Below are positions 1-64,000 of a DNA stretch of 64,000 nt, piece by piece. This stretch comes from Histomonas meleagridis 2922-C6/04-290x (taxonomy: Eukaryota; Protista; Parabasalia), in NCBI GenBank assembly GCA_020184695.1, contig JAANOX010000193.1, positions 1 through 64,000 on the forward strand, given 5' to 3'. A program made the translations under genes and the position numbers. The notes under the pieces were generated by a model that worked only from the letters and a program-made list of their open reading frames with translations, was not told the DNA's origin and did no database searches. Every line of letters starts with the position of its first letter. Positions within the stretch are counted from its first letter, which is position 1.

Positions 1-1259
1 CGTTAGGAACTATTATAGGAGATAATGAAGAAAGACACTTAAACAACAACCAAAATTTATAATACATAAACTCACAAGATGTATATTCAAAGATATGATA
101 TAAATCCAACAGCAGAAATATCATTAGAAAAAAGGAAAGCATATATTTGTGATTTTCGTAAAAAAGCTCTTGCAGAAACACATTACAATATGATCTTACA
201 TAACAGTCATGCACATAATATTTCAAAAAAAGAAAATATTAAGTCAACCAATTAATGATAGAGAAATTTTTTTTAACAAATGTAAAAAATGGATATTCGC
301 AAATGATTTTCAAGAATCACAACATATAATTAGACTACCAAGGTCAAATAAAAATATAAAAAAAAATATAAACAAATAAGTAATGCATTCGAAAATAAAA
401 TATTACCCCGCATTAAAAAATGTGAAACTAAAGATAAAACAGAAGAAGAATGGATTATATTCCAAGGTTGTGAATGTAAAATTAATTCAATATTAAGAAA
501 AACAACCAGAGAAGCTTTAAAAATTTTAATAAATCATATGTCAGATTTAAATAATAACAAAAATAAAGGTAATAATGATAATATTCGAAATATAAATCTA
601 AGGAGAAAATATATTCAAAAAAATCAATCATCTAAAATAATATCACACATGGAAAAATAATTAAACTTAAAAAACTACAAGAATCAGATACAAGAATTAA
701 TCATATTATTTATATAGTAGAAGCAATTAAAATAGCTTTAAACAAGATTGATAATGAGATATTAATTAATACATTTGGAGATAATAATATTAATAATATT
801 AGGAATATTATAGATGAAGAACCAAATCATTGTGAACAAAGAATTAAATATATGAAAAATACATTAATCAAATATCAAGATGAAATATCGATATAAATAA
901 ATAAAAAATATTGGAGATTTGTATTTTTACGGCAAATAAACGGTCTTCATTCAAAATCAATCAACATATGTTAATAAATTGTTTTGGCGCCAAAGTCATT
1001 CGATATATGAGCAAAGTAGAGAATCAAAGAGCTGCAATAATATCTGAACATCCAAATTTTTTTTCTTTTGATCATCCAAGTTCTTCTTCTTCTTAATATC
1101 AATTAGATTCAAAATTTCTAATTTATGCCGAATATCAAAGATGAATCGTTCTGGGTTTCAGCAATTTTATATTCAATCTATACGTAAATTTCACACAAAC
1201 AAAAAAACTGGTTGTAATTCGAAATTCAAAATTTATATCAAAAATGGTATTATTTACGC

Positions 1260-2300
1260 ATGAATTCTCGAAACATTTATCACAATCATAGCATGAATGG
1301 ATTATATATTGAAAGTCATATTCCACTTATTACAAGTGAAGAAAAAGATATTTTAAGACAAGGTGTATTGAAAGAAATTTATTTCACGAGTTTGAGGAAA
1401 ATGATTAGCGCAAATTTGGTGCAAAAGCAAATGTATATTGTTAGGAGAAATAATAAAAAAGAATATCTATCAAATAAAATTCATAATTTACAACATTATG
1501 TTGAGCAGATTATAGGTAAATTTGATTTTTTTTGGAAATTTGATTCTGACAATAAATTTCATAATCTATTATTAATTAATTTTAGAATTAGATTATGTTC
1601 ATATGCTCAAGATATTATATTGGCAATATAAGAGTATTTTTAGTCAATAGGCTAAAATTTGCCTATTGCTAAAAAAAATATAATTAATAAGATTTTTCCA
1701 TTTTTATCAATAGTTTACTGTAGATTACATATTGAGAGAAATATTCAAAAACAAATTGATGTTGTTAAGTCAGGGAAAGAAATTCTTCAATATTTTTTAA
1801 ACTATGTTCATGTAAAAAATAAATAGGGATCAATATATTCGATATTTGCAAAGTATCAATTGCATTTACTCGAAAACTAATAAGCTTATTACCAATTTAA
1901 TTAATGATATTGATCATTATGATCCAAAAATTTTCAATACCCTGATTCTTAGTGGGCATACGACAACTAATTCAATTGAGGTGCTTTTCGGAAATATTAA
2001 AAAGCAAACAGAACATAAAAGATTATCTTCGGAAGAAATTACATGTTCATCAGTAAAGCAATGCGAATATCTAATCAAACAAATTATATCTTTTGAACAA
2101 TCAAAAATAACTAATATAAATAAAATGATTCAGGTGAATATGCAATTTCATATCTCAACAAAAGATATGAAGTATGTATAAAAATAACCCAAATGTTACA
2201 AAACGAAAATCCTTTAATTCGTCAAAAAGCTCATGAAAAAATTGATATATGCAATTGCATCAAAAATGATCTACCATGTGTACATATTTTATATAAAAGA
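1260..2300 (+). mobile_element. Decayed Mutator-like (MULE) transposase remnant
   Basis: Fragmented ORFs 1260-1631 and 1846-2181, the latter with GHTTTNSIEVLFGNIKK (MULE TTNxxE-type motif). SWIM-like CNCIKNDLPCVH at about 2250-2285. Ends not defined. Confidence 0.6.
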
Positions 2301-2691
2301 ATGATAGATTAAAAGAGATGAAATTCCAGAAAAATATTATTCACATTCATTAACTAATAAAAATTAAACAAAGGCACTTATTGAAAAGGTATATTTACCA
2401 ACAGATGAAAATCGGTTTTATAATAATTTGATGGATCGATTAACTCTATATATTTCAATTGCTACTAAATCGAAGAGAAATAAAGAACAGTTTCATTAAT
2501 TGCCGTACGATAGGGAAAGAAATTTAACGGCCCCTAAATCGTCTAATATGGCCACTTTTTGAGTAGCTTCTATCGTCAAAAGTGGAGTAATTTTTATGTA
2601 GTGTAATTATATGACATAATAACGTGAGAAAATAAATATCGTTAATAAATCTATAGCCAAAGAACGTCCAAAATTACCGTTTAAATGTCTG

Positions 2692-4540
2692 ATGTACTTT
2701 TCACAGCAGGATGAAAAAATACGTATTTTGATACAAAGACATCTAAATGAACCTTCCATCGCAAAACAATTAAACAAACCTCCATCTACAATTAAATCGT
2801 TCGTGAAATCATATTCCATAAAAAAAAAGTTATTTCCGAAAAGAGGAAGAAAATTAGTTGTTTGTAAGGTTTTCAGAAAACCTTAGAGCATCAATTAATA
2901 CTGAATTCAGATCATGATCGATGAAAATCCATTTTTAACATTGAAAGATATAAATCAGAAACAGAAATGATTTCTCAATACATGTATGAAAAAGGTGATT
3001 GTTATATATTCGAAAATAAAAACGTCTACATTGTACATATTTATACTGTTACACACGAAGAGAAAAAGAATTCAATCAAATATTGTGATTCTTTAGTCAT
3101 CGATGGTACATCAATTTTCAATTTTATTGATCGGACAATAATATAACTTTCACTCCAGATAAATAATATGGAATCGATGTCAGGCGGAGTTGCTTTTTCT
3201 TCATCGAAGAATTTTGAATTTTATTTTTAATTGATTTGTATTATATTATCAATAGCACCCAACTTAAAATGCATAATAAGTGATGAAGATCCTGGTATTT
3301 GTTCAGCAATGGATGAATATCCGAATTTATGTCATCTTTCATGCTTAAAACACGAAATTGCCACTGTCCAAAAATTGAATATCGAAAAATCATCGAAATA
3401 ACAACCGATTTTTAATGTTAGTTAATTTATTTTTATTCACGTTATTCTGCTCAGTTAAATCAAGCCTTAAATAATTTTTATGAGGAATTCCCTGAAATTA
3501 TTCACTATTTTGATACCAATATATATCCAATTATATCAAAACTTTTGGTTTCATTAAGACCTAATGTATTTTATTTTAATCATACTTCTTCACAACTTGG
3601 TGAAACATATAATAGTATGATTAAAAGAGATTTGACAAATTCTCTATAGCATCTCTATGAAATCCGTGATCACATATCTATTAAATTATATCAAAAAAAA
3701 AAATTGAAGAAAATATTTGAAGAAACGCTTACTTTTCATCATCCATAAACAGAAGATTATAAACTTGATATTTCTAAAAAATTATGTTCAATCATAGATG
3801 CTGAAATCCAGAATGTATTACAAATTGATATTAACGCATTGATGATCTATATATTGCTATTGGTAACAATTATAATGAATTTAATATAAATTTTCTTGAT
3901 TGTGAATGCCATTATCCTGCACATGCTGGATTACCTTGTTGTCATTTGAATAGCTTAATTTAAAATAACAGGTAATACATTCTTTATTCATTTAATAGAT
4001 TCAAGATCCATAGAAAATTTAGATGAAATGTAAATAGCATAACATGAAATTGAAGAAAAGCCTGAATTTATACAACCCTTAGGAACATACGAAATGCCTG
4101 AAGACGAACATTTTCCAGAATATCCAGAAAGAACAGAAGAATATGAAATATTGAAAGATAAATTTTCTGATTATTTATACGAAGAAAAAGACCATCAGAA
4201 GTTTGGTTCAAAATAAGGAGAAAAGAAAGAAGAGGATTTTTGTGATTTAATCGAATTTATTGATGATGAATTTGATTTTTCGTTTGGATGAAATGACGAA
4301 TCTGCACAAAAAATGCCAAAAAATAAAGTCAATAAATTTATATCAAAAACTAATGAGTATTTCGAAAAAAATTTAATCAATAGGATCACGATATTTAAAT
4401 GTTTTTCATTAAGTTTAAAAGAATCTAAATAAAGAACATGATAAGTATAAACAAAAAACACAATTTGGAGAAGGTAAGATAAAAATAAGAAGGAACGAGG
4501 GAAGACCTATAATGAAAAGATTATCTAAAAATTCACAAAT
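2692..4540 (+). mobile_element. Second decayed Mutator-like transposase
   Basis: N-terminal HTH-like ORF 2692-2886, then fragments LVIDGT, DEDPGICSAMDEYP (about 3281) and YTSSQLGETYNSMIKR. SWIM CECHYPAHAGLPCCH at 3901-3945 and C-terminal GRPIMKR near 4500. Many stops and frameshifts. Confidence 0.65.
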
Positions 4541-4542
4541 TA

Positions 4543-6003
4543 CCCTGGTATTCCTCCAATTGGTGGTATCGAAAAACGTTTAAACTATTAAAAAAAAATA
4601 GTAAACGGTATTATAAATCAGATGTCAAATCCATTGTTCAGAGAAAGACCCCATAATAATTATTCTAATTATACAAAAAGACAAAAGATATCGATGATTT
4701 TGGATCAGATTTCAAGGGGAGTGCCCTCAATTTACAAAATCTCAGCTTCAACCAGAATTCCAGAATCAACATTAAGGAACTGGGAGAGGTGTTTGGTTAA
4801 AAACCCTGAATGGAGGCCATGGCAAACATGCCATGGACAAGGGCACAGAATCTTTACCAATACAGAAGAGAAAGCAATTAAGGATTATATCATTGATTGT
4901 TTCCTGAAACCAGGGTATGTCTTTACCAACGATGATTTTATCGAAATGCTAATGAATGCTTATTTGACCAAGTATCAAGACGAAATTAACATCGATGAAA
5001 AAAAACAATTCATGGCATCGTCACATTTAATCACTGACTTTAAGAAACGAAATCACATCTCATCAAGGTCCCTCCATGCGAAGCGAAGGCCAATAGTCTC
5101 ACAAGATAGTATAAATACATTTGTCGTAAAAATCAGGCAACTTCTGTCAACTGTTGACCACGGAAGGATCATTAACTGTGACGAAACAAGTTGGAGAGCA
5201 TTCCCAAATAAGATTCTTACATGGGCAGAGACGGATCAGATTCGATCAATATCAATGTTATGTCAAATGAAAAGTAATTTTTGACTGTCATAGCGAGCAT
5301 TAAAGCCGATGGTACCAAAATTCCTCTTTATTTTATAGCCAAGGGCAAAACGCAGGCTTGTGAAGCATCCCAAATTGGTAATGTTTCACCTCACATGTCA
5401 GCTCATTCGGAAAACGGTTGGACAACCGCTGATACATTCTCTGAATATCTCATCTTCCTTCGTCAGCATTTCAACGATGATGATGAAATTCATTTGATTT
5501 TGGATTTACACAAAGCTCATATTTGTGAAACAGTTCGAAATTTAGCAAATGCGCTTAAGATCAAATTATATTATATCCCTCCTGGGATGACTGATATGTT
5601 CCAACCCTTGGATAAAAGGGTCTTTGGCAGCTTAAAGGTAACGGCAAAGTATCTATTTCGAAAACGTTACAACGAGGATCGAAATGTAAAATCTACAAAA
5701 TCAATTGCAGCACAACATTTGATCTGGGCTTGGGAACATCTCCAGAGCCATGTTATCCAGGATTCTTGGTCATTATGCTTTCCAGATCAGTAAACACCTA
5801 AATCTTTAAAATATTTAAAAAATTGATAAATAAATTCATCATATAAATATCATTTTAGCTTCTTATCATTAAGCACATGGACCCGACTTTACACAAAATC
5901 ATGTAAACCAGTTTATATTTATCTTTTGAAGTTTTCTTCCTTTTTATTTGAAATGACATCTCCTTAACGGTCACCTATACCACCAATTGGAGGAATACCA
6001 GGG
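4543..6003 (+). mobile_element. pogo/Tigger-like (DDE_1) DNA transposon with both ends, disrupted transposase
   Basis: Perfect 27-bp TIRs CCCTGGTATTCCTCCAATTGGTGGTAT (4543-4569 / 5977-6003) flanked by TA at 4541-42 and 6004-05. Transposase 4622-5793 has INCDET, LILDLHKAH and FQPLD, and is split by a frameshift near 5230 plus an in-frame TAA just before LTVIAS. Confidence 0.92.
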
Positions 6004-6719
6004 TATATAAAACCATAAAACAAATAAGTTCTTACTGTAATCCATGAGTTTCTTGTTATTTTTTTATTCAATTTTTGATCGAATAATAACAAAGAATCAC
6101 ACAAAATCTTGTAATTTTTTTTTTGTGATTTATCAACACATAATGAAATTTCATAGTGCATTTTACTAAAATATGAAAAAAAACTCATATTTTTACATTT
6201 GTTGATGCAAGTTTTTTTGAGATTAATTTTTAGATAGGAATATTCAAAAGTGCATATTGGATTCAAAAAGATACTTGGAAGCAATTATATTATATTAACT
6301 TAATTAAGCAATTTTTCAACCCCTGTAAAGTGAGGTGCATAATTTAATTTTCTATACCGTATATATTGTAATATCTTAGTCTTAATTTTCGAGTTAAAAT
6401 AAAAGTTTGAAAATTTACCATAAATAGCATGGGTGTGGGGATCAATTTGTTAATTTTGAATTCGGTTTAATCGTATTTTTGAGTTTTCGTATTACCGATG
6501 TATTCAATTTTTACTTATTTTTCAAAAATTATAAAAAATGCAATTAAAAACATCATGAATTTTCACAGTGTGTATTCGAAAATTGAACATATGCGGACAT
6601 GTCCCTGGGGTACATTTGATTATATATTTATTTTCATTTTATTAATACTGAGGGGGCAAAAAGTAATGAGTACTTACCCTAATTTTGATGAATAAAAAAT
6701 AAAAATTATTTTTGTTTAT

Positions 6720-7833
6720 TTATATGGATAGTATTCCCCTTCGTGTTCAATAATCCATATACAACTTTTTTCTTATTCCCTATAGACCGCTTGAATTTTT
6801 TTTAAAGAGATCCCATTTCATATGTCAATTAAATTATACACAAGCATCTCAGAATCCGTTATTTCCACATCCTCTAAGAGTTTTTAGATTTTCCAAAATA
6901 CCAGAAAAGACAATGACTCATGTTTGGACTATATAGTCGGTGTGGAATTCGATTAATTTTTGTTATTGGCCAGAAATTGAGTTACTTTTGATCCATTGTG
7001 GCATTTTGAATTGTTCATATGAATTCTAAAATTTAGACATTTTTCTTTTCGCAGAAATCTCTTATTTGCATTGGATATCATGTTTCCTATATCATTAATA
7101 GAATAATCTTGAGTGGACCTTCTTCCTTTTGGTAGGCCGTCAATAGCAATTAAATTTGTACCTGTAAAAAAAATTGTGATCAAAGTTTTTTATGATGAAA
7201 TTGTCTGACGAATTCTCAAATCCACTTTTTCTCGAGATTGTGCAAACATTGAACTTGACTGATTTAACCATATATACCAGGATTCATCTCCTGTACATAT
7301 ATGTTCATAATTATGTTGTGCATCATTCCTAAGTTCTTCTAGACTCATTTGCACATTCGACGCAACACTTTTTGTTTTCATCTGACAATTCATACGGCAC
7401 CCACTTCTCTAGACAATATTTTCTCATCTGCAGACATTTTTGAAGAATTTCTTTCACATTGTGATGTGAGATGTCGAAGTACTGTACTATTTTTTTGGCA
7501 GAAGAATATGGAAACTTTTGAAAGTAATTTGAAATTAAAGGTGCAAGATCCGAAGAAGGTCATCCCGCACGTTTGTCATCCATACATGGAAAAATTACCA
7601 TTTTTTTTGAACCTTTGAAGCCATATTTTGATCTGGTATTTTGAATAGGCTTCTTTGCCACATATCAAAGATAAATTTTCATATATTTTTCTATTGCTTT
7701 GTCCTAAGAGAAAGCAATATTTGATGATAATTCGCTGTTCCCACTTTTCGATCGGATACATGAAATGTGACATTCTAACTTTTTTTTGACATATTTGATG
7801 AATATGTGGCTTCAATTTATTACATTTTATCAT
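6720..7833 (-). mobile_element. Decayed mariner (DD34D-type) transposase
   Basis: Minus-strand fragments: HTH region 7576-7833, ICTGDESW (7190-7393), IHMNNSKCH (6953-7183) and C-terminal IIEHEGEYYP near 6725-6760. A TIR-like sequence lies at about 6645-6680, but no partner was found. Confidence 0.8.
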
Positions 7834-7999
7834 TAGATCGTTCTAATTCCATAAGCGCGGAGTTTTTTATTTTTTTCAATGAATGATTTCAGCTTGAAAA
7901 GCGCAATGGTATATATTTTAAAGAAATTAAGAAGCGCAACAAATAACTTTATTAGAATCAGGTTACCGAGAGAAACATAATGGTGTTTTCAATGAAGAC

Positions 8000-8026
8000 A
8001 AAAAAAAAAAAAAAAAAAAAAAAAAA
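8000..8026. repeat. Poly-A tract (27 nt)
   Basis: Direct count. Confidence 0.95.
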
Positions 8027-10004
8027 TGATTCTGCCTGCGCTCCATGAATCATGAAAAACTCCAAGCATTCCATTCTGTTTTTGGAAAAGCAAAAGTGTA
8101 GAACAATTATGTTGTTTTAAAAGTCATAGAATGTAAAAAACATATAGATAAGTGATGGAATCATTAGCTCTAAATAAAAATGATATAGCTAGTGATTTTT
8201 TTTCTTCTCTTTTTTTTTAGGCCAGGCTAAATTTTTTCATACGGTATCTCAAAAAGAAAAAGTGAAGAACAACTCAACGAATGAAACAAAATGTAATATA
8301 AGAAAAATGGTATTAAGAATATGATAAATTTTGAATCCCATACATTTCTCATACCAGATTTTTTTTAATAAAAAAAAATCTGATCATAATTATTATAGAA
8401 TGAAGAGCAACAACATACAAGTAAGGATGATAGATTATTTATTTTTACATTGTATGAACTCAAAGAAGGGAAAACCGCATCACTGAAAAGAGCTTCAGGA
8501 GAGGAGCAAAACCATATAAGTTGCGACGATTTTTCTGAAAATCTCCGAATATATCAGATAATCATCTCATAAAATGCTTCAAAATTTAAAATAGAGGGCA
8601 CCACAAGACTCAGAGCTCGGAGCGGAGCACAGTAATAACTTCTTTGGAGGAGAAATAACATTTTTTGAGTCCAGCCATCCTGGATCAGACGCAGAAGAAA
8701 GTTCCACGGAGCACACAACAAGTAGCATATAAATGACTTATACAAGCCCAGAACCCTTTAGAGAGAATATAAATTCAAATTTAAATTCAGAAGAACAAAT
8801 CAGATTTCTGTCATATCGAACACCAAATTCTCTAATACCTCCACAACCAATACCTGTTCCATATCTTGAACAGAACAATATGAGACAACAAACTAGGAAC
8901 ACTAATGAACAAGAATTAATAGCCGATGATGAAGAAGATAAAATTTATATAAACTAGCAACATACACAGGTGATTAAAGCAATCTCATGATAAATGTAAT
9001 TAGATTTACATCCTATAATTTACCCAAAAGGTCACAAGAAAATATGCGCGAAGATCTATTATTTGGAAATCAGATTTCTATCAGATCAAACAACAAGTTA
9101 CCAAACATCCAACCAACCTACACTCATAATACCCCATGAGATAAACAATACAAGATATCCAATGAAGATCGTATATGAGATATAATAATATTAATATTGT
9201 TAACTTACTTAATATAAAAAATGACGAGATAAAATAAGGGGAAGACCAGGAATAATCTATAATGAAATTATTCTCATTAACGTTTGCCATGATAGATCTT
9301 TTTCAAAACTATACATCACGACACTCAAGGCTCAAGAGGAGCATAATGATCCTCTTTTTTGAAATAAAATAGCATTTTCAGAGGGGGTGACTATCGACTT
9401 TGAATTGAGAACGATGATTCTCACTTCTAATATATATGTCAATTTCATTGATATATTTGACATTTTTTTTCTGATGTTTCCTATTCATCAGCAAAAAAAC
9501 AAGATTCTAAACATATACAAATCTCAAATCGAGCATTTAGAAATCAAAGTTCGTCAGTTAGAATAAGAAACGATTCATGAAAGAAAAGATAATTCTGATT
9601 TGAATATAATCATTCAAAATCTAAAATACGAAAATTTGGGTTTATTAAGAAATATTATTTCATTGGAAAATAAAAATCAGAATATTATCAATAATTACTG
9701 TTTATAAATGGAAAATAACTATTTGAAAATCGAAAAAAGTCAGTATTGTGAAAGTCTACAATGCATTCAAATTGAAAACACAAAACTTATCAGAATTCAA
9801 AGGGATTTAAAAGATTATAAAGGCAATTACAGGAAATATACACAATTATTAGTTATGTGGGAAGTAGTTGGTATTCAATTTCGAAACAAATATTTGACTT
9901 ACCTGAATATCGTACGGTTCAAGGCTACAGAAAAAAACATTTACAAATATTTGGATTATCATCAAGAGATATTTTTGATGGGAAAAAATCTCATATGGTT
10001 AAGT

Positions 10005-10985
10005 TATTGGGTGTCCGGATAAATTTTAGTATCTTAATATCAGAAAATGCTACAAACAAAATTTCTATAGTAAAGTGAACTTTACTCAATGTAATCACCC
10101 CCATTATCAATACAGGCTTGGAGTCTCCTTTCCCATTCTCTAAAGAAGGATTCAAGTTCATCTATTGTGATCTTCTCCAATATTGACTTAATTGCCTCAA
10201 AAAGTTCATCTTCTGAGACGAACCCTGAACCTTTTAATTCATTTTTAATCTTACCAAAAGGATAAAAGTCTGATGGTGTTAAATCTTGCGAAAATGCTGG
10301 ATGAGGGCATAAAAATAACCCATTTTTGGTGGCAAACTTCTTGATTTCATTTGACCGATGAGGTGTCGCATTGTCCATATGCACCACAACTTTTCTTTTC
10401 GGCCGCCTTTCCTTTTGCTGAGGCATTGTTTTCACAATTTTATTTAGGATAGATTCAGTAAAGTAAGAGCTATTAAATTTATTACCATAAGGTAACATTT
10501 CAACTATTCTAAATCCCAAAGGAGACCAAAAAACCGTTAGCATTCTTTTTGGTGTTGAAATAATTCTTCTGATTCTTGTAAAAGGTTTTTGATCAGGCTG
10601 GAGCCATTGAATTTCAAAATCTTCTGTAAAATAAAACCAGCTCTCATCACCTGTTAGAAAGGACTCTCAAAGATTGGTGACGTGCCTGTTGAATAATTTT
10701 CAAAAATTGTTTTGACTATTCAATACGTTGTAATTTTTGTTTATAAGAGAGTGTGTGGGGAACGAACCTTAAATGCTTCACAAAAAATCCCATTTTGCGG
10801 AGATGATCATGGATTGTACTTTTTAAGATTTTTAAAGTTGTGCTCAATGTTCTGACGATGTGAAATGGCATTTGTTCTAATTGATCACAAATTAAAGGGT
10901 CAATAAAATTATTTGTAGATAAACCGCTGCCAGTTTTTTTTACCAGAATGTTTTGGCCTAATTACAATTTTCTACACCAATCTGT
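10005..10985 (-). mobile_element. 5'-truncated mariner transposon
   Basis: ORF 10082-10543 with VHMDNATPH, HPAFSQDLTPSDF and CIDNGGDYIE. LTGDESW fragment near 10640-10660. TIR-like TATTGGGTGTCCGGATAAATT at about 10005. No matching right TIR. Confidence 0.85.
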
Positions 10986-11255
10986 TATCGTGCTATAGTG
11001 AACATTAACTTCATAGAAGTTTTCACAACATTTAATCAAAATCATCCGACAAATATCAATGAGGTCAAGTTTTTTTGTGCTGAGTACTGAAATAATGATT
11101 TAACATACGAAACAATTAATAAACTCTGTGAAGGTTTTAAGCTCAGAATCAATGAAATACTATATGGAGATGGAAGTAATATAAACGATTTCATCCGTAA
11201 TCATTTTAATAACAATACAAATGATTTAACAATTATTCCGCCAAGACCAGATGAT

Positions 11256-11412
11256 TTGATATTGTATCAGAACATAGTTTCATATAAAGATCCTTCTCTT
11301 GATGATCCGCCTGATTTTCATCCAGGTATGAGAGCTGTATTAGAAAATCATTGTTCTCCGACCAAAAATGTTCCATGGACACAGGAAGAAGATGAAAAGT
11401 TAATATTATTAA
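11256..11412 (+). pseudogene. Myb-like gene remnant truncated at the viral junction
   Basis: KNVPWTQEEDEKLILL matches Myb helix 1 (WTxEEDxxL). The rest of the repeat is missing and viral-type sequence follows. Confidence 0.5.
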
Positions 11413-11421
11413 TGATTATGA

Positions 11422-11613
11422 AAAGTCAAATCTATTTATTTTAGTAATGTTGGCTTATTTAAGGGCTTTATTAAAGAGAATTATCAATTAGTTGGAAATT
11501 GGGTCATTGTTCTTCCTCTTGTTTCAATTGGTGCCATACAATATGATCGCCGCCGTAAGGATGTTCCCTCTTATCTAATTCACCCACAATTGATAAATTT
11601 CCCACAACATTAA
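11422..11613 (+). pseudogene. 5'-truncated putative viral ORF0 (63 aa, no start codon)
   Basis: Manual translation gives KVKSIYFSNVGLFKGFIKENYQLVGNWVIVLPLVSIGAIQYDRRRKDVPSYLIHPQLINFPQH*. It ends 10 nt before the capsid ORF and shares its T-ending codon style. Confidence 0.5.
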
Positions 11614-11623
11614 ATTTTTTATT

Positions 11624-12151
11624 GTGATGCCTCGTAGGTTACGTAAACGAAGTTATTCACGTGGACGTCCATTGAAGACTGTTAAGTATTCTAATGAGAC
11701 ATATAATAGTTCTGGTCCTGTTAGTTTTTTTAATGTAGGTATTCCTGGTGAGCCAGGATCATCTGGTGATCATATAGCAGCTACCTTGATTAGTGCCGTT
11801 GCATCTCAAAATATGCGTAAAGTAAAGAATTTTTCTTTAAAGATGATTACAGATATTTCAGTTCCCTTACTTTGGGCCTTGGTATATGTACCTGACGGTA
11901 CTGCTATTCAAAACATTAGTTTAGGTACTCCTTCTGCCCCTGTTTCATTATATGAACCCAATCAAAATGTTATAATGTCAGGGTACGTTACTCCTAATGC
12001 ACAACAAACTCAAGTATTCCGTACTAGATTAGCACGTAATTAGAATTCAGGTGATAGTATTGCATTAGTACTTCGATTAGCAATACACGGTACTGTTATT
12101 GATCAAAAGTTCTTGAGTGTTCAGTTAAATTATGCGATTACATATTTATAA
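11624..12151 (+). pseudogene. Endogenous viral capsid gene, kirkovirus/Po-Circo-like small capsid type, one premature stop
   Basis: Arg-rich N-arm MPRRLRKRSYSRGR, then VKYSNET, RKVKNFSL, WALVYVPDG, SLYEPNQNVIMSG and TRLARN*NSGDSI...LNYAITYL*. The frame continues 35 codons past TAG 12041-43 to TAA 12149-51. I recall these motifs from kirkovirus-like CRESS capsids; this needs HMM confirmation. Confidence 0.8.
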
Positions 12152-12176
12152 AAAATTTTGTCCCATTTTTATTTTT

Positions 12177-14098
12177 ATGTTTGATCCCCATTGTATTGGA
12201 CCTGTTAGTGAATTTTATTATTCACGCAATAAGGGACGAGTCTTACAACGTAAGTTAGTTGGCCCTATTAATTCCCCATTTACTAAATATGATTTAGATC
12301 GTGCATATGAAGTATTAAGGAATAATGTAAGTTTTCCTGATTATACTTCAAAATCATTTAGTATTTCTTATCCTGGACAGAATAGTACTACCCGTCTAGC
12401 ATTGAAAAGAGGTTCTACTATTAATGTTAATATACCAATTTATTTCATTGCGATTTCAGGTAATTCTACTATTGTTTCTTTGACACAGTTTTTATTGAAT
12501 ACCTCTACTTCATTATAGAATATTCGGTTATTTCGCGCAATTTTTATGAATATGAGATTTTAATTAAAATTAGTGATTTTTTATTAATCACTGATGGAAT
12601 AGGATCCATCATGTTCGAAAACCCATTTGCAACGATTTGCCCATTCATCAAACTTTAACTTTCATTTCGTGTGGAATGACTTGAACAATTTCATTGATTG
12701 CTTCATAAAGTTCAAATCTTGTCTTAAATCTTTGACCTCTGAGTTTTTCTTTCACGTAGCCAAAAAGAAAGAAATCAGATGGTGCAACATCAGGTGAAAA
12801 CGGGGGATGAGGTGCTCTCTTGAAGCAGGTATTTTGGATTTTTTCTTTGGTCATGTTTGAGTTGTGCACACTTGCATTGTCAATATGCAACCATATCTTT
12901 TTGAGGCCGGAATTAGGCCAAATATTGTCTTTTTGTTCATGCAATGGAATTATAATATTATTAATTAAATAAATTCTATCCATTGTTGTGTTTTTTGGAA
13001 GTTCATTTATTATATATATTCCCCAAACTCCCCAAACAATTGTAATCATCATTTTTTCACGACAAATGAGTCCGGACTCAAAAAGTGGATGAGTTTCACT
13101 ATCTATTGTCCATGCTCCTCTTGGTGCATAATTATAAAGGAACCATGACTCATCCCCAGTTATCAAATCACGATAATAATCCTTCTTACTCTAAATGATA
13201 ACTTGATAAAGCTCTTGGCATAAACGGATCCTTTTCACTTTCTGATCGTCAGATAAAATGTGCGGAACCCACTTTGTATAACGAAATACTAAACCAAAAT
13301 AATCTGTCATATAATTATAGACAGTAGAAATTGGGACATTTAGAGTGTGCGCAATGCTTCGGACAGAAGAAAATTGATTTTTTTGGTATTCTGCTTGAAT
13401 ACGGAACAAAAGTTGTTCATCTATAGGTCTACCAGGTCTATATGGTTTCTCATCAACTCTAAAATTTAATTTGACCATTCTGATCCATTTATACATTGCT
13501 GAGTCCTTTAACGCACTTTCGCCGAACTTCTTGTTTAATTTTTTTCTTATTTTCTTTGTAGGAAGCCCTTTTTTAACAAGTTCTTCAATGAAGAGAAGCT
13601 GTTCCATATGCTTAACGTACAATTTTTAACATACAAAAAAATATTGTTATGGTTAAATTTCGATTTCTTAATGGATAATTTCAACATTAACCATATCAGT
13701 AAAAAGCTATTTAAAAATACTTTTAAATTTTAAATAGTGTTTAGTGATTTAATATCTATATATTTTTTTTGCACGAATTAACCGAACACCCTATACCTAT
13801 TATAGATAGTACTCATTATTATGCATTTATTGTTATTGAACCCAATTCTCCCTATTCTAATTATACAGAAATAACTGTCAATTTTCTACATCAATCTTCA
13901 CTTTCAAGATCAAGTACTTTTAATTATTATTTATATTATTTTGGCACTACAAAACCTTCAAATGATAAATGTAATATTGGATTTTTAACATCAACTAATT
14001 ATGTTATATTTTATATCGAAGAAACCAATTTTGAAGTAACAGCACCAAGTACGTTAATTGTTTTTAATACACATTATTCATTTAATTTACCATTGTAA
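12177..14098 (+). pseudogene. Viral ORF2 (213 aa reconstructed) interrupted by a mariner
   Basis: 12177-12515 (MFDPHCIGPVSEFYY...TSTSL) joins in frame to 13796-14098 (PIIDSTHYY...FNLPL*) when 12516-13795 is deleted. Confidence 0.75.
12516..13793 (-). mobile_element. Full-length (1278 bp) decayed mariner transposon
   Basis: Imperfect TIRs TAGAATATTCGGTTATTTCGCGCAA (12516) and the reverse complement of TAGGGTGTTCGGTTAATTCGTGCAA (ending 13793). TA duplication at 12514-15 and 13794-95. Transposase 13622 to about 12584 with ITGDESW, HIDNASVH and HPPFSPDVAPSDF; one stop and a frameshift near 12650. Confidence 0.92.
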
Positions 14099-14182
14099 AA
14101 AGTAAACCATTCAATTGATTTTGGAGATATTTTTTTTTTTTTTTTGGTTTTGCTGATTAATATTCTTTTTTTCTTTTCGACT

Positions 14183-14227
14183 TTGCTCATTAGTGATAAA
14201 AACAAAGTTTGTTCACTTAATGGGCAA
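14183..14227. other. Imperfect 45-nt palindrome/hairpin
   Basis: TTGCTCATTAGTGA pairs with TCACTTAATGGGCAA around an inner AACAAA-G-TTTGTT palindrome. Confidence 0.7.
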
Positions 14228-14450
14228 TTGAGAACTTTTTTCTTTTTTTCTTTTTCTTTTAACCAAGGTACCCTCTCCCCCAAAGAGAGCCCTAATGGCG
14301 AATGAGTGTATTTATCACAAACCTGCCGAAGCCCGAGACGGCGGAGCATATTTTTTATATAAGGGCGTAGACAGGTGATCAGTATAAAGTGTACTAGGGA
14401 TGGGGGTCAGGTTGAAATTTTTATATAAAATGACCGTTATTTGAGGACCT

Positions 14451-17400
14451 TCAAATATGAAAATAATTGAACTTAAGCTTGTGGAGGACGTTAGTGGTAC
14501 CTCCAGTCAAGATACCCTTAAAAAAGGTAGGGTTTGCGAGCTAGCGACTTTTGAATGTACTTCGAAAATTGAATATTATTGAAAAAAAATTTGAAATTAT
14601 TTTGTCGCCACTTCGTCACAACAAAATTTATCTAATGGCGATGGTGAAATTGACAGAAAATTTGTAATGTCTGTTTGTATATTAAATGCCAGTTTGCAAA
14701 AAAAAATTGTAAAGACTCGTAAAATGACATGTTCATTGTCATTGTTTTTGTCGATATGTGATATGTTAGAATTGTCATTTTTATTTTTGTTGTCTCGGAA
14801 ATGTATCTATCATTGCATTAAAAACTTCTCCTTCATTACATAAAGCATCAAAGACTTCTCCTTCATTGTATAGAAGTTTTATATTTTTTGTATCATTTGT
14901 CATTTATTCGATTATTTTAAAATTGTTGATTATTTTTTCGTTCCATTTTTACCTTTTTTGAAATTTTTGTTTTTATTTTGTCGTGGTTTTTGTTCTGTCA
15001 TTTGTTTTATATTCTTTGTTTAGATTGTTTTTATTTTATATTAACAAATAATGAAAAAAAAAGAAGGAATCAAAGCAAAAAAAAACAATAAGAAATCATA
15101 TCAAAACATAGAAGAACAAGAAGAAATCAAATCGAATAATAAATAATTAAAAAATTAATTTTAATTCTCGTTTTTAATGAAAATAACTTAAATTATATAT
15201 ATAATACACAATAAATACAAAAATTTTTCATATTACCATGAAATAAAAGCAATTATCTTAATTAATAAACGATAATTTCTTATTTTTTATATTTTTTTTA
15301 AATTGTTTATAATAAATCGTTTATATTTTTTTATGTTAAACGTATTAGCACTCATTATTTCATTTTTTTGAAATGCAAACACAGCAAGATCTTCTGTTAT
15401 CATTCAATCCACTTTCTTATTAAATGTTTCACTTTATTGCATTCATAAAGCAAATGTACCCAAAAAGAAATTGGAAGAAAATAAAAAGTGTTATTGATGA
15501 CTTGATGGATTAACATTATGGAATGTTAAAAAAATAATACAAGATTTTTATTGGAAGCCAATTAATCTTGCACTTAGAGCCACAAGAACACTTGCATCGC
15601 TTAAAGGAATAAATCAATATGATGAAGAAGGTTTTCGCACAAATGAATTTTTAAATCTCTATCGTGAAACTCTACGATTAGCCAAGGAAGAACCGCAGAT
15701 AGTAGATGAGATGACAAAATGTCCACCCTTAGAAGCATCAATAACATATGTTAGAGAATATTTGGAACGTAACCATTTTTCTCTTAAATAAGCCCATATT
15801 GCAAAAAGAGGTGCTATATGCAATGATGCTGTTCAAAGCTATATTGAAAAGGTTGATGCTGTTTTTATAAAATTTGATGAAGATCATGTTTTTAACATGT
15901 ATGAAACATCTGTTAGAATCGCTTATTAACTTAAAAAGGTAGTGGGTATTGTTGGATCAGATAGTGTTCCGGTGTACAGTACATTAAATACAAAAGAGTG
16001 CTTTACCGTCGTTATGACTTGCACAAAAAACAGGACTTACCCTGCCATTATCCTTGCAAAAAGCAAAACCGAGATTTCTACCAAAAAATAAATGATAGAA
16101 AAATGTCCTTTTGAATATCAGGTCTGGACATGCAAAAATGGATGGACTGATGAAGAAGTTATGAAGCGTTATATTGATAATTCGAAAATAATTCATCCAG
16201 GTCCTTGTGCTCTTATTGTTGACACCATATGGTGCGCATATTACAGCAACAGTCAACAGATATGCAATGGAGAGAAGTATTACAATTATACAAGTGCCAT
16301 TTAATAAAACAGCACTTTACCAACCCCTGGATAGAAAAATTTTTGGAATCGTCAAACAAAAATTGAGATCCAAGCTTGGGACTAAAAGTGATGATGACGG
16401 TGAAAATAGATACAGGATAGCGTTGGAATATTTTTTTGGAGGCATGTAGCAAAATTACTCAAAAGCATCTAAATTCAGCATGGAATATACCAGGAGTGCT
16501 ATTGACTGATAATGATGAAAAACAATTATCAAATTGAATAAAAATTTGATTTCTAAGGAATTAATCTTGAGTTTAAGTAAATCGAGATTTGATGTGTTCG
16601 TGACATGACCAAATAGCATCTCAATTTATGTATTGAAATGCTGTACATTTTTTAAACAAAACCGTTTTATGTTTGTGAAGTGACCATATAATATCAGAAT
16701 GGGGTCGCAACCAAAAGAGTAAAAAACCGTTCGAAATTGAATAAGTAGGAGGAATAGATGAATCACCTTAATCGTTTTTAAAATAAAAATTTCTAAAATT
16801 TTTAAAGTAAATTCTATATTGAGCATACATTCGAATGATACAATTTTCGAAGCTATATGACTCTCGTATGTCGAGATAAATTATCTGAAAGTTGCACTTT
16901 TTTGGAGTCATTTTTTTAGAAATGCATTTCAGGTGTCCTGCATTGTTGCAAAGATATACAATAGCATATTTTTGAGAAAAAATTTTTGAAAAAAGCTAAA
17001 AAGGGAAAATTAGAAAAAGATTAATTTAGAAAAAGAAATTAACCCCATCTATTTTATATATAATAATATTATATAATCAAAATAAATTTTTAATCCGCTG
17101 AAAATTTTGTTCTTCCTGCTAAACTTAGCAAGATATTTTTATTTTGAATTGAATGCTGAATTTTGGCGCGGCAAAAACGGTGAAAAATTGTTTCCGCGGG
17201 AAAATTTCAATTAAAGATTGAGTGAGAGTGGTTATAGATTAAAAAAATTACAATAGTTTATGTAAAATCGTATTTGTAAACTAGTCAAAAGTCGCTAGCT
17301 CGCAAACCCTATTTTTTTTAAAGGTATTTTTATTTTTGTCCCAATTGAATGGATAACCGTAATTCGAAATTGAATACTTTACGTAGAACAGTCCAACTAA

Positions 17401-18866
17401 ATTAGGCCCAAGTTTGTTGCCCCGAAAGTTGATATTATTAAAAATATCCATGAAAAATTATTATTAAAATATAATGAATAACAGATATATTATCAGAAGT
17501 ATATAGATTCTTTGATATCGCTTTTTTTAAGTCTGATAATGCATAATCTAGAGAATAAAGCTTTATCATTACTATTTAACATACCATATAAATCAGGATG
17601 ATTAGAATTTAGCATTTCGATGGCATAATCTGATTCTTGCTTACTATCTTTACACATTGCTCTAACAGCAAGTTTACTATTAGTTAAATGCTTAACTACA
17701 TTATCCATAATTTTAGTTTTATAATTATCTGTGCTAAATTCATCATAAGATCTATATAATTTATTAGCTAAAACTCCATTGTGTTTTTCTAATAAAGTTT
17801 GTTCTCCGATACCAACTAAAGCATATTCTTTGTATACTTCTCAAATGAATTATCTATATAATTCTTTCCTGTATTACCTGCTTCACTATATTTAACAAAG
17901 AATACTGGTTCTTTTTTATGATATTGTAATAAATAAGCATTAACATATAATAAATGATTAAATGCTTTAATAGATTCTTCATCATATAATTGATCGTGTA
18001 TAATATTTAACCATGTATCAACTAAGTCTTGATTTATGGCTATATTTATATATGATAATTCTTGAGTAGGAGGTCTAAATAAACCAAATATATTAATATC
18101 ATCTCCTAATATATCATATTTATTAAAACTTTTGAATTTTGGTCTAATATTTTTAATATCATCTAATAACTTAATTAATTTAATATTTTTAGTATCAGAA
18201 ACCTTTTTATGTTGTTTCTTCATTTTTTCTTTTTCTTCTTCTGTGGTATTAACATTTATTGTTATACTACCTATAGTTTCTAATAGTTCTTTTTTAGAAG
18301 ATTTAATATTAAAAACTAAATGGTCATTATCCCATTCTTTTAATATATATTTACCGTTATTAATAATAAATGCAAAACATTTAGTTAAATTATTAATATA
18401 ATCATCTATATTAATGTATTTATAAGCATCATTTAAATAATCAGTAAAAGTATATTTTGATGTTAAAAAAATCTTCTTTATAAGTATTTTCAACAGTAGT
18501 AATTATTGGTTTAACATATTTAATATAATATTCTGGATCATAAATTTTTAACATTTTAAGTAAGGTACCATAATTTTTATTCTTTTTCTCTATATATCTA
18601 TTTATTTGGCTTTCCCAGTTAATTTTTAAATTATCAGATAATATAGAATGCTTTTTTATATATTCTAATGCATATAATAATTCTTGTCTAGTTATAATAT
18701 TATTAACCTCAAACCATCTAAAACTTTTAATAATAGGCATTATTATAGCTATTTCAGTATCTATATTAGTATTACAATCGTTATGAATACAGTTGTTCTG
18801 GTCCATATTGCTGAACGGTCTATCCTCAAAATTCAAAGAATTAAATTTCAACCATTTTTGATACCA
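14451..18866 (-). pseudogene. Viral-type PriCT + D5-like SF3 helicase gene, 5'-truncated, frameshifted, interrupted by a pogo element
   Basis: Track ORFs 18441-18851, 17816-18493 and 17493-17708 join via single-base frameshifts. Motifs: PriCT-like NYGTLLKMLKIYDPEYY, NIFGLFRPP, Walker A SEAGNTGKNY, Walker B RSYDEF, motif C EMLNSN and Arg finger LFSRLCII. The C-terminal frame runs across the excised pogo site (NWDKNKN|ILTGGTTNVLHKLKFNYFHI*, stop 14451-53). Confidence 0.75.
14515..17324 (+). mobile_element. pogo-like (DDE_1) transposon, 2810 bp, decayed
   Basis: Inverted repeats 14513-14554 and 17285-17326 (42 nt including the terminal TA, 3 mismatches). Transposase fragments at about 15400-16550: FNMYETSVR, NGWTDEE, LIVDT and LYQPLDRKIFG. 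Confidence 0.9.
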
Positions 18867-18867
18867 C

Positions 18868-18906
18868 TATATATATTTTTTTTGCACGAATTAACGGAAC
18901 ACCCAA
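18868..18906. mobile_element. Solo mariner end (TIR remnant)
   Basis: TATATATTTTTTTTGCACGAATTAACGGAACACCCAA followed by TA, near-identical to the 13758-13793 end of the 12516-13793 element. Confidence 0.85.
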
Positions 18907-19101
18907 TATTGATAAAGATTTTTCTTTACCATAAAAAATCGAATTGATAACCTTATACATTTGTTAATTGAAAAATTTAGTTGTTAATCAATTTTAAGCA
19001 TCATACATATATAATCAGGATGAAACACTATTTTTCTTAGAATGACTTAGCAATTTTTTTCTTCGGATTACAAAAAAGTGACAAATAATAAATTTTGCTT
19101 T

Positions 19102-20010
19102 ATGAACAATTTGCTTTGCTCAGCTTGTATCGAACATTTTAACCAAGCACTTCGATCACCAATTGGGCAAGCCTTAACTTCCTATTTTAATTCTTTGGAA
19201 AATCAGCCTCCAGATGAAATTAATATTTTTATTGTCAAATTAAAATTAGATGAAAATAAATATAAAACACCAGAGGAGTGGCTCAATGAGCTTCATTGTG
19301 TGGTTCAAAGAGCTATCAATTTTTTTGGAACAGATTCAGAGATTACTTTAGCACTTCTTTCGATACAAAAATCTATCATTAAATCAGTAAAACCATACCT
19401 ACAACCAACAGAAACAACATGGCACGAATCACTTTTAACTTTCAAAGATATATTTTCTCAATATATTTCAATTTGTCCAAATGATATTCAATCTTTTAAT
19501 GATTTTACAGCACTTATTCCTCCTCCTCATCCCGTACCGTTGAAAGCACCAGCAGCACCTGTCAAACAACAGTCAAGTTCAATTGATATTTACGAGCTCA
19601 AAGATCTCATACAGCGTCAAATCACGGACAAGGACTTAGAGTACCTCGGAAGTATTGTTTCGCGCTACGAACATGAATTTAGTAAAGCAAAAGGGCTTGT
19701 TGATTGCGATCTAAAAAAATTAAGATCAATCACCCAAAAGCTACTATATGAATATGCGTCCAAACATGCAGCTCCAAAGCGCGTACCAAACAGCATGCCA
19801 CCACGAATCAAATCTACTCCGCTTCCTCCTTCAATAGTTGCAAATTTAGCTTTACAAAAAACAAAAAACATAACCGAAACTTCTCCATTTTTGACAATGG
19901 GAAATAAAGGTAAGAGCAACGATACCTCTGCCAATGAAAATGAAAAAGGTGAGTCCCAAATCGCAAATTCCATTCCGAATAAAAGTGAAGAAAAAACAGA
20001 TGTTAAATAA
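19102..20010 (+). CDS. Divergent bromodomain-like protein with ET/NET-like C-terminal domain
   Basis: IVKLKLDENKYKTPEEWLNELHCVVQRAINFFGTDSEI resembles bromodomain helices A-B. A Pro-rich linker leads to YELKDLI...DCDLKKLRSITQKLLYEY (ET-like). Probable ATG at 19102 within track ORF 19078-20010. Confidence 0.55.
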   Translation: MNNLLCSACIEHFNQALRSPIGQALTSYFNSLENQPPDEINIFIVKLKLDENKYKTPEEWLNELHCVVQRAINFFGTDSEITLALLSIQKSIIKSVKPYLQPTETTWHESLLTFKDIFSQYISICPNDIQSFNDFTALIPPPHPVPLKAPAAPVKQQSSSIDIYELKDLIQRQITDKDLEYLGSIVSRYEHEFSKAKGLVDCDLKKLRSITQKLLYEYASKHAAPKRVPNSMPPRIKSTPLPPSIVANLALQKTKNITETSPFLTMGNKGKSNDTSANENEKGESQIANSIPNKSEEKTDVK

Positions 20011-20348
20011 AAATAGATGTTAATGAAATGTTTTAAATGCATATTTTAAATTAGAAAAGTGAAGTTTAGTGAGGCATTTAGTTGTCATATGGAAAAAAAA
20101 TGATGGCTTTTTGATCGGCATGTGAGCTTAAACAAACACAAATATCTTGGACAAAAATAGGAATTCAGAAATAAAACGTTTTAATAAGTCCTTTAATAAG
20201 TACATTAATATTATATATAATAGAAAAAATCAGAACCTTGTAAAAACCTTTAACATCATTTTTATAGAGGTTTATTAAAAAATGACGCCCAAAAAACGAT
20301 GCACATAAATTTTTGTGTATTTTCATTTTAAAAAATAACTAATTTATT

Positions 20349-23300
20349 TTACTCATCTAACATATTTATTTCCTTCATTAAAACAGTTATTTTACCATTT
20401 TTTGTCATAATTAAGAACAAAGCTTTCGATGCGTTATACATTACTATTGAAACTTCTTCATGAGCTTCTATGACTCTATTTAATTTTTCTGGTTTCATAG
20501 GGTCGAAATATTTTATAACATGAGATTCATTTTCGAAAGCCACTAAATCGAATGCTTCTTTTGAGCAGAACGTGAAATAATTAATAATTTTCTCTGATGT
20601 TTGAAAACGTTTAATTAGTTTTCCATTTACATTAAACACGAAAATATCATTATTCGGACTAACAGTGAAAGCTATTATCATTCCCCATTTTGGGGTTATT
20701 AAAATCTTTTTCGTTTCGAATCCAAGTTTAATTTTATTAACGATTTCACCATTAATTAAATTATGAACTTGTAAAACGCCATCAATAGTTACAACGACGA
20801 AAATCTTAAAAACAGAATTCGCTTCAAGATTTGTTATACGATTATTTGTATAACATAAAATTTTTGTTGTTGAGTTTTTAGATTTAATTGCAACTGTAGA
20901 AGAATCAGGACAAAACAAAATGCTTTTATCGAAAATAGAAATTAATTCAAGTTCGGCGAATATTTCGATATTCGAAACAATATTTGAGTTTTCGACTATT
21001 TTTGCGTTATGTTTTTCTTTTGAAAATATTCCGATTTTTTTAGTTTCAACACAAAAAACATTAAAATTATGATCAAAATCATTAATTTGTGAAACTTTTG
21101 ATGTGATAAGTCCAGCATTATCATCATATGATATTTTAATTATTGAACCATCGCTAATTAAAGCTTGTAGAGAATTTCCCACTAAACGCGTTGAAGAAAT
21201 AATTTTTCTATCTTCAAGTTTAATTTCATATTTTTTAAAGCATTTATTATAATTACTTACCACATTTTTCTTAGGAATTTGTTTATCGAATAATGGAATA
21301 TGTTTCATAAATGTATTAATCGAAAAAACATTTTGTAACCATAAATGTAATTGTTGTGTAATAATTTTCGGTTCAAGAATTCTTCGAAGTTTATATATAA
21401 AATCGAATGAATTATTTGCCCAATTTGGTATATTCGTAATACATTCACAAGTTGTATAAAAGTCGACAGGTAAAATCGAATGATTATTAATGGCATCACG
21501 TGTATTAACATTCGGTAAAATATTTGTTTCAGTAACAGTTATCTCAGAACGTATAGAATTAATATCATCAAATGAATATAAAACATTCGGAAATATTAAA
21601 TACATTGACGAATCATGATAACTTCGACCAGAAATTATATTTAATAACATTATAGTTTCGAAATTTGATAATTGATTTGTTTGCCACATTTCAATTACAT
21701 TGTTTTTAGTTTCATTTATTGATACTGGATGTAATATTAATCGATTAATCGATTTATTATTTTCAAAATCAATTAGATATGATTTTCCTGTATATAATAT
21801 TATTTCGATTGCTGTATATTTACGTTTGATAAATAAACTTTGAATTTCATTAAATTTTATAATTCTTTGTTTAACATTTGATGTTATTATAAATTTCTTA
21901 GTATGTACTTCAAAAACAATTTTAGTAATTTTGGTATATTGGATTAATGTTGCTGTTGTTTTATATGTTACAGTTGCTATATCATTATAAAATGGTTTAT
22001 AAGTTTTAGGCTTAAATTGTTTTTTAATTTTAAGTTTAGGTGAACAATAACAATTATTACATACACAAAAATCACGAACATAAATAATTTTATTGTTGAT
22101 ATTATTAGGAATTCTATTTTGATATAATTGATATTCATTATTTATATTATTAATGTTCTTTTGATCATAAGTTAAAGAATTTTCTTTAATTATTTGATAT
22201 ATATATTTAAATTCATTTTTAATTGTATTAAATATTTGATTTAAAGAACTTTTTAGTAAATTTTCACTTTTGCTTTTATTAATTTGGAAGAAAAATTCCG
22301 AATTTTGGATTAAATTATTACGAACATTTTCATTAATTTGACTTTTATCAATGAAATTTAAAAACATATTATAATATTTTAAGAATTCGTTTTTCAAATT
22401 TGAATTTTTAATTAATGAAATTCCAATATTTGCTACTTCAAGATTATTCCAATTACCAGAATCGTCTAAATTTAATGAAAATATTTGGTGTAATAAATCT
22501 GTTTCAATTCTTAATGAAATGTCATAAATAAAATTATCATCTTCAATTTGTATATCATAATTTTTTAATATTGGATAAGTTATTATATTAAAATCATTTT
22601 CATAAAAAATCGAACTTTTATATAAATCTATTAATTCTTTATGATGTGTTTTAGTAGAAAATGAATAAAAACAAAAATAAAATGCGTTTTGTATAACGAA
22701 ATCGAAAAATTTATTTGAAAAATTATTATTAGTTAAATAAGTTTGAATATTTTGTAATAATATAAAGTAATGATTAATTTCTGTTTTATAATAATTACAA
22801 ACGACAAAAATTAATGAACAAATTTGATTAAATTCATTAATTCTTTTGTTTTCATCTTGTTCCAAAAACAAAACATATGAAATAAAATCATAAATTTCTT
22901 GTGTATTTTCTAAATTAGTTTTAAATGATAATAAAATTGGATAAATATACCAAAGTGAATTTAATTTCATTAATAATTTTAATTGTTTAATTTCTTTAAA
23001 TATTTGACAAACAATTCCATGTGTTTGATTACCTAAATGTAATGATAAAATACAAATTAATATAAATATTTCAGGAATTTCTTTAATGTATTTTCTCATT
23101 CTATTTAATATTTCAAGTTGATTGGAATTCGATTTAAATTGAAATCCAGAACTTATTAAATGTATAATGAAACTATTAGTGTTTTGATAAGTTAATTTTA
23201 TTATTGTTAATAAACAATTTTCGATGATATCAATATCTTCATTATTTAATAATGAATGAAGATTTAACAAATATTTATTTAATAATTTTGTTTCTTTTAA

Positions 23301-26300
23301 GATCGGAATTGATATATTTTGAGTTAGTTTAAACATTTGAATTAAATTTTGTTTATTTTTCCAATTATTAATTTGTAGAAATAAATTTTCTATATCTTTT
23401 TCAGTTAATATAATAAATGAAATTCTTGAAAGTAAATTTATAAACAAATCCGAACATTTATTTATCATTTCTTTCGTATAAGTTTCATTTAATAAATTCT
23501 TCTTTTCAGTTATAAATTCTGATGAATAATCTTCTTTCAAACAGAATAATAACATATATTGATTTAATAAACTTGAAAAATATGATTCAACATCAGAATT
23601 AAAATCATTAAAAATATATTCATAAGTTTCAACTAAATTAGAATTCCAATGTTTTAATATTATATAAAAATGTGATGAAGAACATTGTATCCAAAACAAA
23701 GGATTTAATATAAATGTATCAAACCATTGTTTTTGAAGATCTTTATAAGTTATATTACCAAACACATAAAAAAATGAAAAGTATAAATCAGATGAAAGTT
23801 TTTCAGGTGATTTAGATAAATTATAAAGAATTAAATCAACACCATTAAATTCTTTTTGTGGCGTTATACTTCTCTTAAATAACTGACTTATCATACCTAA
23901 AATCATTGAAGTATAAGTAAATGAAGATGTATTAAAATGATTAAAGAATTTAACTAATGTATTACATTCATTACAATTTACCATCGCATCTAAAATAGGT
24001 AAAGGTGAAGGATATTTATCATATACATTAATAATTAATTTACTTTTAGGTTTATTTCGTTGAAATGTATTATTTCTTTCGACATTAAAAGTTCCTTTAA
24101 TTGAAGGATTTGTGATAATATTTGTAGAGAATAAACATTTATCAATGATTTTCCAAGGTGATTTAATTAAAGTTTTAACATTTTTATTATCAAAAGCAAA
24201 TGGAAATATTTGAAAATCACCAATTTTACCAAATTGATGATCTTTCCATTCAGGACTTATAGGGTCTTGATCATCAATTCCTCCAAATATTAATTGAAGT
24301 GGTCCTTCTGTAAATCTAAAATTACATAATTCACTATCGTTATATTGTATCAAATTTTTATAATTATTTAATGAAAGAGCTTTTTCTTGAAACTTAAAAA
24401 CAATTGAAATATGATTCCATACATTCGAATCTTGGAATTTCATTAAAACAACAGTTGTTCGAGTTGTAACTGATTCATATTTAGCATAAAGAACCATTTG
24501 ATTAAGAAATATTATTAATTGATTATTCAAGGTATCAGTTATTGTTAAAATTTTTATATGGACATTACTTTCCATTAATAATTGTGTATCAAGATTTAAC
24601 ATAAAATGTACAGTAAAGTTATTATTTAAATCAAATGAATTTACACCATTTACATCAAATAATGCATCAGAATAACTTAATGAAAAAATTGCAGATGGAA
24701 TACTTTGGCATTTTGTGATTAATTTACCTAATAAATCACAAATTTGATGATTTTCCTCTTTAACTATACTTTCGACTAAATAATGTGAATTGATTTTACT
24801 TGATTTAGAAATCATAATTGTTGTTAATAAAGGTACAACATATTTTTGAGTTATTTCTTCATCAATATGTAATGAGAATTGACATCCACGATAATTTATA
24901 ATTGTTTCATTTGTTTTAGAACATATAAAAATCGAGAAAATTAAATATAAATCACCATCATGACAAAGTCTTCGATTATAATCAGAATATTCACATAAAT
25001 CGTTAATATATTTAATTATCGGAACAATTCTTTTTGATTTACCAAAAATCGCTATAATTAAAGGTAAAACAGAAGGCACCGAAATTAAAAACATTGAACC
25101 TAAATTTATTGATATATTTTTACATAATAAGCAAAATAATTTTTGTTCGATTAATATCGTGGGTTCATTATTATAAACAGATTTAATACATTTATACAAT
25201 TTATTAAAAATGATTTCATTAATTTCAAATTGCTTTTTTATCGAAGCTATATATGAATAAAATGTTAATATATCTAAAAGCATTTGTTCATTTGGTTGTT
25301 TTATTATATAATCTGAAAATGGATCAATTAATGATTCAAACATTAATGAGATTTTTGGATTATGCTTAAAAGAATACATTAAACTATTTAATAAGTCTTT
25401 ACATAAATTTTGATATATTAAATCATCAAAATTAACTGTGCATGAAATAATTGTATTTTTAATATTTGAAATTAATGATTTTAATTTAATTTCTTTTGAT
25501 TTAATTTGGATTTGTGAAATCGAATTTCGTAATGTTTTTATAACTGAAAAAGTTAAAGGTTGTTCAAATATATATCGATAATAACCATAAATAAATTTAC
25601 TACTTGAAATTGCTGAGTATAAAGATAATGGATTTAAAGCAAGTTCAGACATAATTATAAAAATGGAGTTTCTTGTTTTTAATATAATTTGTGAATTATC
25701 ATTTAAGTTAAATTGTTGAAGTTTTAAAGAATTTAACGAAATTGCATATAAGAATTCTTTGTTATTTAAAATTGTTAAATTAAATTTTGAAGATTTTAAA
25801 ACTCTTAATAATAATTCAGTAAAAATAAAAACTTCTTCTTTAAGTAATAAAATTAATTTAAGTATTAAATCGGATGAAATATCAATTAAAATATCAATAA
25901 ATTTATTTCGAATACAATTAATACAAATGTTCAGTTTTTCGTCTTGGAATACATGATTTGTTAAATCAGGAAATATTAATTTTATTAAATTTTCCATATT
26001 ATTAATAAAGAATTCTTTATTTTTAAAGTATTGCAATATATATAAAAAACATGAACAAGTTTGGAAATAAAAATTCTTTGATAATACCATTATATGCATC
26101 ATAAATGTTTCGAAAAATGCTTTATGAACTTTTGTTCCTTTTATATCATTTTCCGATGTTTTAAATGCTGCTGAAATCAATTGTGAATATTTAAGTATTT
26201 CCGAAGACATTAATTTTTCGAATTCAATTGAATCAATCAAACATTCATACGGTGGTTCATCATTATCTTTAATATCTCCATTTAAAGCAGTTAAGAATTG

Positions 26301-27308
26301 ATATGTAAGACTTTTTAATGTATATTCATTATTTATTTGAGGATTAGTATTTGTGTTATTTGGATACTCATATGGTTGTGTTGCATATTGTATTTGTTCT
26401 ATCAATGCTAATATTATCATCATATATGAATCTTGTATTAAAATTAAATCATTTTCAGTGATACAATGGAAGATAAATCGTTCGAGTAAAACTATTCCGC
26501 CATAGTCTAATTTTTGTATATAAGGGGAAATAATTAAGGAAAGTGTTTGAATGTCTTCTGTTTGTAAAATTGGGGCATTACAAGCATCAAGATCAGTTAA
26601 GACTTTAATCATATAATTGGATAAATCTTTATTAACACTCGTGGAAATGCGCTTAAGAAAAGGAGAAAACCTATAAAAGTCGGGAGCTGTAAGGTACTTA
26701 TTGTTGGACATGAATTTTAAAATGCTTTCATAAAACGAATCATTCCATGTGTTTGATGGTTCGGAAAAAATTACTTGAAGTAAGGACCTGGTAATATGGT
26801 TGACAATGTTTCTAATTGGAGTATCACCAATTAAGTTTAAACAATCAATAAGAATTGAATAATCACCTGGATTTTTTTCAGTTTCATTAAAAATCCATTG
26901 GAGTAACTGAAAACATACAATTACCACATATCCTTCTGAAACTTTTTGCTGAGATGAGTAAAAACGCAAAAATTCTTTTAAAAAGTCATGGGAATACTTA
27001 TAGTTAGGGCAAAACTTATTTAAAACATCTTGAGGACTTACTACTTTAATAAGATTCTGAGCACTTTGTTTATCCATGCTTGTGATATCATATTTGATGA
27101 TATGTATTTCACTGGGATAATAATTTTTATCATCGGTAATTTTAGAACTAATTTCATAATAATAATTTATTAAAGGAAACATTGATGATTGTATTAGAGA
27201 TTTTGTTTTTTCAAGTGTGCTCATTTTTTCAACAGATATTTTTGGTAACTCGATATGGGGCCCCCTGAATTTAACGTTTTTTATTACCCTCGGTGGATTA
27301 AAAACCAA
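20349..27308 (-). CDS. Beige/BEACH-domain protein (about 2300 aa) with C-terminal WD40-like region
   Basis: WQTNQLSNFETIMLLNIISGRSYHDSSMYLIFPNVL matches the BEACH N-terminus, preceded by a PH-like segment and followed by beta-propeller-like repeats. The exact start codon is uncertain. Confidence 0.8.
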   Translation of the reverse strand: MVFNPPRVIKNVKFRGPHIELPKISVEKMSTLEKTKSLIQSSMFPLINYYYEISSKITDDKNYYPSEIHIIKYDITSMDKQSAQNLIKVVSPQDVLNKFCPNYKYSHDFLKEFLRFYSSQQKVSEGYVVIVCFQLLQWIFNETEKNPGDYSILIDCLNLIGDTPIRNIVNHITRSLLQVIFSEPSNTWNDSFYESILKFMSNNKYLTAPDFYRFSPFLKRISTSVNKDLSNYMIKVLTDLDACNAPILQTEDIQTLSLIISPYIQKLDYGGIVLLERFIFHCITENDLILIQDSYMMIILALIEQIQYATQPYEYPNNTNTNPQINNEYTLKSLTYQFLTALNGDIKDNDEPPYECLIDSIEFEKLMSSEILKYSQLISAAFKTSENDIKGTKVHKAFFETFMMHIMVLSKNFYFQTCSCFLYILQYFKNKEFFINNMENLIKLIFPDLTNHVFQDEKLNICINCIRNKFIDILIDISSDLILKLILLLKEEVFIFTELLLRVLKSSKFNLTILNNKEFLYAISLNSLKLQQFNLNDNSQIILKTRNSIFIIMSELALNPLSLYSAISSSKFIYGYYRYIFEQPLTFSVIKTLRNSISQIQIKSKEIKLKSLISNIKNTIISCTVNFDDLIYQNLCKDLLNSLMYSFKHNPKISLMFESLIDPFSDYIIKQPNEQMLLDILTFYSYIASIKKQFEINEIIFNKLYKCIKSVYNNEPTILIEQKLFCLLCKNISINLGSMFLISVPSVLPLIIAIFGKSKRIVPIIKYINDLCEYSDYNRRLCHDGDLYLIFSIFICSKTNETIINYRGCQFSLHIDEEITQKYVVPLLTTIMISKSSKINSHYLVESIVKEENHQICDLLGKLITKCQSIPSAIFSLSYSDALFDVNGVNSFDLNNNFTVHFMLNLDTQLLMESNVHIKILTITDTLNNQLIIFLNQMVLYAKYESVTTRTTVVLMKFQDSNVWNHISIVFKFQEKALSLNNYKNLIQYNDSELCNFRFTEGPLQLIFGGIDDQDPISPEWKDHQFGKIGDFQIFPFAFDNKNVKTLIKSPWKIIDKCLFSTNIITNPSIKGTFNVERNNTFQRNKPKSKLIINVYDKYPSPLPILDAMVNCNECNTLVKFFNHFNTSSFTYTSMILGMISQLFKRSITPQKEFNGVDLILYNLSKSPEKLSSDLYFSFFYVFGNITYKDLQKQWFDTFILNPLFWIQCSSSHFYIILKHWNSNLVETYEYIFNDFNSDVESYFSSLLNQYMLLFCLKEDYSSEFITEKKNLLNETYTKEMINKCSDLFINLLSRISFIILTEKDIENLFLQINNWKNKQNLIQMFKLTQNISIPILKETKLLNKYLLNLHSLLNNEDIDIIENCLLTIIKLTYQNTNSFIIHLISSGFQFKSNSNQLEILNRMRKYIKEIPEIFILICILSLHLGNQTHGIVCQIFKEIKQLKLLMKLNSLWYIYPILLSFKTNLENTQEIYDFISYVLFLEQDENKRINEFNQICSLIFVVCNYYKTEINHYFILLQNIQTYLTNNNFSNKFFDFVIQNAFYFCFYSFSTKTHHKELIDLYKSSIFYENDFNIITYPILKNYDIQIEDDNFIYDISLRIETDLLHQIFSLNLDDSGNWNNLEVANIGISLIKNSNLKNEFLKYYNMFLNFIDKSQINENVRNNLIQNSEFFFQINKSKSENLLKSSLNQIFNTIKNEFKYIYQIIKENSLTYDQKNINNINNEYQLYQNRIPNNINNKIIYVRDFCVCNNCYCSPKLKIKKQFKPKTYKPFYNDIATVTYKTTATLIQYTKITKIVFEVHTKKFIITSNVKQRIIKFNEIQSLFIKRKYTAIEIILYTGKSYLIDFENNKSINRLILHPVSINETKNNVIEMWQTNQLSNFETIMLLNIISGRSYHDSSMYLIFPNVLYSFDDINSIRSEITVTETNILPNVNTRDAINNHSILPVDFYTTCECITNIPNWANNSFDFIYKLRRILEPKIITQQLHLWLQNVFSINTFMKHIPLFDKQIPKKNVVSNYNKCFKKYEIKLEDRKIISSTRLVGNSLQALISDGSIIKISYDDNAGLITSKVSQINDFDHNFNVFCVETKKIGIFSKEKHNAKIVENSNIVSNIEIFAELELISIFDKSILFCPDSSTVAIKSKNSTTKILCYTNNRITNLEANSVFKIFVVVTIDGVLQVHNLINGEIVNKIKLGFETKKILITPKWGMIIAFTVSPNNDIFVFNVNGKLIKRFQTSEKIINYFTFCSKEAFDLVAFENESHVIKYFDPMKPEKLNRVIEAHEEVSIVMYNASKALFLIMTKNGKITVLMKEINMLDE

Positions 27309-27603
27309 TTATAGTATTGCATATTAAATATAGTTTATTTAAAAATAATTCACCAAACATATTGAAAATTAATTATTAATCAAATTCTGTGTATTGTTGA
27401 TAAATACATAAAACATGAAATTTGAAATTTAAAAAATAGAAAAAAAAAATGAAATGGAGAAATTTTTGAATACTTTACTTAGACTCAGAAGTGACAGCAT
27501 TTTGACTTTTTCAGAATGAATATGATCATTTATCATACAATTTTCCAATGTGGCCAATGAATTTTAAGTTTTCAATTTTCAGTTATGTCGGACCATTTTT
27601 TTT

Positions 27604-30600
27604 ATGTTCAAACAAGTAGATGATCGCAGCCTATTAGGCGACATCGAAAAAGAAATTCTTGAATATTGGAACAAAATTGATGCTTTTCATCGATCTCTCG
27701 AGTTAAACAAAGACAAACCTGATTTCGTATTCTATGATGGTCCTCCTTTTGCTACTGGTTTACCACATTATGGTCACATTCTTGCAGGTACTATTAAAGA
27801 TGTTGTTACACGTTATGCACATCAAACTGGTCACAATGTTGAAAGAAGATTTGGTTGGGATACCCACGGATTACCAGTAGAACACGAAGTTGATAGTGAT
27901 CTTAAAATTACAGATCGTCGTCAAATAGAAGAAATGGGTATTGATGTTTATAATGAAAAGTGTCGATCAATTGTTCTTCGTTACCAAGCAGAGTGGGAAC
28001 GTATCATTGGTCGTACAGGACGTTGGATAGATTTCAAAAATTGTTATAAGACAATGGATCCTTCATTCATGGAATCTGAATGGTGGGTATTTAAGCAACT
28101 TTGGGACAAAGATCTTGTTTACCGTGGTGTAAAAGTTATGCCATATTCCACTGGCTGTAAGACACCACTTTCCAATTTTGAAGCTGGTGAGAATTATCAA
28201 AAAGTTAGTGATCCATGTCTTTCAGTTTCATTCACTGTTCCTGGAAAAGATTACAGATTCGTAGCTTGGACAACAACACCATGGACTCTTCCATCCAATC
28301 TTGCACTTGCAGTTAATCCAAAACTCACTTATTGCCGCGTAGTTGACAACAAGACACAAAAGAAATATGTCCTTATGAAAGACAGACTTTGTGAAATTTT
28401 CAATCTTAAGGATAAGAAGTCATATACAATTGAAGAAGAATTCTTAGGAAAAGAACTTGTTGGTATTAAATATGAGCCTCTTTTCCCATACTTCAAAGAA
28501 TGGAGTGACAAAGGTTGCTTCCAAGTCATTGATGCTGATTATGTATCTAATGAAGATGGTACAGGTATTGTTCACATCGCTCCAGGATTTGGTGAGGAAG
28601 ACTTTAACGCTTGTATGAAGAAAGGTCTTATTAAGAAAGGCGAAAAAATCGTTTGTCCAATTGATGATAATGGTTGTTTCACTAATGAAGTAACTGATTA
28701 TGCAGGAATGTATGTCAAAGATGCTGACGCCAAAATCATTGCAGATCTTAAAGCAAATGGTCATCTTGTCCAAACTGGTAAAATTGTCCACAGCTATCCA
28801 TTCTGCTGGAGATCGGATACCCCACTTATCTATCGTGCAGTTCCATCATGGTTTGTTCGTGTTGAAGCCAATCGTGAAAAGTTAATCGAAAACACACGTA
28901 ACACTGATTGGGTGCCCCGTTCTATTCGTGATGGCAGATTCATTGAATGGCTTAAGGGTGCCCGAGATTGGGCCATCTCACGTAACCGTTATTGGGGTAC
29001 CCCAATTCCAATATGGACCGATGATGAATATAGTGAATATGTAGTTGTAGGTTCAATAGCTGAATTAGAAGAACTTTCAGGTGTCAAAGGAATCACTGAT
29101 ATCCACAAGCATAAGATTGATAACATTTTAATCAAGTCACCAAAGACAGGTAAAATGTTACATCGTATTCCAGAAGTCTTTGACTGTTGGTTTGAATCAG
29201 GTTCAATGCCATTTTCACAAAATCATATTCCATTCTCAGGTAAAAAGTTCATCCAAGCAGACTTTATCGCCGAAGGTTTAGATCAAACAAGAGGCTGGTT
29301 CTATACCCTTACAGTTTTATCCACTCTTTTAGGATACACATCACCATTCAAGCACGTTATTGTCAATGGTTTAATCTTAGCTGAAGATGGCAAGAAGATG
29401 TCCAAACGTCTTAAGAACTATCCAGATCCAATGAAAATTATGGAAGAAATTGGTGCTGATTCATTACGTTTATACTTAGTTAACTCACCAGCAGTACATG
29501 CAGATCCAATGCGCTTTAAGGAAGCAGGTGTTCGCCAAGTTACACGCGATGTAATGTTACCATGGCTTAATTCAATCAAGTTCTTCATCCAACAAGTTTT
29601 ACGTCATGGAAATAACTTCAAGCGTAACAAGAAATTAGCCGAAGAATCAACAAACATTTTGGATAGATGGATTCTTTCTCGCTTAAATAGAATCATCAAG
29701 TTTGTACATCAAGAAATGAAGCAATATCATCTTTATAGCGTTCTCCCAGAACTTGTTAAGTTCATTGATGAAATGACCAATTGGTATGTTAGACTTAATC
29801 GTGAAAGACTTAAGTCTGGAAAAGATTACCAAACAGGAATTGCAGTTTTATATGAATTATTATTCAACTTATCAGTATTAATGGCGCCATTCACTCCATT
29901 CTTCTCTGAATATTCTTATCAAAACCTTAAGCCAGGTCTTGAAGATAGTGAAAAGGTTGACTCAGTACACTTCTTAATGTTACCACAATCAAATCAGGAC
30001 TTAATTGATACCAGCATAGAAAGACAAGTCGGATTTATGCAATCTGCAATCCGTATCGCACGAGCTGTCCGTGATAAGAAGAGAATCCAAATCCGAAGAC
30101 CGTTAAAGGAGTTAATTATCGTATGCTCTGAAAAAGTTAAAGCTGCGATCGAACCACTCACAAATTACATCACAAGTGAAATTCACGTTCTTAATATATC
30201 TTATGATGTTAATGAAAGTAAATATGTTCAATTCACTGCGCAAGCTGATGGTAAAATATTAGGACGTAAGTATGGAAAGAAATTAAAGGATATAAATCAA
30301 GCATTGAAACAACTTTCATATGATAAAATGGCTGAACTTTACAACAAAAGTGTCCAAGCACAAGTTAATGGAGAACCTGCTCCACAATTTGATGTGTTAC
30401 CTGATACACCTGTCACTACTGAAGAAATTAATATCATGAGAGCATTCGTTTCACCTGATGAAAAGAAATACGCAGGTGGTGTTGATGGCGAAATCACAGC
30501 ATTTTGTGACTTGCAAGTTACTGATCAAATACTTGACATCTCATACGCAAGAGAAATTAGAAACAGAATTCAACAGTCACGAAAGAAGCTCGGGCTACAG

Positions 30601-30810
30601 CCAACTGATAAAATTAATATATTCGTCGAAACTGATGATGAAAAACTTTTGGAAATATTGAAGTCTGAAAACGAGGCAGTGAAGTCTGCGTTAGGCATCA
30701 AGTACACAATTGGAAATCCTTCTGGAGAAGTAATCGGAGAACCAATTGATGAAAAGATTCAAATTGTTAACAATGAGGCACCAATTAAAATTACAATAAC
30801 TAAGCAATAA
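27604..30810 (+). CDS. IARS1: Isoleucyl-tRNA synthetase, eukaryotic cytosolic type
   Basis: FYDGPPFATGLPHYGH (HIGH), GWDTHGLP, WTTTPWTLPSN, DWAISRNRYWGTP and KMSKR motifs; intact 1068 aa. Confidence 0.98.
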   Translation: MFKQVDDRSLLGDIEKEILEYWNKIDAFHRSLELNKDKPDFVFYDGPPFATGLPHYGHILAGTIKDVVTRYAHQTGHNVERRFGWDTHGLPVEHEVDSDLKITDRRQIEEMGIDVYNEKCRSIVLRYQAEWERIIGRTGRWIDFKNCYKTMDPSFMESEWWVFKQLWDKDLVYRGVKVMPYSTGCKTPLSNFEAGENYQKVSDPCLSVSFTVPGKDYRFVAWTTTPWTLPSNLALAVNPKLTYCRVVDNKTQKKYVLMKDRLCEIFNLKDKKSYTIEEEFLGKELVGIKYEPLFPYFKEWSDKGCFQVIDADYVSNEDGTGIVHIAPGFGEEDFNACMKKGLIKKGEKIVCPIDDNGCFTNEVTDYAGMYVKDADAKIIADLKANGHLVQTGKIVHSYPFCWRSDTPLIYRAVPSWFVRVEANREKLIENTRNTDWVPRSIRDGRFIEWLKGARDWAISRNRYWGTPIPIWTDDEYSEYVVVGSIAELEELSGVKGITDIHKHKIDNILIKSPKTGKMLHRIPEVFDCWFESGSMPFSQNHIPFSGKKFIQADFIAEGLDQTRGWFYTLTVLSTLLGYTSPFKHVIVNGLILAEDGKKMSKRLKNYPDPMKIMEEIGADSLRLYLVNSPAVHADPMRFKEAGVRQVTRDVMLPWLNSIKFFIQQVLRHGNNFKRNKKLAEESTNILDRWILSRLNRIIKFVHQEMKQYHLYSVLPELVKFIDEMTNWYVRLNRERLKSGKDYQTGIAVLYELLFNLSVLMAPFTPFFSEYSYQNLKPGLEDSEKVDSVHFLMLPQSNQDLIDTSIERQVGFMQSAIRIARAVRDKKRIQIRRPLKELIIVCSEKVKAAIEPLTNYITSEIHVLNISYDVNESKYVQFTAQADGKILGRKYGKKLKDINQALKQLSYDKMAELYNKSVQAQVNGEPAPQFDVLPDTPVTTEEINIMRAFVSPDEKKYAGGVDGEITAFCDLQVTDQILDISYAREIRNRIQQSRKKLGLQPTDKINIFVETDDEKLLEILKSENEAVKSALGIKYTIGNPSGEVIGEPIDEKIQIVNNEAPIKITITKQ

Positions 30811-31188
30811 AAAAATAATATAAAACCTGAATTTTGACTGAAACTTCATTGTTCATTCTTCTGTTCGATTGCGATTAACAAATTTTTTATCGTATTAAAT
30901 CCGATGAATTTTTTGATGTATGCAGCTGATTAATATGTTCGATCTAATACTGAATGTTTTTGTCATCTTAATAAAGTTAAATCAGAACGGTGTGTCGTAC
31001 ACATTTTTTCTTTGTTGATTTTTCCAGCGGAAAAAAAGTATTATAATAAGAGTATGGAATTATCATTTTTTAAAAATTTATTATAATACTTGATATTTAA
31101 GATTACCTTGATATTTGTTTTTATTTGACATAATATAAAATCATATATAAAACACATTTCTAATAAATGAATATTTTTTTCACTTCAC

Positions 31189-34047
31189 ATGGGGCGCCTC
31201 TTTTATTTGGTGTATGGCTCTGAATTTTTGATCGGCAGCTTTAATGAAAGCATGAAATTTCTACATAAAACCCTAATTCCATCCCAATGTCTCGTATTTT
31301 GCACAGACTATTTACGCAAATCTCAATCCAATTTCGAATCGGTATTTTGTTATACTGATAGAATTGAAATTGTTTCACTCAAAAATGAGAATGATCATAT
31401 TTTTTATAAAACTTTAAAAACGCATCATGTTGAAACTCCAGTCAAATGGTGCGCAGTGTGCAAGAACCTAATTTTTTATTTGACAAATTATAATGTAATA
31501 ATATCAGATTTAAAAAACCCTTTCCAACAGAGAGAAAATATAATGCTTCCACAAACAATGGGTAATTTATGTTATTTTTCTGTATGCCTCAATCTCAAAT
31601 ATATTTGTTTTAGTGCAGAAAATTCACAAATATTTTTCATTCAAACAGATAATCAAAATTTCTTTCCACGAATGATAGACGTTCATGACGGCTTTATTAC
31701 AGGAATTTCACCAGGGGCTGAAGAAAATTCTTTTTTCGTATTAATTAAACATGATGAAAACAAAAATGTCTATATATTCAATCCGTCCACAGAAGAAATT
31801 ACTCTTATATGCGAAGTTTCAAATGATGCACTTGGATTAATTCCGTACAAAAATGATGAATTTTCATCTCCAATTTTTTATTCTTCTAATTCCATTTTTA
31901 CGAATGATAAACTCATATTCCAAACCAAAGGTGACATTGTTTCTGAACCGAAGCAAATAGATTTATTTATTTGTTTTTTTACCAGCGATAATTTTTTTAT
32001 TATTATCAATCCTCTTGATTGTAACGTAATTACACTTTCCAGTTCTCCGTCTTTTACAACATTCTTCAAAATTTTTTCGTCTGCGATTGTTTGTGCTGGT
32101 GCAAATCTTCCTCTAACTTTGGTAAAATTTAACCCCCAAGAAACCGAAAATTCTGAATTTTCTGAACTTTACTCGATCGAACTTAATACAATTCCGAAAT
32201 CAATTTTTTATGATAATAAAAACCTTTTTATCTCCAGCAAAAACAAGCTTTATAAGGTTACATGTGAATTAGCTCGTGACAATGAACCATTAGCTGAAAT
32301 TGATCCACAACTGGGAGAAGGTCGATTATATTCAATTTCAAGTAAAGTCCTATTTTCTAATTCAACACAAGCAAAAATTGTTTACGGTAAAAGTAATCCT
32401 AATATTCACGAAGATGGTTGCACAATCAAAACGTTATATTTTCGAAAAAAACATTATCAAATAATGAAAAACGTTATATATTGTAATGGCAAAGAAGAAG
32501 CGCAAATGAAGAATGACATCAAATATGTAACTTCGTGCAGTTCAGCAATAGTCATAGTAACAACTAATAATGAGATAAGTTTATTTCAACGTAGTTTTAA
32601 AGATGTATCTTCATTTGAAATCGATCTCGATGGAGCTGATATCACAGCAATAACAGTAACACCAAAATATATTATTGTTGCTGCATTCGATGAAAAGATT
32701 CAATCTTCAGGTCAACTTTTTGTTCTTGATTATGACTTTAATGGCTTTGGTGAAGAATATTCTTTCCCTTCTCCAATAACTGAGTTAATTACTCTTGAAA
32801 AATTTGGTCATTTATTTGGCGCATGTAAAAACGGATCAATTTTTAAGCTGATGATTTCGAAAGAAAAAGGTTTACTTGGCGAAATTTCGTATATATACTT
32901 CGGAGATCATATTTCAGAAATGTTACAGATAAATGAAAATGAGTTCACTTTCATTGATAACAATGAAATTTTCTTATACACAAACAAGAAAATATGTTCA
33001 ACTGGAATTAAAGATGTAATGTCAATGTGTGAATTAGATTCAAAATTAGTTTACGTATCAAATTATAAATTATATATACAAGAAATCAAGAAGGCGAAAA
33101 TTGAACATCGCCTTAGTTCTGTATATGATTTTGATCAAAACGTAATACAAGTTTTGACTTTTAATAATTACAAATTTGTTCTTCTTGAAAATTCAATTGT
33201 TTTGTTTGATGGCACACAAATAATTCAATCGCTCCAACTCAATGGCCGTTGTAAATCATTCAATATACACCAAAAGAAAAATGGCACTTTTGTGATTGCC
33301 GTTCTAAATGAAAACCTCAAAGACATATTAATTGCTACATATGCAGTCAATGAAGAAATAACTCCTCAATTTTCTCATTCATTTGATTTCTGTGTCCAAC
33401 AAATTTGCTTCTATAACAATCGACTTCTGATAAATTCAGGAGATTTACTCAGAATTGCTAAAATCAAAAACAACGAGCTCATGTTAAGCAAAACAATTCT
33501 CAAGGCAAACAGTAGAATCACAGGTATGGCCTTCTTTTCTCAAAATCTTTGGATCACATTTGATTCTGCAGTTTCTGTATTAAGATACAATTACTCAAGC
33601 GAAAAGTTCGAATATGTTTCTACTAGTGACGTTAGTACTAATGTGTCCGCTTTAACACCAATTGATAGGTTAACGGCTGTTTGTGAATCGAATGGACAAA
33701 TCACATTTCTCGAAATTCCTAACAATGCATCACATGGGTTTATTAGACAATTTTCTGGCCGCACTCCATTGCTTAATGAGACGCAAGCTTTCATTTGCTC
33801 ATCTCCAATTTTGGATTTTTTGTCTTCAGAAAATTCACTTTTTTATGTGACTGTTGATGGTTGTGTGGGCGCATTCATACCGCTGAAACTTAAAAAGAGA
33901 TACGAAACACTGCGGGAAGTGTGGGAAAGATGCGGTGGAACAGAAGAAATAATAGATATGGATCGAATTGAAACAACGGATGACCTAAAGATTTCCTTTT
34001 ATGAAGAGTCAGTAATTACTAAGACATTAATTCCAATTTCTTTTTAA
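31189..34047 (+). CDS. DDB1/CPSF1/SF3B3-like multi-beta-propeller protein
   Basis: 952-aa beta-rich ORF with a C-terminal CPSF_A-like LFYVTVDGCVGAFIPL. TCACTT initiator at 31181-86. Confidence 0.55.
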   Translation: MGRLFYLVYGSEFLIGSFNESMKFLHKTLIPSQCLVFCTDYLRKSQSNFESVFCYTDRIEIVSLKNENDHIFYKTLKTHHVETPVKWCAVCKNLIFYLTNYNVIISDLKNPFQQRENIMLPQTMGNLCYFSVCLNLKYICFSAENSQIFFIQTDNQNFFPRMIDVHDGFITGISPGAEENSFFVLIKHDENKNVYIFNPSTEEITLICEVSNDALGLIPYKNDEFSSPIFYSSNSIFTNDKLIFQTKGDIVSEPKQIDLFICFFTSDNFFIIINPLDCNVITLSSSPSFTTFFKIFSSAIVCAGANLPLTLVKFNPQETENSEFSELYSIELNTIPKSIFYDNKNLFISSKNKLYKVTCELARDNEPLAEIDPQLGEGRLYSISSKVLFSNSTQAKIVYGKSNPNIHEDGCTIKTLYFRKKHYQIMKNVIYCNGKEEAQMKNDIKYVTSCSSAIVIVTTNNEISLFQRSFKDVSSFEIDLDGADITAITVTPKYIIVAAFDEKIQSSGQLFVLDYDFNGFGEEYSFPSPITELITLEKFGHLFGACKNGSIFKLMISKEKGLLGEISYIYFGDHISEMLQINENEFTFIDNNEIFLYTNKKICSTGIKDVMSMCELDSKLVYVSNYKLYIQEIKKAKIEHRLSSVYDFDQNVIQVLTFNNYKFVLLENSIVLFDGTQIIQSLQLNGRCKSFNIHQKKNGTFVIAVLNENLKDILIATYAVNEEITPQFSHSFDFCVQQICFYNNRLLINSGDLLRIAKIKNNELMLSKTILKANSRITGMAFFSQNLWITFDSAVSVLRYNYSSEKFEYVSTSDVSTNVSALTPIDRLTAVCESNGQITFLEIPNNASHGFIRQFSGRTPLLNETQAFICSSPILDFLSSENSLFYVTVDGCVGAFIPLKLKKRYETLREVWERCGGTEEIIDMDRIETTDDLKISFYEESVITKTLIPISF

Positions 34048-34487
34048 CTAAATAATAATTTGTTAAAAAGGAAACTCAAATTACAATACATTTTGTAAAA
34101 CAAATCTGAATACTTTTTTTTTAAAGAACTTAATATACTTTTTAAATATGCATACATCTATTAAAAGAACAATTTTTGTTGTTTGGCGCCAATTATTTAT
34201 TCGAACAAAATATAACGATAACGCATTTTCAGAATTTTCAATGCATAACCTCTACGATAAATAATGAAATCACTTAAAATTTGAAGATTTTTTTATTTAT
34301 ATAATTTTATTGTTATTTATAACATATTTTCAGCATCATCTTATATTATCAAATCAAATAGTCAAATTTTTATGTTTATCTTAATGACTTTAAATGATAA
34401 TTTTTTAGCGTCGTTTGCGATTTTTGAGCTCCATTCAAAACTGTGCACTGAATTGTGAAACTACTTTTTGATTACTTTATCCAGCAG

Positions 34488-37400
34488 ATGGAAGAAAGGG
34501 GAAAAGTTGCGGTTATTTCATTAGATGGAATCCACTCAACAATGTTTCACGCAGCGAGCGTGAATGGACGAACATCAGAACAAATTATTAAAGATAATAA
34601 ATTAAAAACAAATATTATTGGAATTACCACTCCTTACATTCAAAGAGCTCTTGGACCAAATGAAGTCCCGTCTTCTCTATATCCTAAGATTATTCGAACA
34701 GATGATTGTGGAAGGTATAGACTTCCTGCATATTATTTAACAGTAATGAATGAAAATCAAAAAAACAAAATAACATTTTATGTCAACGTCAGGTCAACAC
34801 AAAAATTTAAATTTCCAAAATTTCCAGTTACTATAGATCCACAACAATTTTCCGATAAAACACTCAAGGATTTGTTAGAATTCATTGATCACTCATTTAC
34901 ATTTTCACACTCTGATTCATCTTTGCAAATTGGAAGTTTTGTTCCACCAGATGATTATCCCGCCAATGAATTATTAAACCAAGCACGGACCAAAAACCTA
35001 ACTTTAAAGTGCACATTAAATAAAGAGTACTTAGCCATTATAAATCGTCGGACAGATCTACTTAAAGAACTACATCAAACTGAAAAGCAATTTATCAAAT
35101 CTCTCAAAGACTTCATTTCATACTGGCCATCATGTCTAATGAATGAACATCTTATAACTTTTGATGAAATCATTTATATTTTTAAATTCTACAAAAAATT
35201 AATTGAAGTCCATTCAATTCTTGAACTTGCTTTTGAAGAAAGAGGCACCTTTTTTGACTCAGAATATTCAGATATCTTTTGTGACTTTTCTGAAAACTTT
35301 AAAGAGTCAGTAGACTTTTGCAAAAGTTTAACTAGTGTTGAATCGATGTTTGAAATCAAAAGTCAAAACAAAGCGTGGAATGAGAAACTTGAAGAGATAT
35401 ATAATTCCACGCTTAATCCATCCAGTAAGACACTTCTTGAATTTCTTGATTTACCAATTGAGCAATACAATAAATATTTGACATTTTTGTTACAACTTCG
35501 TACAGTTACTCCTCCAACTCATCCAGATTCAAGACTCCTTACTGAGGTCATTGAGAAGTATCAAGTGCATTACGACTCGTTAAAAGACATCAAACGCCTA
35601 AACGAACAGAGTCCTCAAATTACTTCACTCCAAGATTCACTTCACGGGTTTGTTATTATATCGCCAAATCGTGAATTACTCAAATCTTATAATGTTAAAA
35701 TCATCGAACCCATACCACAAAAAGGCACATTACATTTATTTAATAACTTAATATTACTTACTACCACTAAAATGAGGAAAGAGCAAGTTTTATTTGAACG
35801 AAAGTTATGTGAATTCCGATATAATATTAATGATTCAGTATTAACATTTTCTAAGTCACAACGTCGTTTATTTGATTTTAAGATTGAACTATCGAATAAA
35901 GAAGAAACAAATGAATTAACTAAAATGATTGAAGATTCACAAATCGAAAGTTATAAAGCGAATGGACATTATGATAAAATAATGATATACACGTTATTAA
36001 ATCTTGATCAACAACTTCCAAATCTTTCATATCATCAATGTGTTATATATAACAAACATATATATTATTTCGGTGGTAAAAACAACAATGAATATTCACA
36101 TAATATTATTGATATTAACTTAAACACAATGAAACATCAACAAATGGAATGTCCAATTGGAGATTTAATCTATCATTCAGTCGTATCTAACAAAGACAAA
36201 ATTTATATTTTTGGTGGATTAAATTCAAATGAACAAATTAGTGAAAAGTTTTGGCAATATACTCCTGCAACTAATGATTGGGAAGAACTTGAATTACCGA
36301 GTGAAGGCGGTAGATATGGTCATACATTAGTGTCGTATGCAAATGATCTTTACTTATTCGGTGGGAGGAATTCAACAAAAGTTTTTGCTGATTTACAGAA
36401 ATTTGACACCATCTCTAAAAAGTGGACAAAAATAGATGTGCCTGGTTCACCTAAACCAAGATACTTCCATACTGCGACAACGAGATCCAACTATATGCTA
36501 ATATTCGGAGGAAAAGATAAGGCTAACGTTAGTTTATCGACATTATTTTTATTTGATATCAATACACATCAATGGAAACGTTCAGAAGTTATTGGAGAGC
36601 CAATCCAAGGACGATACCTGTGTCAGTCATTTGCAATACATAAGTGGTTCTTCTGTATGGGCGGCACAAATGGAACGGAAATATTTGAACCATTTTGTGT
36701 CTGCTTTTCCAATACAAGAACAACATCGTACAACTTAAGGTCTGGTGGTAATGACAGGCAAGCTTTACTTAACTTCTCATTATCTGCATATCGCTCATCG
36801 ATTTATATATATGGCGGAATATTAACTGGATCAGAGAATTCATCGAATATGTTATTCAAAGTTGAATTGCCAAACCTTCTGAAGCAATTTGAAGAAAAAT
36901 CGCGTAATACAATAGCTGTAAAACCAATCGAAAACTTTGGCTCTTCAATGATCAAAGGAAGCAAACAATCAAGTGGCGAACATCGAAAGAGGCATTCGCG
37001 TGTAATGCGTCGAAGGTCACATATTGTCACCAATAATCATCCGAAAATTAATTTGGATGATAATGAAACCAATTTACAACTTATGATCAAAAAGGTACCA
37101 TCACCCAAACGACTAGTCGACATGCCAGCACCTTTGGACTCACTGAACCCTGGCAGCATCATCAGCGAGCCAAACCTCAAAGAAAAACGCAAGAAAAAAC
37201 CGCCGCTACCTCCTCGAAGGAAAAGTGACGAAACATTGTCGCAAAACATTGGTGAAGAAAAACGTAAGAAACAACTTATGTCGGATATTTCAGGCGTTCC
37301 TCCATTGGATATGATCGAAGATTCATATTCAACCGAAAATTCATCAGAAATTAAGTTCGTAAGAATGGCTAAAAGAGGCATTAGAACAATGAGCTCTCAG

Positions 37401-38012
37401 CCGATAATACCTTTGGTATCATCTGATTCGAATGGAATGTTCCCTCCACCTTTAAGCTCATCTGACGATGAACAACCGCCGCTTTCTGAAAATCCCAAAC
37501 AGAGTCTGCCAATATCTATACCACCCCCATTGGGGTCCTCCGACGATGAGGAGAACGTTACGAAAGAGGCCAAAAGCAAAATCTCAAAACCGCCAAAACC
37601 GCCGTCAAGAAAGAGAACTAAAAAGAACAAAGAGAGCACAGGAAAGGGAAAAATTGAGCCCGCAAAATCGTTTAGTAGAGTTACAACATTGCAACAACCG
37701 ATTCCAAGAATTTCAGGCCCTGGTAAAGGAAATGTAGGTCGGATTTCTTTGCCAAGAGGTGGAGCTATACCTGCATTCTCCCCAGGGCGCTTCCCAAATG
37801 CTAGAACTAACTCAGTTGCTTCGTTGGCAAGAGGAACACAATTACCATCATTCGCTAATGTTAAAACCATCGCTAGAAACTCAAGCTTTACGCTCCCAAG
37901 CAATCAAGGATTTGGTGGAAATGATGATAACCCAGTCATCCCTGCACCAAGAAAAAGAAATTCATCTTCAATACCAAGAAAACAAAATTCACTTGAAATC
38001 GGAGCTCTGTGA
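34488..38012 (+). CDS. RhoGEF (DH-PH) plus kelch-repeat protein with Pro/basic low-complexity tail
   Basis: LKELHQTEKQFIKSL (DH start) and LRTVTPPTHPDSRLL (DH end), a PH-like block, then kelch blades (IYYFGG, IYIFGG, LYLFGG, MLIFGG, IYIYGG). Probable ATG at 34488. Confidence 0.8.
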   Translation: MEERGKVAVISLDGIHSTMFHAASVNGRTSEQIIKDNKLKTNIIGITTPYIQRALGPNEVPSSLYPKIIRTDDCGRYRLPAYYLTVMNENQKNKITFYVNVRSTQKFKFPKFPVTIDPQQFSDKTLKDLLEFIDHSFTFSHSDSSLQIGSFVPPDDYPANELLNQARTKNLTLKCTLNKEYLAIINRRTDLLKELHQTEKQFIKSLKDFISYWPSCLMNEHLITFDEIIYIFKFYKKLIEVHSILELAFEERGTFFDSEYSDIFCDFSENFKESVDFCKSLTSVESMFEIKSQNKAWNEKLEEIYNSTLNPSSKTLLEFLDLPIEQYNKYLTFLLQLRTVTPPTHPDSRLLTEVIEKYQVHYDSLKDIKRLNEQSPQITSLQDSLHGFVIISPNRELLKSYNVKIIEPIPQKGTLHLFNNLILLTTTKMRKEQVLFERKLCEFRYNINDSVLTFSKSQRRLFDFKIELSNKEETNELTKMIEDSQIESYKANGHYDKIMIYTLLNLDQQLPNLSYHQCVIYNKHIYYFGGKNNNEYSHNIIDINLNTMKHQQMECPIGDLIYHSVVSNKDKIYIFGGLNSNEQISEKFWQYTPATNDWEELELPSEGGRYGHTLVSYANDLYLFGGRNSTKVFADLQKFDTISKKWTKIDVPGSPKPRYFHTATTRSNYMLIFGGKDKANVSLSTLFLFDINTHQWKRSEVIGEPIQGRYLCQSFAIHKWFFCMGGTNGTEIFEPFCVCFSNTRTTSYNLRSGGNDRQALLNFSLSAYRSSIYIYGGILTGSENSSNMLFKVELPNLLKQFEEKSRNTIAVKPIENFGSSMIKGSKQSSGEHRKRHSRVMRRRSHIVTNNHPKINLDDNETNLQLMIKKVPSPKRLVDMPAPLDSLNPGSIISEPNLKEKRKKKPPLPPRRKSDETLSQNIGEEKRKKQLMSDISGVPPLDMIEDSYSTENSSEIKFVRMAKRGIRTMSSQPIIPLVSSDSNGMFPPPLSSSDDEQPPLSENPKQSLPISIPPPLGSSDDEENVTKEAKSKISKPPKPPSRKRTKKNKESTGKGKIEPAKSFSRVTTLQQPIPRISGPGKGNVGRISLPRGGAIPAFSPGRFPNARTNSVASLARGTQLPSFANVKTIARNSSFTLPSNQGFGGNDDNPVIPAPRKRNSSSIPRKQNSLEIGAL

Positions 38013-38528
38013 AGCAAAACAACAAAAATAATTTTAGTTTTTTTAATAAATTGTAAACCACCATGGTTACTTTTTTTGCAAAATGTTCAATTCCAATTTT
38101 GGAATTTTGGTAACTTCAAAGCAAATTGTCGTTTTTTAATTTTTAGCCCTTTACAAGTCACCGAAGAATAATAGTACTTAAATTAGTTTTTAAATATTTC
38201 AAAAGAATGAAAAAGATAATACATAATTTTCATATAAAATTTTATTTGAAAGCTATTTATAAAAAAAATAGTACATTACAATATTTTTATAATAAGTTGT
38301 ATGTTTTTTTTCAATTTTAAATCTCTAAATGAAATGATATTGTTTTTTGTTTCTTGTTACTTTTGTAATACCAAAGAAACTGGAAATGAGAATTGTGCAT
38401 TCATATATATTAAAACATAATAATCCATTAAAATTAATATTTATTTTATAAGTTCTATTTTAAAAGTATGTGAATTTTTTGTTTTTATCAATTTCACCTT
38501 CGACAAATTTAAATCAAACAAATAGCAA

Positions 38529-40568
38529 TTACACAAGTCCAAAGCCTTCGCAGTTCTGCAGTGCGAACAACATTTTGTCTCGAAGGATTTTTTCGCTTCT
38601 ATAGTCCGGCAGCTGCAGAATATGGAAGCACGTGTGCGCGACAGGAAGCGCATCTGTGCTTGCCGCCTTCTGTATTGTGATCACCATGTTCTTCAGTCCG
38701 CCCAATGGCGCTCTGTCTGTTCCCGTCACAAAGAATAAGAACTTTTTCTTTTCGTCATTTGTCAATGTGCTAAACAATTTCCAAAACCATTTAACACACC
38801 TCGAATTCCTGTTAAACCCATCAGAGTACTTTGCATTCTTTTCTAATTCTTCCCAATCGAATACTTCTTCACCACTTACCAATATATCCATTTCTTCGGG
38901 TGAAAATATACTTAAATATTTTTGTTTTAGAACTGTTAATAACCCATTTTTAAAACTATTGAATTGGTTTTTAATCGATTCATTGCAATACCATTCGATG
39001 TATGACAAGATAAACCTGTCTAAATTTTCATTGGTAACCGCTATTTCAGACCCCCCCGGAACGATATCCTTTTCGACTTTTTGACCGAAGTTATCGACAA
39101 CCGCCGTGAACGTTAAACATAAATCTTCAACGTTTTCCATTTCTTTCATTTGTTTAAAAGAATTCGCGACTTCAGGTTCAATTTCTTCGAAGTCAATCAT
39201 TTTGATATCCCATCCCAGAATTTTTTTATATAATAATAAAGGGAATCTAATTGGCAGAACGATATGATTATAAATTGCTAATGAAATAATGACTCCGATC
39301 ATATTAAATAAGTTTAAATCTTCGACGCAAATTTGTTTAAACCAATAATATTTGTTCTTAATAATTACAAACATTCCATAATCAGGTGAAAATATTTTGT
39401 GTATTAATAAATGAAAAAATTCTCTTGATACACCGCCTTGATCAATTCCTTCCTCGCCAATAAATTGCACAGAAATTCGACTTAAAAAATCTTCTTGTGA
39501 CATTTGCGATATTATACGAATTGTATCTCGTACAATATTTTGTCTTGAAATTCGTATCATTTTACTTCGCCCATTATTCCCTTGTAAACCATCCGAATAT
39601 GCGTGACGTTTAAATTCGATTGGCAAAATTGCTGGAAAACAAAACACTGAAAGTTTTGATGCTTCAAATATTAAAAGCTCTTTAAGTGGGTCAAAATATG
39701 ATGCGAAGATTTCATTGCTAAAATCTAGTTGCAATGGTGATTCAGAAGTTAAATTGGTGTCCTTAAGAAATTGAATAAATTGAATCGAAGTTTGAATGGA
39801 TTTATCCAAAAGTGAACATGTTGAAGTGCTAATTAAAAATAATGAAAATGAGTTTAATACTGTAGTTGTAATGTGACGGAATAGATTTGGCATTGCTGTG
39901 ATGTTATTAACAAAATATGATTTAGAATTCGTGGGTAACATCATGATATGATCCATAAGTGGAACAAGTGTTGACTGGAAATTTGTAGGGGTAATAAAAA
40001 TTTCAAAAATAAAGGAGAAAATAAGTGTACGAATATGATGGAACGAATCAACACATGGGGAGTGTATAAGAGAACTGATCATAAGTTCATAAGATGTATG
40101 AAAATTACTCGATAAAAATTGGCCATGCTGAGGTATCGCCGAAATAAGTGAAAAAAGCTTGGCGTCATCAAGTGAAATATTAGTAAGAGATAAGGGTAAA
40201 GAATTACTATGAAATGAAAGACCAAATATATCGGGATTTGAAAAGGCTTCATAAGCAAAAACAAAATCTTTGCTGAGGTCAATTTTGTTCTGTACAAGGT
40301 CATCGAGAAATTGATCAAATAAAACAATAGTAGAAATATATTGTGGATGAATTAAAGTTGGATTAACCCCATAACAAAGGTGATTTGCAGCCACATGATT
40401 CCTCGTAAGTAGAAGAGCTTCATATGCAGCATCTGTCTCTGTTTGGATATTATCGGAGAAATTTGGGCATGAACGACATTTTGATTCTGTACAAAGAATA
40501 CGATTGCAACCATGTAAAAGTTGATTGAAGTATCCAATAGTTATCTCTTCAATTTCTCCTAAACTCAT
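38529..40568 (-). CDS. HECT E3 ubiquitin ligase, UBE3A/E6AP-like with N-terminal AZUL motif
   Basis: YFNQLLHGCNRILCTESKCRSCP (AZUL-like), FIGEEGIDQGGVSREFF and LPVAHTCF (catalytic Cys), ending EGFGLV. Confidence 0.92.
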   Translation of the reverse strand: MSLGEIEEITIGYFNQLLHGCNRILCTESKCRSCPNFSDNIQTETDAAYEALLLTRNHVAANHLCYGVNPTLIHPQYISTIVLFDQFLDDLVQNKIDLSKDFVFAYEAFSNPDIFGLSFHSNSLPLSLTNISLDDAKLFSLISAIPQHGQFLSSNFHTSYELMISSLIHSPCVDSFHHIRTLIFSFIFEIFITPTNFQSTLVPLMDHIMMLPTNSKSYFVNNITAMPNLFRHITTTVLNSFSLFLISTSTCSLLDKSIQTSIQFIQFLKDTNLTSESPLQLDFSNEIFASYFDPLKELLIFEASKLSVFCFPAILPIEFKRHAYSDGLQGNNGRSKMIRISRQNIVRDTIRIISQMSQEDFLSRISVQFIGEEGIDQGGVSREFFHLLIHKIFSPDYGMFVIIKNKYYWFKQICVEDLNLFNMIGVIISLAIYNHIVLPIRFPLLLYKKILGWDIKMIDFEEIEPEVANSFKQMKEMENVEDLCLTFTAVVDNFGQKVEKDIVPGGSEIAVTNENLDRFILSYIEWYCNESIKNQFNSFKNGLLTVLKQKYLSIFSPEEMDILVSGEEVFDWEELEKNAKYSDGFNRNSRCVKWFWKLFSTLTNDEKKKFLFFVTGTDRAPLGGLKNMVITIQKAASTDALPVAHTCFHILQLPDYRSEKILRDKMLFALQNCEGFGLV

Positions 40569-40824
40569 GAGTTTTTGGAAAAAAGAAGAGAGATTTGAAA
40601 TAAAGTTCACAAAAATAAACTCTTGAACTTCACATTTGAATGTTTAAATGGTCACATGAAATAAAGTCAATTTTTTGTTATTTTTTTTTATTATAAATGC
40701 CTTTGTTCTCATATTCTTTTTTAAACAAAACAATTTCGAAATGGCTCTTCCAAGTCAAACACTTGTTTGATCAGCTGAAAGAATTTTTATAAAAATTGTT
40801 TATTTCAATCAAATAAAAACAAAT

Positions 40825-43332
40825 TTAACTTTTAAGTTCATTGGGTTTTGCGTTTGCAGGGAATCCATACAGTTGTCTCAGCGCCATTTTCCCGTTAAAT
40901 TGTTCGGCAGCCTTTTGCGGCATTTCGAAGATCGGCTCTAGCTCTTCAAATGTGAATGACTTCTTTGCGAGTTTAATCTGTGCGAACAATCTCTCAGAAG
41001 ACAAGAAAGCGTTTGTTGTGAACCAGAATGCCTTTCTGAAGTCTTCTTGGTACAAGTCCTGGAACAGCAAAATGAATGCTTGATTCAAAAGTGTCACGTC
41101 ATTTGTCAAAACCTTTGAACCGTTTTCGTTAATTTCTGTAATTTTCGGTATAAATCTCACGAACAAATTAAATACCAATTTTGGCAAGTTAACAAAAGCG
41201 AACAAATATAATGATTGCGTTAACTTATGTGACAGTAATTCAGACATTAATTTATACGTCTTTAAGAACGACACAATGTTTTCCTCTTGCGGCGATGCGT
41301 TGTTTGAGAATTTATACGACGCGCCAGTAAATGTTGTTGCGATTGCGTTGTAACATTTGCATCGCATTTCAATGTGTATGAAACAAATACATTTAACGGC
41401 AATTGAATTCGCGTTCTTTAATTCGTTTTGTATTTGTTCATGCAACGTTTTATGGAATAAATTTTTATGCTCGTTAATAATTTTACGTGTTTCAGAAGTG
41501 AAATATAATAACGACTCAGCAATCGTAGCAAGTAATGGAAGTTGGAAACTTTCGCGAATTGTCTCTTCGATTTCGATCAGTTTCGTACCATTCCATAAAT
41601 CTTTTTCGTTCTCTAATTCGAAGTGTTCAAACTGATTTAAGAGTGTTGGCGCTAATGTCGTTTTGCCATCGAAAATCATCGATTGAACAAGTGGATGTCT
41701 TTCATAACGCGAAATATCATTTAAAAGTTTCGCCGAATAAAAGTTATTCGGCTGATTTAATACGTATGTGTTCAATTGTTTTTCACATTCGGTACAAAAC
41801 AAATGGATAAGTTCTAATACAATTGTTAACAAAGTGTTTTTGATGAAGTCAAATTGTTCTGATGCATTTGTAAAATGATATATGTTCTTAATATACGTTG
41901 GAGTGTTCATAAAGATAGGCGCCGAAAAACCGTCGACGTTGATCGTCCGTTGAGTGATTGACACTTTTGTCAGCGGTTCTTTTAAGTCCTGTTTGATCAG
42001 CTTTTCGGTTAGGAGGAGGTCGAACGATAGCTTGTTTTTGAGTTCATCGATTTCACTTCGAAAGTTAAATACTTTGATGACTAAATCACGGAACTTATTC
42101 ACAAGAGGATATATAAGAAGAAAATTAAACTTGGAATGACGTACACCAAGTTTTTGTCGAATATAATTATGGATTTTTCCTTCGGCACCTGAATCATCTT
42201 CGGAAACTAATTTATAGATTAATTTGTGTGATGATAAATGCTTGTCACCTAATGTTACAGTAAATGCAGTTATTAATGATTTGATTTCAATCGAAAAATT
42301 GTTCCATATCGGTACAAGTGTCACTTTTTCCTGCCCTGGCAAAAAATGATCGATTTTGTCGCACCGGACGAAAAGAACCCAAATTTTGCAAAGAAGCGCA
42401 TCGAAGTAAGCAATAATTGGATTGTTGACTGAGTTGTTTTGATATATATCAACAAATTCGGAAAATAAATCTTTGCTTTCGGCTTTAGATCGAGTGGGCT
42501 TGACTTTGATCTCTTTAAGGGTATCAACCATGAGCTGAGAAAACAAGGAAGCCATTTTCATGATTAGATCTTCGATAAACTGATTTTGCTCTTGAAGAAC
42601 AAAAAGAGCTTGACAACTTTGTTCCATCAAAGGATCAACGCCTATTTGGCTGATTTCGTCTGGTGTTAGTTCAGTGTTGAAAAATGATAGATTAGGTGGC
42701 CGTTCAGTAAAGAACAGTTTTTTGAAGAGATTCTCAAAAATGGTATTAGTGATCTTCCTCTTGCAAGACTCAAGCTTCTTTTTGACATCGTTTAAAGCTG
42801 CAAAATTCATTTTATCGTTATCTTTAAATATTTGTAAAGCGGTCTGAAGTCTGTTAACTGACTCAAGAATGTTACCATTTTCGAGAAGTTGAATTGAAAT
42901 TGATGGGGTTTGAACCAAATATTTGATGACATCGAGAATTTCGATCTCTTTTTGATATTTAAGACTCTTCTTCCAAGGTTGAAGTAATGCTTTGGGATCA
43001 ATGGTAAAACGTTCTTTGGTGAGGTTTACTCTTTTCTCTGATAGTCTTAAAGTTTTTTCAATGTTTTCTGTAATTTGTGCTTTTTGGACAAATGAACTTG
43101 CAATTTTATTGAGATTTTCACCGTATACAGTGGCAACTTGTTTTGAAATATTTCGTGCTTGGTTAAGGCTTTCTTCAAAATCATTAAGATTATCTTTCCT
43201 TTCCCAAAGTTCGATTGCTTCAATATATTGATTAAAAGTTGGACTTTTGACTTTAGAGTTTTTGTCAATGAATACTTCTATTTGTCTCCAAAGTTTCATT
43301 CTATCACTCGTAGAAGGTTCATTGCTTGACAT
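40825..43332 (-). CDS. SEC8: Exocyst subunit Sec8 (EXOC4)-like
   Basis: LLQPWKKSLKYQKEIEILDVIKYLVQTP...LNDVKKKL...IFENLFKKLF resembles the Sec8 N-terminus. HIEMRCKCY lies in the C-terminal part. Probable ATG at 43332. Confidence 0.65.
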   Translation of the reverse strand: MSSNEPSTSDRMKLWRQIEVFIDKNSKVKSPTFNQYIEAIELWERKDNLNDFEESLNQARNISKQVATVYGENLNKIASSFVQKAQITENIEKTLRLSEKRVNLTKERFTIDPKALLQPWKKSLKYQKEIEILDVIKYLVQTPSISIQLLENGNILESVNRLQTALQIFKDNDKMNFAALNDVKKKLESCKRKITNTIFENLFKKLFFTERPPNLSFFNTELTPDEISQIGVDPLMEQSCQALFVLQEQNQFIEDLIMKMASLFSQLMVDTLKEIKVKPTRSKAESKDLFSEFVDIYQNNSVNNPIIAYFDALLCKIWVLFVRCDKIDHFLPGQEKVTLVPIWNNFSIEIKSLITAFTVTLGDKHLSSHKLIYKLVSEDDSGAEGKIHNYIRQKLGVRHSKFNFLLIYPLVNKFRDLVIKVFNFRSEIDELKNKLSFDLLLTEKLIKQDLKEPLTKVSITQRTINVDGFSAPIFMNTPTYIKNIYHFTNASEQFDFIKNTLLTIVLELIHLFCTECEKQLNTYVLNQPNNFYSAKLLNDISRYERHPLVQSMIFDGKTTLAPTLLNQFEHFELENEKDLWNGTKLIEIEETIRESFQLPLLATIAESLLYFTSETRKIINEHKNLFHKTLHEQIQNELKNANSIAVKCICFIHIEMRCKCYNAIATTFTGASYKFSNNASPQEENIVSFLKTYKLMSELLSHKLTQSLYLFAFVNLPKLVFNLFVRFIPKITEINENGSKVLTNDVTLLNQAFILLFQDLYQEDFRKAFWFTTNAFLSSERLFAQIKLAKKSFTFEELEPIFEMPQKAAEQFNGKMALRQLYGFPANAKPNELKS

Positions 43333-43657
43333 TAAATTATGAAATGTGATATGAAAATAAAAAATTCTATGATAACGATAGAGACTGCTGTTCAAATTAA
43401 TAAAGTTTTTGCTTTATCAACTTATTAGGTTTTTTATCCCGCAAATAATTATCTAGAATTAATGATAGTTATCTAAAATTTTGCTATACTTCTGATATAT
43501 AAAAATCATGTTTTTGAATGCCGCGTCTATCTTTATTGACGGCAGTTGTCTTGGTTTAAAGAAAAAAAAATGGATATTCAATATTTTCTATGAGACAATT
43601 TGAATTGTAAAACGTTCTTATTCGATTTGACATATGATATGAAATTATTTTTGGGAA

Positions 43658-45073
43658 ATGGGAGTGGGATATTCTGTAACTAACGAGTTTCTCTCAAATC
43701 TCCCAGAAGATTTCCCCAAGGAAAGAAAGTTTTTTCACTTTTACAACATCGGAAGTACATGTTATTGTAATGCAATTCTTCAATCACTTTTAGCTTCCAA
43801 ATATGTCATGAATTATTTTGCTAAATATAGTTCTACCATATCAAAAGAAGCAAAGCTTATTCGAAAAACTCCACTGTATAAGTTTTACAAAATTTATGCA
43901 AAAACAATGGATCTTGAAAAGCAAAGTTTCAAGATATCACCTAGAAGCATTCTCAGTGGAGTAAGGAGAGAAACAAGTAGGTTTAAAATTGGCACTCAAT
44001 ATGATGCCCAAGAATTTTTTATTTATTTAGTAGACTCATTTGACTCAACAATTGACAAAATCAATAAAAATAATCCAGATCAAGACCCTATCCCTCGTTT
44101 TTCACAAATTTTCGAAATTCAAAAATCACAAATATTCCAATGCTCAAAATGCAAATACAAGCAACAAGTTGACGACTCCTTTACCACTTTTTATGTCAGT
44201 TTTGAAGAGAAAGTTTATAACAAATCTCTCAGTGATTTAATCAAAGATTCATTCAAGAAAGAAGTTCTTAATGGTAAAGACAAATGGAATTGTACCCAAT
44301 GCAAGAAAGATCGCGACGCCACTATTTATTCCAAATTTAAGGTAATTCCCGATAATTTTGTTGTACAGATCCAACGATTTTTTTATGATCGAAACGCAAA
44401 AACATTTGCTAAAGCCTTTAACTATATACAAATCCCATTAAGCCTTGTCCTTGGTGATTATAACTACAAGCTTCGAAGCATCGTCGTCCACATCGGAAGA
44501 AACCTTCAGCTTGGGCATTATATAACCGTTAACCGTTTATATGAAAGCCGTTTATGGATTTTGGCGAATGACTCGAAACTCTTTGTGTCAAATATTACAG
44601 AGATAAAAAACTTAATTGGATCTTCTTCAGTAAGCTCAAAGAGAAAACCGGTACCATATTTGTTGTTTTATGAAAGAACAGATCCGATTAAAAAAAACAA
44701 TCCCAAAAAAAGCGGAAAGAAAAAGCTTAAAAGAAAGAAAACCAAAAAGGAATTCAAAAGCGAAAGCATTATAAGATCTAAAAGTGATGAATCAAGCTCA
44801 TTTGATATCAATACAGAATCTTCTATAATTTCATATGGTTTCCAAAGTGAAGAAGAAAGCCAAAATACTACATACGAATCTTTGTCAGAAGAAACAGAGG
44901 TCAAAAATGTTTCTTCAAGCAGTTCTTCAAATAGTTCTTATGAGGAAGAAGAAGAAGAAGAAGAAAAATCGGACACTGAAACATCAAGTAGCGAAGAAGA
45001 AGAAGAAGAGGAGGAAGAAGAATCAATGAGTCAAACAAGTGAAAGTTCGGAATCAACAAATAGTGAAAGTTGA
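43658..45073 (+). CDS. Ubiquitin-specific protease (peptidase C19) with acidic Ser/Glu tail
   Basis: Cys box FYNIGSTCYCNAILQSL, QYDAQEF and His box HIGRNLQLGHYITV...ANDS, with zinc-finger CxxC pairs. Confidence 0.93.
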   Translation: MGVGYSVTNEFLSNLPEDFPKERKFFHFYNIGSTCYCNAILQSLLASKYVMNYFAKYSSTISKEAKLIRKTPLYKFYKIYAKTMDLEKQSFKISPRSILSGVRRETSRFKIGTQYDAQEFFIYLVDSFDSTIDKINKNNPDQDPIPRFSQIFEIQKSQIFQCSKCKYKQQVDDSFTTFYVSFEEKVYNKSLSDLIKDSFKKEVLNGKDKWNCTQCKKDRDATIYSKFKVIPDNFVVQIQRFFYDRNAKTFAKAFNYIQIPLSLVLGDYNYKLRSIVVHIGRNLQLGHYITVNRLYESRLWILANDSKLFVSNITEIKNLIGSSSVSSKRKPVPYLLFYERTDPIKKNNPKKSGKKKLKRKKTKKEFKSESIIRSKSDESSSFDINTESSIISYGFQSEEESQNTTYESLSEETEVKNVSSSSSSNSSYEEEEEEEEKSDTETSSSEEEEEEEEEESMSQTSESSESTNSES

Positions 45074-45485
45074 AAATTATGTATAAACTTACTATGTGCT
45101 GTAAAATTATTTCAATGGTTAATTTTTATAAACTTGTGAAAAACATCTTCAAACTGCCTGGGGAATCAAAAGTGACTTTTGGATGAAGGATCCTTTTTAA
45201 ACCTGGTTTCGCAACTTTCTAAAAAAAAATGAAGATTATAGCTTGTCCTTAAGCCCAGAAGAAATTTTTTTTCACATACTATTTTTAAAACCAAACAATT
45301 TTTCAATATGAAATTCATAAGAAGTAAATAGTAGCACTTTTGTGTTTGTAGTATGAATTGTGATGTGAAAAGTGTTCTCCGCCACGCGTTTACGATAGAT
45401 TTTTGAATAAACCGATATCGGTTTAATAAATTTGAATTCTCCTCTCAACTGAGAAAGACTCATATGAGTATAAGGTTTGCAACAA

Positions 45486-46885
45486 ATGCCTGATGTCTGC
45501 AGTGAAACGCCAAATTATAAAAATTCCAAACATTCAATCATAGCTGTCCCAAAATTGATTGAACTTGAAAGGCTTATATTCGGTTTAACGGAAGAAAATT
45601 TTCTTTCAACGATTCAAGGCACAATGAAAATATTCGACTCAAATTCTCCTCATACATTGAATATTATTGTATGCAAATTAGTATATAATGCATTTTCATC
45701 ACAAAGAAATACATTTGATATCTACTTAAATTTTATAAAAACACTTCAAAAAAAAGATGATGAAATTAATCAAAATATCGGGAATCTAATATCAATTTTT
45801 ATTAAGTATATATCTGGAATCAATACACAAGAATCTTATTATGTGATAGCACAAATGATTGAACAAAATTTAATTGATTTAAATATCACTAAAAAAATTC
45901 AATCATTATATTTTGCACATTATAAAGAAGAAAACAAAAAACAAACTAATAGAAATCAATATGGCTTTGAAGATACTTTTTTCAAAAATTATGAAGGATT
46001 ATCAAAGAATGATTGGGAGCTTCATAAGCAATTAATCAAAGAAGGAGTTAATCCAAATGAAATTACAAAAATTATTAGAAATGATGAAATCGAAAAACTT
46101 TAAGAAATATCATCACAAACAAATTTTAATTTTAATCAAACAATTGACCCATCACTTTATGAAAGATGTTCATTCATTAATAAAGAAAATGTTACATTAA
46201 TTGATTATGCAGCATTTTTTGGCTCAATTGAATGTTTTAAATATTTACTTATGAATGGTGCAAATGTAAATAATGCAGGTAAATATGCAATTGCAGGCGG
46301 AAATGAAGAAATTATTCATTTATGTGAACAAAATCATTCGACATTTGAAAATGCATTTGAAACACCAATTAAATTTCACCGAAATGATATCTTTAAATAT
46401 CTTTATGAAAATGGAAATATATCAAATGCTGATGAAAAAATCAATGATTTAGCATGTATTAATGAGGATAATTATGAAATTTTAACATTTTTAGAAGAAA
46501 AAGGTATAAAAGTCAACAGCAATGTTGTAAATACATCAGCAAGAAATGGAAATTTATATATAATTAAATATTTCCTTCAAAATAATCAAATTCCAAAAAA
46601 TATTTTGCCATTTGCTTCAGAAACAGGAAATATTGAACTTGTGAAATATGTTTTAGAGCAAAAAGGAATTGATGTTAATGCAAGAAATATTCATTTTAAT
46701 AATTTAATATATGTTTTAATAATTTGAAATATGTTTTAATAATTTGAAATATGTTTTAATAATTTGAAACAGCACTTCAAATTGCACAACAAAAAGGTTA
46801 CACCATAATAGGAAATTCACTGAGTGAAAAACGACCAAGTAAAAAGGTGCAAAAGAAAATTCTAATTCAGAATTTTCTTCTCTGA
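45486..46885 (+). pseudogene. DUF3447/ankyrin gene A with a nonsense mutation and one 80-nt spacer
   Basis: Paralogous to the 48846 gene. TAA at 46101-03 where the paralog has CAA. After spacer 46689-46768 the frame resumes TALQIAQQKGYT and stops at 46883-85. Confidence 0.8.
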
Positions 46886-47363
46886 ATGCTACTTCTTGGC
46901 TTTCGATAAATACTGAAAATAGTTTTACAGATGAACAAAATCAACTCGAATTTCAAGTGTATAAAGAAGACAATAAAAAGGAAAATATCAAAACAAAAGT
47001 TAACATCAGCACACAAACTACTGAAAGTCATCAAATTCACAAAATACATTCTAGTATTTTACTTTTGAAGACATATACTCATGGAAGTACTTGTAAAAAA
47101 TGTCATCCACAATAGAAAATAACAACATAACTCTGGATAATTTTCTTTTTTATAGTGTCAGTTATAATTACTGTAATTATGTTCGATATATTGCAAACAT
47201 TCTAAAGACGTTTCTTGTTTAATAATAACTTGATAATTTACATCATCTGCTAGAAGAAAAAGAAATCAATGAGATCCATCACAATTTATAAAAGTTAAAT
47301 TTAATAACATATGGCTCATTTAATGCTTTAGAAAACGAAGCATAATATCTAGAATAAATTTTT

Positions 47364-47366
<3 letters not shown>

Positions 47367-47394
<28 letters not shown>
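47367..47394. repeat. (TA)14 microsatellite
   Basis: Direct count. Confidence 0.95.
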
Positions 47395-47398
<4 letters not shown>

Positions 47399-47449
47399 CA
47401 TGAATATCATTTTTATTTGTTATATTTCTATTATTCTCTTTGTCTTGTT

Positions 47450-48700
47450 ATACATATTGATCAGTTAGCAAATTATTGCATATAAAGAATTTACATCATT
47501 ATCAATTAAAGAAATATTATCCTTTTGATTTTATACGATACATAAAAGAATATATTTTGTAATACGACACATTAATATGCCAACAATATTGTTTGATTAA
47601 AATTATAACCATTTTGTGATGAATTTTCTTGTAATTCTTTTACATCATCATTTTGAAGAAAATTCAATACTACTCATGAATTATTCTCCAAATTTTTTTT
47701 ATGTAATTTACATTACATTCGCTAACACATTGTCATTATCAAAAATTGAAGCATTATCAAATTCATCAATAGGTTCCACATTTTCATATTTTTCTTCATA
47801 TTCTTGTTCTTTTTTATCTTGATCTGTAATTAAAGGTTTTCCATCATCTTAAATTGCATTTTTATATATAAAATTATTATATTGAGGTATTTCTGCTCTT
47901 TCATTTGTTTTCGTATATTCAACAAATTTTCAATTATATGTTTTTCAACATCACGAATATCACATTTCGATGGAGCTCTATGAAGTAATCTATGTGAAGC
48001 ATGCATTTTAACAGCTTTTGGATACGATCAATCATTGATATATAATTATCTAATGAATGATTATTAATAAAGATTTTATTAATTTTCTTTTAGTTTAATT
48101 TTATTTTGTTGGATGATGCTTTACTATATGCAACTACTTTAGACATCAAAACTGTTTCTTTATAATTACTTTTCACATATTGATCTTGAATATATACGAA
48201 GCTACCTGGGATCATATATGTATTCATAAATTTATGTTTTGCATGAAGACCTGATATTATATCTGTTAATGTTTCAAATGAAACCTTTCCTCCACTTTAA
48301 TTACCGAGATACTAAGATCCTTAATTAAAATCCAAAAGAAATTTGCGATATTAACACCAATAGTATGACCTTTGATGCAACAATATCATCAGTATTACAT
48401 ACTGTAATAATAAATTTTTCCTTTAAATTTTCATATCTAATTCTTGTGGCTAATGCACTACAAACACATGGAGGTGTTCCAATCGTAAATGCTTTATCAT
48501 TAATATGATCTTTAAAACGTAAAATTGATGCAGAAATAGCAGCAATTGCTCCTCCAATTGAATGTCCAAAAAATATTATTTCTTTGAGCTGGTTCTCTTT
48601 TATTTTTTCTTCATGAACTCCTTTGAAATGTGGAATAATTTCTTCAATATATGAAACCGTTTATTTCGTAGATATCATTATTACAAAAGACGGTACGAAC
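47450..48700 (-). pseudogene. Class 3 lipase pseudogene
   Basis: IIFFGHSIGGAIAAISA (GHSIGG at 48550-48567), AFTIGTPP and VCNTDDIV on the minus strand, with multiple stops and frameshifts. Boundaries approximate. Confidence 0.7.
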
Positions 48701-48845
48701 TATCAAAAATCTTCTTTTACGTATTTCAATTCAATATGTAAACTATTCAATTTTGGAGAAACTAGTTTTCAAATCGATCACAAATGATTTCACTTTTGAA
48801 GTTGGTGACCAGATGACATGTGATATGAATTAAAATTCAAATTCC

Positions 48846-51327
48846 ATGGAAGGAAAACAAGAACCAAATTGTTCAAATGAAAAATTTAATTCTAACATAC
48901 AACTTTCGTATCCAGAGATGCTTAATATATTATATCACCTTGTGTTTAATTTAACACAAGATAATCTCGAAACATCTATTGAACAGACCATTAAATTATT
49001 TGATTCAAACGATTACACATATTCATTTAATGTAATTACAAGTAAATTAATATACTTCGCGTTATGTTCACATAAAAATCCCATTGATTTATATTTAAAG
49101 TATTTGCAACTCATTCAAACAAAAGAAGAAGAAATTAATGAAAACAATAAAATCATTGAAATCTTTAGTAATTATATAAGCAAAATATATCAACAAGAAA
49201 CATATTACTTAATAGAAAAAATGATTGAACTAAACTTAGTTGATAAAAGTATCATCAAAAACTTTAAGACGAAATATTTTGCACATTATATGACATCCAA
49301 AGAAATGGATGAAATTGATAAATTTCTATCAATGGGCTATGACTTAAATTGTTTAGGACTTGATACACCTGAAATAACATTTTATGAAAATTATAAAGAA
49401 CTATCAAAGAATGATTGGGAATTACATAAGAAATATGTTAAAGAAAGCATAAATGAAAATGAAATTGCGAAAATCATTCGAAATGATGACGTCGAAAAAC
49501 TTCAAGAAATATCAACGCAAACAAACTTTGATTATAATCAAAATATACCAAAATCATTATATGAACGATGTTCATTTGTGAACAAATATGGTGTTGCATT
49601 AATTGATTATTCAGCATATTTTGGCTCGATTAAATGTTTTAAATATTTGTTACTGAATGAAGCAAAGCTAAATAACACATTAAAGTATGCAATTGCTGGA
49701 GGAAATTTAGAGATAATTCATTTATGCCAACAAACCAATCCTTCATTTGAAGGATCATATGAAACAGCAATTGAATATCATAATAATGATGTCTTTAGAT
49801 ATATCTATGAAAATAAAATTGCTGAAATTAATAATATGGAAGAATTAGGATTGAAATGCATTAAATATCATAACTATGATATATTATCATTTTTATTTAA
49901 TGAAGGAATGAAAGTTAATAAAGATATCATTCTTGAATCAGCAAGAAATGGTAATATATTTCTTGTGAAACATTTCCTACAAAATAATGAAATTCCTTCG
50001 GATATATTATATTATTCTTCTGAATCAGGGAATATTGAACTTGTTAAGTATATTTTGGAACAGAAAGGAATTGATATCAATATTGAAAATGAAATTTGTT
50101 TTCGTAATTTAATTTTTAAAGGAAAATTTTAATAATTATTTAAATTAATTAAAACAGCACTTACTATTGCAACTGAAAAAGGTAATACAGAAATAGTTAA
50201 ATTACTTCTTGAACAAGAAGGATTAGATATTAATAATAAAAATAAAATTTGTTTATAAAATTTCCTATTTTAAAAAAATATATAGAAATCATTAAAAATA
50301 TTTGAAAAAGCACTTAAAATCGCATCTCAAAATGGATATACAGAAATAGTTAAAATACTTCTTCAACAAAAAGGAATTAATATTAATGAAAAATTTGGAA
50401 ATTATTTCAAACATTTGAAACAGCACTTATGTGTGCTTCTGAGAAAGGTTATACAGAAATAGTTAAATTACTTCTTGAACAAGAAGGAATTGATATTAAT
50501 GCTAAAAATATTATTTATTTGTTTTATTTATGATTTATTTTAATAATTTTGGATTTCGAAATAATATTTGGAAATTATTTAAATTATTTGATACAGCATT
50601 TATTTATGCTGCTAAATATGGGCACGTAGAAATAGTTAAATTACTTCTAGAAAAAGGGGTTGATATTAATTATAAAAATATTTTTTTGCTTTGTATAAAA
50701 TTTATATTAATAATTTCAAATTTTTTTAAAATATTTGGAAATAATATAAAATTTTTAACACAGCACTTATGTATGCTTCTGTAAGTAATAATATAGAAGT
50801 AGTTAAATTACTTCTTGAACAAAAAGGAATTGATATTAATGCTAAAAGTATTTATTTATTTTATTTAATATATATTTTAATAATTTCATATTTTGAAATA
50901 ATATTTGGAAATTATTTAAATTATTTCGAACAGTACTTATGATGGTTTCGAATAGTAAAAACCAAGAAATAGTTAAATTACTTCTTGAACATGAAGGAAT
51001 TGAAATTAATGCTAAAGATATTTATTTGTTTTATTTGATATTTATTTTAATAATTTATTATTTCAAAATAATATTAGGAAATTATTTAAATTATTTGAAA
51101 CAGCACTTATGATAGCATCTTTCTATGGTCGAACAGAATTAGTTAAATTACTTCTTGAGCAAAAAGAAATTGAAGTTAATGCTAAAAATAATAAATATTT
51201 TATTATTATGATATTTCAAAATTATTTTTGGAAATCGTTAAAAACTCTTAAAACTGCACTTAACTTAGCATCTGAAAAAGGTAATACGGAAATTGTTAAT
51301 TTGCTTCATGAAGCAAATGGGGATTGA
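48846..51327 (+). CDS. DUF3447/ankyrin gene B; 679 aa if its 26 17-nt inserts are removed
   Basis: 415 codons to 50090 (EIAKIIRNDDVEKLQEI, LIDYSAYFGSIKCFKYL), then eight stop-free ankyrin blocks (TAL..A..G.TEIVKLLLEQ.GIDINAK) separated by spacers of 63, 63, 26, 83, 80, 80, 80 and 63 nt. Final stop TGA 51325-27. Confidence 0.75.
50091..51252 (+). repeat. Arrays of 20-nt units (17-nt AT-rich insert + one codon) in ankyrin linkers
   Basis: Spacers 50091-153, 50244-306, 50394-419, 50510-592, 50680-759, 50850-929, 51020-099 and 51190-252. Each length equals 17n+3m. Confidence 0.9.
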
Positions 51328-52156
51328 TACTAATTCTAAGAATATTCTCTAAAATTAATAAAAGAGATTTTCAAGTTCCAATTTATGAAAAATTGTTTTT
51401 ATAATTTTTGTAGTTTTCGCTACGATCATGACACATTCAAAAAGTGAATATTGAGACAAATCATCTGAAAAAGTTATGTTTGAACTTGAAACAGTTAAAA
51501 AACCGTTCTTAATTTGATGGAAACAAGTGAAAGCAATGTTGAACCATTAAACAATAATTATGTGTTGATTCATTAAGCCTAATGATGCTAAATAATTGAT
51601 GCATTAAGTTTTATTCTGTTAAATAAAAATTCATTAAGTGGAATGTGTGGATGGAATGTTCCAAACAAAACGAAAATGTTTTTGTTGTTCTTTTTGTTTC
51701 TCTTCTTAATATGTTTGCTATTTCATTCACTCTGATTCATCACTTTCGTCGTATTCTTTTTTCATTTTATGATTTTTCTTCAACACTTCTTTCAATACAT
51801 TTTGCATCTTTTGTCTAATTCGAGTCCTTCGTTATCTAAATTCTGGGTTTGTTTCATTATTTGCTGTACATTTTCACTTAGATCATTTAAATCGTGTACA
51901 TCTTCATCATATCTATTATCCAATATGATATCATCATCGAAAATTTTCGTTTCATCTGTATAATTATTTCTACATCTTAAAATCTTATTAACTTCTTTAC
52001 GTAAAGTTTCTCTTCATTAGGTGGAAAACATTCTGTAACTTTCTCAATGCAAAACATTGAAACACATTTATATATTAATTTATGGTTTTTGTTTAATTTC
52101 TCAATTTGTTTTTATTTACTAAAGCTAATTCCAAAGTATTATCATATCTCACCAAA

Positions 52157-53887
52157 TTATTTCATTTCAGCGCACACGAATAAGTATGGAACGGGCACTA
52201 ATTTCACTCCATCATTTGACATATTTGGAGTTAAGAACGCGTTTTCACATTTTTCCATGCTCAACACAACGAATCCGTTATTCTCCAGCACTTCCTTAGT
52301 TTTATCCTCTGTCAAGCAAACTGTTCCCTGATGTTGTGTCGGGCTTATCTTTCCATTATCCCATTGGAACGATGCCCAAAGTTTCCCATTATTTTTTAAT
52401 ATTTTCTTGCAACATTTAATTACGTTCTCAATGTTCAATAATTCCAATGCGCCAGTAATGATAATTATGTCAATTGAATCTTCAAATACATTTATTCCTT
52501 TATCTACATCTTGAACAAAAAGATCATTATAACAGTTTCTAATCAAAGCCTTTTCTAACATTTTTTCCGATATGTCGCAACCAATTAACATACCATTAAA
52601 TCCAAGCATTCTTAAGGTTTGGCCTATTAAACCTATTCCACAACATACGTCAAGTATTACATTGTTATTATTATTAATTTCATATAATTTAGATAACTTT
52701 ATAACCCAATCAAATACATATTCATATCGAAGATATGTTACTCCGTCTTCCCATAGTTCTGAAAGTTGATCATATTTTGCGGCGATTTTGTTATTTCCCT
52801 TTAATTCATTAATATTAAATCCTTTTCCCATTTGATTTGAATATTTTTGGAATTTTTCACCCGTAAATTGACTTTTAATATCAGTAATTCCTAACGCTTT
52901 TAATTGATATGGGATTGCATATTCAAATATGTTATTCGTAACTTTAACATTCGAGATAAATGGTGAATGATATTCGCGAATGAACTTATTGTCAAGACAT
53001 AAAAATTCACATTGCTTAAAGCCCCTTCGTACATAGATACGACGACCTTCTTCAGATGCATACACAAGACGAATACTTTTGCACCCGATTTCTTTGAAAT
53101 AGCGTTGGATTTCAATCGCAATACGTGTACCAATGCCATGTCGTCGATGTTCGGGTAATACAAAGATCGCCCATCCACCGCCAACACCTGAACATGGTTC
53201 AACGCCAAAGAATAAGTTCGCGCTTGCAGATGCAACAAGTTTCCCATCCTTAAATGCGGCGATTGTTTGATAATGATATTTCTCGCGTGCCTCATGAACA
53301 AGATTTAATGTAATGTCGCGGTAGTCGGGTTTAAATGTGTTGACGCCATTGTCTGTCCAAAGTCGTTTCCAATGTTCAACTCGTGTTTCATCATATTCGG
53401 GTCCAACTCGCTTAAATATAACACCAGGAACGTCAGGAAGTGTATCCGTATCTACAGTAGAAAGATCACATGCTAATGCATTACTATGAGTAAAATTGAG
53501 ATTTCGTAATAATTGGAAATGTTCGGGAAAATATGAATAAACAAGAACTTTGATTACACTAAGTGAACGGAGATAACAAACAGAATGCATAATAAGCTTC
53601 TCAAGGACGTCAATTGGTCCCCAAAGACCCCACAATGAACCAAACTTAAGAAATGTTGGTGTATAAGGAAATGGCCCTGTACATACTTGTGAACATATGC
53701 CACCAATGGGTTCGCCTGTTTCACCGTATGCCAGAAATGCTGCAAAACATGATTCTGGTTTTAATTCTGATATGAATTTATGAGTCCCACTTGGATCCAA
53801 ATTTGTTGCCTTTTCAATAAAAATTGGTTCAGCTTCAGGTCCCAATTGCTCTATACTGCAAATGTGCACATTATTTTTTTGGCACAT
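52157..53887 (-). CDS. GNAT-GNAT-class I SAM methyltransferase fusion protein
   Basis: Second GNAT has motif A IFVLPEHRRHGIGTRI and SEEGRRIYVRRGF. The MTase has ILDVCCGIGLIG and GCDISEKML. Probable ATG at 53887 with a TCATTT initiator upstream. Confidence 0.8.
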   Translation of the reverse strand: MCQKNNVHICSIEQLGPEAEPIFIEKATNLDPSGTHKFISELKPESCFAAFLAYGETGEPIGGICSQVCTGPFPYTPTFLKFGSLWGLWGPIDVLEKLIMHSVCYLRSLSVIKVLVYSYFPEHFQLLRNLNFTHSNALACDLSTVDTDTLPDVPGVIFKRVGPEYDETRVEHWKRLWTDNGVNTFKPDYRDITLNLVHEAREKYHYQTIAAFKDGKLVASASANLFFGVEPCSGVGGGWAIFVLPEHRRHGIGTRIAIEIQRYFKEIGCKSIRLVYASEEGRRIYVRRGFKQCEFLCLDNKFIREYHSPFISNVKVTNNIFEYAIPYQLKALGITDIKSQFTGEKFQKYSNQMGKGFNINELKGNNKIAAKYDQLSELWEDGVTYLRYEYVFDWVIKLSKLYEINNNNNVILDVCCGIGLIGQTLRMLGFNGMLIGCDISEKMLEKALIRNCYNDLFVQDVDKGINVFEDSIDIIIITGALELLNIENVIKCCKKILKNNGKLWASFQWDNGKISPTQHQGTVCLTEDKTKEVLENNGFVVLSMEKCENAFLTPNMSNDGVKLVPVPYLFVCAEMK

Positions 53888-54202
53888 TCTCGAAATGAAA
53901 ATTTTGAATTTCAATGGGATGCCGTTTAATAATAAATTCTATCACATCACAATGCAAAATTCATGAAAATAATTCAACAAAATCTTTAGAAAGAGAAAAT
54001 AAAAGTGTCTGCCATTTTATTAAGAATTATTATTTAATTTGACAAAAGAAAATCTTATTATTTGATATAAATAATTCACACTCATTTAATTTTATTATGA
54101 GTATACTTGAATTTTTATCTCAAAAGAGTCAGTGATATTAATATTTCATCAATTGGTTAAGCTGCATTTTTTTCCAGCTGTTAAAGTTTTAAGTTTTTAT
54201 TT

Positions 54203-54857
54203 ATGAATGGCTCTGATATAACAAATTACAATGGTGTGCTATTGTGGGTGGAAATGAAGAAATCATTCAATTATGTGAAGCAAAGCACTCGACATTTGAA
54301 GATGTTTATGAAACAGCAATTTCACAATATTATTAGAAAATTGTCTAAATTGTTTAATACAGCACTTATGAAAGCATCTAAAAATGGTAATACAGAAATA
54401 GATAAATTACTTCTTGAACAAAAAGGAATTGATATTAATGTTAAAGATATTTATTTGTTTTATTTCGAATTTATTTTAATAATTTCTTATTTCAAAATAA
54501 TATTTGGAAATTATTTAAATTATTTAGAACAGCACTTATATATGCATCTGATGAAGGTTATAATGAAATAGCAAAATTACTTCTTGAACAAGAAGGAATT
54601 GATATTAATGCTAAAGATATTTATTTGTTTTATTTAATATTTATTTTAATAATTTTATATTTCAAAATAATATTTGGAAATTATTTAAATTATTTGATAC
54701 AGCATTTATTTTAGCATCTGAAAATAGTCATACAGAAATAGTCAAATTACTTCTTGAACAAAAAGGAATTGATATTAATGCCAAAGTTGTCGAATTTGTT
54801 GAATGTCAAACCAACCCTTTCTTGGATGAAGAGATAATGGGGTTTATAAAATATTAA
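54203..54857 (+). pseudogene. Internally deleted DUF3447/ankyrin fragment C with 17-nt-insert spacers
   Basis: 5' part is homologous to 46251 onward but frameshifted. Ankyrin blocks at 54359-448, 54529-618 and 54699 onward, with 80-nt spacers 54449-528 and 54619-698. Confidence 0.75.
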
Positions 54858-55327
54858 AACTGTTTATTTGCTGTTAAGCATTCATAAAAATTAATATTAA
54901 CTAAAAAATAGTATTTGTTATAATTTTAATATGATCTTTACTTTATGAATTAATAATCTTTCATACGAATTGCCAAATGAACTTATAAGTATTTAAAGCA
55001 AAATGCAAAGGAACGTATTTCGATGTTGTGAAAACAATGAGTGGTGACACCACAATTGTTATTGCTAATCGATTGGTTCATATACCGACACAACCCATAC
55101 TTTTTGTTAGCTACATGTGCATGAATTATACCATGTACTAATTACCCCACAATTATCAAGGAAAATCTGATGGACAATATTGAGATATAAAAAAGGTGAA
55201 TTGGACTTAGTTCAAGCTATGGACTTCTTTCTTTTGACAATCTTAAATTAAAAACGGCATTACGAAAAAGTGATGACTGTAAACATTTGAAACATTTTAT
55301 GTCGGTTTTAATCGTCATGATCAGCTA

Positions 55328-56740
55328 ATGAACTATAAAAAATTGCCAAAACGTCATGCTTATTTCCAATTTGGCCATCACTTTGGATTGGAAGAGGAAT
55401 TAGATAGTCAATTTGATGATGAAGATAAAATAAAAAAAGCTAAAAGAAAAAAATCAAAACGTTATTTAGGTGTTTTACATTCATTGAATGCCAAAATTGA
55501 CGCAACCATCAATGCCTTGAAAACACTGACTGATTTAATCCTTGATATTGAAATTCCTTTTGAGTCAAAAGATGTTGAAAAAATTATTAATTTCTATCAT
55601 CAATCAGCACAATTAAAAAAATATGCACAAGAACTTATCTCATATATGTTTTGTTTTCCTCAATACCATCAAATGTTTTTTGAAAGTGGTATATTTAATG
55701 ATATGATAACAAATTTCCAAGATTCAACATGGTTAAATGGAATAAGTAGTTACATACTGTGTGGTCCAGAGTATCGTAATAAAATTATTCAAACAGGTGT
55801 TATTCAAAAAATAATTGAAGTCATTACTCCAAAATCTAATCAAAAGGAGTCAATTGTTTCTTTTGATTACGAGCTTCTTTCATGTGTTGCCATTGCGCTT
55901 GTGCACTTTCCAATTAATGATCCAAATGAATGCGATATTGTCATTCGCTTATACTCTATTCTAAGAGGAATTATGACATTTCTTCAAATTGATGGTGAAA
56001 CAGCAATTCTTAACGCCATTTGTTGGCTTCCTTTGTATAATCCACAGTTTGTAAATATCCTTATTGATTTTGATATAATTTCTTATTTTAATTCTATTGG
56101 GGTTATCGCCCATCAAAATCAGTGTCGCATTGTTTCAAAATTTGTTCAAATTATGGCAAAACAATTTCCAGATTATATCCAACATATGATAGAACATAAT
56201 GTTTGGAATCTTATAGCTAATTTTTTTGAATGGTCAATAAATGCAGAAATGTTTCGACGTCAAGCTTATATCATAGGTTCTGGTGCATTTATAATTGCTT
56301 CATATGATCCAAGAAGTTTCATCAACTCCAATGTTTACGTTTATTTTTTCAGGTGCTTTAATTTTGTCACTTTTCGCATAAGGTCTTTAATGTCTAAAAT
56401 TGAATATTGCGTTGCTTCTAAAGTAACAGATCAAGAATTCGCGATGTTAATGAGTTCAGAGGAATTTAGGTATATATTATTTACTGTTGAACCAGAACCT
56501 TTAGAAACTGATTGTTTGGAATTATTCGATGCATTCACAAAAACAATTATAAGAATCACTCAATTAAATGAAGCAGAAAGTTTGTTAAATGAGCTAATGG
56601 AAAATCAAAATGTGAATGAATGCATTGAAATTTTTAGAAATTCATTTGAGGCTGGAAACTGGGAAAAAATCAGTAAGGAACAATTCGATGAAATTGCATC
56701 AGATGTTGAAGAAAAGCTTTCATCTTTGTTTGTTGAATAA
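55328..56740 (+). CDS. Hypothetical all-helical (ARM/HEAT-like) protein, 470 aa
   Basis: Intact ORF with helical amphipathic periodicity; no diagnostic catalytic motif. Confidence 0.55.
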   Translation: MNYKKLPKRHAYFQFGHHFGLEEELDSQFDDEDKIKKAKRKKSKRYLGVLHSLNAKIDATINALKTLTDLILDIEIPFESKDVEKIINFYHQSAQLKKYAQELISYMFCFPQYHQMFFESGIFNDMITNFQDSTWLNGISSYILCGPEYRNKIIQTGVIQKIIEVITPKSNQKESIVSFDYELLSCVAIALVHFPINDPNECDIVIRLYSILRGIMTFLQIDGETAILNAICWLPLYNPQFVNILIDFDIISYFNSIGVIAHQNQCRIVSKFVQIMAKQFPDYIQHMIEHNVWNLIANFFEWSINAEMFRRQAYIIGSGAFIIASYDPRSFINSNVYVYFFRCFNFVTFRIRSLMSKIEYCVASKVTDQEFAMLMSSEEFRYILFTVEPEPLETDCLELFDAFTKTIIRITQLNEAESLLNELMENQNVNECIEIFRNSFEAGNWEKISKEQFDEIASDVEEKLSSLFVE

Positions 56741-57357
56741 ATAAAATCATAACATTTTTTTATTTGGAAGAAATTAAAATTTCTGTTTTGTTTCATTAAA
56801 AATACATTAAAACTCAGTTTTAAAGTGTCTAAAAACAGCTCTTTCATGTGGGATGTGACAACATATACAGGAAGTGTTTCTAAAGTTTCCAAACTTTGTT
56901 CAAATATTTGCCACAATTAAATATGAAATATTTTATCAACGCATTGAATATATGTTAGTAACACTTGAAATAAATAATGCATAATATATTATGTTGAAGA
57001 ATTTTGAAAAGAATTTGTGTTAAACGCCGAAAGTTCTTATGAAATATTCCAAAGATTAGCAAACTTAACAAAAATAACAGAAGAAATCAAAAGATATGAT
57101 ATGAAATTTCATCAAAACGAAAAAATTCATATTGCATGAAATATCTAAGCAAAAAGCTAAATAGGAAAATTAAGAAAATTTTCAACAAAAAATTAAAAAA
57201 TATTCAAATGATTTCAAAACTATAATCAAAGATGGAAAAAAAGGAAAGAATAAAAACATTTGCTGAAAATGCAAACAAAAAATATAATGAAATCATTAAA
57301 CTTATAAAACAAAAACAAAAAGAAACCCAAAAATATAACCAGTAATGAAATAATATA

Positions 57358-58638
57358 TAGGGTGGTGAAAAAGTCCTTGCGTCGGACTTTTTTTCTCTCA
57401 AATTTCAAGTAAATTTTTAAATTATCATTTATTTAGATGTAGTTACCATTGGCCTCTATTACCCTGAAAAGACCCTCCATCCATTCATTGTAAACATTTT
57501 CTAGGGTTGTTTTTGGTATTGCATAGAGTATTTCGGATACTTTCTCAAAAAGTTTTTTTTTTTTTTTTTCATCTTCAAATTCATATCCCTGAAGTTGATT
57601 TTTGATATACCCGAATAGAAAGAAGTCCGATGGTGCAATATCGGGTAAGTAAGGTGGGTGCTCAAGTCTTTAAATGCCTAATTCTTTTAGTTTGTTTGGG
57701 ACTAAATGTGGTCGAGCATTGTCCATGTGCAAGAAGTAACCTTTAGTTGAAATCTTTTTTGATAAATCTGATAGAACTGTTTCACTAAAAAAACACGGTT
57801 AAATTTCTGAGCTTTTCCAAGCATTGTGATTGACTTTATGCCCGTAATTGACCAAATCACCGAGATCATGACTGTTTTTGAATCAATTTTCCTTTAAACT
57901 CTTTCTGGAACCTGTTATTCTTCGTGAATCCACATTGAATTCCTTGGATTTGAAAAATAAATCCAACTTTCATCTTGTGTGAGTACCTTTCTTAGCTTGT
58001 TCCCGTCTGCATTTGAAAGAAATTCAAAAAGTTTAGTGGCCATTTCTTTCCGTGTTTTTTTGTTTTGTGCGGATAAGATATGAGGTATCCATTTAAAATT
58101 AACATGCTGCATGTTTAATTCATAAATCAAAATGAATTTAACAGATTTTTGTCGACATTTAAGTGTTTTGCAATTTTTCTTGTGCTTGCATAGGGGTTTC
58201 CTTCAAGGTATTTCCTAATTTTGGGAATTAACTCTAATTTTTTTGGTCTCCCAGTTCGGATACGATTAAAAATTGTATGAACACCTTCTTTCATCTTCTG
58301 CGTTCGATCCTGTATTGAACGGAGAGAAATGGCATTGCTTCCATATACATTGTAGATTTCTTGATATGTGGTTCGATTTTGGTAGCCTTTCATCCATAAA
58401 AAGTGGATTACTGAACGAATTTCGATTTGTAATTCATCCATTTATTGTACGAACGTACATCTCTAACGTACAACTAAACAAAAAATAAATGTATCAAACT
58501 GTGTGAACGATAATGTTCGTCTTCTAATACATCAATATGAAGCGTATTCCCTAAATTTTAAAACAATATATTTTACTATAATGAAAGAGTCTATATTGAC
58601 ATGAAAAGTTGACGCGCAAGGACTTTTTCACCACCCTA
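57358..58638 (-). mobile_element. Full-length (1281 bp) decayed mariner transposon
   Basis: Perfect 24-bp TIRs TAGGGTGGTGAAAAAGTCCTTGCG (57358-81 / 58615-38) with TA at 57356-57 and 58639-40. Transposase from 58441 with LTQDESW, LHMDNARPH and PYLPDIAPSDF; frameshifts and stops. Confidence 0.93.
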
Positions 58639-59535
58639 TATAAAAATTAAAATAAATTCTTGAACTAAGTAAAAATAATATTTGGAATCAAAAATTAACA
58701 AAGAATTAAATATAAATACAAATGAACAAGCGGGAGAAATTGTTCAAACAGAAATTAAAAATGCAAATTTTCACATTAATAATATTGCAAATAATAAAGT
58801 AGAAAAAAACATTAATAAACACATTGAGCAATTCATACTATTGTGCAATTGGAATTTAAATAATTATATCAATATTCCGGCAAACATGCAATATGATAAT
58901 TCAGTAGCAAACTTCCAATAGAAATAAAGAAATTATAGTTTATAAAAATTGAATTAATTCCTTGATAATAATTGTAAATGCATTCTCTAATTAGAGTTAA
59001 CTGGTGCACCCGTCATGACTATATTAACAGTACGTATCGCAAAAATTAAAAAGTTGAAATAATTTTTTTTATTATGTTTCCATTAAATGAAATTGTATCT
59101 AAAGTTACTATATGTTAAAATTTAAAAAACAATGTGTATTGATCTTCTTGTAACACTGGGAATATTTTTTAAAAATCTTTTCACTATTATTTTATCGAAA
59201 ATTTGAACAAATGTGTATCACATTCTATTTTTATTCATATAAGGTACTTGCCGTCCTTGGATAGGCTTTTATATATATGGAAAAGATCTTTATCAATTCA
59301 GAAACAATATCGTCTGCGTCATTTCATTCCAGATTCCGATCAGTTTTTTCACGAAACATATTTGAACCAATTAACTGCCGACTGCGTTGTTTCTCATACA
59401 ATTTTTTTCAAAAATTCAAGAACACAAACAATTTATAACCGTTATCTCCACACAAATCCAACACATGCCTATGAAAAACTGACTAAATCAAAGCTCTTTA
59501 ATGGGACATTTATTTCATTGGTCACTTCGTATAAA

Positions 59536-62415
59536 ATGAATGAAGATACTGCAAGTATTAATCAAGAACTTCATCTTGATGAAGGATTAGAATTAGAAGA
59601 TGACTATGAAAAATGTTCTCCGAAAACGCAAAAATATGTAATTGCCGGAGTAACAATTGCTGTAGTGGTGATCATGTTGATTGTCTTGATGGTTGTTTTA
59701 ATACCTTCAAATGATAAGCCTATTTCTAATGACACTAATCAAACTAATTCAATTGCACCAAACCAAACATCTCTGATACCTACAGAAACAAATCAACCCA
59801 CAATGCCTACTCCTACGAATCCTCCTGTACCTACAGAACCCTTACCTACTGATTTAAGCTATATTACACTTGATGCAAATGCAGGCAGTGGTAAGCAAAT
59901 CAAAAAAGCTTATGTTCCAGGTCAAATTTTTGATGAATTAACTCATGATTTTTATAGAGAGGGATATAAATTTAATGCTTGGTGTTTTTCATCCTCTTGT
60001 GAATCCAAAGTACTATTTCCATATAAATTTAATGGTAACGTTACATTATATGCAAATTGGACCAAAGCAGACTATAAAAATATAACAATTAGTTTTCATC
60101 CATTAGGTGGAATTGGAACTATGAATCCACTTCATTGTACTTCAGATACATTAATACAAAGTATTCCAAATGGTTATCGTAGGACTCAATATTATTTTTC
60201 AGGTTGGTGTGCTGATCCTGGATTACCTATACCTGTTGTATTTCCACGAAAATTTACAGAAGATATTACATTGTATCCAAGATGGGATCTCCTTTCCAGT
60301 GCTGATGGTAAAATTACATTTGAAAGTAATGGAGGAAATGGAACAACTTTACCAATGGTCTGTTCATTTAACCAACCAGTACAAGAAATATTAAATACAT
60401 TTACTCCACCATCAAATGAATATTATTTTGATGGATTTTCTGAAAAAGACTCAAAACCAAAACTACTTTCAAATGAAGTTAAAAAAGTTACATTTCCATA
60501 TAACTTTACACGTAATGTAACATTTTTGCCAATATGGACAAAATATGTTTATCATACAGTTACATTTCATTTTAATGATGGCAAACCACAAAACAAATCC
60601 CAAAGTTATTTAAATGGAACAGAAGTAACTGAATTTACAAAACCTACAAGAGAGAATTATCTATTTGCTGGATGGTTTACATCAGAAGATCTTAAAGATG
60701 ATAAAAGAATAATATTCCCAATTCAAATCACTAAAAGTTTTGATGTTTATGCTAAATGGATTGATTATAAAGTTGTTGGTACAATTACATTTGATTCTAA
60801 TGGAGGATTTGGTACAATGCAACAACAATCTTTTCCATATGGAGTAATTATTAATGAATTCATTTCAACATTTCATAATACTGGATATGATTTTAATGGA
60901 TGGTATTTAACTCCAGAATGTACACCTGAATCACTTCTTAAGTTTCCATTTGTTTTCAAGCAATCAATGACTGTTTATGCTTCTTGGAAACTTAATATTC
61001 CAGAAGGAAAATGTTTAGTTGTTTATGACTTAAATGGCGAAGAAGGAAAAATAGAAGGACAATTAGGAACAATTGGTGACAATAACTTTGTATATCTTGA
61101 ACGACCACCGAAATTAGTTATGTCTAATAAGAAAGCATTTATTGGATGGTCGACCTCTAAATCAGAAAAATATTTCTTATATTCATATTTCCAACAGTGT
61201 ACATTAAATACCTGGAAAATCACAAATCAAATATTATGTCTATATGCCCAATGGTCCACAGATTATTATAGTATAACATTTGATCCTCTTGGAGGAGCTG
61301 GTAATATATCACCACTTTATGTCGACAAACAACTCCATAAAAATTTAGAAGTATATATACCTAATTTCACAATTACAAAGCCTAAAGCACAATTCCGAGG
61401 ATGGAGTACTATTTCAGGTCGATTAACACAATACTCACCATATATGCCTATGCCAAAGAATACAATAAACAGTGACATAACACTATATGGTGATTATATA
61501 GAAGAACTAATAGTGGATGGTGGAAATAGTGAGAAGTATAAAGGACAAACAATTTGGTTAAAGGGAATCACACCACCATCAAATGAAAGTAATTGGGTAT
61601 CACTTAAAAAATATCCGAATTGCAAAACATATCCATGGAAACACGGAGATGATTGGTGGAATGTAGCGAAGGTGGAACCATACGAAGGTGGTTTTGATTC
61701 TGATATGTGTTGGGCAGGCCACGCATCCAATGCACTTCATTGGTTCTGTGACCGTAATAAGAAATATATTGAGAAATATTTCGAGTTATTCCCGGACAAA
61801 CCAAAACCTAATATATCATATACTGATATTGACAAAAGTGGAATATTTGATGATATCAAAAAACATTGGATAAACGATGGTAACCAACCAGTCAATGGTT
61901 ATAACTGGTTTATCAGAGGCTTATTTGAGGAAGGCGGTGGTTACTTCAAAGATGTATTCCAAGATAAAGTTATAATCGATGTAACAGAGGGATCAGTAAG
62001 TTATGTAACACGAAAAGAATTTAACGAGTTTATTACAAACGCATTTGAAAAAGGAATATTCGTTGGTTGGGCAGTGGACTATGGTACAATCGCTCCACAT
62101 GCACTAACTATTTATGGCGTTAAATATGATGATGATGGATGGATAAGGAAAGTTTACTTTGTCGATAGTAATTCGAAAGGATTCCCAACAAGTGATGGCC
62201 GTTTTGCAGGAATGTGGGAGGGCAATATTATATATTACGATTTGGACATCCCAGATACTTGGAATAGAGATAAGGAAATGTATCCAAATAAGAAACCTAT
62301 TGCACATATGAAATATTGCTTTGATAAATGGGATGTCGTTCGAATGTTGGATTCATTTTACTTAGGACAAGACGTTTGGGAAGAATTCCTTCAAAAGAAT
62401 CAACCAAAGAAATAA
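59536..62415 (+). CDS. Type II membrane protein (959 aa): TM helix, Pro/Thr stalk, 7 InlB B-repeats, IdeS/Mac-1 family cysteine protease domain
   Basis: ATG 59536 with TCACTT initiator at 59522-27. TM YVIAGVTIAVVVIMLIVLMVVLI. Repeats end TLYANW, TLYPRW, TFLPIW, DVYAKW, TVYASW, CLYAQW and TLYGDY. Protease motifs: IWLKGITPP, DMCWAGHASNALHWF, PHALTIYG, VYFVDSN and LGQDVW. Confidence 0.88.
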   Translation: MNEDTASINQELHLDEGLELEDDYEKCSPKTQKYVIAGVTIAVVVIMLIVLMVVLIPSNDKPISNDTNQTNSIAPNQTSLIPTETNQPTMPTPTNPPVPTEPLPTDLSYITLDANAGSGKQIKKAYVPGQIFDELTHDFYREGYKFNAWCFSSSCESKVLFPYKFNGNVTLYANWTKADYKNITISFHPLGGIGTMNPLHCTSDTLIQSIPNGYRRTQYYFSGWCADPGLPIPVVFPRKFTEDITLYPRWDLLSSADGKITFESNGGNGTTLPMVCSFNQPVQEILNTFTPPSNEYYFDGFSEKDSKPKLLSNEVKKVTFPYNFTRNVTFLPIWTKYVYHTVTFHFNDGKPQNKSQSYLNGTEVTEFTKPTRENYLFAGWFTSEDLKDDKRIIFPIQITKSFDVYAKWIDYKVVGTITFDSNGGFGTMQQQSFPYGVIINEFISTFHNTGYDFNGWYLTPECTPESLLKFPFVFKQSMTVYASWKLNIPEGKCLVVYDLNGEEGKIEGQLGTIGDNNFVYLERPPKLVMSNKKAFIGWSTSKSEKYFLYSYFQQCTLNTWKITNQILCLYAQWSTDYYSITFDPLGGAGNISPLYVDKQLHKNLEVYIPNFTITKPKAQFRGWSTISGRLTQYSPYMPMPKNTINSDITLYGDYIEELIVDGGNSEKYKGQTIWLKGITPPSNESNWVSLKKYPNCKTYPWKHGDDWWNVAKVEPYEGGFDSDMCWAGHASNALHWFCDRNKKYIEKYFELFPDKPKPNISYTDIDKSGIFDDIKKHWINDGNQPVNGYNWFIRGLFEEGGGYFKDVFQDKVIIDVTEGSVSYVTRKEFNEFITNAFEKGIFVGWAVDYGTIAPHALTIYGVKYDDDGWIRKVYFVDSNSKGFPTSDGRFAGMWEGNIIYYDLDIPDTWNRDKEMYPNKKPIAHMKYCFDKWDVVRMLDSFYLGQDVWEEFLQKNQPKK

Positions 62416-63428
62416 AATACCCATTTTTACATTTTATTTGATAGGGTTTGAATCAAACATAGTTTGTTATTATTTGTGAATAAAATGATCGGCAGGAAAT
62501 TGAATGCATTGAATATTTTACCACAAATCCGAAAAATCAGATAAAAATAAACTGAAATAATTGAATCCATTTTTTGTTGTATTTTTGCTGAGTTAATATC
62601 TATGTTTCTTTTGCATATAATTTGAATAAATCAAACAGATATTTTGTAAATAATATTTAGATGTTATGTGTCACTGAAATAATAAAAAATCAAAAAAAAA
62701 ATTTTGCGCATCGATCAGATCGGCAACACATAAACATGCATTTTGAACTATATTCAAAAGTTAGAATATACTGATGCCTGCTGTGTTAAATATCATATTA
62801 AATTCAGATCCATATTTTTGACGTATTTTTCATTCAATTTAAACAAAGAATAACTCAACACACAATGATATTTTATATTAAAATTATTTTCAAAAACTAC
62901 ATCATGAGCACAATCAATTGATATATTGAAAATATGAATTTCTTCAAAAACGTGAAAAAGTGATTAATCATTTCGACTTTTTTCTGACAAAAAACAAATT
63001 GAAATAAAAATCGTTTTATTCCAATGTTATAGGTATTGTACGAGTTTTAATATTTTTGCATTTATTTACTCACTCATTTTCTGGGAAGACAGAATCATAA
63101 GGTCTAGGAAAACCGGAAAGTGACAAATTGGGTAGTAAACTTTTTTGACTATGTTTGTTTGAATCTTTTCCTTAATTAGACAATGATTTCATTGAGTTAT
63201 TGATTTTCTATGCTAGTCCATGTTTTCTTTGATTTATTATTCATGATAATTAAGAGATGAAGCGTAAACAATAATTGTCATTTATTCTTTCGCAAAAAAT
63301 AGTGTAAAAAAATATACCATTTTTTCAATGATTCTTTTTGAAAAAGTTGACTTTTTCTGATGAATTAATCATAATTTCATAGAACACATCAAACTTATGA
63401 CTTCACATTCGTGATTTTTCAGAATTTT

Positions 63429-64000
63429 TTATTGTTTAATTAATTCCCAAGATTCCTCGATATTTTCTTGAGAAATTCTGAGCCATGATTCAACAAGAAT
63501 TTCAATTGATACTTGATATGTTATGTTTTATGTTTGGTTCTTGAAAGCCAAATGCTCAAATTTATTTCGAGTTCTTGATTTAAGTTCCCCAAATACCTTA
63601 ACATCAAGAGATTGATATTTTGATGTTCCCTCGGCTGGAACAGATATTATCTCAATTTGAAGCTCTTGAGCTTTCAACTTAACATTTTCTGCTTGATGAG
63701 CAGGAAAAATGTCCCAAACTATAGCACATGGTTCACCATTGGCTTCATTATGAATCCATTATAAATAGGAAATCAGAATATCATCATTAGCCCATTTACG
63801 TTCAGTATGGGTAAAAATCAAATTTTCGTTTGATTTCTCAAATTCTTCTCGGACATATTCGTTTTGCCTTTGGCAATAATCCGAAGCGGCAACTTTGACC
63901 CATTTGCATTAATTGTTGCGATGGCCGTCAAAGTTAATTTCTCGTTTCGGATTGATTGGATTTTAATCGTTGGCACTCCAATCTTGTGTAATACTTTTGC
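63429..64000 (-). mobile_element. pogo-like DDE_1 transposase 3' part, runs off the window
   Basis: EKLTLTAIATINANGSKLPLRIIAKGKT, IVWDIFPAH and YQSLDVKVFGELK on the minus strand, with one internal TAA. Confidence 0.85.

What the first reader, a model, noticed from the sequence alone, without database searches (positions are those of the whole stretch)
61540..62415. IdeS/Mac-1 family (IgG endopeptidase-like) domain in a protist surface protein
Seen versus streptococcal IdeS motifs recalled from memory: TIWLKGITPP ~ SVWTKGVTPP; DSDMCWAGHASNALHWFCDRNKKYIEKY ~ DDLLCGAATAGNMLHWWFDQNKDQIKRY; GGYFKDVF ~ GGIFDAVF; HALTIYGVKYDDDGWIRKVYFVDSN ~ HVINLWGADFDSNGNLKAIYVTDSD; LGQDVW ~ TGQDSW. Putative catalytic Cys (61708-10), His (62098-100) and Asp (62164-66) are present and the ORF is intact. 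Established: IdeS (MEROPS C66) is a bacterial protease that cleaves IgG hinges. Inference: a laterally acquired, surface-displayed protease that could cut host immunoglobulin or another mucosal protein. I know of no report of this family in parabasalids. Substrate cannot be read from sequence.
Basis: partly seen in the sequence, partly recalled or inferred. Interest (0 to 1): 0.88.

Follow-up and report, generated by a model that had tools for sequence, protein, structure and literature searches.

The report
Bacterial-type IdeS/Mac protease on Histomonas surface
The poultry parasite Histomonas meleagridis carries an intact, membrane-anchored copy of a bacterial IdeS/Mac-type cysteine protease, a family whose studied members cut antibodies or complement. 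It almost certainly came from gut bacteria, is a plausible but untested immune-evasion enzyme, and is not discussed in any paper I could search.

Summary
Window 59536..62415 (+) is an intact 959-aa gene. Its C-terminal ~305 residues are a true Mac-1/IdeS (MEROPS C66, PF09028) domain:
- Pfam scores 54 bits against a 20.3 cut-off.
- IdeS in the PDB matches at E 3e-14 with the single sequence and 5e-39 with a profile.
- The AF2 model (pLDDT 92.8) is closest to T-Mac C0362, IdeS and IdeC.

The window is Histomonas meleagridis. The gene sits among clearly eukaryotic genes and is nucleotide-identical in the virulent and attenuated strain assemblies.

The architecture is a short N-tail, one TM helix, a Pro/Thr stalk, seven Listeria-Bacteroides (Flg_new) repeats, then the protease. 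The Flg_new-to-Mac-1 junction is shared with Bacteroidales lipoproteins.

Ten eukaryote-context sequences form one clade (SH-aLRT 100) nested among gut Bacteroidota, Mucispirillum and Treponema sequences. This points to one lateral acquisition followed by duplication.

The three other Histomonas copies are defective: an early stop, a Cys-to-Ser change, and a decayed fragment.

The substrate is unknown. Birds have no IgG, and the best structural match (T-Mac) cuts complement rather than IgG.

A GenBank paralogue is auto-named "Mac 1", but no paper found discusses it. The scan separately noted the Cys-to-Ser paralogue elsewhere in this genome.

The parts
59522..59527 (+). Inr-like TCACTT element, 9 nt upstream of the ATG
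   Evidence: Read directly from the sequence. The resemblance to the trichomonad initiator consensus TCA+1Py(T/A) rests on my own knowledge. Its function was not tested.
59536..62415 (+). Complete CDS of 959 codons plus a TAA stop. The stop is embedded in TAAA.
   Evidence: ORF. The product equals public gene model P0001 on H. meleagridis contigs WSYJ01000113.1 and JAANOX010000193.1. The CDS is nucleotide-identical in the two strains.
59536..59634 (+). Acidic N-terminal tail (aa 1-33), presumed cytoplasmic
   Evidence: Net charge is -7, with three Lys residues just before the TM segment. Homologues carry KKKK-type juxtamembrane runs. The orientation is inferred.
59635..59706 (+). Single transmembrane helix / signal anchor (aa 34-57)
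   Evidence: It is the only hydrophobic segment in the protein, with a Kyte-Doolittle 19-mer mean up to 3.3. The same feature is present in P0003, P0006, P0008, P0009 and the L014 paralogue.
59707..59853 (+). Pro/Thr/Asn-rich stalk (aa 58-106)
   Evidence: Composition is 11 P, 10 T and 7 N in 49 residues, with 3 N-X-S/T sequons.
59854..61497 (+). Seven Listeria-Bacteroides (Flg_new) repeats (aa 107-654)
   Evidence: Pfam PF09479 scores 148.9 bits with 5 stretches passing on their own. TIGR02543 scores 51 bits. Seven units end in the LYA-W-type motif at aa 171, 246, 330, 404, 480, 569 and 650.
61498..62412 (+). Mac-1 / IdeS (MEROPS C66) cysteine protease domain (aa 655-959)
   Evidence: Supported by Pfam, PDB sequence search, the AF2 model and fold search.
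61669..61671 (+). Lys712, aligned with the oxyanion-hole Lys84 of IdeS
   Evidence: From the alignments. It is Lys in all 10 eukaryote-clade sequences and Gln in the nearest bacterial relatives.
61708..61710 (+). Cys725, the predicted nucleophile (IdeS Cys94)
   Evidence: It is an invariant column in the 35-sequence alignment.
62098..62100 (+). His855 (IdeS His262)
   Evidence: It is an invariant column.
62164..62166 (+). Asp877 (IdeS Asp284). Asn879 lies at the IdeS Asp286 position.
   Evidence: From. It is Asp in the whole eukaryote clade, and Asn (as in papain) in many bacterial relatives.

Best explanation
The gene encodes a single-pass membrane protein of Histomonas meleagridis. Its C-terminal domain is a catalytically competent IdeS/Mac-family (C66, papain-like clan CA) cysteine endopeptidase.

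Shown:
- Family membership by sequence and by fold.
- An intact Cys-His-Asp triad plus the oxyanion Lys.
- An intact ORF, nucleotide-identical in two strains.
- A eukaryotic genomic context.
- A bacterial-type Flg_new-to-Mac-1 junction.
- One well-supported eukaryote clade nested within gut-bacterial sequences.

Inferred:
- An ancestor of Histomonas and some related, unnamed gut parabasalids took up a Flg_new-Mac-1 surface-protein module from a gut bacterium of the Bacteroidota, Deferribacterota or Spirochaetota kind.
- That ancestor replaced the bacterial lipoprotein or fimbrillin anchor with an N-terminal signal-anchor helix and a glycosylated Pro/Thr stalk, and expanded the repeats to seven.
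- The protein inserts N-in/C-out, so the protease is held at the tip of a long stalk outside the cell.
- There it cuts extracellular host proteins at specific sites.

Every characterised C66 enzyme cuts a humoral defence protein: IgG, IgM, or C3/C4/factor H. The most likely targets are therefore avian IgY, IgA or IgM, or complement C3-type proteins, met in the caecal mucosa and liver. Which of these it cuts cannot be read from the sequence.
For: Family membership:
- Pfam Mac-1 scores 54 bits against a 20.3 cut-off, and Flg_new scores 148.9 bits.
- IdeS chains match at E 3e-14. A family profile matches at 4.8e-39 across the whole IdeS chain.
- The AF2 model has pLDDT 92.8 and pTM 0.90.
- The 12 Foldseek hits at E<=0.001 are all C66 structures: T-Mac C0362 at 3e-17, IdeS at about 1e-15, and IdeC at 3e-14. 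The next hit has E 4e-3.
- Catalytic columns are conserved.

Genomic context:
- Eukaryotic neighbours lie on the same contig.
- The contig is H. meleagridis, and the CDS is identical in both strain assemblies.
- GC is 0.33 and GC3 is 0.19, like the neighbouring genes. The Bacteroidales homologue contig has GC 0.54.

Origin:
- The Bacteroidales protein P0004 (lipobox, Mfa-like, one Flg_new, Mac-1) shares both the repeat-to-protease junction and the C-terminal GQDVWEEY motif.
- In the tree, 10 eukaryote-context rows form one clade at SH-aLRT 100. That clade sits inside a 42-row group (98) with Ornithobacterium, Cryptobacteroides, Mucispirillum and Treponema.
- All Atlas Mac-1 clusters are at least 96% bacterial. 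They are fused to lineage-specific surface anchors: fimbrillin, Big_2, choline-binding repeats, autotransporter.

Expression:
- Runs flagged as RNA hold 98-99% of the gene's sampled words, against 75-83% for the upstream flank. A 2013 run holds 51% against 14%.

Substrate precedents:
- IdeS cuts IgG, IdeSsuis cuts IgM, and T-Mac cuts C3/C3b/C4/FH (PMC11833123, PMC4404118).
Against: - No activity, localisation or protein-level evidence exists. 'Mac 1' is absent from the held supplements of the surfaceome and antigen papers, although their naming may differ.
- The RNA evidence is weak, because the 2023 runs also hold most of a presumed intergenic flank. Read laying failed.
- Membrane orientation is inferred. 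The N-tail is net acidic.
- The IdeS Asp286 position is Asn.
- Birds have no IgG, and their immunoglobulins lack an IgG-type hinge (my own knowledge).
- T-Mac shows that the fold does not imply immunoglobulin cleavage.
- The gene is identical in the attenuated strain, so it does not explain attenuation.
- The other three copies in the genome are defective, which could mean the family is being lost.
- The tree is a 'quick' search with a midpoint root, and most bacterial rows have no taxon label.
Confidence: 0.72

Rival explanations
1. It is an active surface protease, but aimed at non-immune substrates. Candidates are caecal mucins, extracellular matrix, or surface proteins of the bacteria that Histomonas depends on and eats. 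The role would be nutritional or microbiota-directed rather than immune evasion.
For: - Histomonas grows only with bacteria. The genome paper links bacterial-type membrane protein families to bacterial feeding (PMC8529796).
- The closest bacterial relatives are gut commensals rather than classical pathogens.
- Other laterally acquired clan-CA enzymes of trichomonads (NlpC/P60) target bacteria (PMC10461829, listed).
- Nothing is known about the substrates of the Bacteroidota, Mucispirillum and Treponema branch.
Against: Every C66 enzyme with a known substrate cuts a host humoral defence protein. The family is a narrow-specificity endopeptidase, not a bulk digestive enzyme.
Confidence: 0.15
2. 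It acts mainly as a binding module or adhesin. The protease-like domain and the Flg_new repeats would bind a host or bacterial ligand, and catalysis would be weak or irrelevant.
For: - A full-length paralogue keeps the whole architecture but has Ser-Gly in place of the Cys-Trp nucleophile motif, so a non-catalytic role is viable in this family.
- Flg_new repeats occur in bacterial surface proteins such as the Listeria internalins (Pfam and NCBIfam descriptions).
Against: - This copy and 8 of the other 9 eukaryote-clade sequences keep Cys, Trp, His, Asp and Lys. That pattern is hard to explain without selection for catalysis.
- Confidence at the active-site regions of the model is high.
Confidence: 0.1
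3. It is bacterial contamination, an assembly chimera, or a dead gene.
For: Histomonas cultures are xenic or monoxenic, and the assembly was Nanopore-based (PMC8529796). Three other copies in the genome are defective.
Against: - The gene lies 59 kb into a contig full of eukaryotic genes.
- It is present and identical in two independent strain assemblies.
- It has AT-rich, host-like codon usage, a eukaryote-style TM anchor, and an uninterrupted 959-codon ORF.
- Homologues in other samples are flanked by UCH, Ras, ankyrin and chromo-shadow genes.
Confidence: 0.03

Closest known systems
IdeS / Mac-1 of Streptococcus pyogenes (MEROPS C66; PDB 1Y08, 2AU1, 2AVW, 8A47)
   Same: - Homologous over the whole catalytic domain (profile E 4.8e-39).
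- Same fold (Foldseek E about 1e-15, TM 0.62-0.74).
- Cys, His, Asp and the oxyanion Lys sit at equivalent positions.
- The N-terminal WxKG(I/V)TPP motif and the C-terminal GQD(S/V)W motif are shared.
   Different: - Only about 20% identity.
- IdeS is a small secreted enzyme, whereas this domain is the C-terminal head of a 959-aa membrane-anchored eukaryotic protein.
- Asp286 is Asn here.
- There is a 7-residue insertion before the nucleophile and a roughly 14-residue insertion near the C-terminus.
- The host animal has no IgG.
T-Mac C0362 (TDE0362 C-terminal domain) of Treponema denticola (PDB 9ARC, 9MDK, 9MDM, 9MDO)
   Same: It is the best structural match (E 3e-17). It is a cysteine protease carried at the C-terminus of a multi-domain surface or secreted protein, behind beta-rich repeat domains.
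   Different: - T-Mac has Ig-like (Big_2) N-terminal domains and is released by PrtP cleavage.
- It cuts C3, C3b, C4 and FH but not IgG or IgA (PMC11833123).
- Its sequence match to the window is weaker (E 6e-10).
IdeSsuis / IdeC (streptococcal IgM proteases; PDB 9HB1, 9HB2)
   Same: Same family and fold. They show that C66 enzymes can cut immunoglobulins other than IgG.
   Different: They are Gram-positive secreted or cell-wall-associated proteins with about 19% identity to the window domain.
Uncharacterised Bacteroidales lipoproteins with Mfa-like + Flg_new + Mac-1 architecture (e.g. P0004), and IdeS/Mac-family proteins of Ornithobacterium, Cryptobacteroides, Mucispirillum and Treponema from poultry and other guts
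   Same: - They are the nearest sequence relatives outside the eukaryote clade (30-35% identity).
- The Flg_new-to-Mac-1 junction and the C-terminal motif are identical in kind.
   Different: - They use a bacterial signal peptide or lipobox and a fimbrillin-type anchor.
- They have one Flg_new repeat instead of seven.
- They carry Gln and often Asn (as in papain) where the parabasalid clade and IdeS carry Lys and Asp.
- None has a known substrate.
[quoted passage not shown]
   Same: They set a precedent for parabasalids acquiring clan-CA papain-like enzymes from mucosal bacteria and using them outside the cell (PMC10461829, PMC10318531).
   Different: They belong to a different family, act on a different substrate (peptidoglycan), and occur in a different parabasalid lineage.

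Membership tests
MEROPS C66 / Pfam PF09028 (IdeS/Mac family cysteine endopeptidase) | The family HMM matches above the curated threshold | tested here: met
   Mac-1 scores 54 bits against a gathering cut-off of 20.3. NCBIfam returned no IdeS-specific model at E<=0.01.
MEROPS C66 / Pfam PF09028 (IdeS/Mac family cysteine endopeptidase) | Sequence homology to solved family members over the whole catalytic domain | tested here: met
   phmmer gives E 3.2e-14. The profile gives E 4.8e-39 over IdeS residues 3-290 of 292.
MEROPS C66 / Pfam PF09028 (IdeS/Mac family cysteine endopeptidase) | Papain-like alpha/beta fold with the IdeS-specific elaborations | tested here: met
   The AF2 model has pLDDT 92.8. 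The top 12 Foldseek PDB hits are all C66 structures at E 3e-17 to 3e-14, and the next hit has E 4e-3. Atlas structure hits are all Mac-1 clusters with TM up to 0.81.
MEROPS C66 / Pfam PF09028 (IdeS/Mac family cysteine endopeptidase) | Catalytic Cys-His-Asp triad (IdeS C94/H262/D284) and an oxyanion-hole residue (K84) | tested here: met
   Cys725, His855, Asp877 and Lys712 align to these positions. Cys and His are invariant across 35 sequences.
MEROPS C66 / Pfam PF09028 (IdeS/Mac family cysteine endopeptidase) | Extracellular location (secreted or surface-displayed) | tested here: inconclusive
   The protein has a single N-terminal TM helix, a Pro/Thr stalk and 15 N-X-S/T sequons. These fit a type II ectoprotein, but the topology is only inferred.
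IdeS-type IgG-specific hinge endopeptidase (functional class) | Cleaves IgG once in the lower hinge | not testable with these tools
The host is avian and has no IgG (my own knowledge). The structural homologue T-Mac does not cut IgG (PMC11833123).
IdeS-type IgG-specific hinge endopeptidase (functional class) | Second acidic residue Asp286, reported as functionally important in IdeS (my own knowledge) | tested here: not met
   This position is Asn879 here and Asn, His or Ala in relatives. It varies across the family, so it does not define C66 membership.
Listeria-Bacteroides repeat (Flg_new, PF09479 / TIGR02543) surface proteins | Tandem repeats of about 70 aa that match the family models | tested here: met
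   PF09479 scores 148.9 bits with 5 stretches, and TIGR02543 scores 51 bits. Seven units were read from the sequence.

The most novel reading that the evidence does not exclude
This is the one fully intact, catalytically competent copy among the four family loci found in H. meleagridis, and part of the first eukaryotic clade of IdeS/Mac (C66) proteases. In this reading it is a real immune-evasion enzyme. Tethered on the parasite surface, it would cut avian immunoglobulin (IgY, IgA or IgM) or complement C3 during caecal and liver invasion. That would make it both a new avian-Ig or complement-specific protease tool and a surface vaccine or drug target for blackhead disease, which currently has no licensed treatment.
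Probability: 0.3. Interest if true: 0.78.

Novelty: new member of a known kind. Interest (0 to 1): 0.6.

Why it matters
- C66 proteases are described as bacterial (PMC10318531). A eukaryotic clade with its own membrane anchor extends the family to protists. It also adds a clean case of a parabasalid taking an immune- or mucosa-facing surface enzyme from gut bacteria.
- For histomonosis, which has no licensed treatment or prophylaxis (PMC8529796, PMC9610433), a surface-exposed, probably active and highly specific protease is a concrete, testable virulence and vaccine candidate. Vaccination with the related IdeSsuis protects pigs (PMC13064264 abstract).
- If its substrate proves to be an avian immunoglobulin, it could also become a reagent, as IdeS is for IgG.
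- The limits are clear. The function is untested, the gene is unchanged in the attenuated strain, and GenBank already carries the automatic 'Mac 1' label.

Tried and rejected
- As a substitute I compared word shares for the gene against an upstream flank. The 2023 'RNA?' runs discriminate poorly. The 2013 run discriminates better.
- The search for related loci with the 35-sequence alignment found no conserved stretch. It worked with a 9-sequence alignment.
- NCBIfam has no matching IdeS model.
- Literature searches for IdeS, C66 or PF09028 together with Histomonas, Trichomonas or protists found nothing relevant.
- The genome paper and its held supplements do not mention Mac-1 or C66. The held supplements of the surfaceome and antigen papers have no 'Mac 1' entry.
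- The DNA of the ENA homologues in ERZ17292902-4 could not be fetched, so their organisms remain unnamed.
- Contamination, chimera and pseudogene readings were rejected for this copy.
- The strict 'IgG hinge protease' reading was rejected as unsupported.
- The 1070-aa TTG-initiated ORF from 59203 was rejected as a mechanical artefact. The first ATG is at 59536.
Full report
**What is there**

The ORF listing gives one long ORF ending at 62415. Its mechanical TTG start at 59203 is an artefact. The first in-frame ATG is at 59536, 9 nt after a TCACTT that resembles the trichomonad initiator (the consensus is my own knowledge). The resulting 959-aa product is letter-for-letter the public gene model (P0001).

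The protein reads as follows:
- An acidic tail, aa 1-33.
- The only hydrophobic segment of the protein, aa 34-57, with a Kyte-Doolittle mean up to 3.3.
- A Pro/Thr/Asn-rich stalk, aa 58-106.
- Seven Listeria-Bacteroides (Flg_new) repeats, aa 107-654. PF09479 scores 148.9 bits and TIGR02543 scores 51 bits.
- A C-terminal domain, aa 655-959.

The C-terminal domain matches Pfam Mac-1 (PF09028) at 54 bits against a 20.3 cut-off. It matches solved IdeS chains at E 3.2e-14. A profile of the domain with 34 homologues matches IdeS at E 4.8e-39 across residues 3-290 of the 292-residue chain.

An AlphaFold2 model built on the alignment has mean pLDDT 92.8 and pTM 0.90. Its 12 Foldseek hits in the PDB at E<=0.001 are all C66 structures:
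- T-Mac C0362 of Treponema denticola, E 3e-17.
- IdeS, including the IgG1-Fc complex 8A47, E about 1e-15.
- IdeC of S. canis, E 3e-14.

The next hit, a papain-family enzyme, is at E 4e-3.

Cys725 (61708-61710), His855 (62098-62100) and Asp877 (62164-62166) align with IdeS Cys94, His262 and Asp284. Lys712 (61669-61671) aligns with the oxyanion-hole Lys84. The position of IdeS Asp286 is Asn879.

**Whose gene it is**

The protein is encoded on Histomonas meleagridis contigs WSYJ01000113.1 (GCA_020186115.1) and JAANOX010000193.1 (GCA_020184695.1). The window coincides with the start of the latter. The CDS is nucleotide-identical in the two assemblies. These are the virulent and attenuated strains of PMC8529796.

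The rest of the window encodes a BEACH protein, cytosolic IleRS, a CPSF_A-like protein, RhoGEF-Kelch, a HECT ligase, UCH and DUF3447-ankyrin proteins. The IleRS is 70% identical to Tritrichomonas foetus and 62% to Trichomonas vaginalis.

The gene's GC (0.33) and GC3 (0.19) are host-like, whereas a Bacteroidales homologue lies on a contig with GC 0.54. Contamination or chimerism is therefore excluded for practical purposes.

**Relatives**

An exhaustive HMMER search of 1.84 billion representatives found 303 proteins at E<=1e-3 and only 9 at E<=1e-30. The top group scores 167-274 bits. It comprises a second Histomonas protein, which GenBank names 'Mac 1' (P0002), and proteins from ENA metagenome assemblies.

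Where the neighbours of the ENA proteins carry Pfam hits, those hits are eukaryotic: DUSP-UCH, chromo-shadow, Ras/Arf and ankyrin. The full-length members (P0003, P0006, P0008, P0009) share the same architecture of tail, TM helix, stalk, Flg_new repeats and Mac-1 domain.

After a gap come bacterial proteins at no more than 131 bits:
- Ornithobacterium rhinotracheale and Spirochaetia/Treponema MAGs, named.
- Candidatus Mucispirillum faecigallinarum, Candidatus Cryptobacteroides merdigallinarum, Bacteroides and Treponema genomes, found by genome scan.

One Bacteroidales protein, P0004, has a lipobox, an Mfa-like fimbrillin domain, a single Flg_new repeat and the Mac-1 domain. It shares with the window both the repeat-to-protease junction (…D.TLYA.W…GG.SE.YKG.T.W.KGITPP) and the C-terminal GQDVWEEY motif. 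The unit that moved therefore included at least one Flg_new repeat plus the protease.

None of the clusters I inspected contains a T. vaginalis or T. foetus protein.

**Phylogeny**

I built a tree of 111 domain sequences (IQ-TREE quick search, LG+C20 PMSF, SH-aLRT only, midpoint root). The following were left out:
- Fragments with fewer than 190 matched positions.
- Bacterial hits matched in more than one stretch, including P0004.
- Redundant cluster members.
- P0010, P0016, P0055 and P0154.

The ten eukaryote-context sequences fall in one clade with support 100. That clade sits inside a 42-row group with support 98, together with Bacteroidota, Deferribacterota and Spirochaetota sequences. The three Histomonas copies do not group together within the clade, so the duplications predate the split from the unnamed metagenomic parabasalids.

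The clade shares two insertions that the bacterial relatives lack. It also shares Lys and Asp at two catalytic-site columns where most of the nearest bacterial relatives shown have Gln and Asn, as papain does. The simplest reading is one bacterium-to-parabasalid transfer followed by duplication. The donor phylum is not resolved.

**The family within Histomonas**

Four loci were seen:
- The window gene is intact and has the full catalytic set.
- In L001 (WSYJ01000118.1) the full reading frame, including a TM helix, carries an in-frame stop after codon 17 of the tail. The GenBank model P0002 therefore starts at an internal Met and lacks the anchor.
- L014 (JAANOX010000205.1) has an uninterrupted 938-codon ORF with the same architecture, but Ser-Gly replaces the Cys-Trp nucleophile motif. 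This matches in kind the earlier scan note s1-309662.
- L013 (WSYJ01000186.1) is a decayed fragment, about 60% identical to the window gene. It has several stops and ends just before the nucleophile.

Of these four, the window gene is the only apparently complete and catalytically competent copy.

**How it most likely works**

Shown: family membership, fold, catalytic residues, intactness, eukaryotic context and bacterial ancestry.

Inferred: the N-terminal helix acts as a signal anchor (N-in/C-out), the Pro/Thr stalk is glycosylated, and the seven beta-rich repeats hold the protease away from the membrane. There it would make specific cuts in extracellular proteins.

Across bacteria the Mac-1 domain is repeatedly fused to lineage-specific surface anchors: fimbrillin-like domains in Bacteroidota, Big_2 in spirochaetes, choline-binding repeats in Bacillota, and autotransporters in Pseudomonadota. 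The parabasalid TM anchor looks like one more solution to the same need.

Every C66 enzyme with a known substrate cuts a humoral defence protein:
- IdeS cuts IgG.
- IdeSsuis cuts IgM (PMC4404118).
- T-Mac cuts C3, C3b, C4 and factor H, but not IgG or IgA (PMC11833123).

Histomonas lives in the caeca and invades the liver of birds, which have IgY, IgA and IgM but no IgG (my own knowledge). 'IgG endopeptidase' is therefore not a safe label. 'Host humoral-protein endopeptidase, substrate unknown' is the defensible one.

The rival readings are a non-immune substrate (mucus, matrix or bacterial prey) and a mainly adhesive role. The Cys-to-Ser paralogue shows that a non-catalytic role is possible. 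However, Cys, Trp, His, Asp and Lys are kept in nine of the ten clade members, which argues for catalysis in this copy.

**Expression**

Runs flagged as RNA from this organism hold 98-99% of the gene's sampled words, and a small 2013 run holds 51%. As a control, the upstream 57000-59400 stretch is held at 75-83% and 14% respectively.

**Novelty**

PMC10318531 describes C66 as containing bacterial proteins. I found no paper linking IdeS, Mac-1, C66 or PF09028 to Histomonas, Trichomonas or protists. The Histomonas genome paper and its held supplements do not mention the family. GenBank nevertheless carries automatic 'Mac 1' and 'Listeria repeat-containing protein' names for paralogues.

I therefore rate this as a new, eukaryotic and differently anchored member of a known protease family. 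It is well supported as to what it is and open as to what it cuts.

Noticed in passing
window 63531-63758 (-) and 63821-64000 (-): A remnant of a pogo-like DDE_1 transposase (PF03184, 32.5 bits) lies 1.1 kb downstream of the gene. It is frameshifted relative to the adjoining ORF piece, which runs off the window end.
   Followed up: partly
L014:4001-6817 (H. meleagridis JAANOX010000205.1): A full-length paralogue (938 codons, same TM-stalk-Flg_new-Mac-1 layout) has Ser-Gly in place of the Cys-Trp nucleophile motif, with His and Asp kept. It is a candidate pseudo-protease. The GenBank model (P0055, 749 aa, 'Listeria repeat-containing protein') does not cover the whole ORF.
   Followed up: partly
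L001:~1090-3962 (H. meleagridis WSYJ01000118.1): In the paralogue behind GenBank 'Mac 1' (P0002), the frame extends upstream through a TM helix and a repeated Pro/Thr stalk but is interrupted by an in-frame stop after codon 17. The annotated model therefore begins at an internal Met and has no anchor.
   Followed up: partly
L013:4686-5285 (H. meleagridis WSYJ01000186.1): A decayed partial duplicate of the window gene (about 60% identity, several stops) is annotated as a 94-aa hypothetical protein. It ends just before the catalytic Cys.
   Followed up: partly
window 56700-59200: A chain of short minus-strand ORFs lies here with no long ORF. The 2023 'RNA?' runs still hold 75-83% of its sampled words. 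It may be a decayed gene, an unannotated transcript, or DNA carry-over in those libraries.
   Followed up: no
alignment columns of Lys712 and Asp877: The parabasalid clade and streptococcal IdeS share Lys (oxyanion hole) and Asp (third triad residue). Most of the nearest gut-bacterial relatives have the papain-type Gln and Asn. This may be parallel change or a sign that the true donor lineage is unsampled.
   Followed up: no
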